A DNA stretch of 64,000 bases from Ascidiella aspersa. Its lineage: Eukaryota. Under the pieces are notes generated by a model. That model searched no databases. It saw only the letters and a program-made list of their open reading frames with translations, and had not been told where the DNA came from. This document shows, piece by piece, positions 1 to 64,000 of this stretch (its first letter is position 1; every line of letters starts with the position of its first letter). A program made the position numbers and the translations under genes. The DNA is taken from positions 12,896,001-12,960,000 of the forward strand of contig OZ004613.1 in NCBI GenBank assembly GCA_963924565.1. Reading direction: 5' to 3'.

Positions 1-230
1 GTGTTAGAAAATTTAGAACTAACACAATTACTGTTACTTGATGTTAAAACCAGTATTGTAAATTCTGCACGGATCTGTAATGTATAGCTTAATAATAAAT
101 TGCAAAGCCAAAAAGGATGAATATCTTAATCAAGATGATGTAGATCTACTTGACCTTTTTGGCTTTGCAATTTATTGTCAAGTATTGTAAAAGTTCCCAA
201 AAAAATGTCACCCTCTAACGATTGGTGTAC

Positions 231-496
231 CTTTGCATTTTGAACCCAATTATATGCAAAGGAATAGGCTTTTCCGTAAACATGAGGATTAAATGTATTT
301 CGCCGACTGCTAAAAAATACAAAGTCGTTGTCGCTGCTAGAGAAGTAACTAGCCACTGTGAAAGAATGAGAAACATCTGTGACGTTGATCCAGGCGCAAG
401 TCGTGGCTGCTTTGAGACTAGGAACGTAACCTCGATACCAGACATAATCCAGGACCTGGCGTTTACGTGGAAACGTGAAGGTGATTGAAGGACAAA
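231..496 (-). CDS. Collagen-pentraxin exon 4 (N-half of pentraxin domain)
   Basis: Boundaries ttttgctgtacag|...AAG|GTACAC. Lies inside ORF 126..512. Pentraxin-like motifs FTFP, DYV, ATTCAW, ASY, SDND. Confidence 0.82.
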
Positions 497-1888
497 CTGT
501 ACAGCAAAACACAATTTTTTTATATGGTCATCTAGAGAAAAAGTTATGTAAAGCATTTAGCTGTTAAAAATATTGGTAATATTTCAACCATTGAAAAAAA
601 ACGAATGCAATACCTTTATGCTTATATAAATCCAAGACAATTTGTATTCGTCCATGTAGGCCTACTACTTTTAACTATAGTGTTCAAACACTTATGCTAC
701 TATGCTGCATTTTCAGACAAAATACAGTAAGGTATAGGTAAAACAGCTACCTGCACTGCGTTGATCTTGAAGCGATTTAAGCTGTGCTTTGAGAACCGCC
801 ACATCCTTTTCCAATCCGGAAACATTCAAAACGGTTACATCTACAATAGAGGTTAAAACATTATTTTATAATGAAAAAGCAACTATTTAAACCTAATGAG
901 TTACACACTAGGTGATAATTACCGTGAGATTAAAATACAAAACATCTGAATTACTTTTAACAAAGTAATACTTTTACAACATCTACAATTGGTTTTCCCT
1001 GGTATACGATATATTTAATTTCCATTAAACAACATATGTTGTTATATGAAATGTAATGTCTGTTAAAAATAATTTTCTCGCAGAAATAGGTTTAATTTGA
1101 ATTAGTAAAGGTTTTATTTTTATACAAATCAACCACAACGGGTTTGTAATATTTTCAATTTTGTATATTAAAAAAAAAATAACGGCTATAGCTAGTTTAG
1201 GCAGACTTTAAAATTGTTTTACCTGATTTATGCTTAAAAAACACAGGTTATATAATATTTATGGTATCAAACATGTTAATTCATATCCTTTTAAAGAACA
1301 GCTTTCAATCTGCTTAGAACGCGGTCAAATTACCTCCTGGTGGCCCGACTTTTCCCGGTGTTCCACGCTCACCTTTCTGTCCTCTCAAACCTTGAACACA
1401 AACGACAGTTAGGAAGTTTCTGTGTGTCTTGTCACTTGACTTCGAGAGTAACTTCCAAACGACTTATATTTTCTAGATAAGTCCCATGCTAACAATCTCA
1501 ACGTAAAGCATAGATCGTCAAAGCACTTTTAGAATTCCTTATTTACGTTTTTGAATGCCCACCTATTAGGCCCGTTGGTTATACCATAGTTTTACAACCA
1601 GTCTTGTATAGGCTACAACTATTTCTACCACACGAAAAAACAAAACAAATTGTCTCTATTATAATATGAAACCTTGTCAGCCCATTTAAATTGTAATGCT
1701 AATTTCAAGAACTGTATTGTCTTACCTCCTAGGTAGGCTTCTTGGCCTGGCAGATTCGACAGTGGGGCGCATATTTGAACTTGGCCGCCGCACGCTTGCT
1801 GCTGTTGTGGCGGAAAAACTGAAGGGTTTTGTTTGGCTTCGTGGCTTAGTGCCAGGAGTAAAGCAGTCAAGAGTACAATCTTACACAT
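231..1888 (-). CDS. Secreted collagen-neck-pentraxin protein (collectin-like layout), 3'-partial; exons 1888-1726, 1390-1334, 840-751, 496-231
   Basis: Four GT-AG exons with phases 1,1,1,0 join into MCKIVLLTALLLALSHEA(signal)KQNPSVFPPQQQQACGGQVQICAPLSNLPGQEAYLG|GLRGQKGERGTPGKVGPPG|DVTVLNVSGLEKDVAVLKAQLKSLQDQRSA|VCPSITFTFPRKRQVLDYVWYRGYVPSLKAATTCAWINVTDVSHSFTVASYFSSSDNDFVFF... The last part matches the pentraxin N-half pattern F.FP...DYV...P.L.A.T.C.W...T..SY...DN(E/D). Confidence 0.85.
751..840 (-). CDS. Collagen-pentraxin exon 3 (coiled-coil neck)
   Basis: Boundaries ctattgtag|...|GTAGCT, 90 nt. Heptad pattern VSGLEKDVAVLKAQLKSLQ. Confidence 0.85.
1334..1390 (-). CDS. Collagen-pentraxin exon 2 (Gly-X-Y repeat)
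   Basis: Boundaries tgtgttcaag|...|GTAATT, 57 nt. Encodes GLR GQK GER GTP GKV GPP G. Confidence 0.88.
1726..1888 (-). CDS. Collagen-pentraxin exon 1 (signal peptide, Cys pair)
   Basis: ATG at 1888, hydrophobic core IVLLTALLLAL, donor G|GTAAGA at 1725. Confidence 0.85.
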
Positions 1889-2933
1889 TGCTTCTATATT
1901 TTATTCAAATAAAATTTCTTAATAATTTTCCTGAACAAACCTCGAAATACTTGAGAAATAAATAATAGGATCAACAAATCAATACTTTGAGTTTCGCTTA
2001 TTTTAACCGCTCGTCAACTGTAAGTAGCAATAGGATGAAAGAAAATGTTAAAATTTTAACGCAGGATATATGATGACTACTAACAGCAATTCTAAACCAA
2101 AAAAGGTTTCATCGTTTACGGGGTGACTTGTTCGTTTTTGTATAAACTCCTTTAACCGCGCTTAAACTTGTACAGTAAATATAATCTGTTAGTTGCCACT
2201 GCGCATGATAAAGACCTAAGTGTGCAGCTGTTAAATCTTCAACAGCACAAGTCGAGCCCCATTCTGTCACGAGTTTTTATCTACACAAACAAAGATGTAA
2301 TGAACCCGGAAATGCATTTATGACGCATACTGTTGCCCTAAGGGAGGTTTGCGCCGTTCCTAAGCAAACAAGCCAACGTATTTCCTGCAGTTGCTGTCAA
2401 GCACGGAGACTTAAAACAGAGTTTAAATGTCATGACAGCCATATGCGGCGAGAAAATATTGATAAATTTCAACGCCTTTTCAATTTCATTTAAATCCTAC
2501 AGGTTTTCTATTTTTATTGGCCATAAATAGTTCAGCTTAAGAAAATTTACCTCACTGTTGGATTCAGGCCAAACACATCAGTGGCGGCTTAGGCCTAATT
2601 GCAATTGCCTTTATCCCAGTTTTGTATGGCAAAAGTCTTTTTGTTAAAAAGGGACATGGTTCTAAAACTTTTTGGCCAAAGAAAAAATACGTTACAATTT
2701 AGCCCAAAAAATTAGTTATAAAAGTCTTCTGTTTGCAGAGGCCTTTTCTCGGCGCTTTTAACATAGCAAAATGCTGAAATATTTTACTGACGTGATTTAA
2801 AGTACTATGGGATGTGCGCAAAGCTACATATTTTTTGTTCTGTCATAAAGTAGCCTATACTTTTAAAAACGTGTGTTCACGTTTTTTCTGTACTGCACAT
2901 TTTTTTCAGTAGCCCTATTTAAATACCGTTACC

Positions 2934-3291
2934 TAGTTTTGTAGTGACTTACGACAATCAGTTTCAAATGACTTAACTTAACTAAAGTCTTTCGGTCAAA
3001 ATGACTTGACTGAAGTATTTTGGACAAATAACTCATTTCCTTGCTATATGAGGGTTCTTGGCTATTATTTAGTTGAGTTATTGATCATAATCGGATTAGA
3101 TCAGTTTACCAATTTTAATAGCTTAACGTTTAATTTTTATGACAATAATTTGAATCGAAATCGACTTGCTCTAATTATGACTTGACTGAGACTTGATTGA
3201 TTATTTGTTTAAAATGACTTGAACTTAAGTTATTTTACAAAGGACTTGACTGGGACTTTTGTCATTTCAAAATGACTTGTTTACAATACTG
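2934..3291. mobile_element. hAT-type MITE with multiple GACTTGA subterminal repeats
   Basis: Ends TAGTTTTGTA...TTTACAATACTG. Flanks ccgttacc/ctgttacc are a 7/8 TSD match. Same family as 47620-48107 in the opposite orientation. Confidence 0.75.
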
Positions 3292-5382
3292 CTGTTACCT
3301 CATGTAGCCTTATGACAGCAAAATCAACACGCGGAAAACATTCGCTCGGCCGAAGCCAGACTTTAGCGGATAAATTGAAAAGGGCGGAGCGAAGCGAAAC
3401 ACAGGACGAACGAGGTGCGAGAGTTTGACGCGCACGAAGGAAAATGCCGGGAATCGCCATGGAACAAGTTTGAGACGGAAGAAATCGAAAAGAAGGAACG
3501 CGACGCCACGAATAACCGAAATCGCACTAAGACATAAAACATTGGGGAGCGACAGGACACTTCTAGACCAGACTCCTTTGTATGACACAGTGGGAAGGAA
3601 CGACGGCGAGACGACCACAAAAGGACGTTTTGTAACCGGTTTTTATTGCTTGCGTGTCATATTAATCAGCGAACACTCTTACGTGGAACCGTTTTGCTTT
3701 AGTTTCGTTGCGACCCTGGCATATAGCACGATAGACTAGCTACCAATATGAAGTTTTAAGGACTCAAATATTTCTGCAAAGCTTTACTGACTAAAATAAT
3801 ACAGAATCAAACAAGTGTCTAGTGAAATTTGTGACCCTGGAGATTAGACGACAACCATTTTAACCATTTAAAAAACAGTTACACAATTTATGAAATAAAA
3901 TATCAAAATTTGAATATAGTGTCACGTTTTCATGTGTTGTTATAATTATTTTTGATAAACCTAACTGTAAGTTGGCTATATTCTTGTCGATAATTTACAA
4001 ATTTGAACAAATAAACTTTGTGGTCAACCATCTTGTCAAGATTATTTGAATAATAATAAAACGAAAAGGAAGGTCCGAGGTGCGCCTGACTCTCCACACA
4101 ATATGACAAGTTATTTTTAACAATTAAAACTGAATTTCCAAAATGGGATCCGAATCCATCGTCACCGAATGCTTCGGTCTGGTTGATAAAGTACATAGCT
4201 CCGAGTTTTGGAGTCAAAGAGAGCGCATACAAATGAGAAAAGAATAGGTATCACAGTAAACGAAGAAAAAAAGCAACGATTTAATGTACTTGGGATGGTA
4301 ATGAGAGATTCGGTTTCAAAAACCAGAACAAAGGACATGTAACTACTTGTAAGACGTTAATTAGTACATAGAATAATTATGCTGACATTCCTATAGTTAT
4401 CTTTGGCTACAACTTAACCAAATTATGCATGCTCTACAACTAAATTATTTTAGGTAAATAAAAGACGGTTGTTTTAAACCACGCAATAAAGGATCTCGAT
4501 TTGTGCCGAAAACAGGTTTACTTTAATAAGGAACATTTTATCACAAGAGAAAATTAAAAACAATTTTAAGTTTTAGCGGTCGTTTTTTTGTAAAACGTTA
4601 AAAGACGCGCACACAACAAACTAAAAAACGGACGTCTGTGCATGGCGACCTCGAACAGAGTAGTAAGGAAATACGAAATCTTTCAACCCGACGAATAGTA
4701 TTTTTGCAATCAGCACAACAGACCGTATAGTATAGCAGCTTCCGACTAATTAGCCTGTTACCATGTTTGCAATATTGCGATTAAAAGTCAAGGCTTTAAA
4801 AGCGACACTGTATAGCAAAGTATAACAGCGAAAAGGTGCTTTAATGATTAGGGTTGACGCAAGGCGGATCAGATCGCACAAAAGCAACACGGCACCGCAT
4901 TGGATCAATTATTGTGTGCTTTAGGTAATTTATGTGTAATATCGTTGACAGCCAAACGCTAGCGTAACACGCAGTCGTGTCAAGGTAGTCGAAGTCAATG
5001 ACGCTGCAGGTAAGATACACACCAGGTGGAACATTTTCGACCTTGTAACAGGTATACCTTTTAAAACAATTATTATTAACATTCCTTTACCATGAATATC
5101 CAGCGCCTGAAAGAAAATTTCTCGATCGGTGTTAGGATAGAAAATGAGATGACATCGGGATTTGAACCCGGTTTTTACGAGTTGGTGACGGCGTCGTTGT
5201 ATTGCACTGCGGCGGGAAGACTAAGCTTATCGGTTCAAATCCAGTGGGTGGACTGTAGTATTTTTCGGATTGCGGATTGTGACTTTAAAACGTACGGAAC
5301 ATAAAACAACACCCCGAAATAACTGGACGTCGTAAATTTCGGTCAACTTAAAAAAGGGCTAAACTCGAAAAAACTATAAAAA

Positions 5383-5703
5383 CAGTGGTTCCCAACCTTT
5401 TTTGGCTTCCCTCACACCCTAGAGGAAAGATTATAAATAGTTCGCGGCACCCTTGCTTGTATTTGTGCTGAGTGGTTAACTGTGACGTTACAATAAACGA
5501 GATTGAAACAGCCCGTTACTGTGCAACAATGTTGAAAACACCATTTTCGTTTTTGACAATTTTATCGTACACAAAAACTGTATCAAGAAGCTAACCAATA
5601 GAGCAAAAATTGCAATCCTTAAGAATTTGAAATATCTCTCGGCACCCCTAAGCGTTAAAAATGGCAACCCAGAATGCCGTGGCACCCCGGTTGAGAACCA
5701 CTG
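5383..5703. mobile_element. hAT (Charlie-like) MITE
   Basis: TIRs CAGTGGTTCCCAACC / GGTTGAGAACCACTG and internal GGCACCC repeats. No recognisable TSD. Confidence 0.75.
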
Positions 5704-6021
5704 ATTTTAGGGAACAAAAACAAAAAAAAACAGAATCTTCGTAACGAAACATTACGGTGGAATTTAAGAAAGGGGACTTGCAGGACGTATAGGTAAAAAC
5801 TTAGAAGGGGAAAACAAAGAAACGAAGTAGCACACATGCGAAACAAAAAAAGGTCGCCGTAAAACAGGTGTGTGTTGGCAAGCGCGGCGTGCGCGGAAAA
5901 CGCCGGAAAATGTCCCACAAGCTCTAACGCGCTCGCTTGAAAATAAATAATATATCGCAATAAGAAACGACGCGAATATTATCGCGACAACATATAGCCT
6001 ACGACGGTCGCTTCGGCCAAA

Positions 6022-6142
6022 CTAACTTTCGGTCTCCTCGGCATCAGCGTTGTCCGAGCTCCGGTGCAGGATTATCGTTCTCTCTTCGTGCTTTTCCTCG
6101 TTGCTTGACGTCACAGAAATCCGGTTTGACCGCAAGATTTGT
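6022..6142 (-). CDS. GPCR exon 10 (probable terminal coding exon)
   Basis: ctgtttacccccag|(R)QILRSNRISVTSSNEEKHEERTIILHRSSDNADAEETES* with TAG at 6024-6022. A GTTAGT donor overlaps the end, so a further exon cannot be excluded. Confidence 0.65.
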
Positions 6143-9100
6143 CTGGGGGTAAACAGGAACGTATATGAAACGAAAGAACTTAATATATAATCGTGGCTTT
6201 AAAGTTTAAGCACGGCAAAATTTGTCCGGTGAAAATATTTATGTATAGCATGAAAACAAAAACTGTAAAAAGGTAAGGACAATTTGGTTGAATATAATGA
6301 GTCTGGTATTTAAGTCTAAGAACGGCCAAATTACTTTATGAAAAAACTCTATGGAAAAAAAAGAAAGCCTTTTTTTAATATTTCGCTTTTAAATGTATAT
6401 AACAGGCTGTCTTAAAAGTAGGAATTTTTAACGATTTTTTCCAACTGTGTGTTAAATTTGTGATTGTTAAATAGATTTGTTCGAATTGATCTGCACATTT
6501 TGCATTTTCGACTGCTACTCAGATTTAAAACATGACACATATTCGTCACCATCTATCACAAAGGCGACGAACTTTTTGACAAACCAATAGTATTTTAACG
6601 GAGAAGCGAACATACAGGTAACTTAAACGTATTTCCCTCATAAAAAGCTGTATCCAATGCCGCGATTTCTAAATTATTCATTTTAAATGGTGCCTCGGAA
6701 ACGGTATATACGTGCGCACAAATTCCAACGCACGGCTCTATGTCGCGCTTACGTTATTGCAAAGATGCCAGGCCTCTTTTTTAGCGAGAGCTATACTCCC
6801 CGGAGTGCGTCATAGCTATTGAAATTGCATTTTGCGGTGCCTGAATGATTGCATTTTGCAGTTGCACCAGGGCTTTTGTTCTGTGCGTGAAGCGATTATC
6901 TCGCTGGTGACTGAAATATAATTGACGAAATTACCAAAGGAACAGATGAATATTAGTTTTGGAAACACAATTGGCGTGAGTGGTAATTCTATGGTATATT
7001 GTAAAAGAACACTTTGCTGGTATATCAATGTTTTATCTCAATTCCAAGATGTACCCTTGCTTGTGATTTTTGAAAAAGGTTTTGAAATCATTGTGTTGCC
7101 AGTTTGTCCCTAGTGTAAATCGACACATTTGTTGCAATAAAAGGCAGCAGCAAACAACATGAAAAAATTCAGCAAACAACAGCTGCGACAGTGGAGCAGA
7201 AACTGAAAAAAAATGCACTGATTTATCGATCAAACGGAGTGACGAGCTAAAATCAATAACTCAAAAATGTTCACGACTTTACTGTTCCCTGCCAAGGCTT
7301 TTTGGAAACTTTTAGTTTTCAAGTTTTAAAACAATATTGATTGTATCGGGGCCCGTTGACCCATTGTGCATAATATACAAGATTGAAAATGACCACAGCA
7401 GAAGATAATCACATTTGTCCGCCCGATTAGGTCAATAAGATCGATTGTCCAACCAAGCAATGTCAGTCGGAACCACTTACCGGGCGAAAATTTATGTTTT
7501 ATTATAACATTACTAAGTAAGTGTTAAAAAGTAACAAGTTGGCCGGTGCGACCCCAGTGGTTTGATTAATTGTATTCGTCTTTAGTTTATTTCTTTTTCG
7601 CGACTTGTTTGTCACAGGAGTCTTTGATGCACCGTGCAAGCCTGATCGATTTTCCGCCAGCGGCGCGGCAGAGCAACGACATCTTATATGCAAACGAAGA
7701 TAGCGTTTGTGACGTAGTTGAAAAAGCGGTTGGCTTCTGGTTTGTCGGAACTAACAAGTGAATTGGGTTGAAAAGCTTAGTGAGTTAAAAAAAAAACGAA
7801 TTTTGACTAATAAAATATTTGGGTCGGGAATTTTAGGTGAGTGTAATGCAAACGCGCTTGATAAAGAGATGAATAAGTTAGGGGAATAGTAATACATGAT
7901 TTAATTTAATTTTTAGCAGTACGTAAATCGACCGTAACAACTTTGAAGCATCAGCATAATTTTTCACAAAATGTTATCAATTCATGAATTTTGTTGCCTT
8001 TTAGGTTTTTTTAGTTTATTGAAATAAACTACGCGTTCGATATTCTTTTAATTTAAAGTGAATTGGAAAAAGTTACCAAAAATTTTAAACCATTTCTTTG
8101 TGGTGTCTTAAATACGGTGAGGGTGTAAACTAAGGAAAACAACAAAATGGTTTAAAGGGCAACTTTAAGTTAAAAGAAAGTACACTAAACCACAAACTAC
8201 GTAAAAACGAGTATACGGATCTTGAATCCTTTAGAAAAGGAATTCTTTTTTAACTGGCGGACTTTTCCTCTTTCAAAGGGCCATGATTTTTCTATATATT
8301 TTAAAACATCTAAATCCACTACTCTAACGTTTAAATGTTACTGTACACAAGCTGTTAATGATTATCATTATTGAAACCTAGTAACACCAGTGTGTCCTGG
8401 TTATTACAATTAATTAATTATTATGTAACAACTCGAAAAGATATTGCCCCGAAACCTTAAAACTTAGTTAGTTATTAACTCATAAGGCGACTGCTGTCTC
8501 CAGTTAAAGAATCGCTGATTTAAACCCCAGTAAAGACTCCATGTATAATTCGTTACCATAAGTATTTTGCAATTATACAAAACGTCGTATAGGAGCCAGA
8601 ACAATCCAGGTATTAGAAAGCGATGTAGTGGACCAGAGTTATATTGGTTGACCGGGCAAGTAAAAATAGAAAAACTGCTGCATTATGGAAAACAAAATTA
8701 CGCTGCAGAAAACGACATTTACTGTTGTTTTATTACGGTTCACCTTTTTAGTAACACCCTAAGAAACTTGTAAACGAAAGTATTGACATAAAAAATCTCC
8801 GTTTGTAGTCGGATGCTTGCCTACTTGGAGCTTAATTCTGGAAAATATTACATTAAAATGACAGGTTGAAGTCTGCCAAACGTTGATTCGAAATTCGGCG
8901 AATCATAACTCGCTGAAATCGGCACCTTGTAAAGTCGTGCAACAGTGAATTCAAATAATGTGATTGATCCCATAATGGCTATTGGCTATACCATTGAAGC
9001 ACTTTTGACCCTACTCGTTCAAGTTTGCCGACAAAAAGAGAGTTCCGCTTGACGCGGAGATGATTACCCGTTGGGATTCACAAAAACTTTCATTAAATAT

Positions 9101-12100
9101 GTCCCATATGGTCAGGGTTTTTTAAAGGTATATTCATAGAAGCATTGAGCCATCATAAAGATACAAACAAACTGTTGCTACCAGGCGTACTACTAATCAA
9201 CAATATCCCCTGTGGTAATTTTAATTGTTCAAACGTTATAGTTACGAGATGAGCTATTTTTTATTCTTTTTATTATAAAACAACGGCTTCAAATTACTCT
9301 GAAATCTTGCTACATTGAAAATTTCGGAATATTTAACACAAAATGGATGTGTTGTAAAATAAAGTATCAGGAAAGGTTTAAACTGTTAAACACGCAGCTA
9401 TCAACTATAAACGTTACAAATCGCTCGATTGCAAAATGCCTAAACAATTTATTCTGTACGGATTTTTACCTTTGCGACAAATATGAACAGTACATTTGCT
9501 TCAATAGCGGAAATTTGCAAAAATAATCTATCCCATATAAACAGACACGAATTATATTGTTGCCGAGAAATTACGTTTAAGTTGTTAATGGGTTACAGCC
9601 TTAATGCATTTCTGCGAAATGCATAAATATTTTGTGTAAAATAAATGCTTAAAGCTACGTGAAAAGCACACTATAACCACCGTCAAACGATAAGGTGTCT
9701 GTCGCGAGCAATTATAAACAGCTACCGTTTATTTTTTGCTCGAATGATCTGTGTTGTAGTAAAAACTATACAGTAATACAAACGCTCAACCAATAGAAAA
9801 AATTAACATTAGCATTTTTGAATTAACCAAATATGACCAGCAATCTGGAAGTTATAAAATAACACAAAAGTAGCACAATTTGTGTTTTAATTGAAAAGAT
9901 GGACAGTTCAAAAGCAAGAAGTAATATTATGCTCCCTAAGGTATCACTTTATACCACTGTAACAGCCCCCAAACACTAACGAAAAATTTCCCCTTGGTAA
10001 CCATAAACAAAAAACGTTTTTAGGCTAAGCACGGCACACTTTCTCTTTTCCTCGAGAAAAAAAGAAAAAAGAAAAAAACGCGTCGACATCACCGCAGCCT
10101 CGGGCCCTGTTGAGTGTGACGCGCGCGCGCACTCGAGCAAATCGAATTAGGGCGGATCGCACGCGCATGTCACAATCCGACGCCCTCCGACGTCATAAAA
10201 GCCCGATCGGGGCCTTATGTAATTTGCGCATTAGACGGATATAGACCCGGAGGCCCGTAAGCGTAGCAAGCGATCCTCGACGGGGCTTAAGAGATTTGAT
10301 TGCGCTTCCTCGGCACAAGGCCGCGTTTTTGAGGTTTTGCTCAAAGCGCCAAGTAGCCCCGTTTTTTTTTCTGAGCCTAGCGTTCGCGGGTTTTCTTTCG
10401 CCCCTTGCTGATGGACGCAATCGCCCACTTAAAAGCAGTTCTACGTGTTTCCATTATTAAAATGCACGCTTTTATGTGAGGTGAGATTGATGGAACGAAG
10501 TGGGAAGAATTTAGCATATTGCTAACCTCACTACCCCTGAGGTACCTGAGCCATCAAAAAAAGTGGAAGAATTCAGCTGCCCAGACATACCTGTCCTTAG
10601 ATGACGACAGTAACTGCAACAATATATTCATTTAGAAAAATATAGGACAGCTCTGTGTGGTAATTTTTCAAAGTCCAAATTTTGTCGGCCCCGCCCTAGC
10701 AAAAAAATTAACCAACCCAATAAAATAAACGCATCCTGGCCATTATAATCATTCGGTGGTCCTTACAGCCGGCTGTATTCTCGAAGCCGCCTTGCAAACT
10801 TCAAACGGGAAGCAACTACTTTGGGTCGATATTCTATTTTAAGCCAATATGCAAAGCGAAAAAAAAACAAGACAAACTCTCGTTAAGATCGATGACCGGT
10901 TGTTGAAGACTAGTTTGGCCCCTTCTTGCAAGAATGCGCGCTTTTTTAATGTCGACCATGGCTATACTATTAACGAGTCTTCCATGTTAGTAGAAATCAC
11001 TTACTTTTCACAAAATGTCGCCCGAAAACGACGTAAAACAGAAAAAATCACCTCAATGCAACAACGGTTACCAGACCAAAATTTCCAAGTAAAGTGATTT
11101 GGAGTGAGGAATTTTTTAGGATTCCGGTCGGTTAAAATCGATCGGCCAAAAATGCTTGTTGGTTACTTGGTTATCGATAATAACAACGCTTTACACGTTT
11201 TTCTCAATTAAAGCTTTACATTTCGCGGACAATGATTCTTTTAATAAAAATAAATTCAGTCAGCGTTTCTGGCGTGAATGAAACGAATTCCTGTTTGGCC
11301 TCTTCCTTTTAAGATTGAAAATGCTTACGTCAGCTGGTTTAGAAAAAAGAGAATAGGGCTGTACTCGTACCGAACTCGAGTATGACTCTTGGCATTCTGG
11401 TGGATATCGGTCAGCTCATAGTATTCAATGTGTGTATGATAACGTTTAGCCGTGCAGGCGAATAGCGCAGCACAAAACATGCCACTCTTAGCATTATTAT
11501 GGTTGCCATATGCATTTCTATTCGCATCATCGGTGAAACCAATGAGAATGATGCTATACTTCCGGAAATTTGTAAAATACAATTCTAAATTAGGTAAGCT
11601 ATGTGTACGGATCTGTAATGTAGCTAAAATGAATGTCAGAGCCAAAAAGGTCGAATGAATCGACATTATCACACAAAATTAAATGATAATGATACAACGT
11701 ATCGAAACGTATTTTTTTAAGATGATGTCGATTAACTGTCCAGAGCTAATAGGCTTTGACATTCATTTTCAAACTACAAATTTCATTTTCAAGTTTAATT
11801 TTTGTTTTCGCGAATTTGAAGATTCTGCAGCTCCAAATTTTAGGAGTGTTTTGGGAAGTTTTTATTTGAGTCCAAAGATTAAAAAAAAGAAAAAAAGCTT
11901 ATAGTGTCAGTCCGCCATACCTGCGTCCATCCATTTGCAGGAGCTGAAATCCAGCGTTGGCGCAAAGCGGCGACGGCGGTGGCGGCTTGCGATGTCGCTG
12001 GTCGATGATTGGCTTCAACTCGATGGGCCTCTTTCGCGGCTTCTTTGCCTTCTTTCGCTCGCCAGGCCGCTGCGAGTTAATGGCGTTGCCGTGCCACGAC

Positions 12101-15100
12101 TTCTTGCGCCTTTTCCTATCGTCGGAACGCTTAGAAAAACGCACAAAAAACAAATGTAGGCTGGAGCAGTGATTCGCAACCTTTTTATCTTACGGGCAGG
12201 TAAAATTTTAATTAAATTTTGCGGCCGGTGGACCTTAATTGTTTGCGGCCGGTGGATCTTCGAAAATCAAAATCAACCTAAAATGTAATTACGACAACAG
12301 TAAGTTAAAAGCAAAACTTCAATTTAATGAGCAATTTGCTGCTATCTTTTTGATATCACACGTGTTATACGTGGTTTTTCGAAGTTTTCCACATACAACA
12401 GGTCTTTTAAGTTTGAGACTTGAAAAGTTGTAGCCTACTTTTAAACAGTATGTGCACAACACTTGCAGCATAGTGATTACTGATTAGTGATGTACGATAA
12501 AGTCCAAAGTAAACCAACCATTACCTCTATGTTACGTCATTAAACTGCAAATTGCGGAACTGGCGAAGTTCTAAATTTGATGAACAAGCCTTCTACATCT
12601 TGCTCTGTTAGCAACTGAGATATAAAATTGTAATATATTTGGCGTACTGGCAGGAAAGTTGACGCGAGAACCACTGGACTAGAGTGCGAGCTGCTTTTTC
12701 ACCGAAGAACTGAAATAAAGGTTTATTTTTCCAACTGTCGGTCAACGATTTACGATCTATATAACATTCGCATGGTATTTGCTTAGGTAAAGAGGAAACA
12801 CGCGCCGACTGAAATGATTTACTCCGATCGCAACCGTGATGTTAAAAAGCTGTGGGACAGTGAATTAATTACGTAGGAAGCGTCCTTTTGTTCAGGAAGC
12901 GGCAATCGTCGGGGCAAACACGAGAACAAGCCCCGGCAAAATAGGTTTGACGAAATCTGTAGACCCATTACGATGTCCATGCTGGCAAGTCGAGAATATA
13001 AGAAAATTGGTTTGTCGTAGGATTCGAACTCACGACCCCAGTCGTCATGGAGTGGGAACGTTGGTCTTATAACTGAGTTAGAAACGTTATCCAACGAAAA
13101 TCGATATTTTTGTTGGTTTCAACACACCCTTAACACGAGGCTTCTGAACAGCTTTTACGCGCATTTAGTTGTAACAAAAACGAGGCCAAGCTAACTAAGT
13201 GCATTTTACCCGGACTGAAAGTATCAAGCCAAATAACTTCGTAGAAAATATAAAAATCGTAAAAAGGTGCCCATGGCGAGACCAGAAAAACTCATCTGTC
13301 GTAAGATTCGAACTCACGACCTCAGCGGTACCGAGACCGTCGTACTCCTAAATCATTTACAAATGCGTATACAGTAAATCGATCACTTTTTTATTGTTAA
13401 AATAAGAGGTTTTGAACAGCTGTTGCGAGCAATATGCTTCGGCGGAAAACGTCACACACGCTTACCGAGATGATTTACTTGAAAAATGGCTACCTTTAGG
13501 AAAAAATCGCATACGTTTGGTGAATAATCGAACACGTTTGTCGCATGTATGGAATCCAATTTTCAGTTTCTTCGATATAAAAGTTGTGGCAACAAGCTAC
13601 AAACTAACGTAGAAGAGCAATCTCCAAATATAAGTTCTAATCGCCAATGATTACAGGAAATTAAACAGCAATTTCACCAAAGAGTATAAATCTTTGCATG
13701 TCAATAATCACAACCGATTTTTCGCTTTCTCGTACCGGTTTTGAACATGAACACGTTTTAGTTGAAAAAACAATTACAGGTTTTACAAACAATTGGATTG
13801 CCAGGAAGAAAAACGACAGAAATCAGACAAAGAAAATAAAGTTAATCTTGATAAAACGCGAGTTTGACAGAAGAGGTGACCGCGAGTAAGGCGTCGACAG
13901 TCGCGCGGTTTTTCTCGATCAATAAACGTCGCGGTGATTTCCTGCCTGTCAAACCGTATAGGCAAAGCTGCGACTGCTCGCCACACATGTCAATATTTGC
14001 CAACGTCATCGGCCCCCTCTTAAAAACGTGACGTCATCACGAAAGAAGATGACTCGATTATGCAAAGTGGGTGGCAGCGGGCGGATGTATATGGATTGCT
14101 CATCAGGCACGAGCATCGCAAGAGTCCGAGCTATAATCTGATTTCGTCTCGTCGCAGAAAAATCGAATATGAAACGAAGCCGGAGTCAATTTTTGTCGCC
14201 AATCGCGTTTGATAAATGCGTCAGCGCGACGCGACAGTCAGTCAAAGCGGCGCGACACACCCGGTAGTGAGGTGTTTGCCTTGTCGCCTATATGCTTGAC
14301 AATACCGCCATAGCATCGCAGAATTTATCTTAATTTGAAATTTTTTGAACGTCGAACACCTAACAATGACGAGATCGGCTAACCGCAGGATGATTCATCG
14401 CCTTCAAATAAATACACCTGTTGGTTGGGATGAGTATTCGCCAAAATCTATTTGTCAAAAAAGTGAAAGTTTTTTTTTCACGTTTTGTTTCAACACCCAG
14501 TTAAAAAACATCCGTCCATTTTTATTACTTATGCTGGGCCGATTTCCACCTCTTTTGGTCACTTTTAATTATAAATGTTTTACAACGTGAAAATCATTGA
14601 GTACAAATCTAAAAGACTTTTCCATCTCGTGACCAAATTACTCCATCTAACTCAGTGGTTCTCAAACTGGGGTCCGCGAGACAATTCTCTGGGACCGCGA
14701 AGCACCTAATAAAAAAAAAATCAACACGACGCTCCTGAAGGAGAATTTTTGGTGCAATAAAACCAAAACCTATACGTGCAAAGTGACATTACGCTAACGT
14801 AATTTCAACGTGTTTGCGCTCGTCATCACAAGCTACGATTAGTTGTTCATTCACGTGATTGCAGATTTGAGTTGAAATGTGCATTGTGACGTCATAGTGT
14901 TGCATTGTGCTAAAGAGAATAGAGTTTTTACAGCTTGCTGCGCTGCCACTGTGGGCTGTACGGTCACGGTTTTTAAAACTGTTCGTGATTGCTTTATTTA
15001 AAAAACTGATTCGTTAGACTCTATGGTCCAAATTATTGTTTTGTCGGTTTTACGGGTTAGTAGCGATATTCTGTAATGTCCACGTATATTACAAAAGCGT

Positions 15101-18100
15101 GTGAGGCAAATTTACAAATTTATGTTCAATGTTTTTCACTAAACATAGATTTTTAAGACGACTTTTTTCGAACAACATAAATAAACCAAAAGCAGTAGGA
15201 CTAATTTAAAAATTTGACAAAAATATAATATCTGAATAACCTAAAAAAGACAAAATTACGCCACAAGAAATCGAGCTTTTAAAATATTATTTTTTTGTCT
15301 GACCAGAAATTAATTGCACAAAAACGCTATACAACCATTTTCATTTTACAGCAAAAAATATATATTAGACGAGGTTTCATTGCACTACGACAAAACCTTG
15401 TATATGTAAGGAACCTGTCCTCTAATTGTGTGTGTCAAACCAAGTCTAGTGAAACGTGTCGTAAGATCAATTTTTCAGTGCACCATTTTGCGTCAACCTG
15501 TCACTGTGGGCACGTAAATCCACGATCGTCCAACGAGAGATGCATCGTATATTTAAAATAGGTTCTTACGGCATATATTTCTTCAATCAACGTTTCGGCT
15601 TACTATACGGCAAGCAGTGTTCCCTCTCTAAGAAAATTTTCTACTGCGCAAATATTTTTTGCAGTGCGCAAAAATATTTTCCGGCTGCGCTGGCAGGGCC
15701 CGCACCAAATCATTGTTTTTTGTATAGGGGCGAGGCGTTTTTTTTAAAGATGACGTCACAAAGCGTGATGTCATGAAATAAATAGTTTTCATAAACTTGT
15801 ATGTGCAACTGCAATCGAGTTAAATATGTGCAAGGCTATGGCAACAATGCGGTCGCTCGAAAAACATATCCGAATATTCGGGTTAAACTGGCAAAACGTA
15901 TACTTTTTTGTAAAATAGGATGCGTGCTGCCTTTAGCGCACAATCAAGGATTACGAACTATTCGCTCATTTGCATTTTTTAAAGATAACTTTGTCAATTT
16001 TTGATCCCACAGCTGTATCTGCACAGGAATCGTGTAAAACAGGAATCGTGTAATCGTCGTGTTAAAAATTTTCGTCCTTAATAATGCATTTCGGTTTCAT
16101 GATCCCGAATTATTGGTCTACACTCCACTGCTGTGTTCGGCACTGTTCTAAACTTCTTTTTTCTTTAATTTCCTGAGTAGACATTCAATTCTACGTGAGA
16201 TAAAAAAACATTCACAGCCGATTAGACAAAGTAATTTATTACGTCACAATCGGCAATGCGGATTTGATTTGTTTACTTGCTTTTAGCTACAAACATCAAC
16301 GAAAAAATGGCCAATGCGAAATGCTCAAACTGTCGTGGCAAAAAAGTTAAATATTTAAGTTTTGAGAAACGATGTAAGTGCGCAAAAGCAAATTTTACTG
16401 CGCAATTTGCCTGGTGTGGCTGCGTAATTGCGCAGTTGCGAACCTTAGAGGGAACACTGACGGCAAGCCTTCGTCAGGGACTGACACACATAGCCAACAG
16501 GACACAAAATAAAATGACACAAAGAAAAAAGGAGATAAAAATGTGCGAGACACGTTCAAACGAGAGATGCATCGGCGAATATCCCGCACAAATGCGTTTG
16601 CACGCCTCTCAACCGTTAATCAATTGCGGCTCATAATCGCAAACTTGATAAAAGGGGGCGTCGGCCGTTGTGGGATAAATCGATGGAGCCACGCCCATTT
16701 TTGTGAATGCTACCAATGCCAGGCTAAAAAGCGACTGGCATATCGCGGGATGGCGACATTCCAAATCGATCAGCGGATTAGGAATTAGCGCCCGTGCGTC
16801 TATCACGCCTGTATATCTTAGTGAGCCGTCCTTCGCGTTTCGAAGTCGCGAGTTAGAAGAGCGATCGATTTGCTGGCTAAGTTTAGTCAAGGGACAGAGG
16901 AGTGGCGAATCTCTCTTCTTAAGCCCGGGGACGCAAAAAAGGACGAGGATTTGTTGCGATATGACACAGCCTTCGCTCTATATGCAAATTCGCTATGCGG
17001 CCTAGTAATGGCTCCGTATGTTCGAAATTTGATTTTGGTTTTCTGAAGCGTTCACCTAATTTTTGAACGAAGATATAGAACAGGTTATTTACCCGGGCTC
17101 TATCCCCAGGGCCAGTCTTCCTAGGTCACGAACATGTAATAATTTAATTATTCGTCATTTTAACTCAAATTTGGTTATTTTATTACAGATACCACCCCTG
17201 CATAGGTCCGTGACGGATTTTCTGAAACAAAATTGATAGTACGACGAAGGGGCCACCATTACTACACTTGGGTAAAATTGCAAACCCTGATAAAAAAGAC
17301 CCACCTATGGTATGAGGAATAATTGATTAAACAAATCGAAACAGTTAAATTCGGCAATCATCTCCGTTTCACATTGGTTCTGCTTTGTAGAATTGGTTTG
17401 ATAAAGTAAAACAGATCTGAAGGACCACGGGTGGTGCCACAAAATAAAAGTCAAGATCAAAGTGTCACCCTAAAAATCGATTTTTGTAGAAAAAAATTGT
17501 TATTTTACCATTGGAAAATATCATGACAACCCATTTTCAAAGTGTAGGGGAAAATGCGCAATTTAACCACAATAAATGGTTACTAAGGATTACAATGTTT
17601 GTTTTTTGTCGATAACGGGTACAAACGTAACACAGCAGGATAAAAATTCGTGGATTCGATACTTCGGTCAAACAAAAAACACAGAAATGCAAAAACCTAT
17701 ATTTTTTCCTCGCGAAAGCGTTTTTATAGTTCATAAGTGGACCCAACTAAAATAGACAATTTTTTAAGCATCGGCTGTGAATTTTTGCATCAAACAAATG
17801 AAACAAAGTAATACTATTGTTTAATTTGAAGCCAAGGCTGCAATGTTTTCTTCAACAACAATGCCAATCGATTATTCATTTTATTGATTGAAAAAGAAAA
17901 CATATTAGTTGGGTTATTCAGACATCAAGTTGACTTACGTTTAGTACACTGGGATATCGACTGCCGTAATCGCATTAAAACATCGAATTACGAACCTAAG
18001 CCGACTGCTTAGTCCATTATTGTCGAAACCGTGTTTATTTAAGATTTTACCATGGCAAATTTAAAACTGTATAACCGCATAACACTTGATTATTCCGTCT

Positions 18101-21100
18101 TCGGTGTAATTGATTTAATAAGAACTGATCCCGATTTTCCATTTGCGGATTCGTTAAGGAAGTTGCGCATTAACCCGTTTATGTGATCCCTACAGCCAAA
18201 ATCCCAATACCACCCCGCAAGGAATTAAATCAATTTTTAGTTGGTTAAAATATCCGTCAGCTTTATTTATTTTATTATTTATACATAGCAAAAAAATAAT
18301 GCTTGATAAAAGCAGACTTACTAACCCATGAGGGTGCCTTAGCCTTAGCATATATTAATTTTAGCCCTGCTTAAAGTCTATGCTGAAAAACTTTGTTTCT
18401 TATAAGTTTTAAATTATCGTTAAAAAATAAGTAACAATAAGTTTATCCTTTATCATCGCATAATGAGAGGTCAAAAAGATTATTTAAAATCGGTTTACGA
18501 CAATTTCGTTAAAACTACGCTTGGCCAAAGAAAACATACTCGTTTATTTAAAGACAAATATTATCCACTAATATCGTCAATTCTGAAAGTTGTACGGAAT
18601 GTACGCTGACCGCATTACTATGTTCAAAGCTGATCAAGATATGCGTTTTTATAATTTTGCAAAAAATTTGCCTGATAATGAATGTCCAAATTACTTTTGC
18701 AGTGTCAATCAAAATCGATCGAGCGTTTTTAATCACACACCGCGGCACAGAGACCGTCCATCGAAGTCTATTTTTCTGCGCTCGAAATAAAATGAAACAC
18801 TCCTGGCTGTAGGAAGGGACATTGATTGAGCCGAGGTACGATCTGTTCTCGTTTACATTTGCAAACAAACCCGTGCATAATTTATGATGAGGCCCGGGCG
18901 GCTTTATCGCTTTAGAGACTAAAGGTTGTGACGGCCGAACACTTGTACGAGCGAAATTGCTTCGTCAATTTTGCAAATTAAATCGCACAATCAACCGTCT
19001 GCGACACCTTGTAAAGAAGTGTCTGTAAGAGAACATAGGTGGAGTTTCTTATCCAATAATCCAATATATAAGGTCAGATTCAAAGGACTTTAAACTTTAA
19101 CAGGGCGAACGATAAAAAGGTTTAAAATTTCGATTTTTACTTATTTAGATTACTTTGGAACGTATGCAGCTTTCCTGATTTCATTAAATTAACTGACAAA
19201 AATTAAGACGATTCTATAACCTGGTTTCTTTACTTTTACGAGTAAGACAATCCACGGACCACGTTAGTGAAAGTCAATGTTCACGATTGAAGAGCATCTC
19301 GAATTTAATCTGCTCGTCAAATGTCGAGGTGAAATTCATTCCAAATGCCAGGTAGGAGTCTTACGCGGCCATGCATAAATCATAGACATCGATCCAATCT
19401 CTCAAATCCCTACAGGGCATACGACCCAGAAATTAGGACCAGTTACTATAATCCTTGACGTTGGCGTAGCGAGTTGGCAACAAAAACGGGTCATTACTTA
19501 GGTGATATGGGCACGCTGGTTGACTCTCCGAATATCGTGTGGAATTTAAAATCTTGCAAAATTTGAGAACGAAACGTCGATTTTCCTAATTAAATTTAAT
19601 TCGGATTGACCAATGCCACCGAGTTTAAAGTCGGCAATTTATAAAAAAGTGCGATTAGCTCGGAATAATGCTGACCAATGCGCTACGGCTAAATGATACA
19701 AAAGCCGAATGAGAAAATTAAAAAACTAAATTGATTTTATTTGAAAACTGAAGCGTTAGCTGTAACCGCAACCACGCTTGAAGTACAAAAATATCGACAT
19801 TTGCCTAAATACATACGGTATATTGTTGGCGATACATGAATAGAGTTCATATTGCGAGTTTGAAGTAAAAAAATTATATGTAGATAATATATATATATAT
19901 ATAAATATAGCAATGGCATTTATGACAAATATTCGTCATGTATTTTGCAGGTATTTAAAAAACGTTTCATAAAAAGAGAAGCCACCAAGCCCAAAGGAAA
20001 AAGAGATTACAACTTTACGGCACGTTGCCGTCTAGTATCAGATCAAAGTATCTCAACATTGACTCAACGCATCAATCAGTCAAGTGCTGAGGGTGTCTAC
20101 AGAGAAGCGGGATCTACTTGTTTGGGGCGCAAAAGTTCCATTATTTCGTTAAAAAGCAAAAAAAAAACGTTTGTTGGAAATTTTGGTACCAAACACATAT
20201 AGACTCCTCCCTTCAAATGCAAATTCTCGCCCGCGGAAAAAACGGTTTTACAGCGCGTCAAAACCGATGTTCGTTGGTTTTAATCGTTTGACATTCTGAG
20301 AAAGTAGAAATCGAGTTTCCAGCAGGCCAAGTTACAGCTTCCGCCTCCTCTATTGACGACGGCTACCTTTCAAGGCAGTAAATCATACGGGACTTGTTTT
20401 TTCTGCTCCACGCGACGATAAAACCTCAAAAAAGCGGTATATTATCACAGACGGCTTGAAATGGTCTATTACCGGATTGGAGTCTATGTTGGATACCCAA
20501 GGCGCACATAATCGACACTGACCGATACTAAAATAAAAAGTTTATTTAAAGGAAATTATTACACAACGCATCACAGACGTTTCCTTTGCATGCCAAAAAA
20601 CATTTTTAGACTATATAATATTTTAAATGGTAAAAATTGGCTTCGATCGCCGTCACTTTTTTCTAAACTAGACGTAGAAAAACTAAATGTTATAGAATGT
20701 GCACGATATCTAGCGTCTTAAACTTACTAAACTTTTAAAGCAAACAATTTAGAAATAAATTCACTTTACGGAACGTTTTGTATCTTTACAATCGCTATTC
20801 ACTGTTGCCCATGTTTATTAGGTGTTATGCAAGATGGCGCCACCTTTTTTGTTTACGTCTTACACTCATTTGCCGATCAAAAATGTTTTCAGATCGGTCA
20901 CTGCCATTTTAAACATTCACATAACTAAGGTGAAAAAATGTACATTAATATACTGATTAGAAATACAAAAAAAATTAGTTTTAGAATTTGTTTCCAGACT
21001 TCCACACAACAAAAGTAAAAACTGTACATTTATTACAAATACAAAAGAATAGTGTTAGAATTTGTTTCCAGCCTTTTGCCGAAATCGACAGACTTTCGAT

Positions 21101-24100
21101 ATTTTTATGTTTTTAAAACCTTTCGATGTTTTTAAAACCCCATTCGCTTTCCCATAAATCGTAGCAAGTAACACGGAATGTCACGTACGCACAGTCCACA
21201 TACTCAATAGGGCGGCGATTGTGTAGCAATGCTGAGCTCCTGCGGCGCTACACGAATGCAAATCAATGTTACATGGAAACCGAACGTCGTTGTCAAAACG
21301 CGACATCAACAACAAGCATACATCTGCGGGTCGCGTGTGGCAACTTCGTGACAAATCGGGTCACCGATGATTTACAAGTTTCAAGTTTTATTTTTCTCCC
21401 CATCCACGCTTATAATACAATACACATGGAAATAGAAAAGTACATAACGTTACCGGATTTGGGGAAGGATCAGCCTTAAACCACAAGTGCTTATACAAAG
21501 AGACCAACCTTTTTTTATTTTAGCAATATATGAGTTTGAATTGGCGAAGAAAAAAGTTGCGAGAAAATATTCAAATAAACACAATTACGACTTTTGCTAG
21601 GACAGTTGTATTCAGCATAGCAAGAGGAAATGTGCTACTCTGAATTATTTCTATTGATAACCGGTCGAGTTCGACAAAGTTTTAGGTCAATGGACGAAAG
21701 GTTATATACTACAGGTTATTTTTACCCTAAGAAATGTGTTTTATCAAACGAATTTGACGAGTCGAAATTAGCTTAGATCGAACTGTCATGTAAAACACTT
21801 TTATTGACAGGAATGGTTATAGCAAAAGTAATGCATTCTAAAAAATACAGTAATACGTGCTACGTTTAAATGAACTGACCGACATTCGCTCATATTTTGT
21901 CAGTAAGATCCGCAATACTTCGCCCAGTCATGAAACTTTGCCATTTCTAATTACGTATGCCACAATAGATGGGAAGGACAGTATAAACTTAAGTTCGCCA
22001 AAAACCAATACGCCTCGAAGCTGCCAAGATTCAGCAGAAACGGTTTTCCAGAAATTGCCCATTTTTGTACCACGTCATCCATTCAATGCACCAAATATCA
22101 ATCGAAAAAAAACAGCAACCTCAAAAATTCACGGAGATCTGGAAAGAAACATTAAACAATATTTTCTGTTTTCTTTAACACCCAGCGCCTGGACGGGTCT
22201 GCTTTTCGGGCGTGTGAACTTTATTCTTTTAATCGGTGACGTCAAACATTCTGCGGTTTTTCGCGTATTTCCACCAAATGCTTCGCGTTGGTTTGACTAA
22301 AAGCACACCAGACCCGCGGGTTTGTACTGTTGTTTAAAACCGCTGAAAACTGCTAAGTGTTCCCAACGTGGTTTTATTAAAAAAACATAACTAACTTTTT
22401 TTCTTTTTAATATCTTAATCACTGCCTCAGCATATACACTTACAATCAGTATCTTCCCTCTATGTTAAAAAAGAATAAATAGTTATTCGAAACGTTCAAA
22501 ATGATACCTACCTCTGTATGGGCTTTGATATTGTTATTACGTCTTACTACAACCTCCAACCATCTTGCTCCAAGGAACTAACTTTTTTTTAAACAAAACA
22601 AATCAGGTTACAAAAGTCTTTCAGCATTATTGAAAACGTTATGTAACAATATGGATTGCACAATAATATTTGAGTTGATTCAACTGGGAAAACGTATACT
22701 TTAGGCTCGACTATTTTGCTAACTGTAACCGCCAACCCTTTTTTGACGGTGGATCACAAACTTAAAACATCAACAGGTATTTCTCTAAAAGCCACCTGGT
22801 TTAACTGATGCGACAAGCAAAGGGTAGATTTGCAGGTGAAATAAGACGTAAACTTCATTTTCCGTGAGTGGTTCAAATTGTGCGCGCCATCCATTCAAAT
22901 GCATTAGCGCAAAGGTAATATACAGTGTATCCATGACAAGCCATCACTTTACTAACCAACGGCTTCAAAACACAACTCACAATTACGAAGAAGAACATCG
23001 GAAATGAAATATAAGATCCCATGCAAAGTTAGGAATGGTTTTGATATTGATCAGTTTGGCTTGTCTATACGGTACTGTATTTTATAGTGCGAAAATAGTC
23101 AAACTCTCCATTTGAGCGCCGTTTTTCTGTAGGTCTCCTTGCATCCACGCATTTTAAATAACACTTCATTCAGAATAGGATAAATATATACGGCCCAAAC
23201 ATAATTTAGTAACATTGCATAAATGTTTAGCTAAAGTTCAGAAGTTTACTAGTAATCGAAGGGTGCAAGGTTGCGCCTCCCCAAAATGTCGGCACCTCTA
23301 TATCTGCAACAAATCAATCGCGTGTGCCTCCCAAAACGCTTACTAAAACCAACCGCCATATAATTGCACTTTCCTATACTTTAAAATCCATTTAAAGACC
23401 CTTATTTTATAGAAGGATATTAATGACACAAACAGTTTGTTCTATCATTACGTCACTTTATTCGAAAAAGCGCAAAGCTAGAAATCGATGAGATGCTAAG
23501 TCACGGGCCTGCCAAGACAAAGACTGCCGCTCTGAAAACTCTGCTATGCATACAGATTCGGTGATTAAGCCAATCGAGAGCTGCATACCGCTCCAACACG
23601 TTCAACTTCACCTTACCATATTATTAATAAGTCAATTAAGGAAAGTCAATCAAGGAAATTTATTCAAAAAACGAAAAAGGAGAAATCGATGAGATTGTCA
23701 CGAGCTGGCAAGTCAAGAGTGCCGCTCTATGTAGGCTCGGTGATTAAGCCAGCCAAGAGCTTCATACTGCTACAACACGATCAACTTTACCTTACCTGTG
23801 ACAGAGGCGTCGAGTTGTTGCTGATGTCGGAGGTGAATGCTGACTTGCCACAGAAGAAGAAGCGAGGCGCCCTGTTGTTGGAGTGGTCTTGGGGGTCGAA
23901 GCTGGGAGGGTCCGAACCAAAGTTGTCGGCCCTAGAACGATATAAAGCCATTCCGTATCAACGTAAACCAATAACGACTATATTAACGTAAACCAATAAC
24001 GACAATCCTATTGGGCAAACTTCCCCTTAACGGTCGAATGTAAACGAAACATTATTTGAAAACGGTTTCGTGTAGTTTTATTTGTTCGTGTATTTAATTT

Positions 24101-27100
24101 TTTTTTACTTTTTCCAAAGATGGATTAATTTTAAAGCTGCTACAATGCCGAGTTATCTTTCTTTAGTATTTTTTTTAACTTGTGTAGATGAGAAACAACA
24201 AAACAGACGATGTATGCAATATTTTATGCTTGATACTCGTTACATACAACGACTATGTAGAGTTACAGTAGAATATAATGAAAGGCATTATGACAGCAAG
24301 CGAAAAGCGAAGATTGAAACATCTCGTGAAATGATAACATTATACACAACACAGAAAAATTTAATATTGATGTTAGATACTAGTTTTGATAAACCCTATG
24401 TTGTGTGAGGAGGGTGTTTTCCTACTTAAGTTAGTTTTGTTTCCGCACGTGATTTTAAGCACATAACGCCTTACCTACGTACAAAAATGAAATGGTTTAA
24501 ATTTTTAAACTTCAGTGATGGATGCCTACTTTAATTTAAAAAATAATTTATTAGGCGTGGAACCTATATGCTGCCAACAACGGACGCGTTTTCGCTGCCA
24601 AAAAATCGCACATCCGTTAATTTGGGACATGAACGTAAACCACATTGAGGGGATCATCGTTTACAATCCCTATGGAGACATTATAACGCATTTTGTTGCG
24701 ACATGGCGGCATCTGTTTCCGAAGTGTGGTATGTTGACAGAGGTAAGTCCAGAAAGACTGAAAAAAACGACCGAACCTTTCGAGCACATTTAGTTAAAAT
24801 AAAGATGCAGCCACGACGAGTTAAATTTTTTCCGTTATCAGAAAAGGTGGTTAATCGTACTTGTCACTTTCTATTCATATAAATTCCTATTTAGCAACCT
24901 ATACCATCGTTACGATACCGAAATCGTAATAAAGTTTAATTACTCAAAAATGTGCGAAGTGTTTAGCTGCGTGATAATTTGCGCATCTTACTTTAAAATA
25001 CTGGCGCAAGGTTATGTCTGCAACACACTGCGAAATGGTAATTTAATCTTTAAGCTCGCTTTCGAATATAAAAAACACAAAATTTTATTAGGCACTTTGA
25101 TCGAATTTCATGATACCGGATTGGCCACTGAGACTGATCATGGCGACAGATATATCCATAACCTAATAGGGCGACAGAATTTGACAAAACGATTGCTGCT
25201 GGATTGACGTTATCTGCAAAACTCAATTAGCAGTTGGCTGCCTTCCACGTGAGTTAGGTTCGTTTCCAACTATACGATGCTTCCATCTCCTATAATGACA
25301 AGTTAGAGAAGTAAAATGAAGACAGGTGGCTGAAATATATAATCACAAGAAAAATCGTTTTCTACAAACGTTGTACATTGTTAATCACGACATTGCCAAG
25401 TTTAGTTAACGCATTTAACAAGGACCGAAACCAAAAACCTAAAGTTAAACTTCCTTAGTACTACTATAGGGTTCGTGTCTCAAAGTAGTCTGAAGGCAGG
25501 CAATGATGGGAAATATTGAAGCAGCATTAGTTGGCTAGGCATTTGCAATTTATTACTGTTAAGCTATCGAGCCGTAATTGGAACGCCCATGTAAATCATC
25601 CAGCTCGCAACCTCTTTGTAACTTTGAAAATCATGTAGCAGCTTGATAATTAAGTTTTGTACTTAAGTTTGCATTTGAAATTAGTACTTTTCTTTACAAA
25701 TTTGATGACGTTATCACAATATGTTTTTTTAGATTTATTACGACCCACCAGGAGTACTTTGGCCTCGAGCACCTTGTTTACTATGGTGACCCTGACATAA
25801 ATAAGGGATTTACAAATCGAAAAGGGCGATAGAAATTGTAAATGTATGTATTTCCAACTGGTGTCTCACAGCTAACGTTCTTAAACACTGCCAAATTACA
25901 TTGAGCAACATGGTGTACCTCTTGTATCAGCCACCGCATTTTTAAGCAGCTTAAATAAATCCCCGCAGTTGTTATCTTGTGGTGTTACACAGTAATCGTA
26001 GCTTGTCTTTTATGAATTGGGAAACGGTGTATAAAATCCCCCTAGAAATCCTATAAAGCGGTTGCAGATTTACTGCTATTACTACATCAGTGCAGCAAGG
26101 GTTAATTCTAAACAGATGATATTTTTTTAAATGCGGCTGCCCGGCCACATAGCAGTTGGTATTACACTGTACTATATCATACGGTTTTAAAAAGGAGTTC
26201 AAATAGAGAGACATCTAATATTGCCTGGGATAAAGGAATTAACGCTTATAAAATAAAAGCGTTCAAAGTTCAAACTAGAATTATGTGAATCACGTCATAG
26301 CTCAATACAATACGTTTTGAAAGAAAAAAAATAGGAAATTGAGTATCTGTGGTGCCAGGGATTCTAACGGGGACCGCAAGAGTACATTTCAATTGTTTAC
26401 ACGATGACTAAAAGCTCCGTAACCCATCAATAGGTTAGTCGCGCACTTTTGTTTTGAAGCAGCTAATCATAACAAGGCGTCCGAGCAAAGGGGCCACGAT
26501 CAGACGCCCACTTCCGCAGCAAGATTTTTTTTTAGTTTAACAGGGACGAAGACAGCCTTTAAAATCGAGTTTCTACTGTGGGTCAAGGTCAGAATCAGCC
26601 AAAAAGCAAGGCCGTGCAATATACAATCGTGCGACCCGAGAACGTCAAATCGAAATCATTCCTGGAGCTTTCGGCAGCTGTCCAACCGCCTGTCGCGACA
26701 ACGAGGTGTCACATCTTACGATACGCCGAGGCAATTCGCCTCGTCAGGTCACGTTAAAGGCCTCGCGTCCGGCGCCGCGACACGTATTGCTTCCTGGACG
26801 GTCGGATTCACAAGGGCGCGTTTCCCGTTTGATTTGCTTCGGGTCCCCAAAGACGCTCGATTAAACTTCGATTTTTGTCACTTGTTATGGCGTGCGACCT
26901 GCGCACTACTTATCTGCAAAGAGAACTCGCTGCGACGTACTTGGAATACAATCGTACGACAACATTCTGTGCACAGAACCACCAGTTTAGCCTAACTACA
27001 TTAGGCCTAAGATAAAAATAAATCCCCGTCAAACCAACTCTATCAAAATTGGCCAATCAAGAAAGTTAAGTTACCAAAAACGATTTTGATCTTGAATGAA

Positions 27101-30100
27101 AGCTCAAATTGGTATTCAATTTTATATTACTAAAAGAAGCTAAATAACACTGATTTTACTTTGCCCTGAGAGTTAATGAGACTTGAATTGGCAGAATGTG
27201 GATTTGGACTGGAAATTGACATGTTATTTGTTGAAAATGACTAGACTTGGACTTAAGTTATCTTGCGCCCGACTTGAAACAAGGATGTCCAGTTCCCATT
27301 CCCATCATCGATAGTACTTCTGGGTGTTTTAAATCAGAATGTCTGGGAAGTTTAATCGGAATTAATTTGCTGAGAAATAATGTGAAACATGCCAGTTTAT
27401 CTGGATAAAAGCCGAAGCTTAAATTTCAAGGTGCACTGTTACTAAAGTAAGGAATATTGCATAATATTAATATTACTGATATCTAACTCAGTCCCAAACA
27501 GTAATGGTAAACTATTGTATACTTGATATGCTGCAGTAAGGCCGAATCTTTACGATTTGATCTAAACACAGAAAAGAGTCACAATGGTTCAGGGTAAAAT
27601 TAAACCACCAAAACTTAAAAAAAATAAAGTGAAATACCAAAGGAAAACAAAATTAAAACGAGCATCGGCATGCAGGTGTGATAAATTACGTCGAAACACT
27701 CGTGTAATTTGCTGGTGACACCAATCCTTATACCTAACGGTAATAGACAAAAATGTAGATAAATGATAAAAAGCAAAATACAGTACATAGGTGTACTCAC
27801 GATTGTGCATAGGACGTTCTTGACCTACAAAATCAACACATTGCATCACAACTCAATGCTTCTTGGCCAAATGATTCGTGCAAACCACAGGACAATGCAT
27901 ACGTCATACGTCCGAAGTTTATAGGGAAAAAAATTGCATTTTAGCTATAAGTTCTAAAAGTGTGTTTGCCTTCGTTATTACAATACATTTTTCATGGCAT
28001 AACATATACAAAAGTTAAAAACTAATAAATAAAGGCCTCGTTCCTTCAAATCGACAGATTGAGTAAATCTAGTATTCTTGCTTTGTTTATTTCAAATAGT
28101 GGCGTAAATTTCCTGACGTGCAATACCGAATTTATAACGTGTATATCTGTACAATATTCGATGGGCATAAATTCCACGACGACTACAACGACCAACTTTT
28201 GAAACAGTATCCGGCATTGATATTTTTCGTTTGGCAAATGTCAAATATAATTAGGTTTTGTCGTGGTTGTAAACTTTAATATGCTTCAATCAGCAACTCA
28301 GCCGCCGATAATTCAACCAGGCAAGATTACCAGCTCACCAACGCCTCTAGGTTCAAAGCGAAAATATATATATATATGCTTCACAAGAACGTTGGACAGT
28401 GCTGCGTGCACGACATGTGATGCTATAGCACTTAACAAATTTAATAAAGCATGCTGCTATACGACCTGGCGCTACCCCAAACCGCTATCTGATAAGATAA
28501 AGTTTGCCGATTAAAAAGCTCGCGCCATGTTTAATGCACACCAACGCCCAATTAAACCCACACCGCAGCTGGCTAATCGACAGTCAGCTGTTTGTCAGGA
28601 ATCCAAAGGTGTCACAAACACAACGGAAAAAGTGAGTGACAACGAACGCACTATCGATTTCGCCATACTGACAATTTTTTTTTGAAGAAAATGGTTTGGC
28701 AAGCCAGAATATAACTAACGAAAAACTAACATTGGCCAAAAATGTGAAAAAACGTATGTATATGAAAGTGGAAAATGCTACTCGAGATTTCCAGCTTTAA
28801 GAAATATGAAACAACTTACATTAGGAAAAAAACAAAAAAAAATATAGAAATGTTTTTTATCTTCGAGAACTTTTTTATATATGTCACTTGTTGATTGTAA
28901 AGAGGATAACGTTACATTTTATGCTACTTTAAAAATTATATAGGGGTCATAACTTTCTGATTACCAGAACTGCGGAGTAACATTAATTTCAGAACCTGAT
29001 AAAATGTCGGGAAATAATAACTATTGATCAATATTTGCTTTTCCCAAGTATCTGTGATACGAAGAAAATAAAACGTTCGCAATTACCGAAGCAGCACCCA
29101 AACTAAAAACGGTTTACAGGTTGAGAGGATATATGCAGATAGGGCAACTCAGCATATATCGTCAATTAGTGTCATACATCCATAGGCGCGATACCTGACT
29201 AAAATCTCGATTTACTGCAATATCAACACGTGCTGTATTATCAAGGCCATCTCATAAAGTAGTAGTGTCCCATTTACGCCTGTAAAAACGTGATTTGTGA
29301 CCGCACTCCTATTGGACGCCCAACTACATAAATTCTGTGACAAAAACGTAAACATGTCACTACGACTTGCATCAAAAAATGCGGAAGCGAAAATGCGACA
29401 AATAGGCATAAACGTCCATTAGCGAGATTATAGAATTCGCAAATATTCGATGATTAATTATTAATAATCGCTTTTCATGCGACTGTCTATCGATGCAACG
29501 AACTGTCTGCTTTCCAACGACAGGTAAACAATTATTAAAAACTACTATAGTATTACAGGGCGTGAAATTTTACAGTTAGGCTTCATTAGTGAAATATAAA
29601 CTGAATGTTTATTTGACAAAAATAAACATATTCGATCATTTTAAACAGGAGTCAGCTTTACTAAATTTGCAGAACTTCTAATTTATTTCCTTATTACATA
29701 TTTTACGCCACACAATTAATGGTATGAGACATAAACGCCAAAAATATTATTTCATTGGGCGCTCTTCCACTTAAAAGCAATTTATTGACATTGATGGAAA
29801 AACGTAGTACGTCGTGAAAATAAATCTAAGGCGTTTTAATGCCGGACTGCGAATGCGAATTCCTAATACTCGCCTGCAAAAAGCAACGTTTCTCGATAAA
29901 AGTTCGCATGAGCGCAACAGAGAAATTAACAAATTTTCTTTAACAATTATATGGAGTTCGGAAAGTGTCAAATCGCTAAGGAGGTGCTTCGTCAAAGCCT
30001 TCCGAACATATGGCGTTTAAAGAGCGCCTCCATTTTTGTGTCGAAATTACGACGCTCGATATTTGGGTTATTTTGAACCGATGACTGAAATCCTTTATTT

Positions 30101-33100
30101 TGAGCAAGATATGGCAATTCAGATCGATACCACGCACTTGTGAATAAAATGCAACTGCCAAAAAGAGTGCAACGTTTTAGGGCAAGGCATCGAGACATAT
30201 TTAACGTGGCCCAGTATCTAATGCGCTTCTTTGTCCCCTAAAGGTAATTTGCCGGGTGTATAAAAAGGGGTTTGGATAGCTGACCACCTGATAACATCTA
30301 ACAAGTCAATTAAGATGCCCCGCGAGATCCGTGACGCACCTAAGCATTAACAGGAGCCACTTAGCCAAATTTCGAGACGTCGTCTTTTGCCCGCCACTGC
30401 CTCAACGAAGCGCAATGCATTTACTTGCAATACGTTTTTTCTCGAATCGTTAATGGGTTACCACTTTATAAATGCGCAAGCCTATATCGCTATGGCCAAG
30501 TCGCCCACCGTCGAAGATCAGAACGAGATATTAACGCACTCGGTATTGTGCACTTTAAATAAAAATTTCCAAACTTTTAGTACATATCTAACTCCCACTA
30601 CACACGCACGCGAACTTACGTCTTGCTCTTTCGCGACGTGCGCGCATCGTGATTGGACGAGAGGCAGCACTTCCAGTTTCGCTGAAGCGAAACCTGGATG
30701 GCCGGGATGCGCCATATGTAGAGGATCGGGTTGGCGAGCGAGTTGAGCGATCCGAGTACGAACACGTAGATCGCGTAGTCGGTGAGTCGGGTGCTGTGGT
30801 AGTCGATCGCGTAATCCTGCGGAATACGGGGAAGGTCCAGGTTATTTTCATTAATATATTTTCAGTTGTTACTGGAAAGTGACGTGATTAGACGTCCCAT
30901 AGTCTTAAACTGTTTGTGGAGCTGTAAAACAACTTGTACAATTTCCAATAACCACAAGATAAGAAAAAATACACTTTAATTTGTCTTTTGCTGATGATTT
31001 TTTTTTTTTGGGGGGGGGGGGCGTGTTGAAACCTTTTTGGTGGTACCATGCATGGCCTGATGGGCCTAGTGTGAGCAAACTATGATTAGGCATACGAGGC
31101 AGGAGCCTGTGCATTGCAAACAATGTTAATCAATTGGAACAAATTATTTTTTTAGATTGTTGCTCCGATAATAAAAGGTTATAATTGCCATCAATTTTTT
31201 ACGGGCCTCTGACTTTTTAAAATCGATTTAAAGACACAAGAGCCATTCGTGAAGGGGCGATAGGTCATAATTATTCCAAAACGATATTTACGAAATATTT
31301 ATATTTTACGAACTTGAGTTACGCATACACAACTAATGGTGCACAGATGGCTTTAGTATAGTAATTTAAATTTCCAATAAGAGTTCCCCAAACCTTACCG
31401 ATAATATTGAAAACCTTTTCAGAAATGACAAAACTATGTTTAATTGAAAACGTGACGTCGCGACGATACGTCTAAGCAGCGTGACGTCATAAAAGGTGAC
31501 CCTAAGAACACGAAACGGTGCGTTTTGAAGGCTGAATGTTGAAAAGGTGCTACAATAGAAATACAACATTATACAAAGATATTATCCTTTCGCGAAAATT
31601 GCAAGCAAAATTGCAGAAGCTGGGTCTATTTGGCGGAAATTGCAATTTGGAAAAAGTCATGGGGTATGCTATAGTTACAGAAAAGTGCAACAAACACCTT
31701 CGAAAAATGCGATAAACCTAATCGTATATATATATATGGTTTAGAGCAGGGGTGGGCAACCTACGGCCAGCGGGCCAGATCTGGCAAATCATCTGGCCCT
31801 TGACCTATTTTACAAACTGGGCACGAAGCCATTCCTCATATTATTTTGCCAATTTTAACTAGCAAAAGGATTTTTTGTGCGGGTTTATTCCCTAATTGCC
31901 AGTCGTTGCGGTATGTTGTTATAATAAGATGCGTAAAGTCAAAGGCCCACAGATACCTTTCTGGGTTTAATATTGGCCCGGGACTAGATAAGGTTTCCCA
32001 CCCCTGATTTAGAGTGTCAAAACTGTAGTTTTTAAAGTAATTTAAAAAATAAGCGCTATCTTTTTATATTAAAAGGACAGAAAACGTTCGCAGGCGGTTT
32101 GAAAAAAAAATGCCTTTATGTTGTGGTTCTAAAACTCTTATCTTAAAAGTTACGATGAGACACGACACCTTTCGACAAAAACGTGTTTATCGAAACGGGC
32201 TAATATAGGCTATAAACTAACCTATTTGTTACCGTTACGCAGTCATGCTAGGCTAAAATAGCTGTCAACGCCAAAAAGTATGCTTAAATGATTGATCAGT
32301 ATTGTAAAATTGAAAATTGATTTTTACTTCTTTCATTTACATTACGTAAATTATACTAGCTACCGTGATACTACACTTAAAATAGCATAAAATTAAGTTA
32401 ACGGTTTCTTAATAGTAATATCGGTCGTGTAGGTCCAAAAAGTGTGAAAACCACTGGCCCGTCCAATGCGTCATTGTCAAACGATTACGTCGGAGGACCA
32501 CAATTGTCAAATTGCGCAGCGTAAGCTGCTGACGCATTCAAAGAGTCATGTGGCTCCCAGCAAACGTACGTAAGGCGAAAGCAATACACAAGGGGCGGTG
32601 GACAAAAAGGTTAGTAAATGTCTTTCGGCCGACTTAACTTCATAGTATATGTAACATTTTACTCTGACGGGTAAACTACGAATGAATGGAATTTACAGGC
32701 GTTCCACATATAAAATTCTTTACAAGGCATAAAATATAATTGTTATCTTTTTTAGGTTATAATAATAACACAAAGCCTAAGATTTTACATCAAGTTTACC
32801 CTTTGTCAATTAAAATTCTCTCCTAAGTGTTTCCAATAAGAAATGTGGAAAATGAAATCGGTGTGCTACAATTCAGTTAAAACAGTTTTAAACTAAATGT
32901 TGGCCGACATTTAAACATTCCAGTGAAAGGATGTAGGCTAAAAGCAACCCACACAATCACATATGTCTGTCGTAATATTAATTAAACTCTGGCATTTTAT
33001 ACAGGCGCTGATTAAGAATGTATTAATACGTAAAACGAATTTCTTCGGCTGTTCATAAGGTTTTTCAGCGCACCTCTCAGCGGGCCACATAAATTTGGCC

Positions 33101-36100
33101 AACTGGACCTCGCACACAGCACACTCGAATGTTGTAAGCAGCTAAAGTTTACGCCAAAGTTACTCGCACATGCCAAGTATTCGATCGTAGTTTAACGAGT
33201 ATAAATAAGGCTATTTACCTACATCTGCCAAATCAAGTTCCATCAACTATACATATGCACTATGCACCCATCAGATAATTAGTAATTTCCAAGTAAAAAG
33301 GCGTAACTCTGTGCATCACCTATAACTAAACAGTCACCCAAGGGGTGATAAATCACATGTGGGTTATCCTCTGCCAGTCCTTAAAAAACGCATTGCTCCA
33401 CGAATTCGGATTGCGGTGGGCAGATTGTACACCCCTGCTACAGGTCATATCCCCATACCCCTTTTATACACAGCATATGTACTAACGATAATGAGAATAA
33501 CGCCGCAGGGAAGCAGCGTGACGATGTAGATGAGTACGATGACGGCCAACGTCCGGATGAGTCGGATGTCGCGTAGTCGGACTCTATGTCCCGTCGCCTG
33601 CTGGTGACTGCGCCGCGCCTGCCAAAACACCAGCTTTGATGTTAAGTCTCTCATGCAAATCCAGAAACATCGCATGGCGAGAGTTCGTTTGTTCAAATTT
33701 GTGATTTTAAAATCACGTTTGAATGGTTCGTTCAAACTGAAGCATGTTCAGGGTGACGTATAACTAAAGTGCACTTCTGTTTGTCTCGTTTTTTTAAAAG
33801 CATATTTGATGTGCCTCATGGTTGTCTTTCTTGGTTAAAAGAGCAGCATTGATACTAAACACACATGTTTTATAGCATTATAATTACCTTGGGAACACTA
33901 TATTGTAATGCATTGTAATCGATTTCCTGTAGAATGAGTCGATTAAAGGTTTGCCAAATTGTATTACTCCTACATCTAGAGCAGTAACTTTATTTTATTT
34001 AAAATAAGCGGACTTGTTAAAATGTTAAAATTTCAATTTAGTTCAAACAGATGAGAAACTTTTTATTTTTCTTCTTATTTCAAAACAATTTGATTTTTGT
34101 GCCTCTGGCGATTCTTTTGAAACCGTTTTACGAGGTTGCTATACATTACAGTTTAAGCACGAAGTTAAACGCGTCGGTCAGCGTAGTTCGTCTTTATTGA
34201 TTTAGCATAGACAGTACTTTCGAATCTACAAGACACTGTAAAAAGACTTTGAATACTTTATCTAAGGTGAACCCGGGAAAAATAAATTTAAATTCATGTG
34301 TGAGATGATGTTAGTGGATAAATGGTTTCGAGTAGTGTCCGGTAAACATCAAAATTTTGATTTCCGTAAATTAAAAAATTCGTTATAATCTGTAAGGTTA
34401 ACCTAACGTGCTAACCATACCTTGATTTGGACCATACCTGAGCATTGGGCTATAATTATCTTAGGGGTAGCGTAACATTTATCTGAACCTAATGAACACT
34501 TGAAACCTACTCGTTTCCTCTAGGCTTCGCAGTCATCTACAAAATTGTCATTTTAGCCCCATAGTTCGATTTGCGAAAGCGCCTTTGACAACGTAAAGGT
34601 TGTTATAGCTGCGTATAGACGTCGACAGTGAATGAATGGATGCGAATTCTAATCGCTGCAAAACAGGTTAAAAGGACACTAACATCAAAGTTAGGAAAAA
34701 GCATTGTGAAAGATTTGATTTATGAACTTTGAAAAATTTTTACCGCAAAATCCCTAAAACCTATTACAATCACCCGGTTTTTGATACGCCTAGCCACTGT
34801 ATTGCTTACTTTTTAATATGAGTATTTTATTACTGGTATTTGAATTTGTTTAATACCGTTATTTGGAGAACGTTGAGTGTTAGCTGCACAATTATGGTCA
34901 AACTTTAAGATCGATCAAAAGTTTTTTTATATGCATGCCAAGATATTTGCTAAAATCGCAAGTGAAACTGATAATAATTATTAAGAATGTTTTTTAATTG
35001 CCATCGAAAATAACTTGCCTACGTATAGAACCACTGCTGTACGACAATTGTTATAACAAACACTCCCCTATATGAACCATGAAACGCTTACAAGGGACTA
35101 CTAATTTACACTGAACAGGTGAACTAATAATAATGGTATTATTTTTATTATTCATATTCCAATTCAAGCCTCCAACACTTCAAGTTGTTAATCTAAGATT
35201 CAAATAAAAGAATAAAGTACAAAAAAACGGGGTGTTTTATCGTGTTTGTGTTTGCAGTTTTTAGTAGCACTGATGTTGTCATTTTAGGCGTAACTGCAAT
35301 ATTCTGTCCTTTAATAAAGTTGTTTTAGATGTTTTTAGCCTTTGTCGTGCTTTTGGATCTTATCACTGTACAGTGCACAGTACACACTTTGAGGACAATG
35401 ACCATTGACCAACCTTTATAAAAATAAGTCCGTAAATAACGACCGGCAGCGGCAGCATAATGTAAACGTAGAGAATCACCACCAATATGTAGGACTTAGT
35501 GAAGGGGGGAATGATTTGCGAGCAGTCCGTTATGGGCAGACACTCCATGTAGCGGTCGTCGTGACACCTATGGAAAAAGGGGGAGAATTAAGTCAGTTGG
35601 TTGATTTTCGGAATAAGATTGTAATGTTGGTTGTAAATATTTGTGTGACGATTTTCTGGAGTTGCTGAGGTTCTTTTTGGTGTTTCAAATGTTGGCCCTA
35701 ATTTATGGAACTTGAATATAATTTGTTAAACTTTGGTATATTTAGCTTTGGTTGTTTAATTGTGTTCTACATTGGTGATTTTCTACTACTTGGGTTAATA
35801 ATTTTCAATGTCTCGTACTGTTTCCCAAAGTATCTTCTTTACTCCATAATCTTTACACCACTTGCCAAATCGTTCTTGATTGAAACTTTTTATCTGAGAA
35901 ACAGTAAGAGGCAGTAATTTAATGAAATTCACATCAAGCTGTTTAAAGTAGAAAAATCACATTGAAAGTCAAATTTACAAGGTTAAACCAAGTTTCATCA
36001 AAATGAGAACTTATAGTGTGCTAAATAAGCCGTATAGCATGAGAGTTACACGGAATGCGTTGAGGTCATGCAAGTTGGCGTGAATCTGTCGTGAAGGCTG

Positions 36101-39100
36101 CGACCACCTGTTGTTGATCGAAGAAGCTGTCGAATTTTAGCTGACGTCGGGAATTAATTATGCAAGAATGGGCGGGACCTAGGGCGGACTTTTGAACTGT
36201 ACGCCTTAAATAAATTATTGCTACCAGGCATAATAGTAGTAATAATTAAAAACACGCCTGTTTCTTCATCAAGTGACATGGCGAAAAAAGTATTAAAGGT
36301 GATATAGATGTTTGAGCGTGTCACAATCCGGGTGGAACATTTCTTACATGAAATTCATTCAAAGCAACACATTTAAGCAAAAGTCTTTCGAAATAATCTC
36401 AGAATATTTATCCGAGTAAACCATGAAAAGTATGCCAACACGTTGTTTGGCTTAGTCCAGTATTTTGAGAATGTTTTAAGTCTTATCGACAATCTCGTGA
36501 ATAGGGATGCTCAAAGTAGAATATCGAATCCTTGGATTCGAATCCAGATGGGATTCAAATCCAATTCTGCCGTTTATTTCGGGTAATTGGAACGGATATA
36601 ATTTAATGTTTTACCGCCGATTGGTGCGCCTAATTTGTACAAACGTGTGCGGTAAGTTGGCCTGTCGCCGCGGCGACCAATTTATAGTGCTTGCTTTAAA
36701 TGTAACCTCATAGTACAGTGTCAGCGTTTTTTCGGGCGACCAATTACCGCGTCTCGCGATAACGTTCGTCCAATAATTAAGTGTCAATCAAGCGTTATTG
36801 GGCGAGCGGCTAACGTGTAATGTCTGGTGTGGAGTTCGCAAATTCCCTAAATGCGTTAAGTTGCAAAAGTAACATAGCGTTGCAAAATGTGCTGGCCGTC
36901 CACAAAATGCGCTATGGGGTTACTTAAGGTCAACTTTAGGCCAATATTCAGTGAAGTTATGCAGTTATGCACAACGTAATTGTCAAGAATTCGTATCTTC
37001 TGTGTGCAGTGTTGCATTTTCTCACTATTGGCAAAAATATAAGTTTTGGACACAACCTGGACAGTTGACATATTACAGTTTACAGAACGGCTTCAGATTA
37101 CAGTTGTTAAGAATGCTAAACATATGGGAGATTTTTTTTATAATGTACATGTGTTAGCAAATTGTTTGGGCGATTTATTGCTGTGATTGTGGGCCCTGTA
37201 GGGTAGATTAAGATTAATCCCTTCCCCAAACAAAATCGAGGATAAATAATTTAATAAAAATATACTAGGATTCGCTATTCTGGATTCGTTATTCTAGATT
37301 CGAAACCTATTATTCTAGAATACCTTGGGATTCTACTTTGAACATCCCTACTCGTGAACCGTGGCTTTGTTGTGGATTCGCTTTTGGAAGGTGGCAAAAA
37401 TGGTACCAAGAGAGTTTGATTTATGGCGGACGATTTTATCAGCGGGCAGTGACCTCGTATGGGTCCGGTCTACGACGCTTTCAAAGCAGTGCTATAGGCA
37501 AATATAAAGGGTTATATGTTCGCTTTGCTTGGCAAAATACAAAGTGCGATTAAACTCAAGAGCGAAGCGAACGATTCGTTTTGAACATCAGACAGCACTG
37601 TTAAAAGGAAATTTTAACTCGTAAAACTTGTTGACAAGGTTTTGCACAACGTATTAGGTCAAAGGTAATTGGCTACTTTAATAACTTTTGACCTGACAAG
37701 GACGAGGTTTAATAACACTTTAATGGTTCCTTTTTGGTATAATTAAATTAAAACATGGCTAATCGAACGGTTTCAAAACGTATGACACTGTGAGAAAGTA
37801 GCTCCTAAGAGCAATATAACGTTGTTGGCTTAAGAATAATTTAGATTGAGGCATTGCAATGATATCAGCCTTTTAATTTCTTAATTATTAATAGATGTGC
37901 ATATTGGGAACTCATATTTTGCTTAATTTTTAGATAAGGTAATTGATCAATGTCATGTCCGTGGTAACGATACTACAAAGTATAAACATTAAGCTATGTT
38001 AAAACCGATCAAGTCTCACTTGCAGTGGTCCTGACACGACCAGCCGGACACCAGTGGCATCACGAGGAAGATCATGATTGGCATAATCCACGTGAAGAAG
38101 ATCACGCTGCTCACGCTCACGTGATTAAAGTACTTGCGGTGGTGACGACGATGCACAACCTGCATGTACCTGTTAGAGTATATTGTGTACACAGTTTAAG
38201 AATTATTCGTAAGATTAAAGGTGTTCATGTTTAAGCTAACGGCAAATGACATGTTTTACTTAACTGTGGAAAAAAATGAAAGATACAGTCGAAAAACAAA
38301 TGTTGTGCAGAAAGTACTTTTTTACCGATTGTGATGGTGTTTGTTAATACTTAAATACATATATGTAACAGTGTGTTGGTGTGTTTTTACCAAAGGAACA
38401 GAAAATCCAACTTTAGAAAGTGTAGCAAATTACGTGGTGAACAATATGACAATGGGACGAAAATAAAGTTTTGTTAACAGTTTTGCAACAATCACTATCT
38501 GTTGTTATTTAAACAGTAATACAACTAAAATAATGTAGATAGCATTGGTATAAAGTCCAAAGTCTTGAAAGGGACTGTTAAACGCCGAAGTTCGATGCCG
38601 TATGTCAACCGTGCGTTCTGGTTTACCTGGGACAGTCCCGGTTACAATCACATCAGTCAGTCAGCATATTTTGCAAGCTCCCATGTAAGCTCCTATTAAT
38701 TATTACCCAATCCGAAAAACATCATCAGCACCAATGATAGTTGTTTACCAACCCTAAATTGTGCAACATTCATTCAATTTATGTGATTGAACGACTGAAT
38801 GACAGCTCTCGTGATTTATTTTTTTAATTGACCAGTTATTAATTTAACCAGTTACAAATGTTTAAACAAGCATAACGTTTTGTTATAACATTCTCGTTCA
38901 AATTATTTTGTCTTCACTGATGAACAGACAAACAGACATGTAAGTTACAACATACTTTAAAACAGGTATCTTCAATCATTTGAACTGGCTTGAAAAGCTC
39001 CTCTTAAAAGTTCAACAATGTAGACAGATTTTAATACGCGGCAGGTTGTACTTTAAAGAAACGGAAACCATCTAATAGTTTTGCGCCTCTAAATCACTGC

Positions 39101-42100
39101 TTTGTTGACTCGTTGATATCAACATGTCAAATTTGAAAAAACGTGTTTTGACCTTCGACTTTGAACATGATGAGTATAGGGCAAACGTGGGCCACAGAAA
39201 ACGTATTTAAAGAACCAAATTTCCATCGAAATGCGTAGTCACGAAGTAATACGAATAGCGGCCTTGCAATATCTTAACAACGAGTCTTTGTTTGAAATCT
39301 TGCTTGCACCATAAACCGCAAATGTCCGATTAAAAAGCGGATAGACAACGGGTATATTGTTCAGCAGTTTACGGTTAGGGAAGTCCTAAAGCTTTATAAA
39401 ACAAGACAAAATACCCAAAGTAGCCATTTCTAGCATAACGTTGACCGTAAGTGTTCGTCCGACATTATCAAATAAACCATCCCGCTTATGTAAGTCAGGT
39501 GTGTCGTTGCATCACGTATGTTGCATACATTTGTTGATGTAACTCTAAACTTAAAATTCATTTGTGATTAAAACAAACAAGACGAAATACTCGGTGTGTA
39601 TAATTGGACATTTCCGTGCCTTTATCATAACATTTAATTCGACTTTGCCAATAAAATACATCTGATTAGACGTCCGCAGTATACTCTTTTCTGCAACAAA
39701 AGAACCGCAAAAACATCAAGTACTGTTTGTTGGCGACTCTCAGAAACAAGAAATGAAACTTAGAAACAGTTTCATTAAGAATCATGAACAAAACAAAACA
39801 GTTTGTTTTGAAAACTTTTGTTTCATGAACATCGCAAACTAAAGAATTCTGTTGATGTAACGTATTGCGAAGCGACGGAAATATGCCTAGATATTAATTT
39901 GAGTCAACAAACATCGCATATATGATGCAACACGTGTGGACCACCGACGGTGGCATCGCATTACGCAAAGTAATATGAATTAATCCCGAGTCGGGAACAC
40001 TTTAGAAAAACTATAGTCATTCATGTTTCACAGCTGTATGAAGAACTGCTAGTCAAACATAGCGAAGCTGCTTTGGATCACATCGAACTGGATTTCTTCG
40101 CATGTGCAATTGCAGTTTCGCTGCAAAATTCACTTTCACGTAGACGAAATTACAGGAATGCGAAACCCGCAACCGCGACCAACCAACCGTCGGCCCCCGT
40201 AAACCGATTATGCGCCTGCTGGGGCGATCAGTTCAACTGCTGTGACGCACCGTCGTTACACCTGGCCCAAATCAAATTGTTGGCTGTTTTGAGTGGCAAC
40301 GCGGCGTGTGGTTTTCACGACACTGTATATTATTTATGTTGCACCGATTATTTCGTTTGTGTGTGCGGTATTGTTTCTCAGTTTTATTGTTTGAACGCGT
40401 GTTTTCGTTTTCCTCTTTCTTTCTTACTCACGTAAATTATAACGCTTTTCCACTTTTGCACCTCACCTTTCACGCTTTATTTCTTATCTTGTCATGTTGT
40501 CGGTTGGCACCCAATAATTAGTTACATTTGACACACACACCTTATTTTCTCTCGTTGTTGTAATTGGCGTACCCGAAAACCAATGTTGGCAGTCGTGTTT
40601 TGGGCTAGCTTTGTATCATTATAGAAACCCTGGGAATTGACGTTTCTGTCACCTTTTTAGGCGGTGGCCGCTTTTCGTTGTTTTAGTGTTTTATTATTTT
40701 ACTTGTCGCTTATTTTAATACAACTAAAAGACACGTATTGTAGCGCTTGGCAGCCGACAGGCCGTGAAGTAGAGTTCTGGAATAGTTTAACGTAACATTT
40801 ATACCTGGAATTTCGTCCGTGCCCGTCAGCCGTGTTATTGCCAAGGCCTAATTAGCTGAATATACGCACAGAACGAAAATCATCTACGTCACGCAAGTCA
40901 AAACATTAACATACACAATGTTTATAATCTGCGACCAGCAGGCACTTCTGCAGTCGTACTGAACAACGATAACGGCACCTATCCCAAGGCAACATGTAAT
41001 ATTGTTGGAAGTTATGCATTTTCCATGTGTTGGTTTAGTAATTGAGTATGTTCTAAAAAATGTCTTTGGGAGAATAACGGCCTACGATAACTTAATGTGA
41101 CGAATCTACACGGATATCGCCCTGAAATCGATTTATAGTCAAGATACTAATCATTTTGTATCGGGTAACAACACACATCCTTTTTTTCAGATTAAGGATT
41201 GCTGCGTACATGACACTTCATGACAAATCAAACATGGGAATTTTCTTTGATGTTGCAAATCAAATATTGGGGAATGTTTGACGAGATCATTTGTTACTCC
41301 TTAGTAATTCAGGTTACTGGTGATAGTTAGCTTTACAAGTATATATTTTTCTAGTGATCTTGTTATTAAACCCTAAAATTTAAATAGCTATTATTGGATT
41401 GGACATCAGTATCTTTGTCGTAATAAAGTTAGATATGTTAAACATCCCTATAAGAAAATATGATGTTGTACGCAATACCACAAACCGGGTGATCAAAACG
41501 AAGTTCATGTGAATGGACAAAACGTTTTTCTTTATTGAGTCTAAAGACTTAAGGGTAGCGATCGTCATTATTCGCATATTACCATGCACATTGTTGGCAG
41601 CGAGCCAGCGACGTTCAAATTTTATCCCAGCAGTTCGGGTCCTACACAACACGATATTTAGTTCTACCCCAACCGAAGTTACGCGGCGGCAAACCGTCGG
41701 GCATGCAGCATGCAGCGCTCACGGCGATCATTTATCGTGTAGTGCGGTTTGGTGTGTACACACGATACGAGGGCATTAGCTGGTTCGCCACGAAGGCCGA
41801 CGGCAATTTTCGGGCCGCAAACGCTCACGAATGGAATAACGTGGCTTGATATTTTTAATGTTGACCGACTTTGCTGGCACTATCTGAAGGCTCACTGGCC
41901 CCCGATGCTTGGTTGGTGTATATCGCTGTTTGATCTGACCAACCAGAAAAACATGACACATAGAGTGTGCGGCAATGCATTTCGTTTTCTTTTGACAAAA
42001 AAACGGTAACAAAACTGCACATGCAAAAATAGCGATCTCGCCTTGTTTTTTCGAGATCCGATACTTTTTTGATTGACTGTTTCTCACGGTTATGTTCACA

Positions 42101-45100
42101 GTTACAAAAATATGCACATATGGTTTGTTGGCAAACCCAGGTGTTGTGGCATACGGAACTATTTACGAATATATTGTCCTTTCCCTCTTATTAACGGTTT
42201 AATGCGAGGGTTAATAATAACACAGGTGGCATTACTAGTAAATGTTGTAAAAAGAGAATTTAAAGCACGGTCAGGTTTGTTTACTGCAACTTATAAGTCG
42301 GCGCCATGTTATTTGGCGGTTTAGGCAGCACAAAAGTGCAGGGGATTAACATAGCGTAGATTCAAAAGTTCATCGCCCTCAGCGATTTGGACTTGCACGC
42401 TTCTATGGTGAGAGTGAGGGTTTCTACGAACTGCATCGTTTTTCGACGTATTTGAATATCGTGAAGTTAGGTTAAAAACTTTCGACTTCGAAGCGCCTAT
42501 TGCTAATTCCAATTAAATCAATGGACTATTGCTAACGCCTATTTGCTAATTCATTTGAAATTTGCGTTCGTCTATCTAATAACATCATGCTGAATTTTCA
42601 GCTATAACTAATATTCGTGCAAATTTAAAAGCATGCGAAATTTGGTCTGCAATTACAAAATAGTGATAAATGCTGAACAAATAATTAATTAATTGAAAAA
42701 ACGTATCAACAGACAAAATTTCTCGAAAGAAAGATCGCATGCATATGTTGGAAATCTGGATCGAAAAGCTTTTCCACCTGACACGATAAACGGTCGTAAA
42801 ACTTAAAAAGATCAACAAGGTTTGTTTACTTTCACACCGAAAGCGTTTACTACGCGGAGGACAGCGCGGCCCACTGACGGGGATCAAAATTTAGTCGTTA
42901 ACTTAACGGCGTGCCGCAGCCCTTAGGCCACCAACTTTGCGGTTTGGCGGATGAGCCAGGAAAAATGCACGAATTTAACAACAACGCCAGACTAAAAGCT
43001 GCTTTCACAGCACCTTGCGACTCTGCAGAAGTTAGAAGAAAATATTTTTAGAGCAGTGCTTTTAAACTTTACAATTTTTATCCGCCGTTTTTCATTTCGG
43101 AAAATTTCCATCCGCACGAACCAAGCTCAGTAAGTTTGCAACCTTCAGTTTTATTTATAAAATAACAATGAAAGAGTTTGTGTATTAAAACAGCGGGCCT
43201 AAGATTCGACCGATATAAAATAGATAGCTTAATCTGTAATGTATCATTACTATACGACTATATTACTGTACCAGTAACGCATAAGTGGGCGCACCTGCTT
43301 ATTTGATTACTGTATTACACATAATAAAAAAATAATATCATGCATCATTTTCATCCGCGCACTCATCATCCGCACAAGTGCGTACCATCCCACGGGTTGA
43401 AAAGCACTGTTTTAGAGTATTCTGTCCGAGTTTAAGTCAAGCATTAATAAGTTTAATTCATTTAAAGGAGATATTTATTTCGCCTCAAAATTAGGCATCA
43501 TCAGTCTCTAAATAGAATGAATTTGAATTTACGTGCAATGACGAGATATCTTCATATTTTACACATATAGTTTGTCATTAATGTTGAAAGAACAACGAAA
43601 TGCGTTTGGAATGTCGCTCGCCGTATTATACATGACACAACACTGTTTAAAAACAAACGATCACGGCATTTCAAAGAAAAAATGCCTCAGCGAAAAAGGG
43701 GTACATTAAAAGCTTGGCGCAGTTGAAAATTGGGCCCTGGCTATCTCAATTAAACTAGCAATGCGCCAGGTTGTTTTTCTTGACCTCAGGTCGATCCAAA
43801 TTAAGTAAAGCACGAAAACACCAGGCTTTTTTTGCTAGGACCCCACCAGTACACAAAACACGCGTGTGGCGTTCAAATTATTTCCATAGCAGAAACTAGC
43901 TGTGTCGTCCCACAGTTTTATTTATTGGTGCTTAATTATGCATGCATCATTATACTTGCCTAAGCAAAAAAGATAACCTCAACAATATCTAAAACCTGGA
44001 CAAGTTCTCCTTAATTTTATTTTTATCAAGTCTTCAAACGTGGTATGACTTATATATCGTTTTAAAGAAGCACTTATAAGTTACTTATACTTTGACCTAA
44101 TGAAGCACGGTTGTGCGAAAGCTTGTCGAGAATCAAATACAATTTGTCTTTATACAGTGCCACCTGATTTCTCTTATAAGTTACTGTTTCAGTACTGCGC
44201 TCCAAAATTACTAATGGTTATGAATTAATTGAGCTAATTTAAAACAATTGCTCTACGGGTTAGTTTATTCCGATGTAGAAAATGAAATGATTTTCTCGAT
44301 TGTTCTTCATTTTTTTAATAAAGAACTTTGTGTTTAGTTAAAAAAAAACTGGCTCATATAGTTTACATTTCTCTGCAGTAATAGAGATTATTCATCGCGA
44401 TACCACAAATGTTTTTGGCATCTGCAGTGACGTTTTTCTTCAATTGGCCAAAGAGGCAAGCTTTACAGACAACATAACAAATGAGTAAAATTCGATTTTT
44501 AGGTGTAAATTTAGCTATAAATCGTCGTTTCTCAGAAAACACCACCCGACCTCTAACAGGAAATTAATTAAAACAAATATACGTTAACCGCCTTATGTAG
44601 CAGAGATGTGAAGTCAACGATGAAACTATAGTGATAAAAATCGATTTAACCGACCTGTCAATGGCCAGCAAAAGAATCCCGAACACTGAGGCCGATGCTG
44701 TTGTGACCCAGATGCCCTGGATTACCAGCAAACTTTCCAGCGTATTCTGGATCCCAAAAACCGCGGCCAGGCAGTAATTCCACATCATCATACAACCTGC
44801 GACGGCAAAATAGAGCCGGTTGGAAGCCAGTTAGAAAACGAATCTTTTTCAGCACTTTTTAGCGATACTATTTAAAAATTCTGGTTGATGACTTTATTAA
44901 AGTTGTTGAAACAACTTCAGGGACCAAGAACTTGTAATTTAAACGCAAGGAATCTATATTAAAATGTTTTATGACACCACCTACTATTCAAAGGAATATT
45001 TGCTATAAAACGCAATTCCATTTGTAAAAAAAATTAAATAAAAAAGTATAGAGATCTGGAAATGCTCATTGATTAGCTTACATCAGGCGTGGGCACGTAT

Positions 45101-48100
45101 TTATAACACAAGGCCGCGTGAGAATAATAATTTTTTTATAGGACCGGGTTAAAATAGGATTGAAATACACATAATATAAAGTGTGATTACTTAAAACAAA
45201 GCTGTAAAAAAGCATTATTTTCGTAAGCTGGTACGAGTGTGGGAAACGTGAGACTGTTTTACAAATAGTTAATAGTGTAATATATTCAACAACACATTCT
45301 CAAGATCACATATAGAAAGAACTATTTTTCCTTGAACAATAATTTTTAAAAATAAGCTGCGTACCAAATTAAATTCGGCCCTGGTAGTTCAGGTTTAAAT
45401 CTACGAATTTCCTATTAAAAATTCATAAATTTCGCGCATAAAAAGTACCGCCTGTATATTTTTAAGCGTGCATAATTTAGAGTACACAAATTAACTTGGA
45501 AACCGTAAACCGTAAAGAAGCAGTCACAACGTTTAAACGCGTTCTTTCGGCCGCATTCTCAGCCTTCAAGATAACAGGCGAGGTAATATATTGCCAAAAA
45601 CATATTTGCGGCCGAGGCGGCAATATTATCGCATTGCGGTCGTTGCGCTACAATCGTTTGATTGGCGGTAACTCACGCCAGTAAATTCTGGGAAAAAGTA
45701 TCGACTAGAAAGGCAGGACGCCGGTCAAGGTGGACCAGGCGGTCTTAGTAGGTCCGGACATGAGTCGAGCAAGCGTGCGAACAACTATTCTTCGGCCGCC
45801 ACTTTTATCGACATCTGTGTCATGTTTCAAAGGTCAACGTGCGCGTTTCGGCGAAAGCGAGCATAAACCGCAGCCATTGCTGCACAGCTAGCCGCTAACG
45901 GCCTGAAAAGGTCTGTTTACTTCGAACACTCCCTTTCTCAATCATGCTCTTGTGCTTTATTCCACACAAATGCACGTTTATATTAGCAACTCACTTTTAT
46001 TAAAAATATAGCCTTTATTGGCCCGTTGTGAGGAATTTTAATCCTAAGAAACAACACTTTTTTTTGTTGTTCTCTAAATGATTTTTAATATGTTACTGCT
46101 TGGTTTTGTGTACTAATTTGCACAAAAATGGGAGTTAACATTTAAAATAGCTGACGGTCTTGCTTCAACGGCCTTCGTTAAAACAAAATGTCAAGTAAGC
46201 TGGTCAACAAATTCTACAGAACACAATTTGCGGTCCCTTCCCATTGGGAAACAATTTGGGAACAAATTAAAGTTGAATTAGACTGCGACAAAGCTGCAGT
46301 TCTTATGAATTAAAGTTGAATTAGACTGCGACAAAGCTGCAGTTTCTCTAATCAAATGTGACGGCACCATGCTTAAATAGCCGAAATCCGGATAAAGGCA
46401 AGCAAATTATTATCGACGACAAGATTTGTTTTCGTCCAATATTGCGTTCGATAAGGGTATAAGCCCGACATACGTGCAACGAACGTGAAACGACGAAACT
46501 GGTCTAAATATAGAATTCCTAATTGCCGACATTTCAAAAAACGAGATAGCGTTGCAAAAGTAAACACAAATTTGTAAAAAGCAATTGGTCAGTCCAGAAA
46601 ACACCATTTGGAATACCAAATCGACAATTCAGATGTGTCAATGCGGCAAGCGTGTGCGTTCAACTTTTTAAGAATAACAATCGTTAGAGATTTTCATCAC
46701 ATTTTTTAAGTTAGTCGTTGATTCCAACTAACAGTTTAATAAGTCATTACAGGCCATGTACTTCACGTATTTCAGCAACAAACCACCACCAGATCATATT
46801 GGTCTTTACTATGTACAAGAAGAGGCTATACTCACCAATGCAAAGATCGGACACGCTCAGGTGAATGATGAACCAATACATCGGCCTGAAAAAGCGAGAG
46901 TTCCCGCATACGATGGCCTGAATGACCAGACAGTTGCCCACGATGATTGCCAGCGAAACCAGTCCGGCAGTTATGATGAGCGGGAGCGATTCGAGCGGCT
47001 TACAAAACTCAACCTGCAATGAAGACGGACTGTCGTTGGTATTTAGCTTGGCGCAATTCGATAGTGGACCGATTTACGTAGTTTACGCATCGGAAGAGGT
47101 AAATGTCACGCAAATACATCGACCTATATACCGTTTCTCCATCGCGGTTTAGCTAAGGCGTGTTTCTAACTAGTCAACCTGATAATAATTTTATTTTGCT
47201 CTAGTTAGTATTGTAAGACTATGCTAGTGAAATAGTAGATAAATGAGTAGAAACAGGACAACTTATATCAAATTACGATAGAAGTAAATTTTGAATCCTC
47301 GCAGGGTCTACTTGTTTTTGTGATTTTCCATTGTTTATAAATTGTGTCCTGTGATATTGATAAATATTGGCAAATGGCTAATTCAGCAAGTGTTGGCGCG
47401 CACGTCAGAGGAATGACTAGTACTACTCGTTGCTCATTAAGTGATGTCGATATTTGCAAGAGCTATTCGCACAGCACAAGAAATACTGGTAAAACAAGCG
47501 GGTCCAAATAAAGCTTGTTCGGGTGCACTAGAAATACTTGCAAAACCTGGTTTAAAGGAAGCATAATTCCCATGACAACTCGGCATTCCAACCACTCCGC
47601 AATGCGACCAACTAAACAAAAGTGTTGTAAATAAGTTATTCCAAATGACTCAAGTCCAAGTCAAGTCATTTGTAAAATAACTAATCAAATTCAAGTGTTT
47701 TGCAAAAAGTAACAAGTCAAGTCCCAGCCCAAGTCACCAGTTACCCAAGTCCAAGTCACGCCATCAGTAAAGCAAGTGAACTTCAAGTCAAGTCATTGAC
47801 ATAAAAATAAAGCGCAAATCATTTAAAATGGGTAAACTCGTCCGACTATAATCCTATATGAATCATATCTCAACAGATATAACAAAAATGCAATATACAG
47901 CAAGCAAATTGTTTTATCTAAAAAATTTGAAATTAATATCCCAATTTTATTAACAAATATTTATTAACAAAACTTGTTAATAAATATCATTTTAACCCAA
48001 GTTATTTGACACAATGACTTACGTCAAAGTCAAGTCATTTGTCCAAAAGACTTAAGTGAAGTCACGTCATTTGAAAACAGTGACTTAAGTGCACCTTTAC

Positions 48101-48902
48101 AACAGTGCTAACCAATAAACCTCCACTCTACCAACAGTGACAAGCGTGCCGACTTGCGTCGTTTCCAAACTCTGCTAATTATCAACACATGGCGACGCCA
48201 TACGTCACGGTTATTCCCCTTTATTTGACTTGCGATCCCCCGAGCGACACCTTTACCGTTCTGCAAGCCATAACTCGCGCATGCTTCGACAGCAGGCGGG
48301 CGCGCGTGTTTTCAGTTCGGCCAGTCTGGAGACTACTTAGAGGCAGGGCCCACTTGAAAAAACAAAACAACGCAACTCAGCCGGAATAAGGGACGCGATA
48401 TGCCCCGTTTGAAGTGTTTAAATAAACACCGTAGCGATTGATCAAACTACTGCTCTGGACATAACCCTGGGCCTTTAAAAGATACATGAAAAATGTATTT
48501 CAAATGATCAACCACGATAGTAAATTAGATGTGTTAGAAACGAACACAACGTCAAAAGTTTTCTGGGTCGGGAGATTTTACTTTTCGTGTTTTGCTGCTT
48601 GAACATGACTTTAAAATATTCTTTGTTATATACTTACAACTTGATGATTCAAGGATACCAGTTTAATGGACTTTATTTTACCAACAAAGATTGAATGCTA
48701 CGTCAGTCTAAATAATGTACTAAAAATACCAACAACACTATTGTTTAATAAAAAAAATAATTACATTGTCAGACATGTTGTTCTCTGAAGCAATGAAGGA
48801 ATCATTGGAACTGTAATTCCCATCCACTAAGGTGAGCAATAGTAAGTTTGGTGGATTTCCATTTACCCTTAAATGTGATTTGATCAGCATTGAGTTGTTC
48901 AT
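6022..48902 (-). CDS. Class A GPCR of the cannabinoid/S1P/LPA (MECA lipid receptor) group, ~518 aa, 10 coding exons
   Basis: Exons 48902-48765, 47013-46836, 44796-44655, 38169-38020, 35567-35414, 33618-33487, 30816-30620, 23931-23796, 12129-11921 and 6142-6022 total 1557 nt, and all phases match (0,1,2,2,0,0,2,0,2). Motifs: GN (TM1), RPMYWFIIHLSVSDL (cf. S1P1 RPMYYFIGNLALSDL), ASASVFGILLLAIDRY, W4.50, PLVSGWSC (cf. PLLGWNC), DIRLIRTL (cf. CB1 DIRLAKTL), NSLANPILY. No Cys at 3.25. Confidence 0.9.
11921..12129 (-). CDS. GPCR exon 9 (basic/Pro-rich C-tail)
   Basis: tgcgtttttctaag|RSDDRKRRKKSWHGNAINSQRPGERKKAKKPRKRPIELKPIIDQRHRKPPPPSPLCANAGFQLLQMDGR|GTATGG. GC-rich codons; phase matches on both sides. 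Confidence 0.72.
13012..13350 (-). repeat. Two degenerate tRNA-derived (SINE-head-like) sequences
   Basis: The minus strand reads GGTCGTGAGTTCGAATC(C/T)TACGACA, a T-arm/B-box, at ~13013-13037 and ~13297-13321. The first copy has an A-box-like TAACTCAGTT upstream. No complete cloverleaf. Confidence 0.5.
15615..16459. mobile_element. hAT-type MITE, 845 bp
   Basis: TIRs CAGTGTTCCCTCT / AGAGGGAACACTG, perfect 8-bp TSD ACGGCAAG, subterminal TGCGCA repeats. Confidence 0.9.
23480..23796. repeat. Diverged local tandem duplication of the intron sequence next to the GPCR exon 8 donor
   Basis: 23480-23617 and 23681-23796 share AGAAATCGATGAGAT, TGCCGCTCT, TCGGTGATTAAGCCA and CAACACG.TCAACTT.ACCTTACC. 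Confidence 0.8.
23796..23931 (-). CDS. GPCR exon 8 (C-tail)
   Basis: atcgttctag|(T)ADNFGSDPPSFDPQDHSNNRAPRFFFCGKSAFTSDISNNSTPLSQ|GTAAGG. Phase 2 in, phase 0 out. Confidence 0.75.
27170..27280. mobile_element. Fragment of the GACTTGA-repeat MITE family
   Basis: Clustered gacttga/gacttgg/acttaagtta motifs like those in 2934-3291. Termini not found. Confidence 0.45.
30620..30816 (-). CDS. GPCR exon 7 (ECL3, TM7, helix 8)
   Basis: tattccgcag|DYAIDYHSTRLTDYAIYVFVLGSLNSLANPILYIWRIPAIQVSLQRNWKCCLSSNHDARTSRKSK|GTAAGT. Contains NPxxY and a palmitoylation-like CC pair. Confidence 0.92.
31747..32006. mobile_element. hAT (Charlie-like) MITE, 260 bp
   Basis: TIRs CAGGGGTGGGCAACCT / AGGTTTCCCACCCCTG. 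TSD gtttagag/atttagag (7/8). Confidence 0.88.
33487..33618 (-). CDS. GPCR exon 6 (ICL3, TM6)
   Basis: gttttggcag|ARRSHQQATGHRVRLRDIRLIRTLAVIVLIYIVTLLPCGVILII|GTTAGT. Confidence 0.92.
35414..35567 (-). CDS. GPCR exon 5 (ECL2, TM5)
   Basis: tttttccatag|CHDDRYMECLPITDCSQIIPPFTKSYILVVILYVYIMLPLPVVIYGLIFIK|GTTGGT. Confidence 0.92.
36502..37350. mobile_element. hAT (Ac-like ends) MITE, 849 bp
   Basis: TIRs TAGGGATGCTCAAAGTAGAAT / ATTCTACTTTGAACATCCCTA, perfect 8-bp TSD CTCGTGAA, subterminal GGATTCG repeats. Confidence 0.92.
38020..38169 (-). CDS. GPCR exon 4 (DRY, ICL2, TM4, start of ECL2)
   Basis: tctaacag|(R)YMQVVHRRHHRKYFNHVSVSSVIFFTWIMPIMIFLVMPLVSGWSCQDHC(K)|GTGAGA. The splice completes the DRY motif. 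Confidence 0.92.
43054..43409. mobile_element. hAT-type MITE, 356 bp
   Basis: TIRs CAGTGCTTTTAAAC / GTTGAAAAGCACTG, perfect 8-bp TSD TTTTAGAG, subterminal ATCCGC repeats. Confidence 0.9.
44655..44796 (-). CDS. GPCR exon 3 (end of TM2, ECL1, TM3)
   Basis: ttttgccgtcgcag|GCMMMWNYCLAAVFGIQNTLESLLVIQGIWVTTASASVFGILLLAID(R)|GTCGGT. Confidence 0.92.
46265..46344. repeat. Perfect 37-bp direct repeat, period 43
   Basis: AATTAAAGTTGAATTAGACTGCGACAAAGCTGCAGTT occurs at 46265 and 46308. Confidence 0.9.
46836..47013 (-). CDS. GPCR exon 2 (TM1-TM2)
   Basis: ttcattgcag|VEFCKPLESLPLIITAGLVSLAIIVGNCLVIQAIVCGNSRFFRPMYWFIIHLSVSDLCI|GTGAGT. Confidence 0.92.
47620..48107. mobile_element. hAT-type MITE with TCAAGTC subterminal repeats (GPCR coding intron 1)
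   Basis: Ends AAGTGTTGTAAA / TTTACAACAGTG. TSD ctaaacaa/ctaaccaa (7/8). Reverse-orientation relative of 2934-3291. Confidence 0.8.
48765..48902 (-). CDS. GPCR coding exon 1 (glycosylated N-terminus)
   Basis: Strong acceptor tctcttttttgcag| with exon start at 48913; ATG at 48902. MNNSM...GNYSSNDSFIASENNMSDN has four N-x-S sequons. Donor AAT|GTAATT is phase 0 and matches the next exon. Confidence 0.75.
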
Positions 48903-51900
48903 TGCACTTTTCACTGCAAAAAAGAGATCCAAAAAGGGTAAAGAAAATGGTAAATAGTAGGCTAAATAAAATATGTTATGAAAGAATAATTCATACTAAT
49001 TAAAAACATGGTTGATATTTTGAGTTTTGTTATATTTATTTACCCAAATGTGGTTGCAAGGTTGAAGTTTGAAACTTTAAACTGCAATCTTTGATAACTT
49101 CTGCTATTTGTAAGCAATTCTTTTTGGATTAATCCAAAGGGAAGAGAATGACTCCATTGATTCAAAGTTTGAAACTTATGTAGAGTCTCAGTACAAAGTC
49201 TTGCAAATTGTTAGCCTGATGAAATGCCTTATGACAAAGCTAGTATGATTTAAAATGGTTGAAATAAACTACACACTTTTCAAGTGCAATATACTTCTTC
49301 AGGTTAATATTAGATTAATTTTCAACTTCTTGATTAACAACGTTCTAATCTTACTTATATAAAAGTTACACAAATCAAAACCTGTTCCAGATAGATATTA
49401 ACGAAAATATTTTAAGACACTTTATTTATTTACCCTAACAGCACTAATATGCTAATCTAATCGCAATTTCGACACATCTAACGTCTTTGCACCTTTGCAG
49501 GTTAAAGCGCGGTGTCAGCATACAGAAACAACACACGAAGCGCTTTTGCATTGCCACTTTCTTCATATCAAAGCAAGATGTGCATATTAAATCGCCAGCA
49601 TTAAAACCTTTGGCAAAACTGAGCCAACATTACAACAATCGTCTTAATGAGGCGTGAAAGGTTGACAAAAGCGCTAAGTTACACGTGAAAAATCACTCGA
49701 AACCACATAAACTGCACTATTAAACGCATTAACGTCACAATGAGCCACTGAACAAATATTTGAACAGGACGTTGGCAATGGGTGACAGTCACTAGCGTTT
49801 ACTTCAGCGGCGTAACTTATACACAGTACCGTACATACCGAAAAATACAATGACTGAAAGGCATTGTTAACCGCCTTTGGAATTTCTATACAGGATCACA
49901 ATAAGCTGTATCGCTTGCAACTGATATGTAAGCTATTGTAAAATCTGCGTAAAAACTTGACATCAAGAAAGTTGTAGAGCAGCTATCAAAATCAAGCATA
50001 ATCTCGCAACTATCTTTTTGGCCTCGCGTTCGGCTGTATCTGCGTGCCTGACCCTGACAAACGATCCAGTAGCACACTCCAAACTCCTGTAAAACATATT
50101 CCCTAAAACAAACTTTGGCGATTAGCAATAGCAGCAGCAGCCGCGACATCGATATGGTACGAGAAAGCTTGGCAGGCCGCGGCGTCGCCATGAAGTAAGT
50201 ATAAAGCGATATAGCAACGCGGCTTTTGAAGCCCGTGGAAGTCGGGAATAATTGAACTCTCGACGCGTATGACGAAAGCGTTGGATTCGAGCGAGACGAG
50301 ACGCGGACGCATTGTTTTGGTTCAATGTTTTCACGGCAGCTCCCTTTTTCTCCCTTTCTGAACGACGGCAGTTGAACGGCGACTTTGGCGGCCAATTGAA
50401 TGCTCTGCGGTGGATACGGCGGTTGGCAAAGCTGGGGAGATCCTCTAAGTAGCTGATCTGTTTGCGACTGACGCTTTGGTACTCTTGAACCTCCACATAA
50501 TCTGCAAGCGTGCGTAATTTACATCCGTTAGACTAGCGCGTAGTTAAAATACATATGAAATGTGACTAACGAAGTATGGACGCTATCAATCTCTAAATGT
50601 CTGTAAGAGTTTGGCAATAAGGTGAACATTGGTAAAAAAACGTTCTCGTAGTATAAAATATTTCATAGTACACTTTACTCTCAAAATGTTTTGTTCAATT
50701 AATTTTTGTTAGTATTTTAACTGACAACGTATTAAAACCTCATTTTCATGAGTTTTTTTTAAATTCAATCTTTCCAATTTACGAAATTGCTTTAAAGTTT
50801 GCTGCAGAAGTATGTTGAAGGGTGCTTTACACCAACTTGTCGAAGGAAGTTAGGCGAAGTATCTCGCTCTGGAATTATAGGCAACCTAGTACACAAACCA
50901 AAGTCAACCCATATCCACACAGTAAGACTTATGTAAAAGACAAAATGCTTGAAAGCTGTCATCGACTAAGTATAAGTTTATTTGTTCGTTAGCGACACCT
51001 TGCGACAATTTATAGGAAGTTAAACATTTCGCTTAGCGCGACGTAAAATATTCTTTTCATAAGTTTTAATGTTTCTTTGAGCACGTTTCGAATTATTGTA
51101 AGACACACGCCAACGTGTAAACACAAGACCACACTTTTCAAAAAAAGAAAGCTTCTTTCGAAAAGTTAACGTTTCATAAGCGATGAATACAAATGCTGAG
51201 TTTTCCAGCTCATTTATTTTTAGTTACAGCGTTGTCATACTTTATAACAAAATATATCCAAAGAAGCTCTGATGATTTACATTTAGAAATCAGATTGTCC
51301 CTTAAATACCAATTGCAAGCCTACTACAATATATCGAAAGGCCTACAAAGAAACCAGACTTATACAAAAGTGCTCTAAACTAAAAATCAAGAGCAAAGTT
51401 TCTGATCTATATTAAGTTAAAAAAATAGAAAACACTATTTCGACGTGCGATGGCTTCGTTATGTTTTGTCAATCGGCGAATAAATATTTTTTGGCAGCAA
51501 CCAAATTTCATCACACAACTATGCTACCAAAGTGCAGTACTCACTTTTGTTACAATTAGTAATTGTGGCGTCTAGGAATGTAGCATGGATTGCACCTGTT
51601 AAATAACAGACCGGGCTGGTGTACACTACGGTGAAAACACAGCGGGTGGTAACAGCCTAAAAGTCGCTTACAAGATTTATAAATTCCAGACAAAGCCCGT
51701 ATAAGCCATCGTTGTAGTCCCTCTCTATGTGTTAGGCCCTTTGCCAATCTTTTGCTTGTTTTGCCCGCAACGGCATTCGGGCGGCCAGGATAAAAAAAAC
51801 GTGTTGCACAATTCGAGTTGATTAAACGTGAAAGGAAAGCCTACAGGAACGGCGACTAAAGACAGGAGCTAGCTTATTGTGGCCCGGACAAAACCAAGGT

Positions 51901-53450
51901 ATAGGGTTGCAGGTTTACGTGCTACACAAATTTGGGCGGGCCCGTACCTGTTCCGACACGGCTGTAGGGGTGAGAGTGAGGGCCTTTCTGCGTGGTCTCC
52001 GAATTCTCATGTCTCTGTTAACCCGTATTGAAGCGCTAATTTTCGTTTTGTTTTTTAGCATTGGGTTTTGAGAATAAATTAGCTGTTGCCAGATTTGTTG
52101 AAAACAGTTGAACAACTTTTATGGGTGTTAGGATTTGATAATCGCTGTATTTAGATTATGTCACACAAAGAGAAGAGACTACTTTACACCATATAAAATT
52201 AGTTAATTATACGCAACCTATTTAAATCCAAACTTGTTTAAAGGTTTCCAAATGCGCTCTTAGTGTACCTTTAGTAAGATACTCCATCGTTAGCTTCAGT
52301 TTAACTTTTAATAACCTATACTTATTTTATATTTAACCAGCTCGAATTGATGTTTACCGCGCCACTTAAGTTTGATAAAATCATAAACCGAACAAATTCG
52401 ATCCGGTTATATTGACTCCCTTGGAGAGCCGCTTATTTAACGGTCTTAAGCCCAATCAAGTCTCGACGTCGCTTGTTTTTACTTCAGACAAGTCAGACCA
52501 GGCTGAGCGCTTATATTATTAGAAACACGCTTTTGACGAGGTGTCGAGTGTTTTGAGCGTTTCACGCCACCTGATCCCACTTGAAAGCGGTTCCAGCGAC
52601 TTGTCTTCAAGGGACAGCAAAGTGCCGCAACAACAGCCAGTTAAGGTTCAATTTTTTAAGCGAAGAAACAAACAGATTTCAGTAGTTCAGGTTTACATTT
52701 TTCTGATCTGATGTGGTGTTTTTTGTTGTTTACAATTGTTTATTAATTCGCTTAAGTTTTCATAATATACAGCCGTCAACCTTAAAATTTCGACCGATCT
52801 TGCAAGTGGCTGCTATATAGTTTAAGTTGGCCTCCTAATTGTTTCAGCATTCACTTTTAACTTTTTAAAAAGACATTATCAAGGAACTAACAAAGAACAT
52901 ATTTGTAAAGTGAAAGTCAGAGAATAAATACTCGTAAAGGCAGGTCACCCAGTTACGTGAGTTTCTTGAAAAGTCTAGGCCCCAGGCTATTGGGTCATCT
53001 CTGTACATACCCAGGCAAGGAATTATACTCTTCATCTTATATCTTAAGATTTTTGAACGTGCAATTAGTGCGCTGCCCAAATAAGGTTTGACTGTTTTTA
53101 CAAACTATTAGTTTCTTATTAGAATGAATGTTAGTTTACTAACATTTCACTATATTTATAGTTTTTTAAAAAATCGATAGTATATCACGTATATTTTATG
53201 ATTTTCTGTACATTTTTCTTCAAAGATATGATGTTGGATAAAGGTGAATTGTAACATCCGAGTTAAAATAGCAGCTATCCTATGAACGAATCTTAACTCA
53301 ATAAGGATGCTGATTCCAGAGTTAACCTGCTTATTAGGAATATATATATATTTTTTCAGAATTTCGCCTTCCCTAGGCCTACCGTGTGGCATAACGGTTA
53401 TGTCACCTTCTGTTTAAAAAACAGTTTGCTTCTTATTCAAGTTGCTCGTT

Positions 53451-53489
53451 ATGGAAAGCAGCGCGCCATCGTCACTGCTCGCTCTTAGG
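53451..53489 (+). CDS. Pseudo-caspase gene, putative first coding exon
   Basis: ttcttattcaag|ttgctcgttATG...AGG|GTAATT encodes MESSAPSSLLALR. Phase 0 fits the next exon. The alternative start is the ATG at 57093. Confidence 0.5.
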
Positions 53490-56400
53490 GTAATTATTTT
53501 GTTTTTTTCGTTTCCTTAAACCTCATTTAAATTATATTTACGCAATTGAACATTTAGCTGTATCGTTTTATTAAATGTTTTATTTATTTGTTATGAACGT
53601 TTTGTAGATTATGATTTTGGAGGGGTTCATTTGACCGAACCATGTTATTATAAAATGTATATACCTAGTTATTAATTAGTGTTTCCAAAGCAAAAGGAAT
53701 TCATTTGTATTTTCAAAACTTTTACATATTTGGCCTTGTCGACCAAAATAAAAAGGAATTTTAAGTACGGGTAGTAGGGATGTTCAGATTTAACTTTTTT
53801 TTGAAAATTTATGCTTCCTGCTTGATTTCCCATTATGTGTCACATAAAAATCAGTTTCACAAGTTTTCAAAACAATTGGACAACATTTAGGGGCTCGGCA
53901 CCCCAAAGTTATCACACTAAAATTGCTAAAATCCGGGACTTCCCGTAACACGATACTGTACGTTTTTCTTTAAAAACAAAGAAACCTTGTAATTTTTATA
54001 TTAAACAATGGAAAGAAAGCATCACTAATCTATTTCCCAGTTTTATGTAACTTAAAAAGTATTCTTAAAGCCCCCAAAGCCCTACTTTACCCCATTTTTA
54101 GAGTTGTCATTTGATTTATCACATATATTCAATAAAATACATTTTATCGAATTATTTAAAACCTGTTTATGATCGCCTGTGATCTTCAACAGCCTGTAGC
54201 AAGCTTGCAAGTTGCTGAGGATTGTCATTTAAGCATAATCAGTGATTAATATTTTTAACAAACACATGGTCAGCATGATCATGGAACTTGTCCATAATCG
54301 CAGCTTTGTTTAAGACAAACAACGGCTCCATCAAAGCAGGTTATGACGCCTTAGAAACGGCATGCCTCAGGGATTAGTCCTGGCTCCTTTGCTGTTTAAT
54401 GTTTATTACAGTGATCTGCCCGCCACAGTCTCCAAGCATACGCTGATGACTTGGCGATCTTGCATGCTGAAGGGAATTGGCGCAGTGTTGAGAGGACTCT
54501 TAGTCCACCTCAATAACAAGGAAATTAAACGTGTGTTGTCCGTCAATACCAATGGAAGAACTTTTGGATTTCCATGTCTACATACCTCGCATTGCATCTG
54601 GACAGGACACTCACACCCCAGAGGAGCCACAATACCAAAGGGTACTATCCTCGAGATGCTCCTTTGTACCAGCTGCACTCAAATCACTGCAGAAATGTGA
54701 AAGCTCTGGTGTAGGTGAATGGATGGCCACCAAATGGAACGAGGAGCAATATTACCCCTCTCCACCACTATTGCCCCACCACCTCCAATAAGCCTTAGGG
54801 TTTTGGCCTGTCTATTCGAGCCTAGACTCGCCTTAACAGGCTGAGAACAGGGGTCGGTCGTGCTAGGTCTTCCATGAATAAATGGGGCTTCTGTGACTGT
54901 GGTTTGGAGGAACAGACTGCAGATCACATAGTCTCACGGTGCCGATATATCGCCAACCAAGTGGGACAAATGGTCTGACACTCTTGGACGATGAGACTAT
55001 TCGCTGGCATCTCGACTTCTGCCCGGACATTTGAACTGGAATAATAAGATCGTCCATACGAAAGAAGAAGACGATCAAGCAGGTGCAACGCACAGTACAA
55101 AGTGGATGGGACAAGTTTTCTATGGCCAGAAATGTTTATGTGGTCTGAACAGATGGGTAATGATGCTATTTTTCTAGACAAACTTGTCACATTTTCCTTG
55201 TTTAGTAATCACCCACAAATCACCAAGGACACAAAGGCAGCAATTGCCCGAAAACTTCTTGCAAACCTGAAGATTTTCACCAAGGCATTCAAGTTTTGCA
55301 TCATAAAATCAAAAGTTATACCACTTTAAAGGAGTTGATTGGCACAGATTCCTGCTTTATTTTACGCTACTCAATCAGATATGTGATTGGCCGACGCATT
55401 CTCCCGATTCATGGTGCTCATAATACAAACGAGTTAAGGTCTTCATGTACTGTTACAGTTGTGAATGATGCCGCAGAAAGAGGGGTTAAAAGTAAACACA
55501 GATTGTGCTGCTATATTAACCGACAATCCACAGCAACAAACAACTTGCTACAAGCTGTTGAAGATCACAGGCAATCATACCCAGATTTTCTAAAAAAAAC
55601 CTTGGCTAAAAAATAATAAAAGCTATTCATTGATGTTCCTTTTTACATTTTTTAACTATTACATTGGTATACTTTTGCTATATTCCTTCTTTATTCACTG
55701 TTGATTAAAATACTTTGCTTTTCATAATATACAATTTGTTAAAATATATTTTATTGTACATATTTGAATTAAATGACAGCTCCAAAAATGGGGTAAAGTG
55801 GGAATTTTGGGGCTTCAAGAATACATTTTAAGTTATATAAAACTGGAAAATAGATTAGTGATGCTTTCTTGCCATTGTTTAATATAAAAATTTCAAAGTT
55901 AAATCTGAACAACCCTAACGGGTAGGCCTACTTGTTTTAAAGACACTTGTTAAAAGAGCTAAAATTTGTCTAACAAACTTGCTAAACTTATAATTGTGTA
56001 TCTCACTTAGTGTGCACTGCGAAAGTGGGCTGCGCGTTATAGATTCACTCTCACGCCATCTTATGCAAAATTATTATATTTAGCCTAAAAAGGATTCTTG
56101 GCATTAGTACTTGGCGCTGCCCTTTTTTCACGACAGCAATCAGTCAAGTCAAAAATTTTTGCCAGTCATAACTTCTTGTGACGAGAACGTCCGATAGTTT
56201 GGAATTTAATACTGCGATCTACTGCGATCTATTTTGCTAAAAACCATAGTCGTTTGACGAAATGCCATATGATGCGCCATTATTAAAGTCGAAATGCCAA
56301 AAGTATTTGTTATAAATGCATAAAATCTAGTTGTGTTTAGATTTAGACCATTATTTCTTTGTAACGTTCAAGTGTTAAAGTTGCTATGGTATGAAAAAAT

Positions 56401-59400
56401 CGCGTTTTTATGCATAAAATTTATTTGCTCGCACACTACATGGCTTAAAGCCCAATTTTGGCTTGGTAAAATATATCGTCACCGATACCACCATAATAGG
56501 CTCGCGAGCCATATATGTGTTTTTTAAGACGCCATATGCCTCTTTTAATAAAGAATCTTTTCATCTCAGATAAATCTAAGCTATCGATTCTTAGCATGAT
56601 TTGAATAAAACCCCACGCAGCCACGGCCGCTTTACTAACATAATTTTTCCTTTTTAAACACACAAAAAGAAGTATTTTTTTGGCAATTCGCTGGAATCCC
56701 ATTTTTGTATTTTTGGGACTGTTATCCCGTTTAATGGAATCTCTTTATATCCAAAAGACCTTGCTTTTCCGACGGAGCTCCGTAATAAAAGTTGTGCAAA
56801 CATAGCTAGTTTAGTTTTTCGTGCTTAGTATGTGCTGTCTTTTAATGAGAACAAAATAAAGGGCCCTGTTCAAACTGCTATTTTTCCCAACCTATAACTA
56901 GATGTAAAAAAGTATTATATGTCTCTCATGAAAATACAACCAAGAATATTTGTATTTTTTGGCTCCCTTAGCTAAAGGTTCCCGACCCCTGGTATAGGGT
57001 ATCGGCTTTGATCCGACATTATCAGGCATCCCTAACAAAACCTTTCTCTTTACAACAAGCAGCCTGCCTCGAGGGTGAAGGTTCTGCGCGAGATGAGCGA
57101 GGAGGACATTAAGCTTCAGGCGCAGGAGTTCATCTACCGCCAGACTCTCGTCAAGGAGAAGAGCAAGGCGGGAAGACACGCGCTGGAGGAGGTGGGAAGA
57201 TCCTTGAACGCGATCGCGCAGCGCCGGAGGCAGTACTTCCTCGAGTACAAGAACTGCAACTCGATCCGCTGCGTGCGTCAGTGGTACGCCTGGGAAACAA
57301 AGGTATGGGCTGCTGTGGTGTAAACGAGAGCCTTGACGCGCTGTTTATATTTCGTCGTTCGGATATGTCCGCACCGAGGCGCCTTTGTTTTCACTTGCGT
57401 AGGCCGAAATGCCAACTCATGTCGGCGAGCGTTGGACGAACATGAAAATTTAGTAATTACGCAAAGGAACACAAATGGTTCAGGCTAGGCACATCGCCGT
57501 ATGGCTATTATAAAAAAGTGACGCGTTTTCAGTGATACCTAAGACTAAAATATTACGAGATTTCCACTGCCATGACAAGTTGCAAACTTTCGTTTTTTAC
57601 GGTGTCAATTTGAAAATGCCTATAGTTGCACTTTTGCCACTGCAATAACGCATAAAAGTCATAAAAACAAATTACGTGCAAACGTGCAAAAGGCTGTTAG
57701 ACATTTCTAAAATCCTAGGTTTACTTTCTACAGCTATACTGTTTTACTTACTATCCGATAAACTCATTTCAACCCATCAGAAAACATTTGGTGTGCAACG
57801 AGTCTAACGACTTTTATATATGCACGAGTCCTAGCAAATTCACTCTCCGTTAAATCAATAGCGCAATCTGGAAACCAACCCTTCCGAGGCACGAACTGAA
57901 AACGCAGCAACCAGAGGCATCCGGATGTTTCTTCACCGGATCGACTTCTTCGGAACCCTCCTGGCGCGATTCATAGAGTACATACTCCGGCCCCTGCAGA
58001 CGCAATTTTCGACCACAAATGGCGCCAACCCGGATCTGGAGGCCATCAAAGCGGAAATGAGGCAACTCAAGGTGGAAGATAGTTTTAAAAGACTTTTGTA
58101 AATGTTGCAAAAACCTTGGCCTAATTGCGGAAGATCGCATTATTGTTTTAAAAGTGAGCTTAGTTTAATGCACAATATAAGAAAAGTGTTTAAGCTGTCC
58201 AATTTTCACCGAACTGGTCAACTTTATTTACTGCATCTTAGTATAATTTCATGTTATACAACATCAGTTTTTGTAGTAGTAAAATCAGTAGCTTTTTGTA
58301 GTAGTAAAACCTGATGTTTTTTTTATTTCTTAGGTAAGACTAAACGAGTTATTTTTGTTATGTGATTGCGAAAAATGAAGCAACAATATTTAGAAAACGT
58401 TAAAACCCTTGTCTTTTCATGATCCCCAAAAAAAGAAAACATGCGAAGCTCTGCTGAGCGATAACACTGAAGTGATTCTGGACAATGTGAATCACATTGA
58501 AGCTGAGAAGCGATTTCCAGTCATCTCCATTCTTCCCAGGGTCCACGACACCCTCCACAGAATGGTTCAACTCTCGTTCCAATGGCGGATGCATGCTTGG
58601 TAGGGTTTAAAGGTTTCTCCTTAAAATTTCTTTTAAACAGAACTAATAAGGGCCATGATGAGTAATATTTTGAACCTGCATTTTGCTGAAAGTGCAGTAT
58701 TTGGTTCCCTTTCAATTTCGTACGTAAATCGAAGCAAAATAATACAAAATAAAAAAAGTTCCGTATATACAAATTATGCTTTACGCACAATATTTGGGTT
58801 AGGGTTAGCGTTTGGGTGTGTGTGGCTCAAGTATTATTATATGTATTATTATTAATAATGCTTATTATCGCCCAGCACACATGATTTAGATTTTTGCCTT
58901 TTTGCAAACACCGATGTTTATCTCATGAAATAGATGCGTTTTAAAGTTTAACGGTTATATTGTTAAGTAATAATTATTTTGCGCAGCTACGAACAGCAAT
59001 TCGAAGCAATCGAAAATCGCAGATCGTTGACCGAGACCGAGCGAGACCTAATGGAAAAAAGAAAAATCTTAAGAGGAATGGAACACAACATCAGGTGTGC
59101 TGGCTGCTGTGGCTCTACCTGTATTGGTTTACATGCACTGTCTTTGTATGTCTATTAACTATAGGCAGGGTTGCCATACCGTCCTTATTTATAAGACTTG
59201 TCCTTATTTTGAAGGGCTAGGTCTTAGAAAACTTATGTCCTTATTTCTAAGAAATGTCCTTATTTTCGAATTGCGTCCTTATTTTGTCTTGTTTTCAAAA
59301 CCTACAGAACCTCGATCGTTTTCCTCTGGTAACCAAAGTTGAATTATATTCTAAAATTGAGTTTATATGACATCATAAATGAAAATACTCCCGTCCCCGT

Positions 59401-62400
59401 GGCGTACAAGTCTCAGGTTTTACTTCTAAGTGGTGTGATAGCTAGGGCAGTGAGAATACAGTAACGACATTTTAGCAGTAAACGGCAGTTACTGCTGTTT
59501 AGGCTACAGCAGAATAGGGTGCGGCAAAGGCAACATTTTTTGCGTAGTGGTTGATAATGGGGAAATGGGTACAATGGATGCAACACTTCGATCGTGATCG
59601 ACCGTTTGATTGCCACATTTCACCTGGTCGATTGCGTGTCGGATTTTTAAAATAGCGTTCTTCAAGCAACATTAACAGGAATATAGACCGAAAAACAAAC
59701 CAATAAATTGCTGGAGCCGATAGTTTCTGGCAAAAAATATGGAATGTGATATGACATGGCTCGTACAAATACAATGCATGTCTAAAAACGTTTTTTAGAT
59801 GCAAATCTAATTTTCCGGTTGTCCTTATTTTTGGGTCCATGTCGATGGCAACCCTGACTATAGGGCTATATAAGTCCTCTTTCAAGAGGACTTGTGATTT
59901 CTTTTGAAGAAAAATGAATGGTCTTTCCGAGGCACTGAAAATGCGCAAATGTCCTCCTTTGTACATACTGCCTATTTTGCTTAAATTTTTACCAGAACTA
60001 AATTTTTACAAAAATTTACCAGAAATTTTTTTGACTTGTAGTTTTTGTCCGAATTACTTAAAACGATTTTACTGCTACAGTATAGGCTAAGCTTTTTTTC
60101 ATTAATTGTTCGTATTAAAATTTTCATAGAAAAATATATTTACCTGTTTTTGTCTTTTAGGCTGTTTCGTTGGCTGAATATAGGTATAATTAATTATCCA
60201 AAAAGAAGTATCAAGTAGAACACTATTAACAGATACTTCTTGTTCTCTTTTAGGGCTAAATTGTTCTATTTTTCCGCGATGTATATATGGTAGGGCTAAA
60301 AGGTCTGCCCATTAAAGGTAATTTTCTACCAACACATTGTTTCAATAATTTAGTGTCGTACAACATTATTGAATACCAGTAAAAACACTGGCCACTTAAA
60401 CCGTATAGTAAAATAGTTACTTGTTAGGGTAATCATATACTACGAAGTTTTTTCCCAAAATGAGGCTTAAAATATCAATAACAGGGAAACTTTTCAGCAA
60501 AACCACCAACTTCAATCGTTTTACAGTAGGCTATTTTGGTGCACATTCATTAGTTAAAAATTTTAAGAAATCCCAGCTCGAAATTAATCGCAAAACTTTC
60601 TGCTCATTTCCAGGCGCAGCAGACGAAGCCAGGAACTCCTAGAAGAAGAAGTGGCGAACAGGGAGCAGGCGATATCGTCGAGCAACTTCAGCCAGGTCTA
60701 TGTTGAGTGCACGGATCAGATCGAGGCGGTACGTCAAGCGTATGAACAGTGCAAGGCCAATCTTGACAACGCGGAGACCACCATTAAAACGTAAGGATGT
60801 GAAGTACAATTGCACCGTCGTGTAGTTGCTAGCTGACATTATAGGTTGTGTGTATACGTCATTAAACTATGTATTTCAAAATAGGCTCCAAGGACTTATT
60901 TAGTTTATTAGGAGCATCTGTGACATTTAAAAACCTTATTCAGTATTTTAGTTAAATATAAATTTTATATGTTAACTTTAATCGTGCGTATATCGAAATG
61001 TCTACTATTATAAGTTTTTTTATGATTCTATATCTGATTTTTATTTTTTGTTGATAATAAAGTTTGCAAAATACCATGAAGCTTTCCACTTTACCAAAAC
61101 CAGGTTTCATATTATATTTCTATTAGTCAATACGTTAATGTTTTAATCGTCAACTGACGGGTTCTACCTTTAGCCATCCGTTGACTTAAAGTATTTTCGT
61201 TAGTAAAATGGTGAATGTTGTTCAAGTGTTAAACTACAGGTCACAACTTAACCTTTATGTCTCTTTTCTGCTTGATAATAATCGACCGGATTTTTGGCTT
61301 GATTTTGAATAAATGTTACGATGAAAATATTCAACAAGTTTAATGATAAAAGCAATCGTATTGTTTTAAGCGTTCAACAGGGCTTTGGAAAATACAAAAT
61401 CGTTGGACAGAGACAAAAGAAGAAGTTGGAATCGAGCATGTTGCGACGAACGCGAAAGGCAGAGGAACTGGAAAAGATAAAAGCAGAACTTGATCGACTT
61501 GAGGTAAAAAGTTTGTCTATAGGTAGTGTACTGTGTGTAGCCTGTGATCAATTGCCAAAAGGTCTGCCAAGCTGGCAACCTTTCGCTAATTAACCCAACG
61601 AATTGACAGTAGGGTAGGTCTGTAGGAATTTTAATAGTAATCGTGTAGTAATATTTCCGGCATTATGAACCATTTGATTGGACTATCCTACACCTTTAGT
61701 CATCCGTTTGACTTATAGTATTTTCGTTAGTAAAATGGTAAATGTTGTTCAAATGTTAAACTATAGGTCCGAAATGTTATGTCCTTTTTCTGCTTGATAA
61801 TAAAAGAAGCATTTGATTGGACTATCCTACACTATTTTGTGATTTCTTTTTTTTAATATTAAAAAAATCTCCAAATGTGAAAGAAAAATAGTCATCAATA
61901 AAGTATTAGTGACAAGATGCGGTGCACTTCACACGAAACCTAACTTAATGTTTTGAGCCTGGCTAAAAACGTCACGTTGTCATTTGCAATTCTTCCAAAC
62001 AGAGCCGCAAGTTGAGATTGGACGAGGAGGAGATTTTTTGGCTAAGAGGAGGATACGAGAACGAGGTGAACATCATCGAATCGCTCCGGGAGCAATCCAG
62101 AGCATTGCAGAAGAACGTCATCGCACTTGAAAGGCAAAGAGATGACCTAAAGGCGTCGTACGAAAACTCAATGCAGCAGGTACAATTCTTTGACTAAATA
62201 TTCTCATGTTAAACCTATTAATATATTGCTAAAATATATTTTAATAAATTTGCTTTGTTGACATTATATTATAAAAAAACGCACCTGAATTCAACAGAAA
62301 TCTGAGTTTTTGATGAACGATTCAGGGCATATACTCGTAATGTGATGAATCGCGTTCAAATGTAAATTCCATCGTAGATTTGTGATTTGAGGACTGATAT

Positions 62401-64000
62401 TTTTAGTATGTTTAGTACATGATAGATTTAGACGCCAATGATGTAATAGTATGACATTGCAAGAAATCATTTTACATGAAACTTTATACGTTTTATATAA
62501 CATATTGGAGTTTTAAAGTCGCCCTTGTTTCAATTTGTTGGTTGTTAGCGTTGTTTCACATTCTTAAACATTAAGCTTTTTTTCTTTGTTTAGGTTTTTC
62601 GACTGGGAACGGATTACGATGATCTTATGCACAAATACGAATATGTTAAGCAGCTCGCAGCTGTTGTGGTCAAAACGTTGTGGCATAGTTCCTCTCCCAC
62701 CATACTGGTAAAGCCAAACAAGGTAATATACATTATACAGTAAGCGATTGCAGTAGTTGTAAGATTGCGACAAGTCGTCCGTTTTTCGACTAATTTTTAG
62801 CTGTGCACATTGTATTTAAGTTCTATAAAATAATTGATTCCGTACACAAACATAGCGAACGTCCTTTTTATTTTTCCGGTCGAAACATTGTGTGAAGGGT
62901 GTAGTATCGAGGATATCTTCGTTGTATTTGAAACACTTGCCACATTTTGCTTTTAAACCGATGTTGACTGTATGCCAATAGACAAATAGCAATTTAAGGG
63001 AAATCACAACCTTTTAAATTTGTTTTAAAAACGGTCACTTAACAGCGCACAATTGTCGACTTACAGATGGACGTCGATTCTCTGCGGGAACAGGGGACCT
63101 ACGACATGACGCAGCCCAAGGGTGTGGCCCTCCTCATTCACAACCAGTGGAAGAAGGCGGGGCGTGATAGGCCACACCTTGCAATCGGTGGCGGCAAGAA
63201 ATCAGGCCCCAGTGAACGCAAGAACGACCTCGGGCGACAACTGGAAACCCTCCTGGTCCAACTGGGCTTCTACGCCATCCGCAGATCGAACGTGAGCAGC
63301 TCGGGCATCCGTAACAACGTGTCGGGACTCTCGGACCAGTACCACGGCTACTCGGGCAATCACAACTCGATAGCGGTGGTGGTGGTGGCCAATTCGAACG
63401 AGCACGGGCAGATAATCGACAGCGACGGTAGCGTGGTATCAGTTGGTGCCTTGCTAAACCACTTTGCCGGCAGCCGCTGCCCGACGCTGATCGGCAAGCC
63501 TAAACTCTTTATCTTCCTGCTTAAAGTTACAGTCCGGAAACCGTCGCTGCCTATGGTGAGCGACATACACGGCGCCAAGAAGTCGACGCGTCTTTCTCTT
63601 GGATCCGATTTGCCTGTCTACTTTGAGCCTGAGCCGCTGACACTGGATGATGACTTCATAGTGGCGCGCGTTATGCACGAGGAAGACTCGCTGTCCGACG
63701 GCGGGCCCACGTTCGGCGGCGTTAGTAGCTCGTCGGCCGACGGGGAGATCCCCTGGTTCGCCAACACCTTAATGACGTCACTGGCCGACCAGGCCGGCGT
63801 CGCAGACGTGGCCGAAATCTTGGCCGGCGTAAAGCGAAAGTTTCGCGCGCACTACGCCACGCCGCGATCCGACCGCTCCGAGCAGTCCCGGCTAAGCAAG
63901 GATTCGAACCATTCACCTCTGGAATCCACGATGCTCCGTCCGTCCCCACGCGACGATCACGTAAACATGTTCGTGGATAGCTCGCTCAAGCGAAAGCTTT
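53451..64000 (+). CDS. Coiled-coil protein with a C-terminal catalytically inactive caspase (peptidase C14A) domain, 3'-partial, >770 aa
   Basis: Exons 53451-53489 (tentative), 57063-57302, 57862-58071, 58436-58599, 58987-59094, 60614-60790, 61371-61503, 62003-62179, 62594-62722 and 63067->64000. Phases 0,0,0,2,2,2,0,0,0 all match with no stop codon. The last exon carries caspase motifs YDMTQPKGVALLIHN, LGF, CPTLIGKPKLFIF, DDFIVA, PWFANTL and SSLKRKL. Confidence 0.88.
53775..55917 (+). mobile_element. Defective hAT-superfamily (hATm-like) DNA transposon with a transposase remnant
   Basis: TIRs TAGGGATGTTCAGATTTAACTTT / AAAGTTAAATCTGAACAACCCTA, plus a long subterminal inverted repeat (~53990-54150 vs ~55735-55892). 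Perfect 8-bp TSD ACGGGTAG. Frameshifted coding remnant at 55082-55616 (GATHSTKWM...; VVNDAAERGVK...LLQAVEDHRQSYP). The hATm subgroup call is from memory of these motifs. Confidence 0.85.
54255..55071 (+). mobile_element. Decayed, 5'-truncated non-LTR retrotransposon (I-group/Vingi-like) nested in the hAT element
   Basis: RT motifs RLRNGMPQGLVLAPLLFNVYYSDLP and frameshifted YADDLAIL. C-terminal LNRLRTGVGR...WGFCDCG..EQTADHIVSRC CCHC knuckle. 3' end CATACGAAAGAAGAAG. Stops and frameshifts are present. Confidence 0.82.
57063..57302 (+). CDS. Pseudo-caspase gene exon
   Basis: NAGNAG acceptor (57059/57062). PASRVKVLREMSEEDIKLQAQEF...RCVRQWYAWETK|GTATGG; high GC3. Confidence 0.85.
57862..58071 (+). 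CDS. Pseudo-caspase gene exon
   Basis: caatag|RNLETNPSEARTENAATRGIRMFLHRIDFFGTLLARFIEYILRPLQTQFSTTNGANPDLEAIKAEMRQLK|GTGGAA, 210 nt. Confidence 0.82.
58436..58599 (+). CDS. Pseudo-caspase gene exon
   Basis: KTCEALLSDNTEVILDNVNHIEAEKRFPVISILPRVHDTLHRMVQLSFQWRMHA(C)|GTAGGG. The acceptor is weak; an in-frame alternative AG lies at 58393. Confidence 0.78.
58987..59094 (+). CDS. Pseudo-caspase gene exon (coiled coil)
   Basis: ttttgcgcag|YEQQFEAIENRRSLTETERDLMEKRKILRGMEHNI(R)|GTGTGC. The frame differs from the one shown in the ORF track. Confidence 0.85.
59166..59856. mobile_element. hAT (Blackjack-like ends) MITE, 691 bp
   Basis: TIRs CAGGGTTGCCAT / ATGGCAACCCTG, perfect 8-bp TSD ACTATAGG, six GTCCTTATTT subterminal repeats. 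Confidence 0.92.
60614..60790 (+). CDS. Pseudo-caspase gene exon (coiled coil)
   Basis: catttccag|RSRRSQELLEEEVANREQAISSSNFSQVYVECTDQIEAVRQAYEQCKANLDNAETTIK(T)|GTAAGG. Confidence 0.88.
61165..61832. repeat. ~110-bp direct repeats on both sides of exon 61371-61503
   Basis: ~61165-61280 and ~61692-61803 share CATCCGTT..GACTTA.AGTATTTTCGTTAGTAAAATGGT.AATGTTGTTCAA.TGTTAAACTA.AGGTC...TTTTCTGCTTGATAATAA. CATTTGATTGGACTATCCTACAC occurs at both 61671 and 61810. Confidence 0.85.
61371..61503 (+). CDS. Pseudo-caspase gene exon (coiled coil)
   Basis: ttgttttaag|VQQGFGKYKIVGQRQKKKLESSMLRRTRKAEELEKIKAELDRLE|GTAAAA. Confidence 0.85.
62003..62179 (+). CDS. Pseudo-caspase gene exon (coiled coil)
   Basis: ttccaaacag|SRKLRLDEEEIFWLRGGYENEVNIIESLREQSRALQKNVIALERQRDDLKASYENSMQQ|GTACAA. 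Confidence 0.88.
62594..62722 (+). CDS. Pseudo-caspase gene exon (linker)
   Basis: tttctttgtttag|VFRLGTDYDDLMHKYEYVKQLAAVVVKTLWHSSSPTILVKPNK|GTAATA, 129 nt, phase 0-0. Confidence 0.8.
63067..64000 (+). CDS. Caspase-fold (p20+p10-like) exon, catalytically degenerate, truncated by the window end
   Basis: Starts ttacag|ATG and stays open for 311 codons to the window edge, so it is absent from the ORF track: MDVDSLREQGTYDMTQPKGVALLIHNQW...LETLLVQLGF...SIAVVVVANSNEHGQIIDSDG...LLNHFAGSRCPTLIGKPKLFIFLLKVT...DDFIVA...GEIPWFANTLMTSL...DVAEILAGVKRK...VDSSLKRKL. Confidence 0.92.
   Translation, partial: MDVDSLREQGTYDMTQPKGVALLIHNQWKKAGRDRPHLAIGGGKKSGPSERKNDLGRQLETLLVQLGFYAIRRSNVSSSGIRNNVSGLSDQYHGYSGNHNSIAVVVVANSNEHGQIIDSDGSVVSVGALLNHFAGSRCPTLIGKPKLFIFLLKVTVRKPSLPMVSDIHGAKKSTRLSLGSDLPVYFEPEPLTLDDDFIVARVMHEEDSLSDGGPTFGGVSSSSADGEIPWFANTLMTSLADQAGVADVAEILAGVKRKFRAHYATPRSDRSEQSRLSKDSNHSPLESTMLRPSPRDDHVNMFVDSSLKRKL

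What the first reader, a model, noticed from the sequence alone, without database searches (positions are those of the whole stretch)
231..1888. Collectin/ficolin-style defence collagen with a pentraxin head
Seen: one module per exon with phase-1 introns - signal peptide plus Cys pair (QACGGQVQIC), 6-7 Gly-X-Y triplets, a heptad neck, then a pentraxin-like domain that keeps the first Cys (ATTCAW) and a DN pair matching the Ca2+-ligating DN of CRP/SAP. Known: collectins end in a C-type lectin domain, ficolins in a fibrinogen domain and C1q in gC1q, while classical pentraxins form pentamers without collagen. The segment GTPGKVGP matches the P-G-K-x-G-P MASP-binding motif of MBL and ficolins. Inference: this is a trimeric pattern-recognition molecule that could couple pentraxin-type recognition directly to MASP/lectin-pathway complement. 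It was probably built by phase-1 exon shuffling.
Basis: partly seen in the sequence, partly recalled or inferred. Interest (0 to 1): 0.8.

Follow-up and report, generated by a model that had tools for sequence, protein, structure and literature searches.

The report
Collagen-stalked pentraxin gene of a tunicate
This is a real, expressed gene for a secreted protein built like a collectin (cysteine-rich start, short collagen stalk, coiled-coil neck) but ending in a pentraxin head; related predicted proteins exist in other sea squirts, no description of them was found, and it could represent a fourth type of "defence collagen".

Summary
On the minus strand, window 1945..231 carries four GT-AG exons. 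They encode a signal peptide with a Cys pair, seven Gly-X-Y triplets including PGKVGP, a three-heptad neck, and the first 88 residues of a pentraxin domain. Two further exons just left of the window complete the domain, with the second Cys and the EQD..E..Q calcium ligands of CRP. One spliced 1156-nt contig from a public run joins all six exons with no mismatch, giving a 310-aa protein. Stranded RNA reads from another study lie on the same exons. The same architecture occurs in predicted proteins of Ciona intestinalis and Clavelina lepadiformis. It also occurs on three anonymous ~1-kb contigs and in three intact paralogues on contig 5. Databases label these only as pentraxins, because the collagen run scores below Pfam's cut-off. 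A three-copy model of the Ciona orthologue gives a staggered collagen helix plus coiled coil (score 0.48, best control 0.00). G-K-x-G-P is present in every orthologue, but chance gives it in 12-44% of composition-matched shuffles. MASP binding is untested. Verdict: a new variant of known kinds, a long pentraxin on a collectin-type scaffold. The lectin-pathway link is plausible but unproven.

The parts
1726..1945 (-). Exon 1: 57-nt 5' UTR (1945..1889), start codon at 1888, signal peptide, Cys-containing N-terminal segment; donor GGAG|gtaag, phase 1
   Evidence: Sequence and translation. Piece 3924-4145 of L010 in spliced contig 'record 9' of run X3.
1829..1888 (-). Probable signal peptide MCKIVLLTALLLALSHEAKQ (hydrophobic core LLTALLLAL)
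   Evidence: Translation. Read from the sequence; no signal-peptide predictor was available.
1769..1792 (-). N-terminal Cys pair CGGQVQIC. The QVQICAP motif is shared with the Ciona orthologue and all contig-5 paralogues. It is a candidate site for inter-chain disulfides.
1334..1390 (-). Exon 2: 57-nt phase 1-1 collagen cassette, GLR GQK GER GTP GKV GPP G
   Evidence: Cassettes of similar size (about 54-57 nt as located by tblastn and a Gly-X-Y scan) in three contig-5 paralogues. A Ciona isoform lacks exactly 19 aa here.
1341..1358 (-). [quoted passage not shown]
   Evidence: Motif definition from PMC2856262. G-K-x-G-P present in all orthologues.
751..840 (-). Exon 3: 90-nt phase 1-1 neck with three heptads (a/d = V,L,V,L,L,L) and an N-V-S glycosylation site
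   Evidence: In the model of the Ciona orthologue the neck forms the three-chain interface.
231..496 (-). Exon 4: first 88 residues of the pentraxin domain. Holds the family Cys (VCPS), the canonical first Cys (ATTCAW, 398..396) and the D-N calcium ligands (332..327). Donor AAAG|gtacac, phase 0.
   Evidence: Pfam PF00354 positions 3-73, E 0.0044. Family-profile alignment to CRP 1b09 puts D-N on Asp60-Asn61. Spliced contig. The last two exons lie outside the window at G000:C7:12895715-12895896 and 12894025-12894364.

Best explanation
The locus encodes a 310-residue secreted protein in which a pentraxin head is carried on a collectin-type scaffold.

Proposed mechanism:
- The three-heptad neck nucleates a three-stranded coiled coil.
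- That coiled coil zips the seven adjacent Gly-X-Y triplets into a short triple helix.
- The two N-terminal cysteines then lock the chains together, and possibly link trimers into larger bouquets.
- The three pentraxin heads bind ligands through a CRP-type double calcium site.
- The protein therefore acts as a multivalent soluble recognition or opsonin-type molecule of a tunicate.

Shown: gene structure, splicing, transcription from the minus strand, domain order, presence of the disulfide cysteines and all calcium ligands, and conservation of the architecture in other tunicates.

Inferred: secretion, trimerisation, calcium-dependent ligand binding, and an immune rather than neural or matrix role.
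For: - A spliced contig joins all six exons with 0 mismatches, and stranded RNA reads of a second study lie on the exons with the first mate on + only.
- The joined frame is open for 310 codons (local frame check only).
- Pfam Pentaxin matches exons 4-6 in order.
- A family profile hits neuronal pentraxin-2 (4e-26), neuronal pentraxin-1 (4.5e-25), CRP (1.3e-23), SAP and PTX3.
- Exon 5 aligns with CRP so that Cys97, Glu138-Gln139-Asp140, Glu147 and Gln150 are kept. D-N aligns with Asp60-Asn61.
- The same architecture occurs in Ciona XP_002121231 and F6Z4Q2, Clavelina XP_076805675, three anonymous contigs and three intact paralogues.
- Three copies of the Ciona orthologue (residues 57-310) scored 0.48 (runs 0.48, 0.25, 0.51) against a best control of 0.00. 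Partner pLDDT was 84 and at least 85% of contacts agreed between runs. In calibration this mark was reached by 21 of 30 proteins solved as pairs of one chain and by 0 of 23 solved as single chains; on eukaryotes the figures were 17 of 29 and 0 of 30, and the job differs from the calibration in having three copies. The interface is the collagen run 59-82 with a one-residue stagger, plus neck positions 88-103.
- Tandem duplication with decayed copies is the birth-and-death pattern usual for recognition genes.
Against: - Seven triplets is far shorter than the stalks of MBL, ficolins or C1q, and helix stability is unknown.
- The complex model is of the Ciona protein, not the window's. It could reflect the model's memory of collagen and coiled-coil folds.
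- A Clavelina member has no neck, a Ciona isoform skips the collagen cassette, and a paralogue at C5:6.48 Mb has no collagen exon. So the stalk is dispensable for at least some family members.
- There are no tissue, induction or binding data.
- The closest solved heads include neuronal pentraxins, which are not immune molecules.
Confidence: 0.6

Rival explanations
1. One reading: on top of the above, the Lys of PGKVGP docks the calcium site of a CUB domain of a tunicate MASP. Pentraxin-type recognition would then directly trigger the lectin pathway, making this a complement-activating defence collagen with a pentraxin head.
For: - The window sequence matches Hyp-Gly-Lys-Xaa(aliphatic)-Gly-Pro exactly.
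- The paper states that specificity is driven mainly by the single Lys, that three substitutions suffice to give SP-A MASP binding, and that binding tolerates shifts of the motif along the stalk (PMC2856262).
- G-K-x-G-P is present in all six orthologues examined and in one further paralogue, although its position in the 19-codon cassette differs between this species and Ciona.
- The N-terminal Cys pair could give the multi-stalk oligomers that MASP dimers need.
- MASPs, MBL-like lectins, ficolins and C3 are widely reported in ascidians (review PMC5465252).
Against:
- Shuffling X and Y residues within each stalk gives G-K-x-G-P in 12-44% of trials, and the orthologues are not independent.
- The motif is lost in paralogue L015a (GRNGS) and degraded in L015b (GKDGR).
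- The Lys sits only two triplets from the neck on a stalk of about 6 nm, which may leave too little room for a CUB domain.
- The collagen cassette is skipped in a Ciona isoform.
Confidence: 0.28
2. It is the tunicate counterpart of neuronal or long pentraxins: a synaptic or matrix organiser whose N-terminal oligomerisation region happens to include a few Gly-X-Y triplets, with no role in defence.
For: - The best solved relatives of the head are neuronal pentraxin-2 and -1.
- NCBI names the Ciona proteins 'neuronal pentraxin-2-like'.
- The plan of coiled-coil N-terminus plus C-terminal pentraxin domain is the long-pentraxin plan.
- Extra Cys at both ends of the domain recall long pentraxins (my own knowledge of PTX3, not tested here).
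Against: - CRP scores almost as well (1.3e-23 against 4e-26), so the head is roughly equidistant from short and long pentraxins.
- All CRP calcium ligands are kept.
- At least four intact and several decayed copies in one genome are unusual for a synaptic organiser.
- Database names come from automatic best hits.
Confidence: 0.18
3. The Gly-X-Y run is too short to form a triple helix and is only a flexible Gly/Pro-rich linker. Oligomerisation rests on the coiled coil and disulfides alone, so the protein is an ordinary long pentraxin and the collectin likeness is superficial.
For: - There are only 6-7 triplets.
- Pfam Collagen scores 15-18 bits against a cut-off of 27.2 in the orthologues.
- The cassette is optional in Ciona and absent from one paralogue.
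Against: - Perfect Gly periodicity is kept in nine of the ten stalks examined (the exception is an interruption just after the sixth triplet in L015a/b) despite heavy sequence divergence, and the 57-nt cassette size inferred for Ciona matches the window's.
- The model gives a staggered three-chain helix exactly over this run.
- A neck directly C-terminal to the run is the arrangement that nucleates collagen folding in collectins (established knowledge).
Confidence: 0.2

Closest known systems
Collectins (MBL, SP-A, SP-D, CL-K1)
   Same: The module order is the same: signal peptide, short Cys-containing N-terminus, Gly-X-Y stalk, alpha-helical coiled-coil neck, C-terminal calcium-dependent recognition head. 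The neck is on its own exon. The sequence matches the MBL MASP-binding hexapeptide.
   Different: The head is a pentraxin domain, not a C-type lectin domain. The stalk has 7 triplets instead of roughly 20-60. No kink is present.
Long pentraxins (neuronal pentraxins 1 and 2, PTX3)
   Same: The plan is a C-terminal pentraxin domain preceded by an N-terminal coiled-coil oligomerisation region. These are the best-scoring solved heads. Additional Cys lie at the domain ends.
   Different: The N-terminal region here is only about 104 residues, and it contains a Gly-X-Y triple-helix cassette and a collectin-like neck. To my knowledge no collagen segment is described in vertebrate long pentraxins.
Short pentraxins (CRP, SAP, Limulus SAP-like pentraxin)
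   Same: The canonical disulfide pair is present. All calcium ligands are kept (Asp60, Asn61, Glu138, Gln139, Asp140, Glu147, Gln150 equivalents).
   Different: Short pentraxins have no N-terminal extension and form flat pentamers or larger rings, whereas here a three-chain stalk would impose threefold symmetry. The H-x-C-x-[ST]-W signature is one residue short (HMCMW).
Ficolins and C1q (the other defence collagens)
   Same: Both have a Cys-rich start plus a collagen stalk plus a globular recognition head, with a Lys-containing protease-binding motif in the stalk.
   Different: Their heads are fibrinogen-like or gC1q domains. Their stalks are longer, and they lack a collectin-type neck.
Predicted tunicate proteins: Ciona intestinalis XP_002121231 / F6Z4Q2, Clavelina lepadiformis XP_076805675
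   Same: These are true homologues at 36-38% identity over exon 4. The QVQICAP N-terminal motif, a collagen run of 7-8 triplets with G-K-x-G-P and the family-specific pentraxin features (CP..F.FPR, WPRVL, C.CP, C-terminal CP) are shared with the Ciona protein; the Clavelina protein shares the collagen run and pentraxin features but not the QVQICAP motif.
   Different: They are only automatic predictions named SAP-like, CRP-like or neuronal pentraxin-2-like, with no collagen annotation. The Clavelina protein lacks the neck. The Lys motif sits at a different triplet.

Membership tests
Pentraxin family (Pfam PF00354) | Sequence match to the pentraxin domain profile over its whole length | tested here: met
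   Exons 4, 5 and 6 match profile positions 3-73, 88-144 and 143-190 of 194, in order. Exon 5 alone scores 28 bits against a cut-off of 25. The family profile hits CRP, SAP, NPTX1/2 and PTX3 at 1e-18 to 4e-26.
Pentraxin family (Pfam PF00354) | Conserved intrachain disulfide pair (CRP Cys36-Cys97) | tested here: met
   ATTCAW lies in exon 4. HMCMW in exon 5 aligns to CRP Cys97.
Pentraxin family (Pfam PF00354) | Pentraxin signature H-x-C-x-[ST]-W-x-[ST] | tested here: inconclusive
   The sequence is V-H-M-C-M-W-F-D-A-E-S. His, Cys and Trp are present but the [ST] before Trp is missing. The same deviation (H.C.WF[SD]) is found in all family members.
Pentraxin family (Pfam PF00354) | Calcium-ligating residues of CRP/SAP | tested here: met
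   D-N (window 332..327), E-Q-D, E and Q align with CRP 60, 61, 138-140, 147 and 150. Actual calcium binding was not tested.
Collectins | C-terminal C-type lectin carbohydrate-recognition domain | tested here: not met
   The head is a pentraxin domain, and no C-type lectin match appears in any exon. The protein is therefore not a collectin, although it is built like one.
Collectins | N-terminal Cys segment, Gly-X-Y collagen region, alpha-helical coiled-coil neck, in that order | tested here: met
   Sequence and exon order. In the model of the Ciona orthologue the three-chain interface falls on the collagen run and neck. Pfam Collagen is below its cut-off in the orthologues (15-18 bits against 27.2) because the run is short.
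Complement-activating defence collagens (MBL, ficolins, C1q) | [quoted passage not shown] | tested here: met
   P-G-K-V-G-P at 1358..1341. Motif as defined in PMC2856262. Prolyl hydroxylation is not testable here.
Complement-activating defence collagens (MBL, ficolins, C1q) | Physical binding and activation of a MASP / C1r-C1s type protease | not testable with these tools
   No MASP sequence of this species was in hand. The co-location search of CUB, Sushi and Trypsin matches was inconclusive.
Long pentraxins | Pentraxin domain preceded by a long unrelated N-terminal region that forms coiled coils and inter-chain disulfides | tested here: inconclusive
   The N-terminal region of 104 residues has a coiled-coil neck and two Cys, but it is shorter than in PTX3 or the neuronal pentraxins and contains a collagen cassette. 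No phylogeny was made.

The most novel reading that the evidence does not exclude
Tunicates possess a fourth class of complement-activating defence collagen whose head is a pentraxin. Its conserved stalk lysine would recruit MASP, so that pentraxin-type calcium-dependent recognition feeds straight into the lectin pathway without C1q. Inclusion of the 57-nt collagen cassette by alternative splicing would switch the protein between a complement-coupled and an uncoupled form.
Probability: 0.22. Interest if true: 0.85.

Novelty: new variant of a known kind. Interest (0 to 1): 0.6.

Why it matters
Three head types are known on defence-collagen scaffolds: C-type lectin, fibrinogen-like and gC1q. In vertebrates, pentraxins reach complement only indirectly, through C1q or ficolins. 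A pentraxin head mounted directly on a collectin-type stalk, in the sister group of vertebrates, would be a fourth solution. It would also be a clear case of modular exon shuffling, since the collagen and neck exons are phase 1-1 cassettes. If the stalk lysine binds MASP, it would show that the link between pentraxins and complement can be made within one polypeptide. It would also give a simple system for asking how short a collagen stalk can be and still activate a protease. The case exposes an annotation blind spot as well: collagen runs of 6-8 triplets fall below Pfam's cut-off, so such hybrids are filed as plain pentraxins.

Tried and rejected
1. Reading the ORF through window 231 down to 126. 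Rejected: the continuation runs into a MITE-like repeat with many genome copies, and the spliced contig leaves the exon at 231.

2. Finding a MASP in this genome by co-location of CUB, Trypsin and Sushi matches, then inspecting two candidate loci.
   - C5:23.45 Mb looks like CUB, a Cys-rich module, then trypsin.
   - C2:14.77 Mb looks like a membrane Sushi/CUB protein followed by a separate CUB-trypsin gene.
   - Neither is a clear CUB-EGF-CUB-CCP-CCP-protease. The question was left open; it is not evidence of absence.

3. Exon 4 alone against solved structures gave only a chance hit to riboflavin synthase. The family profile was needed.

4. NCBIfam gave nothing, as expected for a eukaryotic protein.

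5. The ESM Atlas with the whole Ciona protein gave only collagens with TSPN/LamG domains, at 135-146 shared features, which is below the level of true kin. With the head alone it gave plain pentraxin clusters, none listing Collagen.

6. Seven literature searches found no paper describing a collagen-pentraxin protein. The library lacks most subscription journals, so this is weak evidence of novelty.

7. Pfam on the nine longest other ORFs of the window found only a faint reverse-transcriptase trace.

8. The joined 310-aa model was assembled only inside a local script, to check frame and length. It was not sent to any search, fold or complex tool. All searches were run exon by exon by reference, and the complex model used the Ciona orthologue instead.

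Full report
WHAT IS THERE

The finding lies on the minus strand at the left edge of the window (window = G000:C7:12896001-12960000). Reading and translating the region gives four exons with canonical GT-AG borders.
- Exon 1, 1945..1726, has its ATG at 1888. It encodes a hydrophobic signal-like start, MCKIVLLTALLLALSHEAKQ, then CGGQVQIC, and ends in phase 1.
- Exon 2, 1390..1334, is 57 nt and phase 1-1. It encodes GLR GQK GER GTP GKV GPP G.
- Exon 3, 840..751, is 90 nt and phase 1-1. It encodes a three-heptad neck with an NVS site.
- Exon 4, 496..231, encodes the first 88 residues of a pentraxin-like domain, with ATTCAW and SDND.

Counting the triplet that straddles exons 2 and 3 there are seven Gly-X-Y triplets, and P-G-K-V-G-P sits at 1358..1341. 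The open frame that continues past 231 enters a palindromic MITE-like repeat (window 57-190) with more than 50 genome copies. It is intron, not coding sequence.

COMPLETING THE GENE

I fetched the DNA left of the window. Two more exons are there.
- Exon 5 (C7:12895715-12895896) begins VHMCMWFDAES and contains ILGQEQDAANAGGLEAGQSF.
- Exon 6 (C7:12894025-12894364) begins GTIGNFFMWPRVL and ends EECPVV, followed by the stop codon and the 3' UTR.

Pfam Pentaxin matches exons 4, 5 and 6 in order, at profile positions 3-73, 88-144 and 143-190 of 194. Exon 5 alone is above the curated cut-off.

Exon 5 aligns to human CRP with Cys97, Glu138-Gln139-Asp140, Glu147 and Gln150 conserved. A family profile aligns the D-N of exon 4 with Asp60-Asn61. 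The classical signature H-x-C-x-[ST]-W is one residue short (HMCMW). The whole family shares this deviation.

IS IT ONE TRANSCRIPT?

Yes. Laying public runs on the 4.4-kb locus shows one 1156-nt contig of run X3 that lies on the minus strand with no mismatch. It covers exactly six pieces, which equal the six exons once the two-base GT ambiguity at some junctions is allowed for. A contig that skips five GT-AG introns is cDNA.

A stranded RNA-seq run of another study (X5) puts reads on the exons with the first mate on the + strand only, as expected for a minus-strand RNA. Those reads differ by about 4% in exon 4. That is too close for the contig-5 paralogues (74-87% identity), so they most likely come from a divergent allele.

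Joined locally for a frame check only, the coding sequence is 933 nt, or 310 residues. Everything was searched exon by exon by reference.

RELATIVES

A full scan of 1.84 billion representative proteins with exon 4 found only 38 proteins at E <= 0.001, none above 49% identity. This species' own proteome is therefore not in the library, and this half of the head is subfamily-specific.

The full-length hits share the whole architecture.
- Ciona intestinalis XP_002121231 (310 aa) has QVQICAPMSN, GSRGKAGPKGEKGSRGPPGPE, the neck ELERLRNEIRQLK, and the pentraxin head.
- Ciona F6Z4Q2 is a second member.
- Clavelina lepadiformis XP_076805675 has eight triplets and no neck.
- Three anonymous ~1-kb contigs (P0035, P0048, P0049) encode the same plan.

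So the genome is almost certainly a tunicate, probably an ascidian. Sources name these proteins SAP-like, CRP-like or neuronal pentraxin-2-like. Pfam Collagen scores only 15-18 bits on them against a cut-off of 27.2, which explains why the collagen part is not annotated.

In this genome, contig 5 (25.81-25.98 Mb) holds three intact six-exon paralogues with a similar short collagen cassette, plus several decayed copies. A more distant paralogue at C5:6.48 Mb keeps the ...QICAP... start and a neck-like exon but has no Gly-X-Y exon.

Ciona isoform X2 equals isoform X1 minus exactly 19 residues of the collagen run. So the cassette is also 57 nt there and can apparently be skipped. They also show that the stalk is optional in the family.

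HOW IT PROBABLY WORKS

The module order is that of a collectin: signal peptide, Cys pair, Gly-X-Y, heptad neck, calcium-type recognition head.

Three copies of the Ciona orthologue (residues 57-310) gave a score of 0.48 (runs 0.48, 0.25, 0.51) against a best control of 0.00. Partner pLDDT was 84 and at least 85% of contacts agreed between runs. In calibration the mark was reached by 21 of 30 proteins solved as pairs of one chain and by 0 of 23 solved as single chains (on eukaryotes, 17 of 29 and 0 of 30). The job, with three copies, differs from that calibration.

The confident contacts are the collagen run 59-82, with the one-residue stagger of a triple helix, and neck positions 88, 92, 95, 99 and 102. 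This supports, but does not show, a trimer held by collagen plus coiled coil. It is a model of the orthologue and may draw on memory of known folds.

My best reading (confidence 0.6) is a secreted, trimer-based, possibly higher-order, calcium-dependent soluble recognition molecule. The tandem birth-and-death pattern favours a defence role over a synaptic one, but no tissue or induction data are in hand.

THE MASP QUESTION

[quoted passage not shown] The source paper states three relevant things (PMC2856262).
- The single lysine dominates specificity.
- Three substitutions confer MASP binding on SP-A.
- Binding tolerates moving the motif along the stalk.

G-K-x-G-P occurs in every orthologue and in one more paralogue. 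It is lost in one paralogue (GRNGS) and degraded in another (GKDGR). Its position within the cassette also differs between this species and Ciona.

Shuffling X and Y residues within each stalk yields the motif in 12-44% of trials. The conservation is therefore suggestive, not compelling. Ascidians are reported to have MASPs, MBL-like lectins, ficolins and C3 (PMC5465252), but I could not pin down a MASP in this genome. The stalk is about 6 nm long and the lysine lies two triplets from the neck, which may be tight for a CUB domain. I give the complement-coupling reading about 0.28.

COMPARISON AND NOVELTY

The head is about equally close to neuronal pentraxins, CRP, SAP and PTX3. Functionally, the nearest known plans are long pentraxins (coiled-coil N-terminus plus pentraxin head) and collectins (Cys, collagen, neck, head).
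- It fails the defining head test for collectins, ficolins and C1q.
- It passes the pentraxin domain tests except for the strict signature.

Seven literature searches and two Atlas look-ups found no description of a collagen-pentraxin protein. The search was limited, so this is weak evidence. Homologues already sit unrecognised in public protein sets.

I class it as a new variant of known kinds, with interest 0.6. An unchecked first-stage note on another piece of the same genome reports a collectin-like scaffold with a discoidin head (s1-787284). If that holds, this tunicate may mount several head types on such scaffolds. I did not test that.

Noticed in passing
window 57-190: Palindromic MITE-like repeat inside intron 4 of the gene, with more than 50 copies across the genome at 73-94% identity. 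It explains the spurious extension of the ORF past the exon 4 donor.
   Followed up: partly
L010 1030-1617 (G000:C7:12894830-12895417, intron 5, left of the window): Very high-copy repeat rich in CCGAGTCCGACTCC-like units. Word depth in the DNA-like run X1 is 12,000-220,000 against about 100 elsewhere.
   Followed up: no
G000:C5:25810001-25985000 (L011-L016): Tandem cluster of paralogues. Three are intact six-exon copies with a similar short collagen cassette (L013; two in L015/L016). Several decayed copies carry stops or frameshifts (L011, L012, L014).
   Followed up: partly
G000:C5:6477001-6487000 (L021): More distant family member with the ...ECGREMQICAPISSLP start, a neck-like exon (RKELDKAVKQLDQIATR) and pentraxin exons, but no Gly-X-Y exon. 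Further pentraxin loci of the same subfamily lie at C2:7.85, C2:32.19 and C5:29.10 Mb, and no collagen run of 5 or more triplets was found in the stretches fetched around them.
   Followed up: partly
Ciona intestinalis proteins P0039 and P0041 (XP_002121231.1, XP_026696465.1): Isoform X2 equals X1 minus exactly 19 residues of the collagen run. The collagen module is therefore a 57-nt cassette exon there too, and is annotated as alternatively skipped.
   Followed up: yes
L010 2429-2696 (window 229-496), run X5: All RNA reads of run X5 over exon 4 carry the same 11 or so differences from the assembly (about 4%). This is most likely a divergent allele in another individual, typical of highly polymorphic tunicates.
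   Followed up: no
window 54362-54700: ORF with a faint reverse-transcriptase (RVT_1) match, E 0.0095, below the cut-off. It is probably a decayed retroelement.
   Followed up: no
window 2940-3290 and 47998-48090: Short repeated units of the ATGACTTGA / GTCATTTGA type: a loose array upstream of the gene and a 33-bp tandem repeat of 2.8 copies. Meaning unknown.
   Followed up: no
G000:C2:14780001-14786000 (L020): Large mosaic gene with SUEL-lectin-like, Sushi, calcium-binding EGF and CUB exons followed by a transmembrane segment. A separate CUB-trypsin gene lies next to it. Seen while looking for a MASP.
   Followed up: no

What the first reader, a model, noticed from the sequence alone, without database searches (positions are those of the whole stretch)
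53451..64000. Pseudo-caspase carried on a ~460-aa helical/coiled-coil stalk with no recognisable death-fold prodomain
Seen: ten phase-matched exons join a long helical region with E/K/R/Q-rich heptads to a caspase fold. The scaffold motifs are intact (YDM..PKGVALLIHN, LGF, CPTLIGKPKLFIF, DDFIVA, WFANTL, SSLKRKL). QACxG reads LLKVT (Cys to Lys, 63523-63525) and SHG reads ANS. Known: C14A caspases need the His/Cys dyad; long-prodomain caspases normally use CARD or DED; the best-known dead caspase, c-FLIP, keeps its DEDs and regulates caspase-8 by heterodimerising. Inference: the frame is intact with coding-like GC3, so this looks like a maintained non-proteolytic caspase regulator or scaffold that oligomerises through a coiled coil. 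I do not recognise this architecture, but I cannot verify that it is undescribed.
Basis: partly seen in the sequence, partly recalled or inferred. Interest (0 to 1): 0.85.

Follow-up and report, generated by a model that had tools for sequence, protein, structure and literature searches.

The report
Dead caspase on a helical stalk
This is a real, conserved sea-squirt gene for a caspase look-alike that has lost its cutting residues and carries a long all-helical front part instead of the usual death-fold domain; lancelets have the same gene with the cutting residues still present, and nobody seems to have studied the family.

Summary

The catalytic His is Ser (63394-63396) and the catalytic Cys is Lys (63523-63525). 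The Gln and second Arg of the Asp pocket are also gone.

RNA reads from this species gave no coverage, so the exon joins rest on comparison. Annotated but "uncharacterized" proteins of Ciona, Clavelina and Styela have the same layout. So do three unnamed tunicate contigs, which also share the intron phase where I checked it. All tunicate copies are dead at the same positions and evolve under constraint.

New here: amphioxus has the same N-terminal region on a caspase domain that keeps His, Cys, Gln and Arg. The tunicate protein is therefore a pseudo-enzyme derived from a chordate caspase with a non-death-fold helical prodomain.

The parts
53451..53489 (+).
   Evidence: ATG and a GT donor can be read in the sequence. 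The only support is a loose resemblance to the first 13 residues of the Ciona model P0095. The Clavelina model starts at the Met equal to 57093. No RNA reads.
57060..57092 (+). Possible coding extension of exon B upstream of the Met (QPASRVKVLRE), behind an AG acceptor at 57058-57059
   Evidence: The frame is open. The motif KV[LI]xE[MN] is shared with Ciona, L004 and L007. In L007 and Styela the Met position is Asn and the start lies further upstream.
57093..57302 (+). Exon B, 70 aa, the most conserved part of the protein (start of the N-terminal helical domain)
   Evidence: tblastn with Clavelina P0079 gives 84% identity; 88% to L004; donor GTATGG.
57862..58071 (+). Exon C, 70 aa, helical domain
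   Evidence: 67% identity to Clavelina; acceptor AATAG, donor GTGGAA, phase 0.
58436..58599 (+). Exon D, helical domain with the invariant motif FPVIS.L and WR.HA; ends in phase 2
   Evidence: The phase-2 intron sits at the same place in L004, L006 and L007.
58987..59094 (+). Exon E, start of the long-helix (coiled-coil-like) region
   Evidence: 56% identity to Clavelina; splice sites.
60614..60790 (+). Exon F, long helix
61371..61503 (+). Exon G, long helix, 55% charged residues
62003..62179 (+). Exon H, long helix with the conserved LDEEE..WLRGG[YF] motif
   Evidence: heptad test p = 0.004.
62594..62722 (+). Exon I, last helix and linker (..YEYVK..KPNK) to the caspase domain
   Evidence: The Ciona savignyi fragment H2Y485 (P0006) runs across this exon into the caspase domain.
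63067..64000 (+). Exon J, the caspase-like domain (317 aa). It continues 18 coding bases past the window end (to 64018), with the stop at 64019-64021
63394..63396 (+). Ser codon (TCG) on the column of the catalytic His (caspase-3 His121)
   Evidence: phmmer alignment to caspase-3; L-INS-i alignment; codon read.
63523..63525 (+). Lys codon (AAA) on the column of the catalytic Cys (caspase-3 Cys163)
   Evidence: Ungapped register from the KPK motif. It lies at the end of predicted strand 146-154. Other tunicates have K, R or H here.

Best explanation
One single-copy tunicate gene encodes a 753-aa (or slightly longer) non-proteolytic caspase homologue.

Shown:
- The C-terminal 317 aa are homologous to C14A caspases and are predicted to take the caspase fold.
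- They lack the catalytic His (Ser) and Cys (Lys), the Gln of the S1 pocket (Leu) and the second pocket Arg (Ser).
- The N-terminal ~436 aa are all-helical. In the Ciona orthologue's model they form a compact helical domain of about 180 aa, then five long helices of 38-72 residues that pack as antiparallel hairpins.
- Nothing in that region matches a CARD, DED, Death or PYRIN model.
- The whole architecture, and where checked the intron phase, is shared by ascidians of all three orders and by amphioxus.
- One amphioxus paralogue keeps the His, the Q-x-C motif and both pocket Arg residues.

Inferred:
- The chordate ancestor had an active caspase with this helical, non-death-fold prodomain.
- The tunicate stem lineage lost catalysis but kept the protein under purifying selection.
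- The protein now works by binding rather than cutting. The helical front part would be the assembly or localisation module. The dead caspase domain would be a protein-binding module, either pairing with itself or with an active caspase as c-FLIP does, or holding a ligand in the remodelled pocket.

My odds: it is one gene and a maintained pseudo-caspase, about 0.85. It acts specifically as a regulator of an active caspase, about 0.3.
For: Domain and fold:
- PF00656 scores above the curated cut-off on the exon.

Lost residues: all four map to non-equivalent residues in the alignment, and the His and Cys columns also.

One gene:
- All exons are collinear with the Clavelina 742-aa protein.
- The Ciona 751-aa and Styela 797-aa proteins have the same N-terminal domain followed by PF00656, and amphioxus N-terminal regions match Clavelina's.
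- The same exon order occurs in three unnamed tunicate contigs.
- The D/E intron has the same position and phase in the window and those three contigs.
- The ATG at the start of exon J is not conserved: L006 and L007 read ISLEK and ISHEK there.
- A Ciona savignyi model spans the junction.
- N-terminal homology between tunicate and amphioxus: phmmer E 2e-57.

Selection:
- pN is 0.11-0.30 against pS 0.77-1.0 in every exon.
- None of about 25 polymorphic sites among three samples of a sister species falls in exons, which make up 18% of the length.
- The replacement residues are conserved: S-N/D-E-x-G, and [LFM]-[LM]-[KRH]-V-[TS].

Other:
- Single copy in this genome.
- The tunicate copies form one clade at 100/100 support.
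- The helical architecture comes from a model with pLDDT 81 and pTM 0.66.
- No death-fold family appears at E up to 10 in any of 33 sequences.
Against: - There is no transcript evidence from this species. RNA run X4 put no reads on the exons, though only about 6% of the run was read and the tissue is unknown.
- The exon joins therefore rest on gene models and collinearity in other species.
- The full-length structure was predicted for the Ciona orthologue, not for the window's own protein.
- No interaction was shown. The N-terminal homodimer test gave no verdict.
- Activity of the amphioxus orthologue is inferred from residues only; its motif is QTCME, not QACRG.
- One alignment method (L-INS-i) shifts the LLKVT motif by one column. 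That puts Leu on the Cys column and Lys on the next. No Cys is present under either register.
Confidence: 0.8

Rival explanations
1. A structural or cytoskeletal protein unrelated to caspase signalling. The first ~180 aa would be a divergent SPACA9-like domain (SPACA9 lines the lumen of ciliary and sperm-flagellar microtubules). With the long helices it would place the protein on microtubules or in cilia, and the dead caspase domain would serve only as a packing module.
For: - The only local hhalign match to this genome's own SPACA9 exon 3 (VISVLP against IVSVLP) falls in the register implied by the end points of the structural alignment, an offset of 54.
- Both domains are encoded by three exons.
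Against: - The hhalign probability is 0.4%.
- SPACA9 exons 1 and 2 align nowhere sensible.
- PF15120 hits the genome's true SPACA9 gene on another contig but not this gene.
- No family member hits PF15120 at E up to 10.
- A profile of exon D finds no SPACA9 chain in the PDB.
- The amphioxus orthologue keeps a full catalytic set, which points to a protease origin.
Confidence: 0.12
2. Two separate genes: a coiled-coil protein gene (exons B-I) and a single-exon caspase-like gene that starts at the ATG at 63067.
For: - Exon J begins with ATG directly after its acceptor.
- Prokaryote-style gene callers report it as a stand-alone ORF in other tunicates (P0001, P0002, P0005).
- There is no RNA evidence in this species.
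Against: - RefSeq and Ensembl models in Ciona intestinalis, C. savignyi, Clavelina, Styela and three Branchiostoma species join the two parts.
- The I/J junction is phase 0 to phase 0 with a good acceptor.
- The ATG is absent at the equivalent place in L006 and L007.
- In the search of the N-terminal domain, every protein that carries it also carries PF00656.
Confidence: 0.04
3. A decaying caspase pseudogene or annotation artefact with no function.
For: All catalytic residues are lost. No expression was detected in the one RNA run sampled.
Against: - The frame of about 750 codons is intact here and in every other tunicate copy seen.
- pN is far below pS in every exon.
- No exonic polymorphism is seen in a sister species.
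- The dead-site residues are conserved.
- The N-terminal exon is 84-88% identical across ascidians.
Confidence: 0.03
4. Still a hydrolase, using other residues. For example, the Ser on the His column and the basic residue on the Cys column could act as a Ser-Lys type pair.
For: Ser sits on the His column in 7 of 8 tunicate sequences, and a basic residue sits on the Cys column in all of them.
Against: - The basic residue varies among K, R and H, which a general base would not tolerate.
- One species has Ala instead of the Ser (P0002).
- I know of no precedent in clan CD (my own knowledge).
- The S1 pocket residues are also replaced.
Confidence: 0.03

Closest known systems
c-FLIP(L) / CFLAR (vertebrate pseudo-caspase)
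   Different: c-FLIP has two N-terminal DEDs and lies beside caspase-8, from which it arose. This protein has about 436 aa of helices with no DED match. It shares only 17% identity with c-FLIP. It belongs to a clade of its own with amphioxus proteins. Heterodimerisation is untested.
Unnamed chordate family: Ciona LOC104265773, Clavelina LOC143465426/-427/-308, Styela LOC120346786, Branchiostoma LOC118404675 and LOC109476238, with the divergent paralogue LOC109476237
   Same: Same N-terminal helical region, same caspase-type C-terminus ending K.LY.MPG, and same exon order. The window's gene is the orthologue in another ascidian.
   Different: The main amphioxus paralogue keeps AHG, QTC and the WR-type Arg, so it may be active. 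The tunicate members, and separately the second amphioxus paralogue, do not. All are labelled 'uncharacterized' in the databases, and no paper mentions their identifiers.
C. elegans CSP-2 and CSP-3, and Drosophila Strica (from my own knowledge, not tested here)
   Same: CSP-2B and CSP-3 are inactive caspase homologues that restrain CED-3. Strica is a caspase with a long prodomain that is neither CARD nor DED. Both show that dead caspases, and non-death-fold prodomains, exist outside vertebrates.
   Different: Neither has a helical or coiled-coil prodomain of this kind. No sequence relationship was seen in any search here.
SPACA9 (Pfam PF15120), a lumenal protein of ciliary and sperm doublet microtubules
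   Same: The predicted fold of residues 32-211 of the Ciona orthologue superposes on nearly the whole solved SPACA9 chain. A short motif, [IV][VI]S[VI]LP, lies in the matching register.
   Different: There is no significant sequence or profile similarity. SPACA9 is a small stand-alone protein. This genome has its own SPACA9 gene elsewhere (C9:18025604-18028167).
CARD-coiled-coil proteins with the MALT1 paracaspase (CBM complexes)
   Different: There the coiled coil and the caspase fold sit on different proteins joined through death-fold domains, and MALT1 is an active protease. Here they are one chain, there is no death fold, and the domain is dead.

Membership tests
Caspase homologues (MEROPS C14A, Pfam PF00656) | Sequence match to the Peptidase_C14 model above the curated cut-off | tested here: met
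   41.6 bits against a cut-off of 21.4, E 1.5e-10, on the window's exon J. Orthologues score 40-93 bits.
Caspase homologues (MEROPS C14A, Pfam PF00656) | Caspase alpha/beta fold (six-stranded sheet, p20 and p10 parts) | tested here: met
Active caspases (Cys-dependent, Asp-specific proteases) | Catalytic His-Cys dyad (SHG and QACxG) | tested here: not met
   His121 is replaced by Ser (63394-63396) and Cys163 by Lys (63523-63525). No Cys occurs anywhere between the KPK motif and the p10 part.
Active caspases (Cys-dependent, Asp-specific proteases) | S1 pocket for Asp: Arg64, Gln161 and Arg207 in caspase-3 numbering | tested here: not met
   Gln161 is Leu and Arg207 is Ser in all tunicate rows. 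An R or K is kept near the Arg64 column, but the alignment of that loop is uncertain.
c-FLIP (CFLAR) | Tandem death effector domains ahead of the pseudo-caspase domain | tested here: not met
   No DED, CARD, Death or PYRIN hit at E up to 1 on the exons, nor at E up to 1-10 on the full-length orthologues. The model shows helices of 18-72 residues, not a 90-aa six-helix bundle.
c-FLIP (CFLAR) | Heterodimerises with an initiator caspase through the caspase-like domain | not tested
   No single-reference sequence of an active caspase from this genome was at hand, because such genes are multi-exon.
Chordate helical-prodomain caspase family (unnamed) | Homologous N-terminal helical region of about 440 aa, followed by a caspase domain ending K.LY.MPG | tested here: met
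   tblastn with Clavelina and amphioxus proteins matches the exons in order: all nine with Clavelina, seven of the nine with amphioxus. phmmer of N-terminal regions, tunicate against amphioxus, gives E 2e-57. The motifs QEFIYRQ, QRRRQY, FPV.S..P, WR.H, LRGG[YF] and PN[KR] are shared.
SPACA9 (PF15120) | Match to the SPACA9 profile | tested here: not met
   A PF15120 search of the whole genome hits only C9:18025604-18028167. No family member hits it at E up to 10. hhalign probabilities are 0.1-0.4%.
SPACA9 (PF15120) | Same helical-bundle fold | tested here: inconclusive
   The homodimer job on residues 22-455 of the Ciona orthologue gave no verdict. The monomer model packs helices 191-446 as intramolecular antiparallel hairpins, for example 277-372 on prefoldin at rmsd 2.9 A.

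The most novel reading that the evidence does not exclude
The helical N-terminal region is a new class of caspase prodomain, unrelated to the death fold and possibly derived from a SPACA9-like microtubule-binding module. It would have been present in the chordate ancestor on an active caspase that amphioxus still has. The enzyme would then have been turned into a pseudo-enzyme twice, once in the tunicate stem and once in a second amphioxus paralogue, and lost in vertebrates. That would mean a caspase activation or localisation mechanism outside the CARD/DED/PYD scheme.
Probability: 0.4. Interest if true: 0.75.

Novelty: new variant of a known kind. Interest (0 to 1): 0.6.

Why it matters
Caspases are thought to be recruited and activated almost only through death-fold prodomains. 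The textbook pseudo-caspase, c-FLIP, keeps such domains.

Here a caspase lineage is conserved from amphioxus to all three ascidian orders, and its long prodomain is an unrelated helical assembly. The family holds both a probably active member (amphioxus) and dead members (tunicates). That gives a natural matched pair for asking what a caspase fold does once it stops cutting, and how a caspase can be controlled without a death fold.

Ciona can be manipulated genetically, so the question can be tested directly. If the SPACA9 resemblance is real, it would link a caspase-family protein to ciliary or flagellar microtubules.

Tried and rejected
- **RNA evidence.** The only RNA run of this species (X4) was laid on 57211-63210. 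14 reads landed, all partial and all in intron repeats at 58611-60010, none on exons. About 6% of the run was read. This says nothing either way.
- **Homodimer of the helical region.** Ciona residues 22-455, two copies: no verdict, score 0.00, and my alignment was not used. It is neither for nor against binding.
- **Searches for relatives of the N-terminal region.**
  - ESM Atlas: no usable hit.
  - The search for homologous proteins with amphioxus residues 1-470: only itself, because the candidate list was swamped by coiled-coil words.
  - With Ciona residues 24-222: only tunicate orthologues, all carrying PF00656.
  - phmmer of exons B and C against PDB sequences: nothing meaningful.
- **SPACA9 lead.**
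  - PF15120 search of the genome.
  - hhalign of the family alignment against each of the genome's three SPACA9 exons.
  - Profile of exon D against the PDB.
  - Pfam at E up to 10 on all 33 sequences.
  - None reaches significance, so it stays a fold-level lead.
- **dN/dS.** Synonymous sites between the window and its closest relative are saturated (pS above 0.75), so no ratio can be given, only that pN is far below pS. For the overall figure I pooled the per-exon codon counts.
- **Alignments.** A2 and A3 misplaced exon fragments and were dropped in favour of A4.
- **Foldseek on the full-length model.** It returned only caspases.
- **Literature.** Searches for the architecture, for pseudo-caspases and for the locus names found no description of this family.
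- **Joined model left out.** All searches with window sequence were exon by exon, by reference. The full-length structure was predicted for the Ciona orthologue P0095 instead.
Full report
**What is there**

The window is G000:C7:12896001-12960000 of a 308-Mb eukaryotic assembly. It holds no N. By its homologues it is an ascidian (tunicate).

On the + strand the last exon (63067 to the window end) runs 18 more coding bases into the next stretch. It ends ...SSLKRKLYLMPGI followed by a stop. Its 317 aa match Pfam Peptidase_C14 at E 1.5e-10, 41.6 bits against a cut-off of 21.4, and caspase-3 and caspase-7 among solved structures.

An AlphaFold2 model of this exon has pLDDT 72.7 and pTM 0.73, with six strands in caspase order. 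It superposes best on these:

**The dead site**

I take the register from the invariant GKPK.F strand, without gaps. QACRG then reads LLKVT, with Lys (AAA, 63523-63525) on the Cys163 column. SHG reads NSN, with Ser (63394-63396) on the His121 column.

A careful alignment with ten ordinary caspases adds two more losses. The pocket Gln161 is Leu and Arg207 is Ser. That alignment slides LLKVT by one column, but no Cys is present under either register.

The replacements are themselves conserved in eight tunicate sequences. The first motif is S-[ND]-E-x-G. The second is [LFM]-[LM]-[KRH]-V-[TS].

**The gene model**

tblastn with the Clavelina lepadiformis protein XP_076819815.1 (742 aa) hits nine pieces in order:
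- exon B, 57093-57302
- exon C, 57862-58071
- exon D, 58436-58599
- exon E, 58987-59094
- exon F, 60614-60790
- exon G, 61371-61503
- exon H, 62003-62179
- exon I, 62594-62722
- exon J, 63067 onward

Identity is 42-84% per exon. All eight introns are GT-AG, and the phases add up to 1308 + 951 coding bases, or 753 aa. Exon GC3 is 0.43-0.86 and intron GC is 0.28-0.40.

Clavelina starts at the Met equal to 57093. On the other hand the frame is open for 11 codons upstream of that Met, behind an AG. The motif KV[LI]xE is shared there with Ciona and two other species. In Styela and L007 the Met is replaced and the start lies further 5'.

Every search used single exons by reference.

**Is it one gene?**

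RNA from this species did not help. The single RNA run gave no exon coverage at the roughly 6% of the run that was read. The case therefore rests on comparison:
- Annotated proteins of Ciona intestinalis (LOC104265773, 751 aa) and Clavelina (three loci) match the family profile over their whole length.
- Styela clava (LOC120346786, 797 aa) carries the N-terminal domain together with PF00656.
- The N-terminal regions of the Branchiostoma proteins match Clavelina's.
- A Ciona savignyi Ensembl fragment runs from exon H through exon I into the caspase domain.
- In three unnamed tunicate contigs (L004, L006, L007) the helical exons lie in the same order upstream of the caspase exon. The phase-2 intron between D and E sits at the same codon.
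- The ATG that opens exon J here is not conserved in L006 and L007.
- Every protein found with the N-terminal domain also carries PF00656.

The gene is single-copy in this genome.

**Selection**

Against the closest relative (L004) every exon has pN 0.11-0.30 and pS 0.77-1.0. Synonymous sites are saturated, so no ratio can be given.

Three samples of that relative differ at about 25 sites over 12.7 kb. None falls in the 18% that is exon.

The first exon is the best conserved part, at 84-88% identity. The caspase-like domain is the least conserved, at 41-58%. On a tree the seven tunicate caspase-like domains form one clade with 100/100 support, and the sampled ordinary caspases fall on one side of a branch at 89/89.

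**The amphioxus relatives**

The N-terminal region of Clavelina matches that of Branchiostoma LOC118404675 at phmmer E 2e-57. It matches a second, tandem paralogue (LOC109476237) at 2e-8.

The first paralogue keeps AHG, QTC, the Arg of the W-R-type motif (QDR) and an Arg near the Arg64 column. By its residues it could be an active Asp-directed caspase. The second paralogue has lost the Cys.

The simplest reading is an ancestral chordate caspase with this helical prodomain. Catalysis was then lost in the tunicate stem and, separately, in one amphioxus paralogue. No vertebrate or non-chordate member appeared in a HMMER scan of 1.84 billion representatives with the caspase exon. That is absence of a hit, not proof of absence.

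**The N-terminal region**

Pfam finds nothing significant on any exon or orthologue, including CARD, DED, Death and PYRIN. The Atlas finds nothing.

I predicted the full-length Ciona orthologue with an alignment of orthologues and exon fragments. The model has pLDDT 81 and pTM 0.66. Its helices are:
- 26-49, 51-70, 81-98, 108-141 and 150-170, forming a compact domain with pLDDT mostly above 90;
- 191-235, 239-276, 279-318, 326-370 and 375-446, five long helices.

The long helices match antiparallel hairpins: prefoldin over 277-372 at rmsd 2.9 A, and Smc, Rad50 and HlyD-type coiled coils with poor rmsd. In the monomer model the 'stalk' is therefore an intramolecular antiparallel coiled coil rather than an obvious parallel dimer. 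The homodimer job gave no verdict.

**The SPACA9 resemblance**

One short motif, VISVLP against IVSVLP, aligns in the register the structure implies. Every sequence-level test failed. I keep it as a lead at about one chance in four.

**How it most likely works**

What is shown is a maintained, single-chain, dead caspase fold behind a conserved helical module. The rest is inferred. The protein would act by binding. The helical module would assemble or localise it. The caspase-like domain would pair with itself or with an active caspase, as c-FLIP does, or would hold a ligand in its remodelled pocket, which is lined by the conserved S-N-E and basic residues.

The strongly conserved family motif LSDQYHGY.G.HNS, shared with amphioxus, marks a further candidate surface.

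**Novelty**

The sequences are in public databases, all labelled 'uncharacterized'. Full-text searches for the architecture, for pseudo-caspases and for the locus names found no paper on them.

I rate it a new variant of a known kind: a pseudo-caspase with a non-death-fold helical prodomain. An overlapping first-stage note in this scan (s1-788261) reads the same locus the same way.

Noticed in passing
They look like the remnant of a non-LTR retrotransposon.
   Followed up: no
window 59159-59863: A roughly 700-bp element in the E/F intron is bounded by 19-nt inverted repeats (CTATAGGCAGGGTTGCCAT / ATGGCAACCCTGACTATAG). It has GTCCTTATTT repeats inside and looks like a MITE-type DNA transposon. 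The only RNA reads laid on the locus (58611-60010, all partial) fall on this element and the intron stretch just upstream of it.
   Followed up: partly
window 61181-61281 and 61708-61803: The same roughly 120-bp repeat (62 nt at 94% identity plus 27 nt at 93%) sits in two neighbouring introns, F/G and G/H.
   Followed up: partly
G000:C9:18025604-18028167 (-), loci L010-L012: This genome has a true SPACA9 gene in three exons. PF15120 scores 64.8 bits on the last exon. It was used here only as a comparison sequence.
   Followed up: partly
Branchiostoma proteins P0085 and P0086; P0090 (1483 aa): The two amphioxus paralogues are tandem neighbours. One GenBank model (KAI8506017.1) fuses them into a single 1483-aa protein, probably an annotation merge.
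   Followed up: no
Clavelina lepadiformis LOC143465426, LOC143465427 and LOC143465308: Clavelina carries three near-identical loci of this gene on one 20-Mb scaffold, whereas the window's genome has one copy.
   Followed up: no
window 58598-58599 with 58987 (split codon at the D/E junction): The codon split by the D/E intron reads Cys (TG|C) here, Ser in L004, and Arg in L006, L007, Ciona and Clavelina. This is a variable residue at a conserved intron position.
   Followed up: yes
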